A DNA stretch of 64,000 bases, taken from Emiliania huxleyi CCMP1516. Its lineage: Eukaryota. The stretch is taken from contig NW_005201360.1 in assembly GCF_000372725.1 (NCBI RefSeq), forward strand, positions 84,881-148,880, read 5' to 3'. Below are positions 1 through 64,000 of this stretch, one piece after another; positions within the stretch are counted from its first letter, which is position 1, and every line of letters starts with the position of its first letter. The translations under genes were made by a program, and so were the position numbers. The notes under the pieces were generated by a model. It made no database searches. It saw nothing but the letters and a program-made list of their open reading frames with translations, and was not told where the DNA came from.

Positions 1-1182
1 GCTCCCTCGTCTTTGTCGCGAGCGAGCGCGTGAGCGTCCAGTCCAAGGCGAGATATGGGCGAGATATGGGCGAGATACGGAGCGCGTGAGCGTCCAGTCC
101 AAGGCGAGAGGTGCTCCAGCAGCCAGACCAGCGCACATCCACACACCGCACGCGCACGCAAGCAAGCGTACAGCACGCACCGCGCCACGCAGACGCAGCC
201 CAACGACGCTCGGACTGCGGCAGCTGGACTGCGGTGCGTAGGTGCGGCTCGACGGCGGCTCCGGCCTCGCGCAGCCGTATGCGATGCCGACCGAGTACCT
301 CAAGTCGATGGTGGCGCTCGCGCTGAGCGCGCTCGCGGACGTGCGCCGCCTCGAGCGCGCCTTTCCCTCCTCGTGGCGGGTGGAGCAGCGCGCCCACCGC
401 CTTAGGTGCCGCGCCTCGAGCGGGTCCTCGTGCTCGGTATGGGCGCCGGCAGCCTCCCCTCCTACCTCGGCCGCTGCTGCCCTGAGGCGGCCGCCGCACC
501 GCCCCCCCCGCGCGCGCTCTGGCAGCGCTCCCGAAGCCGCGTTCCGAGCCCCTTGCCTTGGGTCGCTGGCTAGGCGCGACTCGTCGACGCCGTCGAGCTG
601 GACGCGACCGTCGCCGAGGCGGCGCAGGGACCGTTCGGCCTCGACCCAGGCCGCCGGCGCCGTGCGCGCGCTGAGCCCTCCCGGCGCTTTTGCCGCACCA
701 GTCGCGGGCAGCGTCGCTCCGCCATAGGCAGAGTGGCTGTGCACGTGGACGACGCCGCGGCGTGGCTCCGCGGGAGGGCGGCGGCGGCGACGGCGCGGGA
801 GCCATACGACCTCGTATGCGTGGACATCGCGGACGGGAGCAACCGCATCCCAGAGACGTTCTACTCGGCCGCCTTCCTCGCCGACGTGCGCGCGAGCCTC
901 GCTCCGCACGGCGTTGTCTGCCACAACTTCCACTCGGGCAAGGCGGACCTCGACCGGCGCCTCGAGGAGGCTTGCGCCGCGTACGGCGCCGCCTTCCCCG
1001 GCGGCGCGTGCCGCGTGCCTTCGCCCGCGCGCCGGCCCTGGAACACGATCGTCGCGGCGAGCCCGCGGCGGGGCGCCTTCTCCTCCCTTGAGGAGCTGCG
1101 CGCGGCGGCGCGGCGAGCACGAGAGCAGCGCGGGCTGCCCTTCGACGCGAGCGCGCGGCTGGAGGGACTGAGAGAGATTTGA
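1..1182 (+). CDS. SAM-dependent methyltransferase, spermidine-synthase/METTL13 C-terminal-like (5' partial, spliced)
   Basis: Exons ~1-47, 242-340, 406-486, 573-649, 729-1182 splice to ...RSLVF..VQSK-VRLDG..EYLKSM..-VLVLGMGAGSLP (SAM GxGxG)-VDAVELD-..VDDA..YDLVCVDI..FYSAAFL..L.PHGVV..N; GC/GT-AG boundaries visible. Confidence 0.8.
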
Positions 1183-1353
1183 AAAAAGGAAAAAATTATG
1201 AAGTAGTCAACACTCTTTTTTGAGCACGTGTGTACCGCTACAACAATGAACAGACAGACTGAGAGATACTGCACACATATGCGGCCGCCAGCAGCAGCAC
1301 GCAGCAGGCACGCAGCAGGTGGAGGCTGGAGCACAGGCAGCGGGTGCTGCGTC

Positions 1354-1941
1354 TTAGTCTGGGGCGCGGGCCTCGACGACTCGCTTGACTGCCTCGTTGA
1401 TGTACACGTAGTTCCTCGCGACCTTTGCGAAAGGCATCCCGAGATTCAGAGCAGGGAGGAGGCCGGTGAAGTCCTCATAGTGCTCCATACGTGTCCTCGT
1501 CTCCGATTCGGGGGTCAAAATGATCCAATGGTTGCCGTGGAAGAGGCCGCAAGGGACGCCGCCGGCCCAATTTAGGAAGTGGCGGTCGTGATCCACGGCC
1601 AGAATCTGGCACGCGTATTCTTTCCAGGTGCCGTCGCCGTCGAAGGACGCGAGAAGCCTCGCATCCGTCCCGGCCGGGTTCTCATCGACGTCTTCAAACT
1701 TGGTCCACGCGTTCCACTCGCCCCACGTTCGCAGGTCGCTGACTACCTAAAGCTTGCGCGGCGGTTGGTGATGCGCGGCGAGAGGTGATGCGCGGCGAGA
1801 GGTGCTGCGGGGAGAGGTGATGCGCGGCGAGAGGTGAGTTGTGCGACTGCCAAGGAAGCGGCGCGTGGACGTGACCCGCACCTTCCAGACGCTGCCGATG
1901 GATGCATCGATGATGATCTCAGTACGGATTGTTCGCACCAT
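1354..1941 (-). CDS. SRPBCC / polyketide cyclase-dehydrase (START-like) protein, 2 exons
   Basis: MVRTIRTEIIIDASIGSVWK spliced (GT-AG, ~1747-1881) to VVSDLRTWGEWN...LNWAGGVPCGLFHGNHWIILTP..TRMEHYEDFTGLL, a typical SRPBCC pattern; the intron holds 17-bp repeats GTGATGCGCGGCGAGAG. Confidence 0.8.
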
Positions 1942-2629
1942 CCCAAGCGGCGGGCGAGTAGGATGTTGGACAGAGGAAGAGATGCGGCCAAAACGAGCGA
2001 CGCAAGACAGCGGCGCATGCTGGGTAAGACCATCAACGACCTCCGACGCTCGCCTTTCTACGTAGATTTCTTTTATCTGATCCTTTTAGGTCCTTATATC
2101 CACCCTTGTAAGTCTCCTGTGCCGGAGCGCCGACTGAAGCCGCGAACGATCTCAATCAAACTCGGCCGTCCGCCGCAAATCGTCGGGGCCTCGGCCAACA
2201 GCCGGCGCGCATGGAGCGCTCGGGCGAGGGGCGAGAGCGCGAAGCGCCACCAGCCACCGACGACGAGGATGCGACGCAGCCGACCACACAGGAAGACTGC
2301 TGGCGTCGTGCGGGAGTCATCCGGCAAGCGCAGCCGACAGCGCAGCATCACCAGAAGATCACCGCTGGGCTTGCAAGCGGACAAACAACTCTAACACTCA
2401 CACGTCATTTGGTTGGGGCCTGGAGCCCCTGCAGACTGTAGTTTATGGTGGTTTGCCCTGTTCACGCGCGCGCGAGACGTGCAGACAGGGTTGCCAGGTG
2501 AGAGCGGCGCAAAGCGAAGGGCCGCCGCCATGTCGCAAGGGGAGCGGGCGGCGAAACGAATGACCGATCAGCGGCGACGCCGCCATGAGCAGCGTGGGAA
2601 CCTGTGTGCCCAGGGGAAAAAGCGTTTAA

Positions 2630-3062
2630 GAAAGAAAGAAAGAAAACGGACAACCCAAGGGAGGGATGGGAGGACGGCACGCCGCCACCACACAGGGATT
2701 TTAAGGAGAGGGGTGTGGTGCGCTAGCCGTCGCCCACCCTTGGGCGTCCGCCTCTTTCTAACTCCCTTCGCAGTCCCTCGCCGATTTTCGCTGCAACCTT
2801 CATGCCACCTCTCGCGGTCGTCCCACTCTCGTCGTTCTCCCTCCTGTCGCTTCCTCCTCTGTCGCGTCGCTCTCGTCTCACGTCTGCCTCGTCCTGCGAC
2901 GACGCCGCCGCCGCCTGCCGGTCCCTTGCTCTCGCGGCTTCTCCCTCTCTCAGGAAAAAGAAAGAAAGAAAACGGACAAACCAAGGGGGGATAAAGAAAG
3001 AAAGAAAGAAAACAGACAACCCAAGGGAGGGATGGGAGGACGGCACGCCGCCACCACACAAG
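2630..3062 (+). repeat. Interspersed repeat family A (two adjacent copies)
   Basis: Core GGGATGGGAGGACGGCACGCCGCC(GCC)ACCACACA preceded by (GAAA)n occurs at ~2661 and ~3029, and again at ~20572 and ~54860. Confidence 0.8.
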
Positions 3063-3155
3063 GGGGGGATGGAAGCCGGGTTCGGAAAATTCTTTTTATT
3101 AAACGCCGTAGACGGCCGTAGACGGCGCCGGGCACCTTGAAGGCTCCCACAGGCT

Positions 3156-5500
3156 ATGTCCAACTTGACGGCGCACCCGCACGCGGTGACGCCGCTCAGC
3201 TTCGTGCCCGTCACCCGGCACCCGCAGCAGACCCTCCGGCGCGGCCGCCGGATGAGCCTGCTTCCGGGGTGGCAGATGTCGGGCAACCTGCACACGCTTG
3301 GCTACTTTTCGGCGCCCGTCTGCCTCGGCTCGCCGTCGCGGCAGTTCGACCTGATCGTCGACACGGGCTCGGCGCTCACGGCGCTCCCGTGCGAGGGCTG
3401 CCCGCACTGCGGCTCTCACAAGCACGGCTCCGTCTCGGGCGCGCGCTTCTCCGAAAAGGCGTCGTCGACGTCCGAGCCGGTGGTGTGCTCGCGGCCACCG
3501 CGCGGGATGTCGACGTGCCGCAGCTGCGACGGCGGCAAGTGCGCCTACTCGGTCTCGTACACCGAGGGCTCCTCCATCCGAGGCCACCTCGTCTACGACT
3601 CGTTTTGGTTCGGCACGGAGCTCGGCAACCGCGCTGTGCGCGCCTCGTTCGGCTGCCAGACGTACGAGTCGGGGCTCTTCTACTCGCAGGTGGCGGACGG
3701 GATCACCGGCATGTCGCAGGGGCAGGGCTACGGCCCCTGCCTCTTCGACTACCTCCGCGATCAGACCCGCGCGCCGAACGTCTTTTCGATTTGCCTGAGC
3801 GAGGAGGTCGGCGCGCTCGTGCTCGGAGGAACGGTGCCCCCGGACCTCAAGGCGGAGTGGGTGCCGTACTCGGGCTCGTCCTCGTACGTGGTCGACCTCG
3901 TCGACATTCGCGTCAGCGGCGCCTCCATCGGCGGGCCGATCCCTTGCCTGGCCCTTGCCTGGCCCTTGCCTGCACCCTCCCTGCACCCTCCCCTTCCCCC
4001 CCCCCCGANNNNNNNNNNNNNNNNNNNNNNNNNNNNNNNNNNNNNNNNNNNNNNNNNNNNNNNNNNNNNNNNNNNNNNNNNNNNNNNNNNNNNNNNNNNN
4101 NNNNNNNNACGGCAACTTACCTTTCACCCCACCCGGCCCCGGACCTTTTTTTTCAACAGCCTTTCTTTCCAAAAGCCAACCGCCTTCCGAAAAAAGAGAC
4201 CTTTCACCCCCTCCGGGGGGCCTCCGGCCCTTTGGGAAAACACCCCGTGACCCCCCCCCCCCCACCCCCTTCCCCCCCCCCCCTCCCCCCCCCCTCCCCA
4301 CCCCCTTCCCCCCCCGCAGGAGAGCCCTCCTCAGTCTACCGCTCCACCATCATCGACTCGGGCACCACCTTCATGTACCTCCCGCCCGGGCCGTACCGCA
4401 AGGCGCGGGAGGCCGCCGAGATTGCGCGACCTCTCCCCCCTCCCTCTCCCCTCCCTCCTCCCTCCTCCTCCCCCCGCCCCATCCCTCCCCACAGCCCGGA
4501 CTCTCCCTCCGACGCGCGAGCTGCTGGCGCGCCGCCCCCGCCCCCCCGCCCCTCAGGTGCGCGACCAGTGGCGCAACCACTGCCCGTGGGGGGCATGCGC
4601 CTCCCGCGTGGCCAAGGGAGAGTACCCAGACGATTACTGCTACACCATGTCGACCGACGAGCTCCGCCGCTTCGCGCCCCACTCGCTCCACTTCGCAAAC
4701 GGCGTCCGCGTCAACTTTGACTCGCGCCAGTGCGACCTGCGACCCCCCTCCCCCCCATCCGCCCTCCCCTTCCGGACCCCCCTCCCCTCCTCTCCTCGCC
4801 CCCCGTCGCCCCCCGACCCACTCCGACTCCCGCCCCTGCCCCCCCGCCGCAGGTATGCGTATGAGCTGCGGCGCGGCGTCTGGTGCCTCGGCGTGTTCGA
4901 CAACGAGCACAATGGCGCGACACCCTCCAAGACACCTCCGAGACACCTCCAAGACACCTCCGAGACACTTCCAGGACACCTCCGAGACGCTCCCGACACT
5001 CTCGAGACACGTCCCTCTTGGCCACAGCTCCACACTCCTCCCACACGCCACAGCCGCTTCACCCGCGCCTGAAACCAGCCCCCCCCCCCCCCCCCCAAAA
5101 AAAAAAATGGTCTTTTGTGCTCTTTTGTCCATGCCGCGACCTCGCCGTGGCCTCCAGGCGCCGTCATCGGAGCCGCGAACATGCGCAACTACGAGGTCAT
5201 CTTCGACCGCGACCGCCACCGCGTCGCCTTCTACCCGTCCGACTGCGGCGGCATGCACGCCCTGCGACACTCGAGCGTGCTGCAGGCGCGCCGAGCCCCG
5301 TCATCCGCCCCCAGCCCCCTCCCCCATCCCCCCCACCCCGCCCACCCCTCCACCCCTCCCCAACCCGCCTGCCACAGGGCGGCTACTCGCTAAACGGCTG
5401 CAGTCGGAAGACGCCGCCAAGGGCCGGGCCGCCGCCGCCGCCGTCCCCGCCGCCGCCGCCGCCGCCGTCGCCCCACCCGCCGCCGCCTCCCTCGCCCAGC

Positions 5501-5536
<36 letters not shown>

Positions 5537-5767
5537 AGCACGCAGGAGCACGCGCAGATGAACGAGCCGTGCGACGGCTTCGACGAGCGGCGCAGCCGCC
5601 CCTTCCCGCCCTGCCGCAAGGGCCTCAATTGCGAGCCGCGAGGCGGGAACGCGACGTTTGTGCCGGGCGCGGGCAAGTTTTGCACCCTCCCCAAGGGGAG
5701 CATGCTCTTCGAACAGGGGCGCCGCCAGTCGCTCCGAGGGGCGCGCCGCTTGCAACCGCCGGGCTGA
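3156..5767 (+). CDS. Pepsin-family (A1) aspartic protease with Pro-rich linker and C-terminal Cys-rich module; multi-exon, spans an N gap; true 5' end may lie upstream
   Basis: Both catalytic motifs present (LIVDTGS ~3352, IIDSGTT ~4348); CAYSVSYTEGSS, FGCQTYESGLFYSQVADGITG, FSICL, VIGAANMRNYEVIFD (plasmepsin V/nepenthesin-like). Confidence 0.9.
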
Positions 5768-6399
5768 GGTGGAGGGGAGCAAGAGCGGACCTTGTGCCTC
5801 CGCCGCCCGCTCGCTTCTCTCCTCCACACCCGCCCTCTCCCTCCTCGCTCCCCTGCGTGGTGTGCGTCCCACGCGTGGGCGCAGTTTTCAGGTCGTCCCG
5901 ACCTATAGCGTCAACCCCACGGTGACTGTGCCGTTGTCCTGTCGCGGACGTGGGTGGAGGGTGGTGTGCTGCCTGGGCCGGGCCCGCTCCCCACTCGAGA
6001 CACCTGCGTTGTATGAAATGGAGTATTGTTTATTCCGCGGCCCCTGTGCGACACATACCTCGCTGCAGTCTCAGACTCTACCGTTTTCCGTCTAACAAGA
6101 CACAAGTGTCCAGTGATCACAGATCAGTGTCAACGTGTACACGTCAAGACAAGGCACACTCAAGTAGAACTGCACTCATGAGCGAACATGTCATGAGAAG
6201 CCACGCGGTGCGAGGAATCGCGGCGCACTCCCAAGTAGAACTGCACTCATCCTGTCGACGAACTCCAAAGTCCTCCTCTGACTTCTCTCCTCACAGACTC
6301 ACAGCACACAGGAGACACAGTAGACCTCACGTGTCAGTCGGTGACTCGACGACACTCGACACGAAACGGGGTCTGAAGGGCCCCAAGCCCATCCGTCCG

Positions 6400-6840
6400 T
6401 CCCTTGGCCAGTTGTCGCGCTATCAGAACTCACCTCGTTCAATGAGGTGCATCGAAGAGCTTGCTGGCCCGAGCCTGAGTCATGCTCATGATTGACTCAC
6501 CGAGCGCTGGCGCAGTGTACCACGACGTTGGGGCGACCTCGCCGCCGAGGTACGGTCGCGAGTTGTCGTCCTGTCATTTGATGGGGGCGAGATGTGTTCG
6601 TGGCGTTGGGTGAGATGTGTTCGTGAGCATTGGCAGCAGATATTCGCTCACCAGAAGGCTAGGACGATATGGTCGGCCCACGGTCTTGGCCTTGAAGGAC
6701 TGCAACTTCTTCGACTCACGCATGAGAGTGGCCCTGACGTGGCCCTTCCACTCCGGCGGCGCTGGAGCCTCTGCAAACGGTCGCATAAAGTTGGTCCGAG
6801 CGTGCACCGCGGGCTTGCGCGTGTACACCTCCGGCTCCAT
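6400..6840 (-). CDS. Hypothetical spliced protein (3' end uncertain)
   Basis: ATG at 6840 and successive GTGAG donors with AG acceptors keep a frame open (MEPEVYTRK..PSLL / DDNSRPYLGGEVAPTSWY..); no family recognised. Confidence 0.35.
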
Positions 6841-8620
6841 TTCGACGTTGTTGAAAAAATCGTTTCGCGGGCGCCGGCCGGACCGCTCACATCCGGCCGC
6901 GCGGTGAAACGCGGCGCATGGTGAGTCCGGTGTACGAGCTGCACGTTGCCAGTGGCCGCGGTGCTCGAGACGCTTTCGAACCGCCGCGGGTGTTTCTCAT
7001 GCACTCGCGAGACATGCCCACCTCCTTCCCACCGAGGCTTGGCTCTTCGCATGCGCCGCTCCCGCGTGCTTGGTCCTTCTCAACGCCACTGCCGGACCGC
7101 CCTCGCACACCGATGCCACCGCGGGGGCGAGCGCTGCTTTTAGCGGATGCGTGCTCAAGTTCGTCGTGGAGGTCACTGAGCTTGGCTTCGTCGCCAACGA
7201 CGGCGGAACCAATCTTCTCACCGGCCAACATGCTCAGGGAAGAACTCCTCCGGCCAGCAGGAACGCCAGCGAGTGCATCGAAGCGGAGCCCGAGCTGCCA
7301 ACGCAGCCGGAGCCCGAGTCGGACGGACACGCGCTCTCGGGGCAGCATCTCATCTCACCTGTACGCCCCATGCAGCCGGCACGGGCAGGCGCGGCCGGCT
7401 TGCCGGCCAGCAGCTGCGGGAGCGCCGAGGGGAGTCTCCCGAAGATACTCGAAGCGCGAAATCGCGGCGCTGGCCGAGAAGGCGAGGCGAGCCGTGCTTC
7501 AAGGCTCGGAGGCGGAGCGCGAGGAGCAGCGCAACCTGGTGATGTCTCCCTCGCAGCTGATGCCCGCCCTGTGCGCACCGCGGAGCCTGACGGTGTGAGG
7601 CCTTTCAAAGCTCTTCTAGAAAATGTCGTTCTAGGTCTAACAGAAGGTAGTTGGTAGAGAGGGGTTACAAGAGCCGACCTAATATCGTTATCGCATTCAC
7701 GGAAGATTACTTCAACAATTACTTGGAAAAAGAAAAAACTAGTGCCACGGTGTTGGTGTATCAGCGACCTCGACCGACTATGGAGGACCCGTCGCCAGAC
7801 GACGCAGGGCGGACGACGGGGAGGCGGAGCAGACGCGCAGGGCGAGACGAGGGAGGGAGCAGGATGTTGCGGAGATCAGCAGGAGGATGTACGACGAGAT
7901 TAGGAGCAGCAGGGACCCGAGGGACCATGTGGAAGACGGCTAGTGCTAGTCCCCCATCGGGAGGACGACCCCGGCTAGTCGCCGACCACACCCACAAAGA
8001 ACCCTGCACAAAGACCGCAGGGCGGGGACCTGTTCCTTTTTACCCATCTACTATATAGTAGAGGTGTCCGTTTTATTTATTTATGGTGTATCAGCTTCTT
8101 TTTCTTTTGTAGTGCCAGTCCAGGGAGAACTTTTCGAAATCTTTTTCTCATCCAGCGATGACCGATGTGGTCGTTCAAGTACTGGCTACTGCCCTGCCCG
8201 GCACAACCAGGTTAGTGCATAGTGGCACGGCACTCGCGGCGCTCCTGTCTGTGCTCGCAACGTGCCCGCGCTGCGCGTCGGTCGCGACCTACGCGCCAGC
8301 GCTCGGCGCACCCAAGTCCAAGCTGAGTTGATCGTTGCTTCCCTTTCGCGAGGTGGTGCGGACTGCCGGAGGCCTCGGTCTCCCCTCTGCCCGTGCGACT
8401 TTCGCTAACTCCCTCGAGCGTGGATCGTCTCTCTTCGGCGCGCTCGAGCACGTTTTTGGGGTTTGGCACCAACAGGCTTTGATTCTTACGGATCCTACAA
8501 AACAAATTGGTATTGCTAAAAATCTCTCTCTCTCGGATCCTCACCCGCCAAGCCCAAGGCAGGTGTGCACTCTGCTACTAGTAGTACTTGTGTGCTCACA
8601 CCACTACACTGTGGGGTGTG

Positions 8621-9038
8621 TTGGGGCAAACGTAGATTTCCCGAAATATTTTGAGAAATATGACAGGCTTGTTCGGAAGGAGAAATTTCCGGAAATTTAC
8701 CATACCTGTGACAAGATCCTACTATTCATATACGAGTACTGTTCCCAATCATGCTTGACCGGTGACCGATGACCGCTGACCGCTGACCGATGACCAGCGT
8801 CAGCCTCTCCGCGGAGGCGCACCATCACTGCCGCGCGGGCCTGCCGGCTCAAGCAAGGCACGGCAGGCCCGCACGGTGCCTGGTCCAACATGGGTGTCCA
8901 ACATGGGCGAAACGGAAAGGGGCGAAACTTGAGGGCGAAGAAATTTCTCGCAAATTTGCCGTGGTGGGGCACGAAATAAAGACGAAATAAATGAAAGAAA
9001 TATCCTTACGCTGGGCAGGAAATCTACGTTTGCCCCAA
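8621..9038. mobile_element. MITE (non-autonomous DNA transposon), 418 bp
   Basis: Perfect 21-bp TIR TTGGGGCAAACGTAGATTTCC (8621-8641 / 9018-9038) flanked by 8-bp TSD GGGGTGTG (8613-8620, 9039-9046). Confidence 0.9.
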
Positions 9039-9333
9039 GGGGTGTGCCCGAGCATGATGTATGTGCGCGTCTGTGCGTGTGTGGGACAGACGTCGTTGTC
9101 CTATGCGCGGGGCTTCCCGCGGCGCATCGGGCACTTGGAGCACTTGGAGTGCAGTCATCAACCTCACATCCAGGGCCGGGGAGCCACGACCTTTTCTCGC
9201 CTTTTGAGCCCTTGTCGCACCTCGTATCCCAGCACCATTTCTCACCTCCTCAGCCCATTGTCGCACCTCGTCGCTGGCGCTCGCCTCTACCAGACGATCA
9301 TTGCTGTGCGGTTCCAGTGTTGGCAACGGACGC

Positions 9334-10095
9334 ATGAGAAGCCTGTGCCTCAGCAGCCTGCTATTGTTACATGGCGCCTGCTGCTGCTACATCGCACCGG
9401 CCTCGCGATCCGAATGTTCGAACACTGCCTCGCGCCGTCGCTGCCGACCTCCGCTCCTCTGGAGCGGCGAGACCTCGGCCGAGCTTGTGATTCGAGCGCC
9501 ACCGCAGCTGCTGTTTGAGGTGTACGCCGACATCGAGCGCATGCCAGAGTGGTCGCCGCTGCTGGAGCGCGTCACGCTCGTCGATCCGGCCGCGCGCCGA
9601 TCAGAGTGGGCGCTGCGCGTGCCGCGACCGCTCACACGGCTAGTCAACGCGGCGGGGCTGCAGAACCTGGTCCAGTGGGAGGCGATGCACGAGCTCGATC
9701 CGCCCCGCGCGCTGCGATGGCGGTCGCTCAGCGGCGTCCAAAACTCGGGCGAGGCCACCTTCACGCCGGTGGCTGGGCAGCCCCGTGCGACGACGGTGCG
9801 GCTGCGGATGTCCTACACGCTGCCGGACCTTGCTGGCCCGCTGGCCGAGACGAGACTGGCGCGCCCAGCCCGGCATCCCGCCGTGCGGTCACATTCTCAG
9901 CCCCCCTCTCGTCCCTGGCAGGCGCAGAGCTTTGTGCGTCGCACGATGCACGGCGCGATGACTCGCTTCCGAGATGCGATGGAGGCGCAGGCGGCAGCGG
10001 CGGTAGCGGCGGACGACGGAGGTGGCGGCGGCGCGGCGGTTGCAGAGGCCGCGATGGAGGCGGCGATGAAGGCGGCGATGGAGGCGCCGCCCTAG
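9334..10095 (+). CDS. SRPBCC cyclase/dehydrase family protein with N-terminal signal (possibly plastid-targeting) peptide
   Basis: Hydrophobic N-terminus MRSLCLSSLLLLHGACC; IRAPPQLLFEVYADIERMPEWSP, LRWRSLSGVQNSGEATF, VRLRMSY; probable intron ~9860-9921. Confidence 0.8.
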   Translation: MRSLCLSSLLLLHGACCCYIAPASRSECSNTASRRRCRPPLLWSGETSAELVIRAPPQLLFEVYADIERMPEWSPLLERVTLVDPAARRSEWALRVPRPLTRLVNAAGLQNLVQWEAMHELDPPRALRWRSLSGVQNSGEATFTPVAGQPRATTVRLRMSYTLPDLAGPLAETRLARPARHPAVRSHSQPPSRPWQAQSFVRRTMHGAMTRFRDAMEAQAAAAVAADDGGGGGAAVAEAAMEAAMKAAMEAPP

Positions 10096-11852
10096 ACGCT
10101 AACGGCCTCCGCCGCGCAACAGTCAGAGAAGGAGATAGTGTAATCGATCTTTTTCCTCAATCAAAAACCTCTTTTTTGCTCTATGGTCGGCGGACAAATA
10201 TTGCGCACAGGCATCACCTATGGTCGACTGCCTGCCTGCGGTGGCTGAGTCCACGGTCAGGGTGCCAGCCCCGCGGGCCCCCACCGTGTAAACGGGCAAC
10301 TCCCCTGGGAGCCACACGACGTTAAACACACCATGTAAATAAAAGCTCTCCGCGAGCTCTCTCGCAGTAACAGCTTACTTTTTTCGAAGTAACTTTCGAA
10401 GTAACCTTTCGCCCTTGCGCCATACCACAACCGCTCGAAACGCTCAAATTTGGCGTTCCGTGCTCCGCTTCAGCCTTCTAGCCGCGCCGAGATGGCCAGC
10501 ACGTCGTCGCCCGCACCTGCTGTGGATCAGGTGGCGACCGACTCGTTCCTGTCGTCACTCGCTGAGCTGCGGATACTCACGTCAATGAGAAGCAGGTCGG
10601 CAGGGCGGAGAAGCCCAACGACTTTGGCGTGCTCGTGACGTTGAATATTCCAGAGAGCATACGCAAGCAAAAGCGACTCGCCATCACTGCGAAGAGCGAT
10701 CGGCCGACCGGTTCGCCGCCACGCAGGAGGCGAAGAAGTGGGTTAATGAGCAGCTGACGGAGGCCGGTATCGAGGCGACTCTGCCAGAGCAGCCGCCCCC
10801 ACCGCAGGCAGCAACTCCCGAGGAGCTGAATTAACTCGCCGCCTGGATCGACGAGTAGCCCGATCCGGGTGCTATCACTATGGTGCGGGCGCGATTGGCT
10901 TCACAGCCAACGCGTCAAAGCTTCTGGGGCGGTAACAATGGCGCTGCTCATGGAGCGTCAGCTCGCGGAAGCCCATGTGTGCGCAGCTGAGCGGCAGTTG
11001 AACCGAGCCCAGCAGCCTCATGCGGAGGAGGTCAAATCAGCGATGCAAGCGTACAAAATTGGATGGATAAGGAGTTCGCAGCGCTGGCGGAGGCATTCGA
11101 CGCTGATATGTATATGTATGTAGTCGTTCCCGGCACCCCACGTGCGTGCGTGTGATATTCGAGGGCTCGACCAGATCGTGAGCGTTGTGAAGCCGCAATT
11201 TCGTACTTAGCGATAGGCAGGCACATCATGTGGGTACTCAGGATCACTCGTATGAGAACGTCAGCACGTAGCTACGCTCGCGAGAGCGACCTAAGCACCT
11301 AAGCACCCTAAGCGCCCCCCCGCTTAGGCCGCTTAGGTGCTTAGGCGGTCTCTGGGGATGGGACCTGGGGCCCGCCGGGGCCGGGGCTGTCGGCTGAGCC
11401 ACTCTCCGTCTGGTGGCTCTCTACGGAGCGTTTATAACACAACAGCTCGGCACCCTGACCGTGGACTCAGCCCGGTGGCGGCGCGCGCGGCGGGCGGCCC
11501 CCAAGCCAAACAGCGCCAACCCACAGGCAAGACGAACCCAACACGCGCGCCGACAACGCGGGCACACACGCAGTGCTCTCAGTGCACACAGTGGTCAGTC
11601 CCACCTACGCACCCTGATGGACACCCAGTCGCCAGACAGAGTGACCGGCCCGCACCTTCTAGTTTCTGCAGAGGCCAACTAGACGGCACGCCTTGTCCCT
11701 TGAGTCCTCACTCAGGAATGTGACCACTCGACTCTCGAGTTTCCCAGTAAATGGCACCCTGGGGATCTCTCCCTCACTCTGTATAATTCCCTTTCTCCTT
11801 TCTGTCCAGTGTTGTGCGAGGGAGTTGAGTTGTGAAATTGTATGCGTACAGG

Positions 11853-12041
<189 letters not shown>

Positions 12042-12297
12042 AAAAGTATACGTACATGGACGTCAAGTCCGTAAAATCCTGGCAACACGACGCAGCCGGA
12101 CCTCGTTATGAGGGTTGCGAGCGAGGAGCACACGACTTACCTACCACCCATCACGGCGCACAGCCGGCCGCTAGCCTTGCACTCGCGTGTGTCCCCGTGG
12201 GGCTGCTGCTGAGCCAGATTGCCACTGCTTGCAGGTCCTGCCAAATCCACCTAGCTGCTCGAGTCTCGCACGCGATGCAATTGCTTGTGCCGCCCGC

Positions 12298-12819
12298 ATG
12301 CCATATGTGCAGGTCGATAGTGAAGGCCTTCCTAGTCCAAATCCCGATGACCTAAAGATCGAAGGCCAAACGCTACACGCTCCGAAGCTGAATGCTGTGC
12401 CGACGGATGGCAAGGCATCGCCACGAGCGAGGGCGAGGGCGAGGCGGACACCGCCGAGAAGGCAGATTTCGGAGCCTTCCGCAGGGACCCCGATAAATTT
12501 GCCCAGGAGAAGACCCGAGATGCGAGTGACCGAGCCCGCAGACACGACTCCCGAATCGCCACGCCGTGAGGGGCTGATGGCACGTGTTGCAGCACTCGAA
12601 CGAGAGAAGGCAGAGCTATTGTCACTGTGCGCCGAGCTGCAGACCCGGACGCTCAAGCTCGAGAGCGACAATAAGCAGCTGGCCGAAAAAGCTTCGTGGT
12701 TAGAGCGGAGGGTCTCCTCGGTAGACAACGCGGACCTCTGGGGGCTGAGGCAGCCACAGGAGCAGCCAAAGCCCAAGAGCAGACTGCTGTCCTTTGGCGG
12801 CAGCAGTAGAAGAAGGTAG
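12298..12819 (+). CDS. Hypothetical coiled-coil protein
   Basis: Open frame with heptad segment LMARVAALEREKAELLSLCAELQTRTLKLESDNKQL. Confidence 0.4.
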   Translation: MPYVQVDSEGLPSPNPDDLKIEGQTLHAPKLNAVPTDGKASPRARARARRTPPRRQISEPSAGTPINLPRRRPEMRVTEPADTTPESPRREGLMARVAALEREKAELLSLCAELQTRTLKLESDNKQLAEKASWLERRVSSVDNADLWGLRQPQEQPKPKSRLLSFGGSSRRR

Positions 12820-13068
12820 CCAGTCGGACAAGCGTTCTCATTTCCTGGTATCTATTTATTTTGGACGTATCATGAACATGGACATGCACATGTCATGTGT
12901 CATGCACGTATGTGTCCCGTCATGGCGTTCACGTGACGAGCCCTTGATCACAGACCGTCGAGCTTCATCACAGAGGGGGCGCGGGGCGGGGGGGCGGACC
13001 GCGGTCATGTGTCGACCTCACTGCTCTCTATGTGTCCACCCGCCCCCTGTGCCGGCCCCCCGCGCTCT

Positions 13069-15204
13069 CTACAGCCTGTACACCACATCGGCCGACGCCC
13101 AAGGGCAGGTTCTGGCGGGCGTGGGCGACATGTCCACCTTACGCAAGCTTGGACGGTTGTGGGGATGGCCTGCACACCCGCACCCGGAGGGCTCTTGGTG
13201 TTGGTCCTGGCGCCGCCGGCGCCGCCGCAAGTAGATTCCGGCCAGGAGTAGCGCACAGCTGACAACACATCCAGCGATTCCGGCAACGAGGGCGATGCTG
13301 CCTCCGCCCTCTGGTGGCGGCGGTGGCGGTGGGAGCGATGGTGGCGGCGGGAGCCATGGCGGTGGCGGCGGAGGCGGGTGGGGCGGAGGCGACGGAGGCG
13401 GAGGCGATGGGAGTGGCGGCTTGGGCGGCGGCGGATTTGGCGCCAGGTCGGGCGGGTGCGGCGGCGGCGAGGGTGGCGAGGGTGGTGGTGGAGATGGCGG
13501 CGGTGGCGATGGCGACGGCGGAGGAAGAGGCTCGGGGGAGGGTGGCGGCAACGGTGGAGGCGGTTGAGGTGACGGCGGTGGTGGACGTGGCACCGGTGGC
13601 CGGGGTGGCGGGGACGATGGTGACGGTGCGTTGCATAGCTCGGCGACATCAGTGGCGGCGGTGTCGCCGGCAGCGATGGCAATGGTGGCGGTGTGAGCAG
13701 TGATCGCACACGCGCGGATAACGTGACTCGAGGCTACCCTCGCCTCTTGAGTCGCTCGGAGCGAAGCCTCCAGCCGCGTGCCGCGATAATGATCGGCGGA
13801 AGTCAAAAGTCGGATGTGCACCTGTGTAACAACGCCCAGCTATCTCGCATCTCCCACCTGTCTCGCGTGTGAAGTGAGTTTGTCGGGCGGTGCGAGCGAG
13901 CCTGCACGTGATGGCGCTGGTCATCGGGGAGGTCGGCGTCGTACCCCGAATCGTCCCGCAGAGAGACCCACGCCTCGCTGTTTGGGTAGTCCGCGTAGCA
14001 CGAACGGCACAAGAAGCGGACCGCGGAGAGCACCGATGGCGCCGGCGGCTGGCCGACCGCATGGATGATGTACCGCTCGGCACCCTCGGGCTCAGCGAAG
14101 GCGACGTGGTCCGCGGTGATCCAGCCGAGCTGGAAACGGTTGACCACATTGAACCTGGCGCGACCGGCGGCGGCGAGGAGTGCTACGGGGCTGACAGGTG
14201 TGGTGTGAAAGGGCCCTTTTCACACCCAGCTGTGGCTTCTCTGTGGGCGGGGCGTCGCACGCTTTCCAGTGGCGGTTCTGGCCCATGACGGAGGTCGTGT
14301 CGCCGTAAGAATTGGCCGGGATGCCCGCATGGTAGAGCCCGAGGTTGTGCCCGAGCTCGTGCACCCGCGTCATCGGTTGAGCGTCGCGTATCACTGTGAA
14401 GCACCGGCCGTGGCTGTCTTCTCTGCCTGGCGGCGCACAGCCCACGTTGCCGATGCCTCCCCAGTTGCAGGAGCCAAATTCGCGGGGGACAAAGTACTCT
14501 CTATGCGTGAACAAGTTCGGGTCGATCCCCAGCTGCGACTTTGCCAAATCATTGGCGCGATTAAGCTCCGGAATCACGACCGCTTGGTAGTTACAGCCCA
14601 AGCTCTCCTCCGGGGTATGGTTGCCCATCATCACGGTGACGGCCATCACCGACGCGGCCTGGTCCAGCGAGGTGGCACCATACGAGGAGAAATTGAGGGC
14701 GTCGTTCACCCAGCCAGTCACCGTTCCCGAAACCTTGACGCCGCCAGCAGTGCCCCACATTCCATTGTCAGCGCACTCGTTGTTGCAGTAGTCTGGTGCC
14801 GCATCGGTGTACACAAGGCGGAGCGTCACGACCGTTCGTGCCATGGCGGCCCCGAGAGAAGTGTCCACGAGCGCGCGTGCACTCCTCGGCGCCATGGCGC
14901 CGGCAGTTCGAGCGATCTCTGCCTGAGGCAATGCCCTTGCCACAGGGCCGCCACGCCTGCCCGAGCCGAGGGCTGAAGCGGCGGCGATGGGGTCGAGGGC
15001 GGGAGCGCTCACGTTCAGGGTGACTGGGTGGTCAGCAGGGGCGCCGGAGAAGCACGGGCTGTCCGCAGAGACGTAATGCACTCCTCTGTCTCTTGTGGAG
15101 CAGACACCGTAAGCGAGCTGAGCGTGCGAGGCGCCCCAGTAATCTTCCGTGAGGAGCTCAAGGCGCTCGCACTCGAGCAGCATGCCTTGCGGCTGGGCGG
15201 CCAA
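13069..15204 (-). CDS. Membrane-anchored metzincin metalloprotease (peptidase M11/gametolysin-like) with polyproline stalk and C-terminal TM; multi-exon, start uncertain
   Basis: HELGHNLGLYHAG zinc motif, YGD.TSVMG Met-turn, CNWGGIGNVGC, following exon FNVVNRFQLGWI; (SP)nP stalk then IALVAGIAGCVVSCALLLAGIYL followed by RRRRRR. Confidence 0.85.
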
Positions 15205-15421
15205 ATAGGTCTGGCGGCAAAAGGCAGGCTGGCAGCGTTCGAGGTCGCCTGAGGGTCGGGCGGATCCAGGACGGGCGGTGAAACGCGTGTCACAACGCGC
15301 GAAAAGCCGAAAGCCGCAAATGCCCGCTGTCTGCCGAAAGCTGGTGTTCGTTTGGTGAAACCCGGCGACTCGACGGGTCGGCGGAACCCTGTACGAGTGA
15401 GAGTATATGTGTAGGGGGGAG

Positions 15422-15434
15422 GGAGAGAGAGAGA

Positions 15435-15510
<76 letters not shown>

Positions 15511-15553
15511 CAGAGGGAGAGAGAGAGAGAGAGAGGGGGGGGGGGAGACAGAG
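15422..15553. repeat. (GA)n microsatellite
   Basis: Direct reading. Confidence 0.95.
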
Positions 15554-16310
15554 AGGGTGAACCTTCTTTTTTTCTATCTACCAGGCACATGTAGGATTGA
15601 GAGCAGCCTCGCTCTCAATCCTAGAAGTCGAAGGACTGTGAGCAGCACTCCTAAAGTTCTAGGATTGTGAGCTAAGCTGCTCCGCAACACGCAACCCTAG
15701 ACTTTGCTCGGATTGCGAGCGCGCGATGGTAGTAAGTAGTCGTAGGCGTCATCCACCAGTCACAAACAGAGTTGTTTGGTATTGAAAATCTCCCCCCCAG
15801 TCACCTTCGTTCGGCCGTGCCCCCGCGAGGGGCGCGGTCGACACCAGAAGGGGGTTGTATGACGTTCTCTAGAGACGACGTAGTCGGGGACGTCCGCAAT
15901 CACAATGTGGACGGACACGACGGGGCGAGGTGTGAAAGCACAGAGGCAACCAACACACACTAGGGTTCGTTCGGGAGAGAGTGCCTGACGGGCTTCGGCC
16001 CGACGTCCCAGGGCCTTCTCCGTACGAGGGGAGCACGTCTCGCGCGCGGGGGCGGCGAGCAGGGCCTCGGATTCGCGCATGATCCGGTTCCGAGTGCTCT
16101 GGGAAAGAATTACAGACTTGCAAGGGAAAAGAAAACTCGAAGCACCCTCTACAAGCTCTCCGTTTGCTGCCTTGCTGCCGCTCGGCTTTGCTGCCTTGCT
16201 GACGGCTCCGCTGCCGTTCGGCTTTGCTGCCTTGCTGACTCCGCTGTCTTCGCTGTGCCCCCGGCTCCGCTTCCTTCGGCTGTGCCTCGCCCTTGCTGGA
16301 GAGCCTCACC

Positions 16311-19300
16311 ATGTCCGACGCGCAAGCGAAGCTCGTCCTCTACAGAAGCTACCTCGGCACCGTCCAGCGCTTCCACGACTCGAGCACTCGTGCGCTCGGC
16401 GGCTACGCCCGAGTCGTGGACGTCGTGCTGAACGGGGACGAGGTCGAGCTTCGCATCGAGACGCTGCACAGCGCGGAGCCGTCCGGCGAGTCGTGGATCG
16501 AGGAGGAGCCGGACGAGTGCGCGGCTCACTTGTGCGAGTCCGCCGCCTCGGACATTGCCGCCGCCATTCTTCCCGACGCCGCAGCCAGCACGGCCGCGCC
16601 CGCCGGCGTCCTGTCCACAGTCCTCGCCGTCCTGGGGCAGCCTGCGACCATCCTGGGGCAGCCTGCGAGCACTGTCATGTCGGCGTCCTTCGTGCTCAAG
16701 GCGGGTCTCCGCCGCCTGGGCGAGTCGCTCGCACGCTCCGCAAGAGAGGAGGGAGGGCGCGCCGCCATGTTGCGGATAAAGGAACGAGCGCAGCGGCGAG
16801 GGGCCGAAGAGGCATGGCGCGTGAGGGCGAAATATAAGCCGGGGGATCCCGACGGGATCGATGGCGCAGACCGGGCGCGGGCCAAGGCAGAGGAGGCGGC
16901 GCAAAAGGAGCTGGCCGCCAGCATCGCACGGATCGGGCTGTTTGCCGACACGACCGCCGCTGCGGCCCTGCTCAAGCCGGTGTCTCAGGTGCTCTCCCGC
17001 GGCCTCGACGCATCGGCCGTGCCGCGGGTGCTGGAGACTCTGCGCCGGCGGCTGGCGGCGGCGTGGCACGCGAGCGAGAGCAGCCTGATCTCTCGGCTGA
17101 CCTCGATCGAGACCACCACCGCCTCGCTCGACGAGGCGCTCGCCGCGCCGTGGAGCGATGGCCGCGCAGCGCTCACTCGCCTCCGCGATGCGCTGGCGAG
17201 GCTGCTTCAACGAGACGTTGACAGCGAGTGGCAGGCGGCTTGCGACGAGGCGCTCGAGGAGTGCAGGGATCTGGCCACGAGCGAGCCGCGCCAGATCGAC
17301 GGCCGCCTCCGCGCTCTCGAGGAGAGGCTGCTCTCGCTGGCGCGGGAGGCATGCGCTCTCCTGCCGGAATGGAAGCGGCTGCGCGCTGAGGAAAGGACTC
17401 GCGAAAACTTTCGTGCGCTTCGCACCGACGTCGCAGCGCACACGCGCATCGCCGACGGGGACGTCGAGGAGGCTGCGGCGCAGCTCGTTGCCGAGGTGCG
17501 AGCCGCCGTGCGAGCCGTGCCGGAGTTGTACGAGCAGGCCATGGACGCCGCCATCGACGAGGTCAAGCAGAATCCGGCGCACGCATCGTACTCTCGGAAT
17601 CTCAGCCAGCTCGTGCGAGAGAAGGCGGGTATCCTGAAACAGTGCAAGGAAGCGCGAGACGAGTTGGCGGAGGCGGCGGTCGAGACGGCAAAAGCGAGGC
17701 TCGCCGTGTGGCGGGAAGAGGCGATCGCAGCCGTGTCGGCCGTGCAGCGCACCGCAAGAGAGGGTCAAGCAGGCGGCGGCGGCGCGAGCAGCGACGAGCT
17801 CCGCCGTGCGCTGAGGCAGCTCCCCTCCGGGGCCGAGGGCAGTCTCGTCCAGGCTCTGATTGCGTCGGCGGGGGATGACGCGGCAGCAAGCATCTCGAAG
17901 CTCGTCGAGCGCCGCGTGGATGACCTGCTCGCCTCCTTCGGCGAGGCGCTGTGCAAAGGCGGGCGGCACACGTGCGTGCTCTGTGGAGACGCGGGCGCAG
18001 CTCTCGGCAAGGCGAGCGTTTCCCACTTCCCCGCGGGCTTTTGTGGCTGGGCTTCAGGCGTCTGCGATGCGCAAGCATGCGAGTGTTGGGGCAAGGGGAA
18101 GCAGCGGGCCGTGAAGCTTGGCGACGTTGCGCTGCAGCCGCTCCCAGCCTTCCAGTTTCTCGGCTTGCGGGAGGACGCCTCTGCGGCTGCGGTGTCGAAG
18201 AGCTTGCGCTCGGCGATGCGACAGCATCACGCGGATCGTGCGGGCGGCACGGCGGCTGGCTGGGCTGCGTGTGAGGAGGTCGGCCGCTGCCTCCGCCAGG
18301 ACGCGGCCCGCAGCGCGTACTTGGAAGGTCGCGGCCATGAGTACTTCGTGAAGCACTACGGCGACGACCCGGCGGAGCAGCTGGCGAAGATTAAAAAAGA
18401 GCATGAGTCTGCGCTGACGGAGCACCGCGCCCGGTTGGCGGGAGCCAATCGGGCGCAACAGTCGAGCTCGATACGACCGGAGGGGCCGCGCAGGATTGAG
18501 GACAAGACGCTCCTGCCTACCCGGCTGCCAAAGACGAGCGCGAGGCAGTACTCCATCGAACATGAGGAATGGGTGGACGGCAAAAACTTCCCCAGCGTGC
18601 GGACGCGTGTCGATTGGGCGTCTCGGCTCACCGACAGCATGCTGGAAAAGGGCTGCTACTACGAGCTGGAGGTGGCCTCGGTCCTCGGCCCTCGGTCCGC
18701 TTCGCCGCCGGACTCGTCATACGTAAGGAGATACAAGGGGCTGCAGACTCACTTCGAGTTGAGCCTCTGCGACGAGAGTGCCGCCCCTCGGACGTTTCAC
18801 CTTCGCGTGCGTGCTCGTGCGGCGGATGGGTCCTTCGCATCAGAATGGTCTGAGCCGCAGTCGGTGGTTGTGAGTGAGCTCGATCAGCTGCGCGATTGGG
18901 CGTCTGAGGAGATGCTCAAGCAGCTCAAGAGCCTCGCCAAGCGCGCTACCGACGCGCAGGCGGCGTTTAAGCAGCAGCACTTTTCCTTCCCGTTCGCCAG
19001 GCTCGTCGACGACTTGCAGGCAGCTGTGCTTGAGGCCAACGCGGACAACTTCCAGGGAAGCAGCGTGCTACTGCCGGGCCGCTTGCTGAAGAAGAAAAGA
19101 CGTTTGTGCCTGGTCTACACGCGCGACATATCCGCCGAGTGGCACGCGCGTCTCGGCAAGGCCCTCGCTGACACACAAGAGCTTCAGCGGGCGGCGGAGG
19201 CGGAGGTCGCCGCTCAGAAAGCCGTCGCTCTCTTCGAACACTTGCATCTAGGACGGCACGCCATGAGAAGAGGCCCAATTTCAAACGGTGTACCTGTGTT

Positions 19301-19343
19301 AGTGCCAGGGCGCGCCCCAGTGCGCGATTTCTATTCTTTTTGA
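16311..19343 (+). CDS. Large protein: helical/coiled-coil N-terminus, J-domain-like module (HAD instead of HPD) and fibronectin type III-like domain
   Basis: ~1010-aa ORF; FLGLREDASAAAVSKSLRSAMRQHHADR..L.QDAARSAY (~18150-18320); YELEV..YKG...FHLRVRARAADG..SEWS (~18650-18860). Confidence 0.7.
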   Translation: MSDAQAKLVLYRSYLGTVQRFHDSSTRALGGYARVVDVVLNGDEVELRIETLHSAEPSGESWIEEEPDECAAHLCESAASDIAAAILPDAAASTAAPAGVLSTVLAVLGQPATILGQPASTVMSASFVLKAGLRRLGESLARSAREEGGRAAMLRIKERAQRRGAEEAWRVRAKYKPGDPDGIDGADRARAKAEEAAQKELAASIARIGLFADTTAAAALLKPVSQVLSRGLDASAVPRVLETLRRRLAAAWHASESSLISRLTSIETTTASLDEALAAPWSDGRAALTRLRDALARLLQRDVDSEWQAACDEALEECRDLATSEPRQIDGRLRALEERLLSLAREACALLPEWKRLRAEERTRENFRALRTDVAAHTRIADGDVEEAAAQLVAEVRAAVRAVPELYEQAMDAAIDEVKQNPAHASYSRNLSQLVREKAGILKQCKEARDELAEAAVETAKARLAVWREEAIAAVSAVQRTAREGQAGGGGASSDELRRALRQLPSGAEGSLVQALIASAGDDAAASISKLVERRVDDLLASFGEALCKGGRHTCVLCGDAGAALGKASVSHFPAGFCGWASGVCDAQACECWGKGKQRAVKLGDVALQPLPAFQFLGLREDASAAAVSKSLRSAMRQHHADRAGGTAAGWAACEEVGRCLRQDAARSAYLEGRGHEYFVKHYGDDPAEQLAKIKKEHESALTEHRARLAGANRAQQSSSIRPEGPRRIEDKTLLPTRLPKTSARQYSIEHEEWVDGKNFPSVRTRVDWASRLTDSMLEKGCYYELEVASVLGPRSASPPDSSYVRRYKGLQTHFELSLCDESAAPRTFHLRVRARAADGSFASEWSEPQSVVVSELDQLRDWASEEMLKQLKSLAKRATDAQAAFKQQHFSFPFARLVDDLQAAVLEANADNFQGSSVLLPGRLLKKKRRLCLVYTRDISAEWHARLGKALADTQELQRAAEAEVAAQKAVALFEHLHLGRHAMRRGPISNGVPVLVPGRAPVRDFYSF

Positions 19344-19380
19344 AAAAATCAAGGATGGGGCTTGCGGCTCTTGGGCGAGG

Positions 19381-19800
19381 ATGGAGGCGGAGGCGGTAGA
19401 GGACAGAGCCTCGAGCGCAGCGGACACGGCAGTGCCGAAGCCACTGCCAGATGTGGTCGACCGACTGCACGCCAAGGTTACCGAGATGTGCGAGGCCTAC
19501 TTCACGTCGATCGGGCACCTCCAGTCGCAGGCGCCGCCGCTCCCAGCCGGGAGCGCGGCGGGCGCGGCAGCGGGGCCGGGCGCCGAGACGGTGGCCTCCT
19601 TTGCGTCCGACGTGACGCGGCTGCACCGCGAGTTTGATGGCCTCGTGGACGAGCTCGAGAGCCAGCAGTGCAGCGAATCCGAGCAACTCGCGGCGATCGA
19701 GACGCTCCAGTCAGAGCTCCGGAGAGCCGACGCGGAGCTCCGCACCGAGGCGGCCGCCCTCAAAGAGATTGGCTGGCGGCGCTCGGAGCCGTCCACGTGA
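19381..19800 (+). CDS. MED21: Mediator subunit 21 (Srb7)
   Basis: DRLHAKVTEMCEAYFTSIGHLQSQAPP ... FASDVTRLHREFDGLVDEL..SESEQLAAIETLQSE matches the Med21 helical pattern. Confidence 0.75.
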   Translation: MEAEAVEDRASSAADTAVPKPLPDVVDRLHAKVTEMCEAYFTSIGHLQSQAPPLPAGSAAGAAAGPGAETVASFASDVTRLHREFDGLVDELESQQCSESEQLAAIETLQSELRRADAELRTEAAALKEIGWRRSEPST

Positions 19801-20054
19801 GGAGCCGCCATGTTGTCATCGCCATATTTCCACCCAGACCGGATTCTAGCTGTTTATAGCAGTTGCCGTTTCGTCGTCGTCGGCTTCAGCCACTCAGCAC
19901 TCTGCACTCAGGACTCCGCCCCGGCTCCCCCGCCAGAACGGCCCTCTCGCGCCTCTTCCCCACCACAGCAGCACGAGCCACGACACTGCACGCACGAGCA
20001 CGCCACCCTGCTTCCCGCCTCTCGCCCCCTGGCGCCCTGGGATGTGTACAAACC

Positions 20055-20426
20055 CAGTGGCAGTGCTCAAACTTTACCGGTATGGGAGTTTTTGGCTAAT
20101 CAAACCCAAGGCCTGCACTAATCAAAAAGTGGTACGGGATACCAGTTGCCTCACGGAAATCAAAGCGAGTCGGAGTGCCTTCTTGGTGGCAAAATCGGCA
20201 AAATCGGCAAAATACCGGGTATTTTGCGGGTATACCTGGAAAAACCCGGGTATACCCGGGTAATACCCGCACTTTTGCATGGTTTCGCCCCCGGGACCAC
20301 ACCGACAGCCGCTACAACTACTGAAAACCCCGCATACCACTTTCGCATACCACTATACCATACCACTCCAAAACTAATCAAAATATCGCCAAATACCAGT
20401 CTCATACCGGTAAAGTTTGAGCACTG
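20055..20426. mobile_element. hAT-like MITE
   Basis: TIR CAGTGCTCAAACTTTACCGGTATG(G/A)GA (20061-20087 / 20400-20426), 8-bp TSD TACAAACC (20047-20054, 20427-20434), internal short repeats (GGCAAAATC, CCGGGTA). Confidence 0.85.
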
Positions 20427-20539
20427 TACAAACCTACATTGCTGTCTTACGGTCCGACCTGCGGGCATCGCCTACGCTCGGCACCGGGCACCGCCTCGGT
20501 ATACAAAATCTGCCCGATGGGCGATGGTGCGAATCAAAG

Positions 20540-20748
20540 AGAGAAAGAAAGAAAACAGACAGTCGAAGAGAGGGATGGGAGGACGGCACGCCGCCGCCAC
20601 CACCACACAGGGATTTTAAGGAGAGGAGTGTGGTGCGCTAGCCGTCGCCCACCCTTGGGCGTCTGCCTTATCTCTCTTCGCAGTTTCTCACCAATTCTCG
20701 CTGCAACCTCCATGCCACCTCGCGGTCGTCCCACTCTCGTCGTTCTCC
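20540..20748 (+). repeat. Interspersed repeat family A copy
   Basis: ~200 bp closely matching 2630-2840 (GGGATTTTAAGGAGAGG.GTGTGGTGCGCTAGCCGTCGCCCACCCTTGGGCGTC...). Confidence 0.85.
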
Positions 20749-20860
20749 GCCTAAGTGCAAAAGGATTTCTTTAACCAGCGGCCTCGGAAATTCTTTATCC
20801 ACTCTGCTGCCGCTCGATGCGCCGTAGCGTTGTGAGTGAAGAGTGTTCTAGCAGTAGTGC

Positions 20861-23800
20861 ATGAGTCTCGTCGACTCGGGCGTCAAGCGGCAACGCCTGG
20901 ATGCGTCCACCTGGCTGCTCTCCGGAGAGCAAACGGGTGCATACGAGGGTGGCGAGGAGGCGGGCGGAGAGGACGGAGAGGACATAGAGGACGAGGTCGA
21001 CGATGAAGACATGTGGGAGGACGCCGGCGGTGCGGATGGCGTCGCCCCTGCGCCGGACGCCGCCCACACATTGATGATGCCGACTGGGAACCTCACCTTG
21101 ATGCTCGACGCCGAGGACCGGCCCGGTGGACCCGTGGGCGCACCTGCGGCGGCAGATCCCGGTCTGAAGACGATCCTCTCAGCGGAGGAGGAGCGGAGGC
21201 AGCGGCTGCTGCTCAAGGCGGCGAAGCAGGCGGAGCGTCAAGAGGGGCAGCGCCGGCGCGAGGTGCACGACAGGAGGCTGCGTCGGTATCGCCTCGTCGA
21301 GGCCGTACCTCGACCCTCCCGGAAGTCTCTTGCCTAGGCGTTTGAGGTGGTGCACCGAGTGGCGCTGCAGTGCTGGCTGGCGCACGGCGTGCAGCTCTCG
21401 CAGCAGGTGCCGTCGCAGCGCGGAGGCCGTCTGCAGCCGCGAGAGCGACGGTGCTCACTCGGCCCATCGCCGCGTCTCGCGCCTGCAGGCGTCGGAGCCG
21501 CTGTTGCACTCGCTCCTCCTCTCGCTCCTCCCGCCCGACCTCGCGCTTGCCTCGGCGCCGCGGCGGCTCGACCTCGCCGGCCTCCGCCGCATCCTCGCGT
21601 GGCTGCCCTCCTGCTTCGACGCCGCGACGCACGGCACGCGCCGCACCCCGCACTGCCCAGCAGCCGGAACCACGGGCGCGCCAGTCCCGACACGCCCGCG
21701 ACACGCCCGCGACAAGCCCGCGACACGCGCCCGCGACACGCCCACGCCTGCAGGCGGCGACGGCGCCGCAGGGCCGGTGCGGCTCATCGAGCGGCGGTGG
21801 CTGCTCCTCTCGCTGCTGCACCTCGGCCGCGAGCCCGGCGCGCCAGACTGGGCGGCGGCGGCGGTCAGCGGCTGAGGCAGAGGGGCAGCTGTCCGCGATA
21901 CGTCCACGACGCGTCCGCCAGCTTTGTCCAAAAGGTGGGCGCCGTCGAGGCGGAGCTGAGCCGCGCGCCACGAGTCGCGGCGGGGGCGGCCGCGGCGTTC
22001 GTTCCTCCTCCCGGGCGCGGCTCGGCGCTGCGTGAGCGGCTGGCGCGCGCGCCGTTTCCCACCCTCCCGCCTCCGCGCCCTCGCCCTCTCACCGCCGCCC
22101 AGCCCGCCGCCACCCTCGCCAGCGCCTCCCGGCCCGCCACCGCCGAGCCCGCCGCCGCCGTCGCCACCGCCACCGAGCCCTCGCCCTCTATCGCCACCAG
22201 CGGGTGCGCGCGTCTCGGAAGAGCGACCGCCTCACGAGGCTGCGCTTTGGCTTGGACAGGCGGAGCTGGCGCACGAGGCGCACGCAGCGGCGCTGCTGCG
22301 GCCCGCCGAGGCTGGCGGCGGCGGCACCGCCGGTGGGAGCGGCGGCGGGGAGGGGAGGGAGGCGGAGGGGGAAGCGGAGGCGCGAGGGGCGGGCTGAGCA
22401 GCAGCGTCTGCCTCTCGGCTGCACTTGGGGGGCTCCTCTCGGCTGTAGGAGCTCGCTCCGCAGCAGCGCGTGCGCGTGGTTGGCATCTCCTCCAAGCCGG
22501 AGCTGAACGGGTGCACCCGCCCTCACGCCCTCACGCCCTCACGCCCTCGCGCCTTCGCGCCCTCCCCTCTCCCCCTTCCGTTCTCCGCCCTCCTGCTCGC
22601 TCCCCCGCCCCGCCGCCTCCCCCCCCTCACTCGCCTCACCACGCGTCCGCGTCCGGCGGCGGCAGGCGCGAGGCGACCGTCGTCCGTTTCGACTCCAAGC
22701 TCGGCAGGTGGAGGGTGCGCACGGACGCCGGAGCCAACCTCGCCCTCTTGCGCGGCAACTTGGAGCGTGTCGGAGGCAGCAGCAGCGGCGGCGGCGGCAG
22801 CAGCAGCAGCGGCGGTGGCAGCAGCAGCAGCAGCGGCGGCGGCGGCAGCAGCAGCAGCAGCGGGGGTGGCGGCAGCAGCAGCACGAGGACGGGCGGCGGC
22901 GGCGGCGGTGGCGAGAGCGACGTCGCGCGCGGCTCGCTGCAGGAGGCGCTGGCGACGCGCCGCGCGACAGCGACGCAACAGCTGCTAGTCGTTCTCGGCC
23001 TCCTCCGCAGCCGCGGGCTGACGGCGAGGCTGGTGGTCGCGCTGCAGCCGCCGCCGCGCAAGCCGCCGCCCAAGCCCAAGCCCAAGGCGGCCGGCGGCGG
23101 CGGGAAGGCCGCTTCGGGGGCGGTGAGGACGGCCAAGCCTCCGCACCAGGTTCCGTGCTGGGCCGAGGCGCGCCGCCGCCGCCCCGGGAGAGCAGATTTG
23201 GCGGGCTGCGCCTCTCAGCGCTTCTCAGCGCGGCGCCCCCCCCGCCCCCCTTTCCAGGTGTATCTCCCGCGCGAGGGTCGGTGGGTCGCCCTGGACCCCT
23301 TCTTCAAGCCGAGCGCCCCCGCCGTCGACACTCCCGAGGCCATCCTCTCCGCGCGCGTGTCTGGCCGCGCCCTCGCCGCGCGCGCGTACATCGTCGGCTT
23401 CGGTGCGCACCGCGGGGTGTGGGTGTGGGTGTGAGGGGTGGGCAGGCTGGGGCGAGAGGGTGGGTGGCCCCTCCGGTGGTCTCTCACCGCGGGCCTGACC
23501 ACGGGCGCCGCCCCCCTCCCCGTAGGCGAGGACGAGTCCGCCGTCGACGTCACGGTGCGGTACGTGCCTGACTACGCCGCCTGCCGCGCCGTCCGCACGT
23601 CGCACGAGTGGTGGGAGGCGGCGCTCGCCCTCAGTCGGCGAGGCGGCGCCGGCGCAGAGGCGCGAGCCGGCGGCGGAGAGGAGGGGCGGGCAGAGGAGCG
23701 GGAGGCGCTGGCTCGCGGCGCAACGAGTCGCGACCCCGTCGACCTCACTGCAGACTTGCCGCCCGACGCCGCCGCCCCCGCCGCGAGCCACGCGGGGCCG

Positions 23801-25008
23801 TCCACCTCGGCCGCCGCTGCAGCCGCCGCCGCCGAGGCGGCCGAGGTGCGGTCTCGGCTGAGGTCGCAGCCGATGCCGTCGTCGCTCGCCGCCTTCAAGA
23901 AGGATCCGCCTGCAGCGAGACGCTGGCCCGCTTCTCCCCCCCTCCTGCTCACGGCCCGCGCCCCCGGTGTGCAGGACGCGCACTACGTGCTCGAGCGCGA
24001 CTTGGGCCGGTGCGAGGCGCTGCACCCGACCCCGATACTTGCTGAGTGCCACCGGACGGCGGAGTGCCCCGACTAGGTATGAGGTGCTGCACCCGTCCGA
24101 CACGCCGTTCGTCGGCCTCTTCAAGGGGGAGAGGGTCTACCCGCGCGCCTCCGTCGTGCGGCTGATGACCGAGGAACGGCGGCCCCGAGAAGGTCAGGGG
24201 AAGGAGGCTTCCCGGCGCCGTAACCTTCGAGCCTCCCCACTGGTAGGAGCGATGGTTCCGGCAAGCGCGCTGCCTCCTGCCGGCGCAGGCGCCGCTCAAG
24301 CGCGTCCCAAAGGGCGGCGGAGGCGGGGGCGGCGGCGGCAGGGGCGGCGGCCGCGGGGGCGGCGGCGGCAGGGGCGGCGGCGGCAGGGGCAGAGGGGGAG
24401 GCCCGCCTTGGGGCGCGGCTCGCGGGGGCAAGGCGCCGATTGCGGGCGGCGGGCGGCGGAGTGCGGACGGCGGCGGCAGAGGCGGAGGCGGAGGTGACGG
24501 AGGCGAGGAGTGCGACGGGGAGGGCGAGCCGGCGGAGGGGGAGGGTGGGTGCGGGGCGGAGGGCGGTGGCGGCGAGGGGGCGCTCGATCTGTACGCAGAG
24601 TGGCAGACGTACGCCTACGAGCCTCCCGCGGCGATCGGCGGGGTGGTACCTCGGTCGGAGCGGGGGCACGTCGAGATGTGGTCCGAGAAGCACCTGCCGC
24701 TCGGCACAAAGTGGCTCAGGGCGCCGCACGTCGCGGCTGCCGCCAAGAAGCTGGGCGTCGATTGCGCGCCCGCGATGGTCGGCTTCGACTTTCGCGACGG
24801 CCGGTCGGTGCCGCGGTTCGACGGGGTGATCGTGTGCGAGGAGGCCGCGCCCCTGCTGGTCGAGGCGGCGGCGGGCATCGCCGAGGCCGAGGAGGACAAG
24901 CTGTCGCGCAAGCTGCGCCGCCGCGCTCTCGGCCAGTGGGCGACGCTCCTCAACGCGCTGCGGCTGCGCGCGCGGCTGGAGGCCCAGTACGGGCGCGGCG
25001 ACGACTGA
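20861..25008 (+). CDS. XPC: DNA damage recognition protein XPC/Rad4, multi-exon
   Basis: Transglutaminase-like WAE/VYLPREGRWVALDP, YIVGF, DVTVRY; BHD1-3 motifs MPSSLAAFK..HYVLERDL.RYEVLHP, FKGERVYPR, LYAEWQT..Y.PP..GVVPRSERGHVEMW..LP.G, AMVGFDFRDGRSVPRFDGVIV. Confidence 0.92.
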
Positions 25009-25249
25009 ACACTCTGAAGGCCGAGAGACTGCGCGAGAGAGCTCCGGGGGGCGACCGCGCGGGGAGAGACAGGAGAGTATACCTGTACGTAAAGTGGCCC
25101 TCTTGGTGGGTCTTGGTGACGCCGCGGGTAGAATGTAGAAAGCAGCTTGGGGAGGCGTGTGGCAGTCGTCCGCAGCGGGTGTGATTTCTTGCCAAAAACC
25201 TTGCTGTAAAACCTACTCCGCGACGAGCGACAAGCTCTATCTATACGCG

Positions 25250-36969: not shown

Positions 36970-39900
36970 TTAGTGGCCGTGCACGCAGCGGCGCTTCTGT
37001 GGCGCCGATGCGGGGGAGATGCCAGAGCCGGCGTAGAAGGCGAGCGGCCTCGCCGGCGACGGGCCAGAGGGGAAGCCCCGACGCTCGGGCGGCACCGAGG
37101 GCGATGACGAGGAGCCTGGCAGCGATGGCGGCGGCAGCGATGGCGGCGGCGAAGGCGGCTCGGGATCGTTCTCGCTATCGCTGCTGCAGCCATTACTGTC
37201 CTCGTCGGGGGCGGGCAGGCGCTCGATCCATCCGAGAGCGGGCTTTGGTGAAGCCGCTGCCCCCAGCCCGCGCGAGTCGCACGCCGAGGATCGGCGTGAT
37301 GTGCCCGACGCGGACGGCAGCGGGGACTGCCAGCTGCACAACGAGCGAGCGTACGGGGACGGCTTCGAGATGGAAGGGGAGACGTGCGGGGACGGCTTCG
37401 AGATGGAAGGGGAGAACCACCAGCCGGGCACTGCAGCGTCCTCCCGGCCGCCTTGGCGGGCATCGAGCTCGCGCCGCGAGGGCTGGGAGCGGGAGAGCTC
37501 GTCCGACGATGAGGGAAGATGGGAGCCGCGGGAGTGCCGGCAAGATGAGGAGAGGGCGAGCGGACTCGGCCTGACCGGGTTGAGCTCAATCGCACGCCTC
37601 GTCTCGCGCTTGGAGTGCCAAGCAGGCGAGTCCTCGGTACCGGCGGCGCGAATGACGTAGCGAAACTCGTCCTCGTCATCACCTGGCTGCCCAAAGGTGA
37701 GCACGCTGCCCTCGCGCAGCTGGGCGCTCGCCACCTCCTCGGCCGTAGACTGCAGGAGGACCGGCTCGCCACCTCCTCCCGGCTGCTGCACGCGGCACCC
37801 GTTCTTGCGCGAGACGTCTTCGAGCCGGACGCTGCGACCGTCGGCGGCGACGTGGAGCACGGCGTGCTGGCGCGAGATGTGCTGCGTCTTGAACAAGGCC
37901 ACGCCGCTCGACGCGTCGCGACCGACCGTGAGCGTGGCGCCGGGAGGCAGCGCGATCGGCGACGGCCGGCCAGCGCGAGCCCCGTTGACGCCCGCATCCA
38001 GCGCTAGCTCCAACGGCCAGCGAGCGGCGGGGGCCGCCGCGGTGTCCGACAGCGCCGGCGTCGAGGGCTGGCTTCCGAGCCGCGAGAGCTCTGCAGACAG
38101 CTGGTGGATGTCGCGGCTCTGCTGGCTGATGAGCGAGCGCTGCGAATGCACCCTGCTGCGCAGCTCATCGACAGTGCCGTAGGTGTTTGGCTCGGTGGAG
38201 ACAGAGATGTGCAGCAGGAGGCAGCACGAGTCGATCCGCGTGCCGCTTGGCGAGCGCAGGTGCAGGCAGCGGTAGCCGCAGCGCAGGGAACCTAGCATCA
38301 CCGTGTCGTACGCCACCAGCCGCCCCTCGTCCTCCACCACAACGCGGAGGATGGTCTGGTGAGGCTCGGCCGCGAGGCAGTGGAAGGTCTCGTCAAAGGT
38401 TGGGTTGAGGCCGTTGCCCTCCGCGACCGCGGTGGTGAGCCGCGTGACGCCCTGCGCCTCGGGCGGCGGCTGCGGCTCGCGTGCGACCGCGCAGAAGCCT
38501 CCGATGGCGTGCAGCTCGACGGCGACGCGCGGGCTCGACACGCTGGCGCTGGCCCCGCTGGGCGAATTGGGGCTATCGCTAAGGTGCGAGACGACGGCGT
38601 GGTGGGGCTCGGCGAGCAGCGGCCGGCACTCGTCCCGCGTCGGGAGCTGGTGCAGGGAGAGGACCTACGCGGCGTTGGGTCGCTCGGTGAGCTGACGAGA
38701 GGGAGAGCTGAACGGGGCGGCAGCAAGGAGCAGCGGAGCCTTCAGCTCCGTTCGATGCACCTCCTCCCGCGGCGGCGGCCACAGCTTCCCCCGCCCAGCC
38801 CCCTCGCGCAACACCCGATCATCGCCAGAGCCACCGCGAGCCGGGGTCACGGGGCCCCTGTTGGTTGGGGTCGGGGGCTGGATCGCCCGATCGGGCGCAC
38901 GGAGCGCCGCGGGCTTGAGGACGTAGCCACCGCTGCCGTGAAAGAGGGCGTCGTGGAGGTGCACCGGCAAGTCGTTCGTCTGCAGGTTGAGCGCCACCAT
39001 CTGCACACCCGCGCGCCACGCCACCTGTGGCGGAGGGAGAACGGTCCTTAGAGAGGATATGGGGGATTAAGCGAGGTGGTGGAAGCGAGGGCGGGCGCGC
39101 ACGAGTGGGTTGTTGTTGGTCGACCACCACCGAGTCGGAGAGGGGTAGGTTCTCACGAGCTGCGAGGCGGTGAGGGGCAGCAACCGTCCCTGCTCGCTCG
39201 CCAGCCGCTCGAGCCGCTCCTCCGACAAGCTCACGACACCGCGGCGGGGCTCGCCCGCCGGCTCCTCCGCAAGCCACGAGACGACCTGCAAGCCGGGCGA
39301 GCCCGGAGACCCGAAGGGCGACTCGGACGTCAGCGTGGCTCCGCTGTCGCCGTCGCCTCTTGTGCGGTCGAGAGGCACGCCGCGGAGCCAGTCCCAGACG
39401 CCACGGTGGAGGGGGCGGCTGCAGCGGAGCTCCTTCCAGCTCGCCGTGCGACCGAGCCGCCTGCCGCTGTCGTCCTCGTCGGGCGGCGATCGGCCGATGG
39501 AGGTCGTGGGCAGCGTGACGAGCGAGCGGAGGAGCGGGTCCGTGGTCACGCCGCCCTTGTCGAATCGCATCTTGATTAGCACCTTTCGGCGCAGCTCGCG
39601 GAGGGGCGTGCTCGCGACGCGGTCGCTGCGCGAGAGCAAGTCGCCCAGCGTGTTGATGAGCTCCTTGGCGATCTTGTTCTGCTGCTTCGCCGAGCAGTGC
39701 ATCTCGATGCTCAGAATCACGGGCAGAGGGCTGGCGGTGAAGGCGTGCTCGGCGATCGCAGCGACCACCTCGCCGAAGGCGACGCTTCCGCAGAGGAGAG
39801 GGACGCCTCCGCGCGTGGGGCCAATCATGCGGTGCGTGACGCGCGCCTGGCCCCACCACCGCGGGTCCCAGCAGTCGATCTCGAGGCAGCGAGTCCCCGA

Positions 39901-42900
39901 GAGCAGGAGGCGGCGGTACATGTCGGCAGACACGGCGGAGGTGAGCTGGTCGCCCTCGAGGAAGCTATTGTGCGACGAATCGATCCAGTAGCTGGTGAGC
40001 GGCTCAGTCGCGTCCGTGGGGGAGCGCCTAGGCTCGATGGCGCTGTTGCACGGCGAGAGCAGGAGGGAGGCGAACTCGTGCACCGAGATGGGCTCAGAGT
40101 CGACTGGCTCGGACGACTCCCTCGCCGCCTGCCTCGAGGCAGAGTCGCGGTGGACTGACGCGTCGCGATGCTTCTCCTTTGAGCGGAGGGCGCGGAGAGC
40201 GAGCTTCCACTCTTCCCACAGCTGGCGGCCCCCAGCGCCCTGCTCGCTGAGGCAGAAGCGAAGCAGGGCTCCCATGTTCAGTGACACCTGGGACTGCTCG
40301 ACGAAGGGCACGGTGCCCAGCGATGACATCCTCGTCAGCCTCGGCCCCGCCTCGAGGTCTGCGTGAGCAGGATGGTCAGTCCGGCGTCCGTCATTGCAGC
40401 AGCCGCTGCGCTGAGTGCAAGCCGCGGTCCCGCACCTCGATACCAGCTTCTCGACACACGCCTCGATGAAGGGCGTCGTGTTCCGAGTCACGTAGAGCCA
40501 CGCGCGAAGCTGCGCAGCCTCGCGCGCGGCCGTCCCCCACAGCTTCTGCTCCAGCACCGAGCTCCACAGGCGCTGCTCCACAAATGGGAGCCGCTCGACG
40601 TCGGGCGGGCCCTCGGTCGGCTCCTTGTTCGCCCTGCGGCAGATTCGCTCCCACACGACGTGACGCGTGGCATTAGGGCGCAGCAACGGCGCAGTACGAG
40701 CCCTGCTGCACGCCCGCCGCACCGCTCGTGCGCATCCGACGCAGGCGCGTACGGGAGCGCTCCGAGCGATTCGCCTGCGCAGCAGCGTCCACGGGCTCGT
40801 GCCGTGAGACGCGGCGATGCGCGATAGCGGCGGTACCGGCAGCCAGCTGAGCCAGCTGACGGAGAGGCAGCTGCAACAGTACAGGCACAGCAGCAGAACG
40901 ACGCACGCTGCCACGGCGCAGACGGCCGCTAGGACACTGCGGGGAAGATCGTCGCTGTCCGGCGATAGGCACTCGACATAGCGCCAGTCGCCATAGTTTT
41001 CGTGACACGCCTCTGCGAGAACGAATGAGTACCTGGCGATGCCGAGCGCGTTCTGGTACAGGCCGGTCTCGAGGTTGAGCGATGAGCTGCCTCCGCCGCA
41101 GTAGCCGTCGGCTCCGCAGCACTCGCCGTCATTACACCGCGTCACCTGCGTCTCATTCTCCGCGCACAGCTCGCCCTCCGGGCAGCGGGGCCCGCAGGGG
41201 GTGCGGAGCTCCCCGTCGGGGACGTCGAGCACACTCGGCTTAAGAATGGGGCCGTCGAGGTTGGTCGCGCCGGGGTCCGCGTCGGGGTCGCGGCAAGTGC
41301 CGACGGGCGGCGGCACGGAGCAGAAGCCACCGGTGCACGCCTCGGAGTTGCACTCGTGATCCGAGGAGCAGGGCTCGTTCACCAGCTTCGAGTACGTGCA
41401 GTTGCGCTCGAGCCTCTCCGTGTGCGTGTACGCCTCGCATGCCCAGTCCGTCACGTTGCACGCGCCACCGCCGCAGCAATCGACGTCCACCGAGCCGATG
41501 TAGCGGAGGTCCACGCCGTTGTCCACAAACTCCTTAAGCGCCGACGGAGGCACGATGCGCACACCGCTCGTGTTGACCGACAGGGCGCATTTACCGCTAT
41601 CAGCTGCGGATCGGATCGCATTGTCACGCAGACTGCGGCCGCCGCCACCGCCGCCTTTCTCCCTGATGCAGCGACGCAGCTCGTCGCCGTCGATGCCGTA
41701 CGCCTCAGGATCGCACGCGCCGATGGCGTCCTCGCCCAAGGTAATCGCCTCGCAATCAGCACTCGCAGAGACGCAGCGAAGGAATGGGAGTGGGGCGATC
41801 GCGCTGTGGGTGGTGGCGTTATTGGCCGCGGAAGCCTGCATAGTGCACTGGGTGAAGGCGTCGCCCTCGGCTGGCAGTACGTGCACAGTAGCGATCATCG
41901 GGCGCGGTGGCGGCAATGACTGGCCCCGTTCGACCATGAACTCGAGCTCTCCCGTGAGAGTATCGATGGCTGCCGCAGTGGCGTCGCCGCACTCGAAGTC
42001 GACCGTCACAGCGACGCTCGCCTGCACGCCGGAAATGGGCGTGGTAAAGGGGGGAGCAGAGAGGGAGAGAGGCCGGTAGGGCAGGCGCGCCTTGGGAGGC
42101 TCGTCCCCAGAGCCGCACGGGCCTGAGTACCCGGGAGGAAGCGTGGGACACACGCCGCCAGCGCACACCGCCTCGTCGTAGCACGGGCGGTAGTCGATGC
42201 AGCCGTCGCACTGACAGTGAGCCTCTGTGCTGCCGCACCAGCCATAGGGCGAGCAGCAGTAGTCGATGTCGCTGTTGGGGTCGCACTCGCCGATGGCGTT
42301 GCCAGCGAGGCCCGGGTATCCCGGCCCGCACCTGCCCTCATGGTTGTACAGTGACGGTTCAGAAGGCGGCGGCGGGGCTGGCGGCGCTTCAACAGGCGGT
42401 TCCACCACGCCAAAGTTGTAGATCACGCCGCTGCTCTCGCGCGATCCGCCCTCCCAGACCCATGTGCCGTTGTTGAATTGCGCTACGTACTTCTCAGAGA
42501 AGCCACCTTGGTCAAGCAGGTTGAACAGCTGCACGTTCGGGTTGCTCCTGTCGCCCTTCTCGTCGAACTCAACGCGCCCCGAAAGGCCGTCGAACGAGAG
42601 GTTCTGCTTGGCCTCCCAGAACTGCGTGCCAAATGACGCCGGCAGCGGGCCCGTCGGAGCCACTCGGCACGACAACAGCCCTGCAGCTATAACAGCATCG
42701 TAAGCAAAGGTGCCGCCCTCGCGTAGCACGGCACTCGTGTTAGGATCGACGGTTCTGAAGAAGTCGTCGCGGATCTGCCAATCGGCGGGCAGGAACTGGT
42801 TGAAGTCTCCGGGCTGGAGCTCCGGCCAGCGCTCGTTGGCAAAATGGGCCCACTGTGGGTTGTTGTCGGTTGCACCGACCGCCTTGATTTGCAGGCTGCC

Positions 42901-43779
42901 GTTCAGCGCGGCCTTCGCCTCCTCGCTTAATTCGGAAAAGGTATCGGAAAAGACATCGACAGGCAAAATGTCAGAGAAGACCCAAGAAGTACCGGGTCGG
43001 AGCAGACTGGTGTTCAGCGCAGTCTCTACGATGAGGCCAAGGTTCGTTCCCAAAGTGAGAACTAGCACTGCCTTGGCCCCGCTGCTGCTCAGACTTTGCA
43101 CGGCGTCCCGGATCGACTCTTCGCGGGTCGATTCATCTTCGGAGAACTCTTTGCTGACGAACGTCAACCCGAGGCTCTGGCACTCTGCTTTTGCTGCTTC
43201 CTCGTAGGCGCGGCCGTACGCGGTCTGCGCATAGAGTACGGCCACTGTCGATACCTTGAGTTCATCCTTCCAAAAGGAACAGAGGTCAGAAGCGGGCGCA
43301 AGTTGCGAGGGTATGGTCCTCATAAAGCGAGGGTAGAAGGTGTCGGACAGATCGGTCGACTGTGACCAGTACGAAATTTGAGGGATGTCGAGAGCGCCGG
43401 TGATGGCCGCGGTGGTGGCGGAGACATCGCTACGAACGGCTCCGATGACCACATCTGTGCCAGACGACAAGTCTCCCAACCCCTGGACTGACTTGGCAAC
43501 TGTGCCGCCGCTGTCGAGCAGCCGGAACTGAAGCTGCTTGTCGCACCCAGCCAAGGTCCCAAGCACGGGTAGAGCAGTAGCGGCCCGCGAGTTGAAGTCC
43601 GTCACTGCGGTCAGGGCGGCCGCAACGACCGCCTGCATTCGCTTTGGCAACCAACACGTGTCATCGACAAAGTCGCCGGCGCAAGTTTCGGCGGAAGTGG
43701 AGCGCGCGTTCGATTGCAAGGTGAGGACTGCGAGGCTCACATTTGTGGAAGCGAGAGCCGGCAGCAGCAGTGACAGCAT
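36970..43779 (-). CDS. Receptor-like phosphoinositide phospholipase C: signal peptide, ANF-receptor/Venus-flytrap domain, hevein-like Cys modules, TM, PLC-X/Y, C2, FHA (~2200 aa)
   Basis: Continuous ORF 39103-43779, spliced via 39025-39102 (GT-AG) and 38665-38739 (GC-AG) in frame to 36970. VFT motifs IPQISYWSQSTDLSD..YPRFMRTIP, YDAV, FDGLSGRVEFDEKGDR; PLC motifs YWIDSSHNSFLEGDQL, CLEIDCWD, PVILSIEMHC, LVRTYP, QMVALNLQT, GYVLKP; C2 NGLNPTFDETF, GYRCLHL; FHA VGR..ISRQHA..NG. Confidence 0.9.
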
Positions 43780-44326
43780 GGACGGCTGCCAGGGCCGGCC
43801 GGCGTCCACGACGAAAGGCAGCCGCCAGCCAGGAAAAAGCAGCCGCCCTCGGGCAAGGCACGAAGTGGGACGCCGATGAAGACACGGGGCATGAGCGACG
43901 GAGACTCCGCTGTGAAGCCCGCGCCGAAAAAGGAGTGAAGGGGGGGGAACGTCAAACCAGACATGCGGTCTGATGATTAATTGTTTTGACCAAGAAAGAA
44001 AGCCCCGCACGTCTGGTTTGCGGGAATGTTCGATTGTTTTTGTAATGTTCGTAAACGTACTGAGAAAAGGGTTGCTTAAAGGGAGGAGTCGAGCTCGAGC
44101 ACAGGCTGAGGGTCTCTCTTCGGTTCGTACCGCAAGAAGGACGCATTTCTCAATACAACCTCTCCCTCTCTACCTCCTCTACGCGGGCAGCCGCGTCGAA
44201 GTACGGAGGGGCCCTTTGCAGAGGGCGTTCCTCCCATGCAATCAAGGAGGTGCGAATGATGACACGCCCTCCGATCGCCTTTGGCCTCGACCCGGCCCAC
44301 CCGGCCCACCCCTTGCGAAACACACG

Positions 44327-44824
44327 ATGGCGACTCAGTGCGGCCTCGACCCGTGCGTGCCCACGACCGACACGGCGGCGGAGCGTGACTCTCACACCGC
44401 TCGGTTCAAGCTCCGTGCAGTCCGCGCCGCACTTGCCCGCCCAGTCTGGTATCGCATCAGCCCGACGTGCCGCGAGTTTGGAGTCAGCTCGCCCGAGCTG
44501 CGCGGCTGGATCAAAGACAGAGACGAGCTCGAGGCGCTGGGTGTGCTTGAGGCATACGTCGACGCTGTGCTTGAGGGACCGACGCTGCCCGATTCGCCGA
44601 GGTGCGTCACTTGGCCTCACAACAGCACGGGGACGCTCCCTGAGCAGGAGGCTCCCGCCTCTGAGACCGGGCCTCCCATGTGTTCGAATGAGCCCCAGAC
44701 GTGTCTGGCGAAGCTATCGACGCGGCAGACGGCTTTCTGGCTCGATCCGCTCGAAGAACTGTCGGAAGAGAACTCGTGGTCAACGTGCCGGATGGCGTGG
44801 TCGCGCAATACGCGCGCGAGCTAG
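44327..44824 (+). CDS. Small protein with Brinker-like/HTH DNA-binding domain
   Basis: RDSHTARFKLRAVRAAL...ISPTCREFGVSSPELRGWIK resembles the R.S(Y/F)T..FKL..V....R.FGV....R.W.K HTH. Confidence 0.6.
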   Translation: MATQCGLDPCVPTTDTAAERDSHTARFKLRAVRAALARPVWYRISPTCREFGVSSPELRGWIKDRDELEALGVLEAYVDAVLEGPTLPDSPRCVTWPHNSTGTLPEQEAPASETGPPMCSNEPQTCLAKLSTRQTAFWLDPLEELSEENSWSTCRMAWSRNTRAS

Positions 44825-45559
44825 GGCGACTCCCACTCCGGCTGGAGGGGGGGGCGGCCAGGAAACGGCTTGGTTGCCCTCGGTCAGTCCGCTAGCGCTG
44901 GTCAGATGGAGGGCATCGACGCCGGCCGGCCGCGTCGTGAGTCCGATCTTGAGCCACAGCACGTGGCCCTCAGTGCCGTTCGTTTGTGTCCAAAAAGAGC
45001 CGTGTCGTCACGACTCTCTCGTGTACAACAATTTCTGTGAGTACGGCTCTACGTTGTCCAAGCATATCGCATGTGTCTTAGATAGAGTGTATCGATTCGT
45101 GTGTCCCTTATGTGTCCGTGTGTGCCGCCTCCCGGTGTGGGTGTGGCGTCGGCGTGTGAGGTGTGTGCGGCGTGTGTGTGCGTAGTAGGTGTGTGTGTGG
45201 TGTGTCAGAGAGACGACAGACGAGTCGTGTGACTGTATGTCTCTGAGAGTCGAGCCGACAGCCGAGACGCGAGAGACAGAGATGCATCAGAGAGGGTCTG
45301 TCGGTCGTGCGCAGAGACAGCAGAGAGGAGAGAGAGAGCCTCCTCTTCGGGGTCGGATATATTATAACTGGCGCCACTACATAACGGTCCGGACCAATAC
45401 CGCCTGCTGAAATGGATAACAGACCAAAGCTCTCAGTGAAAATCTTTAGCCCAGCCTAACTAAGGAGAACGAAACGAGAAAGCGGAGAGAAACCGGCGGC
45501 ACGGCGGTCGTTGCGTGCAATAAGCCACTAACAATTCTCCTCGGCGATACCAGAATGTG

Positions 45560-46264
45560 TCAGCTTGCTCGCTTCGCTCGACTCTTGCCGCGCACTCGCC
45601 GCCGGCATAGACACGTCGCCAGCAGCAGGCCGGCGCACGGCAGCATGACCCCGCTCCCTCCGAGCGCGGCGCTGCCCGCGGGCCCGAGTCTCCAAAAGTC
45701 GCCGCCCTCCACGGCCCCTTTGCGGAGGTTGACCCCGCGTAGGTAGGGCACCCGCCGCGGGAGGCTCGCGTTCGGCTCGCTCTCGCCTCCGCCGGTAAGC
45801 ACCCACGCCGCGGCGATCGCCCGGTGCTGGCCCTCCTCGATCGAGTAGCGCGCCGACTCCTCGCACGGCGATGCGGCGGCAAAGGTGAGCGAGACGGCCT
45901 CCGCGGCCGTGGCGTGCCGAGCAAAGATGCGGGCGCCGCGCGCGAGGCGCGCGAACGAGAGCGCTTCGGAGAGGCTCACGGCCGAGAGCAGCCAGGGCAC
46001 GCGCAGCGCCGCGGCCTGCATCCCGCCGAGTCTCCGGATGACAGACACGACCTGCCGCAGGCTGCGCCCCTCCGCCAGCAGCGCGCGGTTACTGTCTCCC
46101 GACCAACAGACGAAGCAATCGAGGAACGTGTGGATAGGCGCAGAGCCGCTCAGCAGCTCACGATCCTCCGGAGCGCCGAGGACAAAGTCGCGGACCCGGG
46201 CCTTCTCGTCGGGCGCGAGGAGCGCGAGCGCCGCGTCCGCGTCGATGGGCCTCTCGGCCACCAT
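45560..46264 (-). CDS. Hypothetical protein with ParB/Srx-like motif (EGQHR)
   Basis: 234-aa ORF; YSIEEGQHRAIAA resembles the ParB/sulfiredoxin DG.HR motif. Confidence 0.45.
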   Translation of the reverse strand: MVAERPIDADAALALLAPDEKARVRDFVLGAPEDRELLSGSAPIHTFLDCFVCWSGDSNRALLAEGRSLRQVVSVIRRLGGMQAAALRVPWLLSAVSLSEALSFARLARGARIFARHATAAEAVSLTFAAASPCEESARYSIEEGQHRAIAAAWVLTGGGESEPNASLPRRVPYLRGVNLRKGAVEGGDFWRLGPAGSAALGGSGVMLPCAGLLLATCLCRRRVRGKSRAKRAS

Positions 46265-46829
46265 GTTGCAATACGCACGGCAGCAGCAGCAGCGTGCTTG
46301 GACACCCAGGCGGCGACACCCAGTGGCGCAGCAGCGGCGGGTGACGCGGTTTCTTCTTTCACGCGAAAGGACAGGACCTCGTCATTTCCGCACGAGCCAC
46401 ACGGCGCCGACGACAGGGCGGGACGCCCGGCAGAGGCCAGCCGCCGGCACAGAAACCCGCGGCGCCTCTGGGCGCTGCCCGGGGCGCGCAGTAGCGCCCC
46501 GCCCGGACTCGCTTCGCCGTTTTCAGCAATTTTTGTTTTTGTTGCCGTTTTGGGCGAGCAAAGAACTCCAATTTTTGACCGTCGGCGGTAAATTTTGTCG
46601 ACCGGACCGGCCAATTGCTGAGACGCCCGTGAATACGTTGCGGAACTCTGCTTCCCTTTCCCGTGGCCCAACGGGGTCGGTCAGGTTTTTACAGAATTTC
46701 ATCATCATTATATCCGGAAGGCAAAAATAAAATACACGTCGAAATTCGTCATTTGTGTTTCCCACGCGACTCCCGCTTCCACCTTCCGGGCCACCAGTGG
46801 CCGAGACCTCTGGACCACGCACGTAGCAA

Positions 46830-47087
46830 ATGCAGTGCGCCTACTGCACCAGCCAACTGGTGAGCGGGGGAAGCTGGTACATGCTCGCTGATCGTCGGTA
46901 TTGCTGTCAAGAGCACCGCCTGAGCGCACACGCTGCGGCGGCCGCGGCAGCAGCGGCTCGCTCCTCGCCAATCCCTATCCCGATGCAGAAAGTTTGTCGC
47001 CCGAAGCGTGTAGGCAACCCGCTCGAAGCCCTCCGCGTCTGCGCCAATGCAATGCAGCGACCAAGCAGCGACCTGGTGCTGCGCTAA
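46830..47087 (+). CDS. Small protein with FCS-like (FLZ-type) zinc finger
   Basis: CAYCTSQLVSGGSWYMLADRRYCCQEHR = CX2C-X19-YCCX2HR with the YM dipeptide typical of FLZ/DUF581. Confidence 0.55.
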   Translation: MQCAYCTSQLVSGGSWYMLADRRYCCQEHRLSAHAAAAAAAAARSSPIPIPMQKVCRPKRVGNPLEALRVCANAMQRPSSDLVLR

Positions 47088-47956
47088 TGCTTGAGCACCG
47101 TCCCGGCGGAAAGTCTTTTACGTGTCCGTTCAGCCTCCCAGTCGTATGGATACTCATTCAAGGCGGAACTCCAGTTCAATTCGCACGCACGACGAATCGT
47201 GCGCGCGAGACCGTCGCAAGCGATATCCTCTCGTCAGGGCCTTGCGCTGCTTGCGACGATCGCTCCCAACGCCTCGCCACACGCCTGGCCGCTCGACCGC
47301 CCCTTTGACGCGGTGGCGAATACTGAACGCATCCCATGTAACGTGGCCTCCCCCGCATGCTCACGTAGCGCTGCATTCCGCGTCTTTCCTCTCTCCGCCG
47401 CCGTCAGCGCTGGGCATGTGCGAGTGCCTCTCAGAGATGTGTCAGAGTGTCGTGAGACCGTGTGTCGGGGACTCGGGGGCTGTCACAGTGTTTGCCAAGG
47501 TGCAGCGACCGATGCGGCGGCCCTTGCGGTTGCGCGCACTCCCTGGGACTGGTCTCACGTGGTATATGTTCCTTTTGCCCCGAGCGACGTGTCCCGAGTC
47601 GTGCCGCGACAATACTCATGTCAATACTCAACGATAACTTCTCCTCTCGGCTCTCCAAAACCTCTCAACAGCAGCAGCGCCGCTCCAGCTGTCTCGAGAC
47701 CTCACAGCTCACACCTCTGAGAATGATGCCTCTGACTACCGCGACCAAATCTCTGCGGCGCGGTTCTCTCTCCGCTCCCCCGGCTCTAGGACACCGCCCG
47801 CGCCTAAGGCTGATGCAAAGCCAGCGGGACCCGACGGCATGGGAGACCTCCCGCTCGCCGACCGCCCCCCCGCCCCTCCCCCTAGCGGCGCGAGCCCAGC
47901 GCGAGGCCGACAGCGATGCCGAGCACGAGCCAGGCGAGGGAAGCGAGCGCGCCGCT

Positions 47957-47987
<31 letters not shown>

Positions 47988-48116
47988 TCGCTGCNNNNNN
48001 NNNNNNNNNNNNNNNNNNNNNNNNNNNNNNNNNNNNNNNNNNNNNNNNNNNNNNNNNNNNNNNNNNNNNNNNNNNNNNNNNNNNNNNNNNNNNNNNNNNN
48101 NNNNNNNNNNNNNNNN

Positions 48117-48397
48117 CTCAAGGTATCGACAGTGGCCGTACTCTATGCGCGGACCGCGTACGGCCGCGCCTGCGAGGAAGCAGCAAAAGCAGAGTGCCGG
48201 AGCCTCGGGTTGACGTTCGTCAGCAAAGAGTTCTCCGAAGATGAATCGACCCGCGAAGAGTCGATCCGGGAGGCCGTGCAAAGTCTGAGCAGCAGCGGGG
48301 CCAAGGCAGTGCTAGTTCTCACTTTGGGAACGAACCTTGGCCTCGTCGTGGAGACTGCGCTGAACACCAGTCTGCTCCGACCCGGTACGTCGTGGGT
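48117..48397 (+). pseudogene. Inverted near-identical fragment of the Venus-flytrap domain of the receptor-PLC gene
   Basis: 48117-48388 is the reverse complement of 42989-43260 with about half a dozen substitutions; abuts an N gap and stops at TAG 48402-48404. Confidence 0.8.
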
Positions 48398-48502
48398 GGA
48401 GTAGGAGGAGGAGGAGGGGGGAGGAGGTAGGGTGTGGGTGGTGAGAACGGCGGAGGGGTCTGGGTTGCTGCGGCTTAGGGTGTGGGCTTGACGGCTCGCG
48501 CG

Positions 48503-50215
48503 CACAGTGGAACTCGTCGAGAGCGCCCCCGGCGTAGAGCTTGTCGACGAACTTTGAGACGGTGGCGCGGTCGTACTTTGCGACGTAGTGCGAGACGTAC
48601 GCGCAAACCTGTGCGGCGGCGGGGGCGGGGGTGTCGGCTCGGCTGGTCTGCCGGCGTGCAGAAGGTCTGGCGTTGAGTGCGTCATGCTGCCCCTCCACCT
48701 CCCTCCTTCCCCTGACATACGCGCGTCTCCCGCTCTCTCTCCACGCACACACCTTGATTGCGCCGTCGGCATGCGTGCGGATCACCTCTGCGCCTCCGAA
48801 GAGCGTCGAGCCAGAGTTGGTGAAGTCGTCGGCCAGGAGGACAAAGGTGCCTGCGGGGGGCAGGTGCGAGGCCAGCTCTCACCGCAAGCTTCCCAACCCC
48901 GCCGGCAGGGAGGGCGGAGGCGCCGGGAGGGAAGTTTGACGTCTTCGGGTGCTCGGCGCCCGCCGCGTCGACAAAGGAGAAGCTCTTCGCCTACCCGCCC
49001 GAAGTGCCGCCGAGGTGCCGCCGAGGTGCCGCCGAGGTGCAGCCGAAGTGCCGCCGAGGTGCCACCCGAGACGCCGCCGAGGTGCAGCCGAGGTGCCGCC
49101 GAGATGCGTCCGAGGTGCAGCCGAGGTGCAGCCGAGGTTCAGCCGAGGTGCCGCCGAGGTGCCGCCGAGGTGCCGCCGAGGTGCCGCCGAGATGCGTCCG
49201 AGGTGCAGCCGAGGTTCAGCCGAGGTTCAGCCGAGGTGCCGCCGAGGTGCCGCCGAGGTGCCACCCGAGACGCCGCCGAGATGCCGCCGAGATTGGCCTC
49301 CCCGCCACGTCGCGAGGGGTGGAGAGGGGCGAGTGCAGGCGGGGGAGGGAGGCTGTGGCCCGGAGGAGAGAGGGAGGTGGTGGGCCCGGGGGGGGGGCGG
49401 GAGAGCGAAGAGGAGGAGTGACCTGCACGATGTCCGCGCCTGGGGGCGGAGGGGGTGGGGGAGGGGTGGGTGGGAGGGGTGGGTGAGAGGGGTGAGAGGG
49501 GTGGGAGGAGGGGAGCGCGTCGGAAAGGGCGGGTGGCCCGGCGGGGCAGGGAGGGGCGTAGGGGTGCGGAGGTGCGGGAAAGGGAGGAAGGAGAGAGGGG
49601 AGGGGGGAGGAGGCGCGGGAGGTGGGGCGGGAGGTTGGCACGGCACCGACTCGCGTCTTGTCGATCCAGAGGATGTTTTCGTACCTGCGGGCGGGGCTCC
49701 GAGCCCGGCTGCGTGAGGCGGCTCGAGGAGGGGCGGCGAGGGCCGGAGGGGGGTGGTCCCGCACTGGATGCCGGGGATGCAGCGGTGCACCATCTGGTAG
49801 AAGCGGCGGTGGGCGCCGTGGTCCGGGAAGACGATGAAGGCGCGGCGAGGGTCCTCCTGCACGCGTGGCTGGAGCACCTGCGGGAAGGGGCGCGTCCACG
49901 CCGCTAGGAAGGGGCGCACGGCGCGATCGCGGGCGCTGCCACGGCGCAGCGCGGGGCGGGCGTGTCGGGCGGCGGGCGGCGGGCCGTGGAGAGGAAGCGG
50001 TCGAAGGGCGAGGCGAAGTACGTCCCGAGCCCGCGCACGTAGTCGTACTCGCGCCGCCTGGAGGCGTGTCTCGGAGGCGTCTCGGAGGCGTGTCTCGGAG
50101 GTGTCTCGCAGGTGTCTCGGAGGTGTCTCGGAGGCGGTGTCGCGCGTTTCGCGTGCCCTCGAGTGCCATGCGGCCGTCTGAATCGTGTTTATGTGTGCAT
50201 GCCATGTGTGTGTTC

Positions 50216-50293
<78 letters not shown>

Positions 50294-51561
50294 CGCTCGC
50301 TCGCTCGCTCGCTCGCTCGCTCGCTCCCTCTCTCCCTCCCTCCCTCTCTCCCTCCCTCCCTCCCACTGTCGCTTTTCTCTCTCTCTCCCTCTCTCTCCCT
50401 CTCTCCCTCTCTCTCTCCCTCTCTCTCTCTGCGCGCCGGTTGGCCCAGCGGCCGGTCGAGTTGAGGGTCGCCTGATCACCGCTTCTCTCCGTGATTGGCC
50501 ACGCAACATCCCAGGCGGCCGCTCGAGCCGACACCTCGCCTCGAGGTCTTCGTACTCGTGAATGTCGAGCAGCAGCAGCTGCTGCGGCGGCGGCGGCGCT
50601 GCGCAGCCGGCGGGAGGCGGCAGCGGCAGCGCGGAGAGCATCGCGGCAAAGGACTGGCAGGTGGGCACGTCCACAAACTCGCCGTCCGGCTTGCCTACGC
50701 GGGACGTGTCCTGGACGTGTCCTGGACGTGTCCCGGACGTCCTCCTGGCTCGCCGTCCGGCGCGCCGTTGTCCCACTTGCCGGTGGTGACGGTCCAGCGG
50801 GAGGTGCGCTCCATCTGGCAGTGCCGGTACCACGGCACGACGATCGTCAGCGACGCGACCGAGCACGAATCGTACGCGCCTGGCCGACGCGGCGCGGAGG
50901 TGCGCATCATGGTCGCGTCACTGTCGCTGTCACTGTCGCGTCACTGTCGTGTCACTGTCGCAGACGCGTACCTCCGACGCGGCATGCGCGCGCCATGCCA
51001 GCGTGCGATGGGCGGTGGCGGTGCGAGCGCAGTGGAGCCAGGGGCGTAAGAGGGCGGCCAGATCGGAGGCGTGAGTCCAGCGGCCGAGGAGTGTCTCGGA
51101 AGTGTCTCAGAAGGCGCGCCGTCAGCCATCGTCTGCTTCCACTTGCCGCGCGCGTACTGCTCCTTGGCGTGGGGCACGTTGAACCGCTGGAGGAAGAGGA
51201 TGACCGCGAGCTGCTCGAACAGGAAGATCGTGTCGTGGTTCATCAGCAGCACCACGTGCCGGTCGCGGATCAGGTCGACGCGCAGCTTGATGTTTGGGTC
51301 GCCCGACGGGAAGCGCTCCCATGCGAGGCCCGTCTCGTCGATCGAGCCGCCGCTGAAGATGTCGTCGGTGCACAGCACCGGCAGATTGTCGCCGAGGTTC
51401 TCTGCCAAGCCGAGCGCCATCTTTGCGAGGCCCGGCGGGTAGAGCACCGTGTACTCGCCGTGCCCGATCGGCAGCTGCCGTTCGGTTCGCCGCTTTGACA
51501 CCTTTTCCTGCCACTTGAGATCGCTTCTGGTGCCCTGGCGGGTGAGGGTTTGTGACGACAT
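48503..51561 (-). CDS. Ribose-phosphate pyrophosphokinase (PRPP synthetase)-like, multi-exon, 3' end not resolved
   Basis: WERFPSGDPNIKL..IRDRHVVLL, LTIVVPWY..QMER, LLLDIH, IVFPDHGA..RF, WIDKTR, PRT motif VLLADDFTNSGSTL, AYVSH. Confidence 0.85.
48995..49290. repeat. Intronic minisatellite of 8/11-bp units (GCCGAGGT[GCA/GCC/TCA])
   Basis: Direct reading; related 10-11 bp intronic arrays at ~48-75, 4918-5010, 50063-50135 and 50702-50740. Confidence 0.9.
50218..50430. repeat. (CT)n/(CGCT)n compound microsatellite in an intron
   Basis: Direct reading. Confidence 0.95.
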
Positions 51562-52392
51562 TCTCGGGTCGGCTTGCAGGGCTGAGCGGATCGGGCGGGT
51601 CGCTCAACGGAGTGCCCGGTTCCCGCACAGGGTTTTTGCTCTTCGAGGTTCTCGAGGTGGATATCCTTTGGGCGCGTTGGGTAGCGAGGATTGGTGTGAC
51701 GCGATCCACGCAGGCGTGTTTTCTGGCGGCCGACCGTCAGTGCACGGAGTTGCCCCTTCTCCGACTGCCCCGGCTAGTTCCCGAGTTTCGCGGGAGTGAC
51801 CCCATGCGTCAAACCCGAGACCTAGCGCGGGTGGGTTGGAGGGGGCTCGCCCCGTTCCTCCCCATCGGGCCGCGTGGGCGGCCACGCCTCGCAGATTCGT
51901 TTTCGCGCCTGGGTCAGGCGCGCGGGGCATCCCCCGGGTCGCTCGACCAGCGATCCGAAGAGTGGCCGCTATGCGAAGGAAAGAGCGGGGCCCTCGACGC
52001 CTCAGTCCGGCCCTCCGAGGGGGGAAGGGAAGTGCGGGGTCCCCACGGGCGCCTCAGTTCGGCCCTCCCGAGGGGGGGAGGGGAGCAAGGGGGTGGGGGG
52101 ATCAGGGCGGGGAGGAGGGGTCTCAGATTTCGTGGGTCTAATACTTGCCTTTCGGGGAGGGGCCTCAGTTACGGAGTGCCGGCTTGTTCGCAAAGGGTTT
52201 TCTGCTTTGAAGAAAGGGCCGCCCTCGACTTCAAGGGGCTGCCTTCCATCCGTAGCTGCCCGGGCCGGGAGAGGGGGGGGGCCTCCTGTTCCCCGCGGAA
52301 CACGAGAAGGCCCCTCCTTGCCCGGTTTGCGATGCAGGGCGGTCGTGCCATCTTCGCTTCGTACTCGAAATCTCGAATCCACCACGCCGCAA

Positions 52393-52927
52393 CCGTCGCC
52401 GGCGCGCGACACGTTCCCGTAGGCCGGACTGTCCTCGTCGAGAGTGTGTGCCGCCATTTAGCCCACGCGCCTCTGCTCGCAAACACTCACCCATTGAATT
52501 GTCACTGCCCGTGAGTGCGAGATAGGGCTAGCAGTAGGCAGCTAGCCTCTGAGGAGGGCGTCCATAGACACCTCACAAGACCCCACACACGGTCTTGTCC
52601 GTGCCTTGCGGCCGGCGAGATTGCTAGAGGTGGAGCAAGCCTGCTCTAGTCTCACATGTTACTTCCTGTTGTCTGTTGTGTTGTTGTGCCCTTGTTTGTT
52701 CCTTTGGCACCTTGGAGTGCTGGGGAGGGCGACAGGGAGGATGTGGCCTTGAGTTATGTGTACGCCAACTCAGGGTGTGTGGCAGCCAGCTGGCTGTGTG
52801 TCTTGTGAGCCTGTTTGTGTCTGTGTGTCGCTCGTGCGTGTCGTCATCACATCTGTCCAGCGTCCACCCATACCGCGTTGGTGTCCAGTCCGAGCCTGGC
52901 TGTTCTTCACCTTACTACATACATACA
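52393..52927 (+). repeat. Interspersed repeat family B, copy 1 (ends in (TACA)n; possible retroelement 3' end)
   Basis: Aligns with 61869-62630, e.g. GAGGAGGGCGTCCATAGACACCTCACAAGACCCCACACA and GTTCTTCACCTTACTACATACATACA. Confidence 0.85.
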
Positions 52928-55385
52928 ACAACAACAACATGACATGTACATGTGTGTGTGCATGTGTGTGTGTGTGTGTGTGTTCATGGAGGCAACCGAT
53001 GCGAGTCGACTGGTGTGTGTCGTCGTGGTTTCGTATCAAGAATACTCACACTCACTCACACGCTAGTCGAGGTAAGGGGAATCGTCAGAAGAATGGCGAG
53101 CGAGGCTCGGAAAGTCGGAAACAACCGAGCTGGACTGCGCTCGTGAGTCGTGTGCGCCTCCTTCTTTCTACTCCATCCATGCCTGACCGTGCTCGACACG
53201 CTACTCTGCTCCGGCTGCTGCATGCAGGAACTACGCCGACTGCAGTCTGGTACAAAAGCGCCGTCTGCAGTCTTAACGACCCGTACAACTACCTGCGAGA
53301 GGTGGAATCGGAGAGAGAGAGAGGTGTGTGGAATCGGCGGTCTCGGGCACCGTACCCAAAAGCACAATGTACTACCACAAAGCACCACTAGCGATTTCGC
53401 GCGGAGGGCGTAGTGAAGCGCTGGGGCGCTCACTGTGTGTTATTCGGGTGGGGATCCATCAGTGGTAACCGGCTTTAGTCACAGGTCCAAGCTCAGACGC
53501 CACACCAACACCACAAACACGCTCACTTCGCCGCTGCTGTAGATGGGCCCCCGGGGGCCCATACTCCGTCGAAGCACAGACCCGATCTCGGCACTCACGG
53601 GTTGCCACGCGCCCGCGCGCGGCGCGGGCCGCACCGCCCATGCCCCCGGGTCACCGACCCCGCCTCTCGGCCCTCTCGGCCCTCAGGAGCGTGCGGGAGA
53701 CCGGCGAGGGGCGCGCCGCGCGCCGCCTGCAGAGCCGCCAGAGGCATTGCCGCCTCCGCTGGCGGGGTTCCCGCGCGCGCCCGCCCGCGCCCGCGCCCGC
53801 CCACGCCGCGCCCGTGGGCTCCGGATGCGCCGCCCTCCTTCTCCTTCTTCTCGATGGCAGTCCGCACCTGCTTGTCGACGGGTCGGCGGCGTGATCGAGG
53901 GGAAGGTCGCCGGCGGCCGCAACTCCGCCGCCGTCGCTCCGCCGGCTCTGATCGAGTATCGGGCGTTGAGGGCGGCGGCGCAAGCGGGTCTGACGCATCC
54001 ATCGCCACGAGCCTCGCGACCGCGGTCGTGGCACACCTGGCGGCGGCTCTCGGGGCCGTCTCTACGGCGCTCGACGCCGTGTGAGGTCGCCGGCGGCCGC
54101 AACTCTGCCGCCGTCGCTCCGCCGGCTCAACCGAGTATCGGGCGTTGAGGACGGCGGCGCAAAGTGGGTCTGGTGCGCCACACGGTCACAACCCTTGCCA
54201 CCGCCCTTGCCGCCGCCCTTGCCACCCTTTGCCGCCTTGCCTCCGCCGCGGGCGGCGGTGGGAGCGGCCTGCTGGGCTAGCATGTTGTCCTTGCTGGGGA
54301 CGGGCACGTGGAACGCACGTTACATGTTTGAACGGCCTCCAGAATTCAAACAAAAAATAGCCAAGGCTCTCTCGCAACCCCTCCGACCCCCCGGGACCCG
54401 TGGGCGTCGAAGAGGCGCTCTCGGGGGGCCGTTCTGAGTTCATACTACCTCGACGCACACTTGTACTGCGTCAAAGCACCGGCCCTGAGTCCGATCGGCG
54501 ATACCTCTTCCCCATCCATCGTCCTTCCTTCCGCAAGCAACTCCCCGGCGAACCGCTAGACGACTGACATCGCTGCCTTCCGCGCAGCGCAATCGTGATC
54601 GGGTATGCGTGCTCACGCAGGCTGTGTCGTAGACGCCCCCACCCTAGCCCCCACCCCACAGGTATGCGCGAGGCTGCCCTAGAGAAGACAAGAACCTCAC
54701 CATCTGGTGGGTGGCGTGGGCGAGATCGGCGAGGCCGGGCTCGCTCACATCACCACAAGGGCTGCGAGGAGGAAAGACGTCCCCCCACAGTGTCCCCTCT
54801 GTCAAGCCCCGCCCCCGCCGGTTCTGTTCCAGCCCCACTCAAACATACAAACCAAAGGAGGGATGGGAGGACGGCACGCCGCCACCACACAGGGATTTCA
54901 CGGTGGCGGCAGGCGCGCAGTTTGCCCCGCCCTTGCGGCTTTTCGTGGCTTTGGGAATGTTCCCGTTGCTGCTCTGCTGCAGCCTCCAGTCGCGGTGCGG
55001 CCTCCGCACTCTCGGCGTTCGCCTCTCGCCCTGCTGCAGCATCCGTGCCCATCTCTGGCAGCCGATCGCCGAGCGCCTCCTCAAAACATGCGAGAATCTC
55101 GTCGCTCCGAAGGCCGAGCACGTCGTCGGCAGCGCGGGTGCTCGCCCGCACGGCCGCCGTCCGTCGGTCGAGGTCTCGTCTTAGTTCTGGCAGCGTGCGC
55201 CGGCCTGCTCCCACGCTGGCCACGCATCATGCTGCGCTACGAGCAATCGCGTAACGGAGGCTCGCGGCTTTTCTGGCGTGGCTTTTGACGGCTTGGCTTC
55301 TCCAGGTCAGCTTTTTTTTCCGGCCGCCTCCAGGGCGCCTCCAGGTCTCTTCGCCGTTCAGAATCCGCCCTACCTTGCGTGCGCC

Positions 55386-56324
55386 ATGCGTGCGCTCGAC
55401 GACGACATGCACGCGCAGATTCTCCGCCACCTTCACGCCAGGTCCTCCAAGAACGCGGCGGCCGTCAACCAGCGCTGGCTTGCCCTCTCCCAGGAGGAGT
55501 GGCGTCGCCGCGCCCGCGACTGCGTTGCGGCAGAGGGTCTTGACTGGAAGCCCTCGCTCGCAAAGGAGATTGAGCATTTCGAGAACTGCGAAGACGGCGA
55601 TCGGACAGGCTGGAAGGATCACAAGAAGGCGGTCCGCGAGCTCCCTTTTGTGCTTGGCCTCTACCCGGCGCCGTCCGCAGCCATGTGGGCCTTTACAAAG
55701 CCTACGGCCGGCGGCGCCGATCAGGTTTACCTCGACACCTTGGGCGCGGAACGCAACGACGGCACCTGGGGCTGCAACGAGTCGGTTTGCTCGTATGGCA
55801 ACGACTCGAACTGGAACCGAGGGTTCTGTTGGGGAGTCATGGCCTTCGACGCGGATGAGGAGCGGTCGGTGGGCTGCTACCCCGTTCCCGAGCGGCCCGC
55901 CGACGTCCTCGACACGTCAGCGATCGTCTCGCAGTACCCACTACCGCTGAGCAAGCTTGGGCACGGCACGGCCTTCCTCGGCTCCAAGATCGCTGTGTAC
56001 AACAGCGGCCTCGGCGAACGGAAGCCCATTCCGTACTGCATCGGCGGGCGCCTGCTTCGCATGGCGAGCGGCAGCTCCGAGGAGGGGGTGATGGTGTCAC
56101 TCGGCTTCTTGCGCAATCCGAGCGTCGCGGAGAGCGACTACGCGAGCGAGGCTCGCTGGTGCCGACTTCCAACCGTCAACGAGCACGAGAAGTGCCAGGT
56201 CTTCTCCGCCGCCATTGTGCCGGTCGTCGAGGAGGAGGACGACGAGCACGAGGGCGAGGACGAAGACAGCGTCTCCGGCTCGGATTCGAATGAGGAGGCG
56301 ACCGAGGGCTGCGTCATCAGCTGA
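55386..56324 (+). CDS. F-box domain protein with acidic C-terminus
   Basis: LDDDMHAQILRHLHARSSKNAAAVNQRW....W F-box-like pattern; 312-aa ORF. Confidence 0.6.
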   Translation: MRALDDDMHAQILRHLHARSSKNAAAVNQRWLALSQEEWRRRARDCVAAEGLDWKPSLAKEIEHFENCEDGDRTGWKDHKKAVRELPFVLGLYPAPSAAMWAFTKPTAGGADQVYLDTLGAERNDGTWGCNESVCSYGNDSNWNRGFCWGVMAFDADEERSVGCYPVPERPADVLDTSAIVSQYPLPLSKLGHGTAFLGSKIAVYNSGLGERKPIPYCIGGRLLRMASGSSEEGVMVSLGFLRNPSVAESDYASEARWCRLPTVNEHEKCQVFSAAIVPVVEEEDDEHEGEDEDSVSGSDSNEEATEGCVIS

Positions 56325-57030
56325 GCTCACATCACAGCCCCGTCGTGCGCGCCCTTCGAGCGACAGCGACAGCGACAGCGACCGCGACCGCGTGGACAGC
56401 GACGACGAAAAAGCGCAGACGCTCGCCCGTCGCGTCGGCTGGGGACCAAATCTTTCGTTCACATCCATTGGCATCGCGGACTCCAAACGGCCACTCTCGG
56501 TCGGCGAGCGAGGCTGACATTTACGTGCACTTCTCTTTTTCGCGCCGTGCTAAAATTCTTTTTGTTTTGAAACATCAAAGAGTACACGTCTGACATCTAT
56601 GATGAAGTGGCATGGACTCAAGGTCAAACTAATCTTCACCATGGCCTTTGGCGCTGCGACTTACGTCTTCCATTCGAAGCTTGGGAGGGGGACTAAAGTC
56701 TAAAGACTAAGACTGTCAACAGACGGAAGCTTGATTGATGCCCCGCACATATTCCAGCCCATGCGCGAACACGTTTCTTTTTGGAACAGGGTAGACCGTT
56801 CAGAACACCGGCCTGAGGCCCTGAGTGAGTGAGACCCGGGCCTCTCTCACTGCAGCACTGGCAGCAGCAGACAGGTGTGGACGACCAGGTGGATATCCCC
56901 CCCCCTGGAGAGCGGGTGCCTGTCTGTACAACAGTTTACGGGGGCCGGCCCGCTTTCGCATGTCGTAACCGAGAGTGAATTCTTTCCGGCCTCACGCGGC
57001 CGTCCGCCTGCGCACCCTCCTCGCGCCGAG

Positions 57031-59129
57031 TATGCAAGGAGAGTTGGAGTATTTTCTTACTTCTACTTCGCGGAGGCTGTCCAGATACTGGGATACTTCG
57101 CAGCAGGCCTCGAATACTGGGATACTGTGAAAGATTTCCCTGTGAGATATGGCGCAGTAATAATACTTCAATACTCCGAGTTGGTACCGCAGATACTTCG
57201 ATACTCGTGTTGACGCACCCGGTGAGTATCACAGTACTCGATCCACGCCGGCGAAGTATCCCAGTATCACAGAGCTAAATGCCAAGTAATAATACTGCAA
57301 TACTGGGCGCTTCTTGGTCCTCCAGCCCCGCCGAGTATCCCAGTATCCGCATCAGAGATGGCCAGTATCCAGCAGTATCCCGCAGTATCCTGCAGTATCC
57401 TGCAGTATCCCAGTATCCGGGGTCGGCCCTCGAGCGATGCATTGCACTGCGGCCGCAGTCGCACGTCCAGCAGCGGGATGCGAGGCAGCAGCTAGGTGGG
57501 GAGGGATTGAGCCAATTGAGCAGCGTGGGCAAGCGAAGACTGCCGTAAGTGTGTGCCCGCGCCCTGCCGGCGCAATGGTGTAAACGCGTGTGCAAGGGCT
57601 GGCGGGGTGGGGAAGGCGGCAACGGAACGAGGTGGGCGAAGACGGCTGAGGCGCCAGTGCTGGAACTGAGGGAGAGTGTCGTGGCAGTGCACTGGTGCTG
57701 GTGCTGTGTGGAGAGGAAGACCCACTTCGGGGAGGCGTCACGGCCAACATTGAGCGCAGCAAGGTGGTCACGTCCTGCGGCGCACGCACAGGAATCATAG
57801 TATATCACACAGCAGCTGTGCCGTAAAAGGGTCCCAGAGCTATCTCGGTGGCTAGGGGCTGGATTGGCTGGGCGCGTCAGCTCCCACAAGCGCACTGCAT
57901 GCGATATCAACGTTGTGATGCAGCGTCAGCCTTGGCAATTGAAGCTTGGCGCCGGCACGCAGGAGCACCAGCGTCTGCAGCGCTTGAATGGCGTGTGCAA
58001 ACTTTTGCATCTCAGGCGGCCGGGCGTCGCGGCGCCCTCTCGCAAGTGCTGTGACCCAGGGAGGGCCCGTGAAAGTGATAGAACGGTCGAAAAGTTCGAG
58101 CGTCATTCATGTCGCCGAAGTTCCTTCGATGTCTCCTCCCGCCAACCCCAACCAGCCCCGCACGACCCCAATCGGCCGCACACCGCCACACAGCAGGCTC
58201 TGGTGACCGACACAACTCTTTGCTTGGCGCCGGACCGTCTCGAGTGAACCCACCGGTGTGGGCGCCGCCGCTGAGCATCACGGCAAACGGGTGACGGACC
58301 TACACATAAACTGAATCACCTCGGCCGACCATGCCGCTGCGGCCGACGATGTCGGATGCTCTCGAGCACTCTCCAGCGCCGGGCGCGGTCCTGACACAGC
58401 CGGCCGTGCTTCACCGCCGCTGTTCAGCTCGGCGGCAGAAATGGCAGCGGATACGAGCTCTTTACCGACTACCGAGCGGCAGTCGGAGAACTCGTGAGCT
58501 TCCACACATCACAACTCCTGCCGATGCATTCTGGAACAATCACATAACGACTGCCATCACCACTGCCCACTTGCGACATTTGTGGCCCAAGCCGGTCCGC
58601 AGTATCCCAGTATCCCAGTATCCGGTATCCACATCAGCCGGGGATGCTCTAGGGAGGGGTGCAGCTGCATGGTGACAACTACCAGTGAGAAGGATGGGGA
58701 TGCAGCTGGCTGCTGGACCATGGCTTACACACGGGCACACTTCCATGAATTGCCAGTATCCAGCAGTATCCAGCAGTATCCCGCAGTATCCTGCAGTATC
58801 CCAGTATCCGATGCGCCGGCTCCGAGTATTGCGGTGAAAATACTGCGCGATACTGCCATGGCCACACTACTTCAGTAACACAGTATCTGCATGCCCCAGG
58901 CCCAGTATTGCAGTATCACCCTCGCGGCAGAGAGGTATTTGCGCCACCGATACTTGGCCTTTGCTTGCGGGATATTGGGATACTTGGCCAAGGGCCGTGT
59001 GCAGGTAGCATGCAGTATTGCAATAAAAATACTTGCTTTGCGTGTCTGAAATACTGGAATACTGCGCCACAGCACCTCAGATACTGGGATACTGGAAATA
59101 CTGTGAAATACTCCAACTCTCCTTGCCTA
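57031..59129. mobile_element. 2.1-kb non-autonomous DNA transposon with subterminal CAGTATCC arrays
   Basis: TIR TA(T/G)GCAAGGAGAGTTGGAGTATTT (57031-57054 / 59106-59129), direct repeat CCGAG at 57026-57030 and 59130-59134, many CAGTATCC/GGATACTG units near both ends. Confidence 0.88.
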
Positions 59130-61564
59130 CCGAGGCTGACTAGCGCCTCGTCGCACCTCTCCGCCTTCCTCTCCACCCCCTCCTCCGCCGTCTCTCGCGC
59201 GAGCGCCCTCAGCGCCGCAACACCGCCGACTCGGTGCCACTGCGCAGCGCACGCAGACGAGGAGTTTGCTAGGGCCAGGAGGGCGTCGATGCTGTCTCTG
59301 CGCCAGCCATCCTTCTCTGGCTGATCGAGCCGCGAGAGGAGCAGCGAGAGGCAATGGTCGTCAGCCGCGAGGTCGGGACGGGTGCCGGCTAGATTTACAA
59401 GCGCAATTGCAGCAGTGAGCTTGCAGAGGTCTGAGGCGCCTGTCTCCTGCGTGAGAGAGTAGAGGACCGCCACACCGCCAGCCTCCACGACGCCCTCGTG
59501 CGTGGCAGACGCTGCCGCGATCATGTTGCTGAGCACCCCTGCGGCACGCTTCTTCTGCTCCTCAGTCCCATCTCGAGCCAGCGCAATAAGGACCTCCACG
59601 CCGCCAGCCGCCGCGATCGCCACGCTGTGTTTGTCGTTGATAGCGAGGTTCCACAGCGCCCCCGCCGCACGCTGCTTCTGCCCATCAGTCCCGTCGCGAG
59701 CCAGCGCAATAAGCACCTCGATCCCGCCTGCTGCGGCGATCGCCACCTTCTCGTCGTTGTAAGCGAGGCTCGCCAGCGCTCCCGCAGCATTCTCCTTCTG
59801 CGCCTCATTCCCGTCGCGAGCCAGCGCAACGAACAGCTCGATCCCCCCGGCCGCAACAATCGCCGCCTCGTTGTCGTCGTTGTAAGCGAGGTTCCACAGC
59901 GCTCCTGCCGCACGATCCTTCTGCCCCTCATTCCCGTCGCGAGCCAGCGACACGAGGACCTCCACGCCGCCAGCCGCGGCGATCACCACGCTGTTGTCGT
60001 CGTTGTAAGCGAGGTTGCACAGCGCCCACGCCGCACGCTCCTTCTGCGCCTCATTCCCGCCGCGAGCCAGCGACACGAGGACCTCGATGCCGCCGGCCGC
60101 AGCGATCGCCACCTCGTTATCGTCGTTGATAGCGAGGTTGCACAGCGCCCACGCCGCACGCACTTTCTGCGCCTCATTCCCGTCACGTGCCAGCGACACG
60201 AGGACCTCGATGCCGCCGGCCGCTGCGATCACCTCCCTGGTGTCGCTGCTGGCAGAGAGGTTCCACAGCGCCCCCGCCGCTTCCTCCTTCTGCGCCTTAT
60301 TCCCGCCGCGAGCCAGCGACACGAGGACCTGCACGCCGCCGGCCGTAGCAATCGCCGTCTTGTTGTCGTCGTTGATAGCGAGGTTGCACAGCGCCCCCGC
60401 CGCACGCGCCTTTTGCTCCTCATGGCCGTCGCGAGCCAGCGACACGAGGGCTTCGATGCCGCCGGCCGCTGCGATCACCTCCCTGGTGTCGCTGCTGGCA
60501 GAGAGGTTCCACAGCGCCCCCGCCGCTTCCTCCTTCTGCGCTTTATTCCCGTCGCGAGCCAGCGACACGAGGACCTGCACGCCGCCGGCCGTAGCAATCG
60601 CCGTCTTGTTGTCGTCGTTGATAGCGAGGTTGCACAGCGCCCCCGCCGCACGCGCCTTTTGCTCCTCATGGCCGTCGCGAGCCAGCGACACGAGGGCTTC
60701 GATGCCGCCGGCCGCTGCGATCACCTCCCTGGTGTCGCTGCTGGCAGAGAGGTTCCACAGCGCCCCCGCCGCTTCCTCCTTCTGCGCTTTATTCCCGTCG
60801 CGAGCCAGCGACACGAGGACCTCCACGCCGCCGGCCGCAGCAATCGCCGTCTTGTTGTCGTCGTTGATAGCGAGGCGGCACAGCGCCCCCGCCGCACGCT
60901 CCTTCTGCACCGCATTCCCGTCGCGAGCCAGCGACACGAGGACCTGCACGCCGCCGGCCGCAGCAATCGCCGTCTTGTTGTCGTCGTTGATAGCGAGGCG
61001 GCATAGCGCCCACGCCGCACGCTCTTTCTGCACCTCATTCCCGTCGCGAGCCAGCGACACGAGGACCTCGATGCCGCCAGCCGCTGCGATCACCTCCCTG
61101 GTGTCGTCGTCCCCTGCAATTAGAACGAGCGCCATCACGGCGTCCCCCTTCTCGTCCTCGTCTCCGACCCGCAAGAGGGCGACGAGCGCGTCCACCCTCC
61201 TGCCGCCGGCCTCCTCTCTCGACAGCCGCTTGAGCTCTCCAAGCGCAGCAGCGCGCAGCGCCGAGGAGGCATCGCCAGCGGTCTCAACCAGCCGCGCGAA
61301 GGCACCGCGCGGCGCGCAGATCAGGGACCACCGCTTGCAGACGGCCGCGTGGCGCAGGCCCGTCTTCTCGAGGACGCATGGCGCAAGGTCCGGGTCCTCC
61401 AGGACGTCGGTCGCGACGGCGGGCGGAGGGCTGTGGTGCGCGAGGAGCGCCTCGAGGTACCTGTTTGCAGCGGGGCTGTCCCGCATGGCGCCGGCGGTGA
61501 TCGCGATCAGGACATCGGGCGAAAGAGCGGCGAGCCGCAGCTCGTAGCGGTCAGAGGCGAGCAT
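58916..61564 (-). CDS. F-box-like + armadillo-repeat protein (~14 ARM repeats); last ~70 codons derive from the transposon
   Basis: VLEDPDLAPCVL..AAVCKRW then 41-aa repeats IAAAGGIEVLVSLARDG...KE.AAGAL.NLA. Confidence 0.9.
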   Translation of the reverse strand: MLASDRYELRLAALSPDVLIAITAGAMRDSPAANRYLEALLAHHSPPPAVATDVLEDPDLAPCVLEKTGLRHAAVCKRWSLICAPRGAFARLVETAGDASSALRAAALGELKRLSREEAGGRRVDALVALLRVGDEDEKGDAVMALVLIAGDDDTREVIAAAGGIEVLVSLARDGNEVQKERAAWALCRLAINDDNKTAIAAAGGVQVLVSLARDGNAVQKERAAGALCRLAINDDNKTAIAAAGGVEVLVSLARDGNKAQKEEAAGALWNLSASSDTREVIAAAGGIEALVSLARDGHEEQKARAAGALCNLAINDDNKTAIATAGGVQVLVSLARDGNKAQKEEAAGALWNLSASSDTREVIAAAGGIEALVSLARDGHEEQKARAAGALCNLAINDDNKTAIATAGGVQVLVSLARGGNKAQKEEAAGALWNLSASSDTREVIAAAGGIEVLVSLARDGNEAQKVRAAWALCNLAINDDNEVAIAAAGGIEVLVSLARGGNEAQKERAAWALCNLAYNDDNSVVIAAAGGVEVLVSLARDGNEGQKDRAAGALWNLAYNDDNEAAIVAAGGIELFVALARDGNEAQKENAAGALASLAYNDEKVAIAAAGGIEVLIALARDGTDGQKQRAAGALWNLAINDKHSVAIAAAGGVEVLIALARDGTEEQKKRAAGVLSNMIAAASATHEGVVEAGGVAVLYSLTQETGASDLCKLTAAIALVNLAGTRPDLAADDHCLSLLLSRLDQPEKDGWRRDSIDALLALANSSSACAAQWHRVGGVAALRALARETAEEGVERKAERCDEALVSLGRQGELEYFTVFPVSQYLRCCGAVFQYFRHAKQVFLLQYCMLPAHGPWPSIPISRKQRPSIGGANTSLPRG

Positions 61565-61868
61565 CGTGAGCCTGTCGAGGACTGGAAGCAAGACAGGCCG
61601 TGGGTGTGGTTGTCACGAGGACAGAAGACGTGGACGCACGTAAACTCACTCGGAGAATCCGATTCACACTCACGGACTGTCCGAGGAGGCCACCGGCCAA
61701 AAGCGCATGTCTAGGGTGGTGTGGCATCTCTTGCGGGTCTCGCCAGGGGCGCCTACCAACCTCGCTTGCGAGGGGCGTGTGGCATGTCTGAACGGACTCG
61801 TGAGGGGCGCCTGCCAACCTCGCTTCGTCGAAGCGGCGCTCGGTACCCACACCCAACCCGCCGCATTC

Positions 61869-62630
61869 GTCGCCGGCGCGCGACACGTTCCCGTCGGCTG
61901 GACTGCCCTCGTCGAGTGCGTGTCGCCAACCAAGGCGGGACGCACTCAGGGACAGTGCCGGCGGGACGCGGCTCGAGAGGCGGCTCCCGCGGAGCGGCGG
62001 AGGCACGGCTGGCACCTGTGGCGCGGGGCTCGTCTTCGGAAAGACCAGGATCGCTCTACTGGCAAAGTTCTGGCTGACACGCGCGCCCGGTCGAGCCTTC
62101 GGCGGGCGCGCTGCGGTCGCACGCCTACCCAAGTCATATGCCACGGCGTGCGATCTAGATTCAGCACACGCGCCTCTGCTCGCAACCACTCATCCAATGA
62201 ACTGTCGCCACCCATGAGTGCGAGTTAGGGCTAGCGGCTGGCCAATAGCCTGTGAGGAGGGCGTCCATAGACACCTCACAAGACCCCACACATGGTCTCG
62301 TCCGTGCCTTGCGGCCGGCGACGAGATTGCTAGAGGCGGAGCAAGCCTGCTCTAGTCTCACACGTTCGCCCCTGTCGCCTGTCTGTGTTGTTGTGCTGTT
62401 GTTTGTCTCTTGGCACCTTGGAGTGCTGGGGGGGGCGACAGGGGGGACGTGGCCTGAGTGATGTGTACGCCCACTCAGGATGTGTGGCAGCCCGCTGGCT
62501 GTGTGTCTTGTGAGCTTGTTTGTGTCTGTGTGTCGCTCGTGCGTGTCGTCATCATCTGTCTTGCGTCCACCCATACCGCGTTGGTGTCCAGTCCGAGCCT
62601 GACTGTTCTTCACCTTACTACATACATACA
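61869..62630 (+). repeat. Interspersed repeat family B, copy 2 (with ~240 bp extra internal segment)
   Basis: Aligns with 52393-52927. Confidence 0.85.
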
Positions 62631-63282
62631 TGCATGTCTTGAAGGTCCGATACTGGAAGCCCATATAGGCACCTCAGTCTCGCACCTCTTGAGCGACACT
62701 ACGTTTCCGCAGCTGGGGATTCTCCGGGAACTGGAGCTGCAGCGAGAGCTCGATGTAGTCGGCATACGCCGCACACGGGAAGAAGTCGGCATACGGGCAT
62801 ACGCAAGCGGCGCACGGCCGCGCCACACGTGGCCAGCAGGTCCCGCGCGTGGCGTCCGACGTGCTCAGCAGCGTCCCCACCGCCTACCCCCGCCCCCCAC
62901 CGCCCCTGCCGCAGCGGCCTGCCGCCGCCGCGCTTGCCTCACATCTTGAGGTCCTCCTCGTCCGAGCTGTCCGAGAGGAGTTCGTTTTCTTTATTCAGCG
63001 CTGAAGGGGGGGGGGGGAGGTGGAATACGTATTCCACCGTATTCCAAAAATCGCTCCTTCCTGCCGCCGCCCTCTGCTCAGTCGTTTGACCCGCCGCCCA
63101 ATGCTCCGCCGTTCGCTGCCGTGGTCTGCCGCCGTGCCGCCGCTCCTTACCGTGCCGCTCCTTCCGCGCCTCGCCGCCCTTGCCATTTATTCGCCGTCCC
63201 TCCTGCCGTGCGTTACCGCCGTGCCGCCATACCGCCGCTCCTACAGTGCCGCGCCGCCTCCCACGCGCACACACCTTACCTC

Positions 63283-63529
63283 CTGCTCGACCGAGTTTGC
63301 GATGAGAAGTGACCCGAGCCGCCGGGTGCCCCGCAGCGGCCTCGCTGGACCAGAAGAACCGGTCCGCGAGTGCTCCGCAGCAGCCTCGCTGAGCCAGAAC
63401 GTCGGCTCGCGAGGTGGGGTGCTAGTATGAGCCCGATCCGTCGTAGAGTTCTTGCGCTTCGGCGGTTAGTGGTGCGCTAACCTCCGAGAAACCCTTCGGG
63501 TCGCTCCTCATCGCAAACCCTGTCAGCAG
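63283..63529. mobile_element. Possible degenerate MITE
   Basis: Imperfect inverted repeat GTTTGCGATGAG(A/G)AG(T/C)GACCCGA at 63295-63317 / 63496-63518; no TSD found. Confidence 0.4.
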
Positions 63530-63755
63530 AGTCTCCTACGGGAATGTACGTAAGAGCTACATACACTGAAAAACCTTCCCAAAAGCTACATATTCCGAAT
63601 AAAACTTTCTTCGCTCCGCGAATTCACAGAGTAGGCTGCATGCTTGCCGCGGAATGCGGGCGGTGCTTAGTGTAGGTATGTTGTTGGCAACAAGACACAG
63701 AGCTCACACAAAATCGGGTGGAAAGCGAACGAGTCACTTAACAGCGGTCGATTAG

Positions 63756-64000
63756 GGGGTGCGAGTCTACTGGCCAGACGACAAGAAGTGGTACTCTGGG
63801 CAGGCCAAGGCGTTTGACTCGGTGACGTTGGAGCACTTAGTGCGGTACGACGACGGCGAGGAGCGGCAGGAGTGCCTGACAGGACTCGAGCCGTTGCAGT
63901 GGGAGCTGCTGCTCCCCGCGGTGGCGGCCGCGTCGAGTACACGGGCTGCCACAATGTTGCGCAGCGCGCCGCGCGAGGCGGACCCAGAGACGTTGGCGAC
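63756..64000 (+). CDS. Tudor-like domain coding segment (partial, runs off the window)
   Basis: VRVYWPDDKKWYSGQAKAFDSVTLEHLVRYDDGEERQECL, a PDS5/MSH6-type Tudor pattern; an in-frame TAG (or acceptor AG) lies directly upstream. Confidence 0.65.

What the first reader, a model, noticed from the sequence alone, without database searches (positions are those of the whole stretch)
36970..43779. Single-pass 'receptor phospholipase C': Venus-flytrap + chitin-binding ectodomain fused to PI-PLC X/Y-C2-FHA
Seen in sequence: one stop-free frame runs from a hydrophobic N-terminus (43779) through an ANF-receptor/class-C-GPCR-type Venus-flytrap domain (~42480-43640), Cys-rich modules, a TM helix (SVLAAVCAVAACVVLLLCLYCC, ~40860-40940), PLC-X (~39570-40000) and the start of PLC-Y. 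The ectodomain-to-PLC fusion therefore does not depend on any splice prediction. Two short introns join the rest of Y, C2 (~38180-38660) and FHA (~37650-37940). Established knowledge: characterised PI-PLCs are soluble or peripheral enzymes activated via G proteins, tyrosine kinases or Ca2+. The catalytic residues appear retained here (SSHN His/Asn, CLEID Glu/Asp, second His in VTHR, SIEMH Glu, K.R, SLSE, RTYP). Inference: a receptor that couples extracellular ligand binding directly to PIP2 hydrolysis and IP3/Ca2+ signalling, analogous to receptor guanylyl cyclases. I know of no characterised example.
Basis: partly seen in the sequence, partly recalled or inferred. Interest (0 to 1): 0.95.

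Follow-up and report, generated by a model that had tools for sequence, protein, structure and literature searches.

The report
Receptor phospholipase C of coccolithophores
This alga gene joins, in one reading frame, a sensor domain like those of calcium and glutamate receptors, a predicted membrane-spanning helix and a phospholipase C with its catalytic residues intact, so it likely acts as a receptor that makes lipid second messengers by itself, and a sister gene appears to be the calcium-induced phospholipase C earlier linked to shell-plate (coccolith) formation.

Summary
One stop-free frame (43779-39067, minus strand) encodes a Venus-flytrap (VFT) domain, a 490-aa Cys-rich insert with a hevein-type module, one hydrophobic helix, an EF-hand region, PLC-X and most of PLC-Y. 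Two short introns, both seen as joints in RNA-run contigs, add the rest of Y, C2, a coiled coil and FHA (about 2218 aa). All eleven PLC active-site positions checked are kept (K440 as Arg). It is not a one-off chimera: Emiliania huxleyi CCMP1516 has a full VFT-TM-PLC-C2-FHA model (EMIHUDRAFT_113919), and other assemblies hold paralogs, mostly without the insert. The same VFT-TM is also joined to an ART-like domain, and related ones to TIR-like and class C 7TM domains. The enzyme sits in a clade with Prymnesium multi-pass receptor-like PLCs. The qPCR primers for the Ca2+-induced 'PLC delta' transcript tied to calcification (PMC7563939) fall in the VFT of an insert-less paralog, not this copy. 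Ligand, topology, activity and gating are untested. Ten literature searches found no description of a transmembrane or receptor PI-PLC.

The parts
36970..43779 (-). Whole coding region, three exons, about 2218 aa (2211 with the alternative GT donor of intron 2)
   Evidence: same domain order in EMIHUDRAFT_113919
43747..43779 (-). Short hydrophobic N-terminus, predicted signal peptide
   Evidence: KD 1.79; conserved in paralogs; no SignalP-type tool available
42409..43740 (-). Venus-flytrap (ANF_receptor / class C GPCR type) domain
   Evidence: Pfam E 1.3e-31; best solved relatives CaSR E 2.3e-9, then mGluR and T1R
42349..42402 (-). Pro-rich linker, shared in part with insert-less paralogs
42184..42330 (-). 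Hevein-type chitin-binding module, 8 Cys; S510/Y512/W514/H521 match S51/W53/W55/H62 of amphioxus PGRP3
   Evidence: phmmer to 4Z8I E 6.3e-12; residues from PMC4610682 passages
40945..42183 (-). Cys-rich acidic ectodomain segment of unknown fold, with a second degenerate hevein-like motif
   Evidence: 38 Cys in the 490-aa insert; aa 591 onward conserved in P0006; no PDB or Atlas hit
40876..40938 (-). Single predicted transmembrane helix followed by a Cys cluster
   Evidence: KD 2.93; acidic upstream, basic downstream
40756..40836 (-). Juxtamembrane motif, likely homologous to the segment after the last TM of Prymnesium multi-pass PLCs
   Evidence: reciprocal profile tests, (individually weak)
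40030..40557 (-). Degenerate EF-hand region (approximate limits); no PH domain
   Evidence: paralog model aligns from aa 188 with PLC-zeta 15-643, Z 36.4; PH-block profile gives no family hit
39565..40008 (-). PI-PLC X box (H1270, N1271, E1300, D1302, H1316, E1359, K1403, R1405)
39280..39564 (-). X-Y linker, 95 aa, charge-neutral (12 D/E, 13 K/R), variable among paralogs
38908..39279 (-). PI-PLC Y box (S1517, R1543, Y1545), split by intron 1
39025..39102 (-). Intron 1, GT-AG, 78 nt
   Evidence: joint 39021-39100 (CT..AC) in 3 of 4 runs, 2 of them RNA on record
38665..38739 (-). Intron 2, GC-AG, 75 nt (alternative GT donor at 38760)
   Evidence: 75-nt joint in 2 of 4 runs on a paralog-like contig; the GT form matches the P0007 gene model
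38191..38664 (-). C2 domain with the clade-specific insertion after LHQLP
38074..38172 (-). Predicted coiled coil (a/d positions L,V,Q,I,Q,I,L)
   Evidence: helix 857-883 in the paralog model
37690..37959 (-). FHA domain with GR, SxxH and NG motifs
   Evidence: Pfam E 3.1e-7; motifs; motif roles recalled
36973..37659 (-). Ser/Pro-rich low-complexity tail

Best explanation
The gene encodes a Venus-flytrap domain, one hydrophobic helix and a complete EF-X/Y-C2 phospholipase C in one polypeptide, which is predicted to be a type I membrane protein and likely works as a one-component receptor enzyme, in which ligand binding outside would switch on phosphoinositide hydrolysis inside. Shown: domain order, one frame, splice joints, catalytic residues, PLC fold of a paralog, and a paralog family. 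Inferred steps: (1) the VFT closes on a small ligand (amino acid, organic acid or cation; the pocket differs from CaSR/mGluR); (2) closure or clustering reorients a dimer held by the VFT and the post-C2 coiled coil; (3) the TM and basic juxtamembrane helix, which stand where other PLCs have a PH domain, press the catalytic barrel onto the inner leaflet; (4) PI(4,5)P2 or PI4P is cut to DAG and inositol phosphate; (5) FHA links the receptor to phospho-Thr partners. In this copy the hevein module would add binding to GlcNAc polymers, which favours activation by clustering over rigid coupling. Odds: real membrane-tethered PLC gene 0.9; active enzyme 0.75; activity gated by the ectodomain 0.5.
For: One frame from Met to PLC-Y. 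VFT plus PLC-X in 4 of 7 hits and 5 of 11 hits; full-length reference model EMIHUDRAFT_113919. P0002 ends by reading into the same intron 1, so its VFT-TM-PLC join needs no splicing. Contigs of RNA or presumed-RNA runs bridge VFT end to hevein, insert to juxtamembrane, and VFT end to TM in insert-less paralogs. Eleven active-site positions kept. Paralog model matches PLC-delta1 at Z 36.5, rmsd 3.1 over 471 residues. The same or related VFT-TM modules carry ART-like, TIR-like or 7tm_3 outputs, the pattern of a swapped sensor module. Clade with Prymnesium ectodomain-multi-TM-PLCs, SH-aLRT 97 for 18 of 42 rows. A VFT-bearing 'PLC delta' transcript is induced by Ca2+.
Against: No assay of any member. 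No single record spans VFT to PLC. About 490 residues of insert lie between VFT and TM in this copy, which would weaken rigid coupling. The CaSR S170-equivalent is Gln here (Thr in paralogs) and the A168-equivalent is Trp. One paralog (P0007) has almost no ectodomain and Tyr551-equivalent Phe, so the tether exists without a sensor. The X-Y linker is not acidic, so the usual autoinhibition is not evident. No IP3 receptor row in the held, truncated CCMP371 annotation.
Confidence: 0.5

Rival explanations
1. Membrane-tethered PLC regulated from inside (Ca2+, phosphorylation through FHA, G proteins); the ectodomain only sets location or adhesion.
For: Ectodomains vary or nearly vanish among close paralogs (P0007, P0006). 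The PH domain is lost, so the TM may simply replace it as an anchor. Haptophytes have most GPCR pathway parts (PMC3971589 passages).
Against: A full VFT with Ser and Tyr pocket positions is kept at 70-73% identity across paralogs and is reused on other effectors, which is costly for a mere anchor.
Confidence: 0.25
2. Immune-like pattern-recognition receptor: this copy is clustered by chitin or peptidoglycan through the hevein module, within a shuffled repertoire whose other outputs are TIR-like and ART-like domains.
For: Hevein module closest to the chitin-binding domain of amphioxus PGRP3, with all four sugar-binding positions matched. VFT-TM-TIR-like (P0205, P0208, P0211) and VFT-TM-ART-like (P0207, 96% identical to P0002 over 505 aa) relatives. 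Many divergent paralog contigs.
Against: Six VFT-PLC relatives lack the insert. The Pfam chitin, TIR and ART scores are below curated cut-offs. P0207 rests on one contig.
Confidence: 0.15
3. A recently shuffled, weakly functional or enzymatically dead paralog.
For: No database protein has this exact architecture. Gly after the second catalytic His is Arg. GC3 rises from about 0.7 in the VFT to about 0.9 in the PLC part.
Against: 1570 codons without a stop. 12 of 19 listed variants in the insert are synonymous, like 12 of 22 in the PLC part. An RNA-run contig matches the insert at 586 of 587 nt. Catalytic residues intact.
Confidence: 0.07
4. Assembly chimera or two separate genes.
For: The family is multi-copy and polymorphic, which invites misjoins; contigs are short.
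Against: The joins recur in independent records: VFT-TM-PLC in the CCMP1516 reference and ENA records; insert-TM-PLC in JGI and ENA records; VFT-to-hevein in a separate run.
Confidence: 0.03

Closest known systems
Eukaryotic PI-PLC, closest in layout to PLC-zeta / plant type (EF-X-Y-C2) and PLC-delta1
   Same: X and Y boxes, C2, EF region, active-site residues, fold (Z 36)
   Different: Signal peptide, ectodomain and TM; no PH; C2 insertion; coiled coil and FHA. Described PI-PLC layouts carry no TM in the passages read (PMC4122161, PMC9694693).
Receptor guanylyl cyclases (NPR-A/B type; recalled)
   Same: VFT/ANF_receptor ectodomain, one TM, cytoplasmic second-messenger enzyme, coiled coil
   Different: Effector is PLC, not kinase-homology plus cyclase; VFT sequence is nearer class C GPCRs; gating untested.
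GPCR-bigrams (GPCR-PIPK, -INPP, -AC, -PDE, -TKL; PMC6033456, PMC5784254)
   Same: Receptor fused to a phospholipid-signalling enzyme; GPCR-PIPKs occur in E. huxleyi (3) and C. tobin (4)
   Different: One TM, not seven; PLC is not among the listed bigram types. The Prymnesium multi-TM PLCs found here would be an unlisted type.
Class C GPCRs (CaSR, mGluR, T1R)
   Same: VFT domain followed by a Cys-rich segment; signal ends at PLC (through Gq in animals)
   Different: No 7TM and no G-protein step; Cys-rich part gave no NCD3G match; pocket residues partly changed.
Hevein-type chitin-binding domain of amphioxus BbtPGRP3 (PMC4610682)
   Same: 8-Cys pattern and four sugar-binding positions
   Different: Trp53 is Tyr; embedded in a receptor ectodomain; binding untested.

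Membership tests
Eukaryotic PI-PLC | X and Y boxes forming a split TIM barrel | tested here: met
   Pfam X 1.4e-35, Y 4e-14 plus 9e-5; paralog model Z 36.5 to PLC-delta1
Eukaryotic PI-PLC | Catalytic His pair, Ca2+ ligands and substrate residues | tested here: met
   H1270, N1271, E1300, D1302, H1316, E1359, K1403, R1405, S1517, R1543, Y1545; PLC-delta1 numbering and roles recalled
Eukaryotic PI-PLC | EF-hand region and C2 flanking the barrel | tested here: met
   C2 Pfam above cut-off; EF region by structure of paralog P0007, no Pfam EF hit
Eukaryotic PI-PLC | Hydrolysis of PIP2 to IP3 and DAG | not testable with these tools
   needs an assay
PLC-delta subfamily | N-terminal PH domain | tested here: not met
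   no Pfam PH; clade PH-block profile gives no family hit better than E 12
Single-pass receptor enzyme (receptor guanylyl cyclase-like) | Signal peptide, ectodomain, one TM, cytoplasmic enzyme | tested here: met
   hydropathy and charge bias only; the signal peptide is short and was not scored by a dedicated predictor
Single-pass receptor enzyme (receptor guanylyl cyclase-like) | Ligand-regulated enzyme activity in a dimer | not testable with these tools
   needs an assay
Receptor guanylyl cyclases | Kinase-homology and cyclase domains | tested here: not met
   absent from Pfam scans
Class C GPCR | VFT domain | tested here: met
Class C GPCR | 7tm_3 domain | tested here: not met
   one TM peak; no 7tm_3
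GPCR-bigram | 7TM domain fused to a catalytic domain | tested here: not met
   single TM; clade relatives P0011, P0188, P0045, P0009 have 5-7 hydrophobic segments
Hevein-like chitin-binding domain | Cys pattern and Ser/aromatic/aromatic/aromatic-or-His site | tested here: met
   Pfam score 19.4 is under the 27.8 cut-off
FHA phospho-Thr reader | GR, SxxH, NG motifs | tested here: met
   motif roles recalled

The most novel reading that the evidence does not exclude
Coccolithophores have collapsed the CaSR-Gq-PLC pathway into one polypeptide: VFT-PLC receptors sense external or vesicle-lumen Ca2+ (or a Ca2+-dependent ligand) and directly fire the phosphoinositide signal that drives coccolith formation. 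They are the single-pass branch of an undescribed haptophyte class of receptor PLCs, derived from multi-pass receptor PLCs by keeping the last TM and swapping ectodomains.
Probability: 0.18. Interest if true: 0.95.

Novelty: new variant of a known kind. Interest (0 to 1): 0.82.

Why it matters
PI-PLCs are described as cytosolic or peripheral enzymes that receptors reach through G proteins, kinases or Ca2+. An integral-membrane, ectodomain-bearing PLC would add a new effector class to receptor enzymes, beside kinases, cyclases and GPCR-PIPKs. It also supplies named candidates for the PI-PLC implicated in E. huxleyi calcification, which so far rests on transcript induction and the unselective inhibitor U73122, and makes 'how does a coccolithophore sense calcium or other cues' testable with one gene in a heterologous cell. 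As a G-protein-free ligand-to-IP3/DAG module it could also be useful for engineered sensors.

Tried and rejected
Single-sequence AlphaFold of the ectodomain failed (mean pLDDT 39) and was not used. A VFT homodimer job gave no verdict and counts neither way. The Cys-rich segment had no PDB sequence match and no usable Atlas hit; P0212 also had none; this shows neither novelty nor absence. The idea that the insert is an intron was rejected: the skipping joints (40836-42413, 40924-42386) lack splice ends and match insert-less paralogs, and the insert is in frame, conserved and present in RNA-run contigs. Contig depth was not used to rank expression. Run X14 laid only 3 contigs. X1 and X5 are RNA only by guess, and X1 has one contig running from 37382 past 36000, beyond the stop. 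The hydropathy screen flagged 40 of 185 proteins, including near-duplicates and likely false positives such as PLC-gamma-type P0114 and P0145. The CCMP371 annotation table is cut before unigene c31896, so its domain content could not be read; supplementary figures S1-S4 of PMC7563939 are pictures and were not seen. A paper on IP3-receptor phylogeny was not held. Four look-ups of earlier scan findings were empty. Pfam on 26 other long frames of the window showed no signalling cluster.
Full report
Observation. The minus strand holds one stop-free frame, 39067-44169, whose first Met is at 43779. Pfam places ANF_receptor at aa 82-421 (E 1.3e-31), a weak Chitin_bind_1 at 498-528, PI-PLC-X at 1258-1405 (1.4e-35) and the start of Y in this frame; the end of Y, C2 and FHA follow in two downstream frames. 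Hydropathy has one strong peak, aa 948-966 (KD 2.93), and a weaker N-terminal one. The insert before the helix is acidic, Cys-rich and carries sequons (38 Cys, 71 D/E against 29 K/R); the segment after it is basic (43 K/R against 27 D/E). This fits type I topology but is prediction. Eight intron combinations give an open frame. Contig joints select 39102-39025 (GT-AG; 3 of 4 runs, two recorded as RNA) and, on a paralog-like contig, 38739-38665 (GC-AG; 2 of 4 runs). The product is about 2218 aa.

Is the fusion real? A whole-length search returned 7 proteins, 4 with both VFT and PLC-X; a VFT-only search returned 11, 5 with PLC-X. Named ones are Emiliania huxleyi CCMP1516 models: EMIHUDRAFT_215146, EMIHUDRAFT_99535 (tiny ectodomain) and EMIHUDRAFT_113919, a complete VFT-TM-X-Y-C2-FHA model of 1528 aa, 72% identical to the window protein in both halves. 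The window is therefore most likely from the Emiliania/Gephyrocapsa group (inference). Six VFT-PLC relatives (P0002-P0005, P0206, P0212) join VFT to TM directly; P0006/P0177 (JGI and ENA records) carry the insert from aa 591 on, then TM and PLC-X. In runs laid on 40500-42800, contigs bridge VFT end to hevein module (X1, 42088-42438), insert to juxtamembrane (X1; X2, recorded RNA, joint 40828-40968) and VFT end to TM or juxtamembrane in insert-less paralogs (X1, X5); an X2 contig matches 41437-42023 at 586 of 587 nt. No record spans the whole, and X1 and X5 are RNA only by guess. Of the variants listed (best-supported rows only), 12 of 19 in the insert and 12 of 22 in the PLC part are synonymous, above the roughly one in four expected without selection (general knowledge).

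The enzyme. Alignments to solved PLCs keep the SSHN, EID, second His, E-x-H, K-x-K(R), S-x-x-E and R-x-Y-P positions (PLC-delta1 roles recalled). An AlphaFold model of paralog P0007 on a 50-sequence alignment (mean pLDDT 68; mostly above 75 over aa 270-620 and 690-850) matches PLC-delta1 (Foldseek E 3.7e-39; Z 36.5, rmsd 3.1, 471 residues) and PLC-zeta from its EF hands onward (Z 36.4). The alignment contained many PLCs, so the EF assignment may lean on them. There is no PH domain. After C2 comes a regular heptad helix, present in several clade members, then an FHA with its canonical motifs.

The sensor. The VFT's best solved relatives are CaSR (E 2.3e-9), then mGluRs and T1R. CaSR S147 and Y218 equivalents are kept, S170 is Gln here but Thr in most relatives, and A168 is Trp (residue roles recalled), so the ligand cannot be named. 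The hevein module best matches amphioxus PGRP3 (E 6.3e-12) and keeps its four sugar-binding positions, one as Tyr (PMC4610682, abstract and passages). The other 410 residues have no match. The VFT-TM module is mobile: P0207 (one Logan contig) is 96% identical to P0002 over 505 aa and then switches to an ART-like domain; more distant relatives carry TIR-like domains or 7tm_3. The ART and TIR scores are below curated cut-offs.

Origin. A search of 1.84 billion representatives (3255 hits, best 150 listed) and one search turned up other membrane-embedded PLCs, including Prymnesium parvum AB1Y20_020505 (beta-helix and ephrin-receptor-like ectodomain, at least five hydrophobic segments, PLC) and AB1Y20_006104, and a transcriptome protein clustering with P. 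polylepis. On an X+Y+C2 tree of 42 chosen rows the window protein falls in an 18-row clade (SH-aLRT 97) with these; 8 of the 18 carry hydrophobic segments, and some of the rest may be fragments. They share a C2 insertion. A profile of the family's TM and juxtamembrane segment finds the segment after the last TM of the multi-pass proteins (best E 8e-4 among 196); the reverse profile ranks ten family members directly after the seed relatives at E 0.09-1.1, with P0007 lower (E 3). Descent from a multi-pass receptor PLC, keeping the last TM, losing PH and gaining a class C-type VFT, is thus likely but weakly supported; the tree has no tested root.

Link to calcification. PMC7563939 (passages, sections 3.3 and 4.4, supplementary tables searched and part 1 of 4 read) reports PI-PLC transcripts induced when E. 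huxleyi CCMP371 moves from 0.1 to 10 mM Ca2+, and loss of coccoliths with U73122; its main text has no 'transmembrane', 'receptor' or 'signal peptide'. Its qPCR primers for unigene c31896_g2_i3, 'phospholipase C, delta' (log2 fold change 1.49, adjusted P 2.2e-4; sister c31896_g3_i1 1.60, 5.8e-10), translate to two peptides at aa 248 and 274 of the VFT of P0002, P0003 and P0207, in order, giving a 100-nt amplicon; shuffled peptides hit the 229 session proteins 6 and 8 times in 5000. So the induced 'PLC' transcript carries this family's ectodomain. Limits: the window copy is not the target (6 of 23 mismatches for the forward primer, no reverse site); expression is low (FPKM about 1); the label could come from a best hit, although fragments hitting these gene models were labelled 'hypothetical protein' in the companion table (PMC6715215, passages and truncated supplement); the ART-type paralog shares the peptides; induction does not make Ca2+ the ligand; and U73122 has off-targets (PMC9694693 passages).

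Mechanism and rivals. I commit to a ligand-gated single-pass receptor PLC (0.5). A tether regulated from inside (0.25), a glycan-clustered immune-like receptor (0.15), a decaying paralog (0.07) and a chimera (0.03) are the rivals.

Literature. Ten full-text searches found no description of a transmembrane or receptor PI-PLC. The GPCR-bigram papers list PIPK, INPP, AC, PDE, TKL and AP types, not PLC (PMC6033456, PMC5784254; passages). PMC12716839, PMC3971589, PMC4122161 and PMC3727952 (passages) show none. Subscription journals and unseen supplements are not covered, and the architecture does sit unremarked in public gene models. Verdict: real, a new effector variant of the receptor-enzyme design, interest 0.82.

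Noticed in passing
P0011, P0188/P0045, P0060, P0191: Prymnesium-type proteins with large ectodomains (beta-helix, ephrin-receptor-like repeats), five or more hydrophobic segments and PH-like, EF, X/Y, C2 parts: an apparent GPCR-PLC bigram class absent from the bigram papers read.
   Followed up: partly
P0207: VFT-TM 96% identical to a VFT-PLC paralog but fused to an ART-like domain; single Logan contig.
   Followed up: partly
P0205, P0208, P0211, P0008: One or two VFTs, a TM and a TIR-like cytoplasmic domain in unnamed marine eukaryote records.
   Followed up: partly
P0118, P0150, P0009, P0010, P0112: Further membrane PLC layouts: multi-TM N-termini outside the main clade, C-terminal multi-TM (P0010), and X-Y-C2-fn3 with a C-terminal hydrophobic segment (P0112).
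   Followed up: no
P0013, P0076: PLCs with an N-terminal hydrophobic anchor forming their own clade (SH-aLRT 96); P0013 is from Artemidia motanka.
   Followed up: no
P0037, P0040: Tandem double PLCs in Rigifila ramosa and in chytrid fungi (Clydaea, Lobulomyces).
   Followed up: no
window 40894, run X5 (table 7): A contig leaves the gene just inside the TM with 171 unrelated letters, hinting at yet another cytoplasmic partner for this TM.
   Followed up: no
window 14095-15573 (-): Gametolysin peptidase M11 match (E 1.5e-11).
   Followed up: no
window 27314-31029 (+): PHD-SNF2-helicase chromatin remodeller spread over several frames.
   Followed up: no
window 58919-61612 (-): Armadillo-repeat protein with 11 repeats.
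   Followed up: no
window 43916-44821 (+): Frame upstream of the gene on the opposite strand with a weak HTH_28 match, covered by deep contigs in run X1; possibly a transposon remnant.
   Followed up: no
window 9208-10092 (+): Polyketide cyclase / START-like domain.
   Followed up: no
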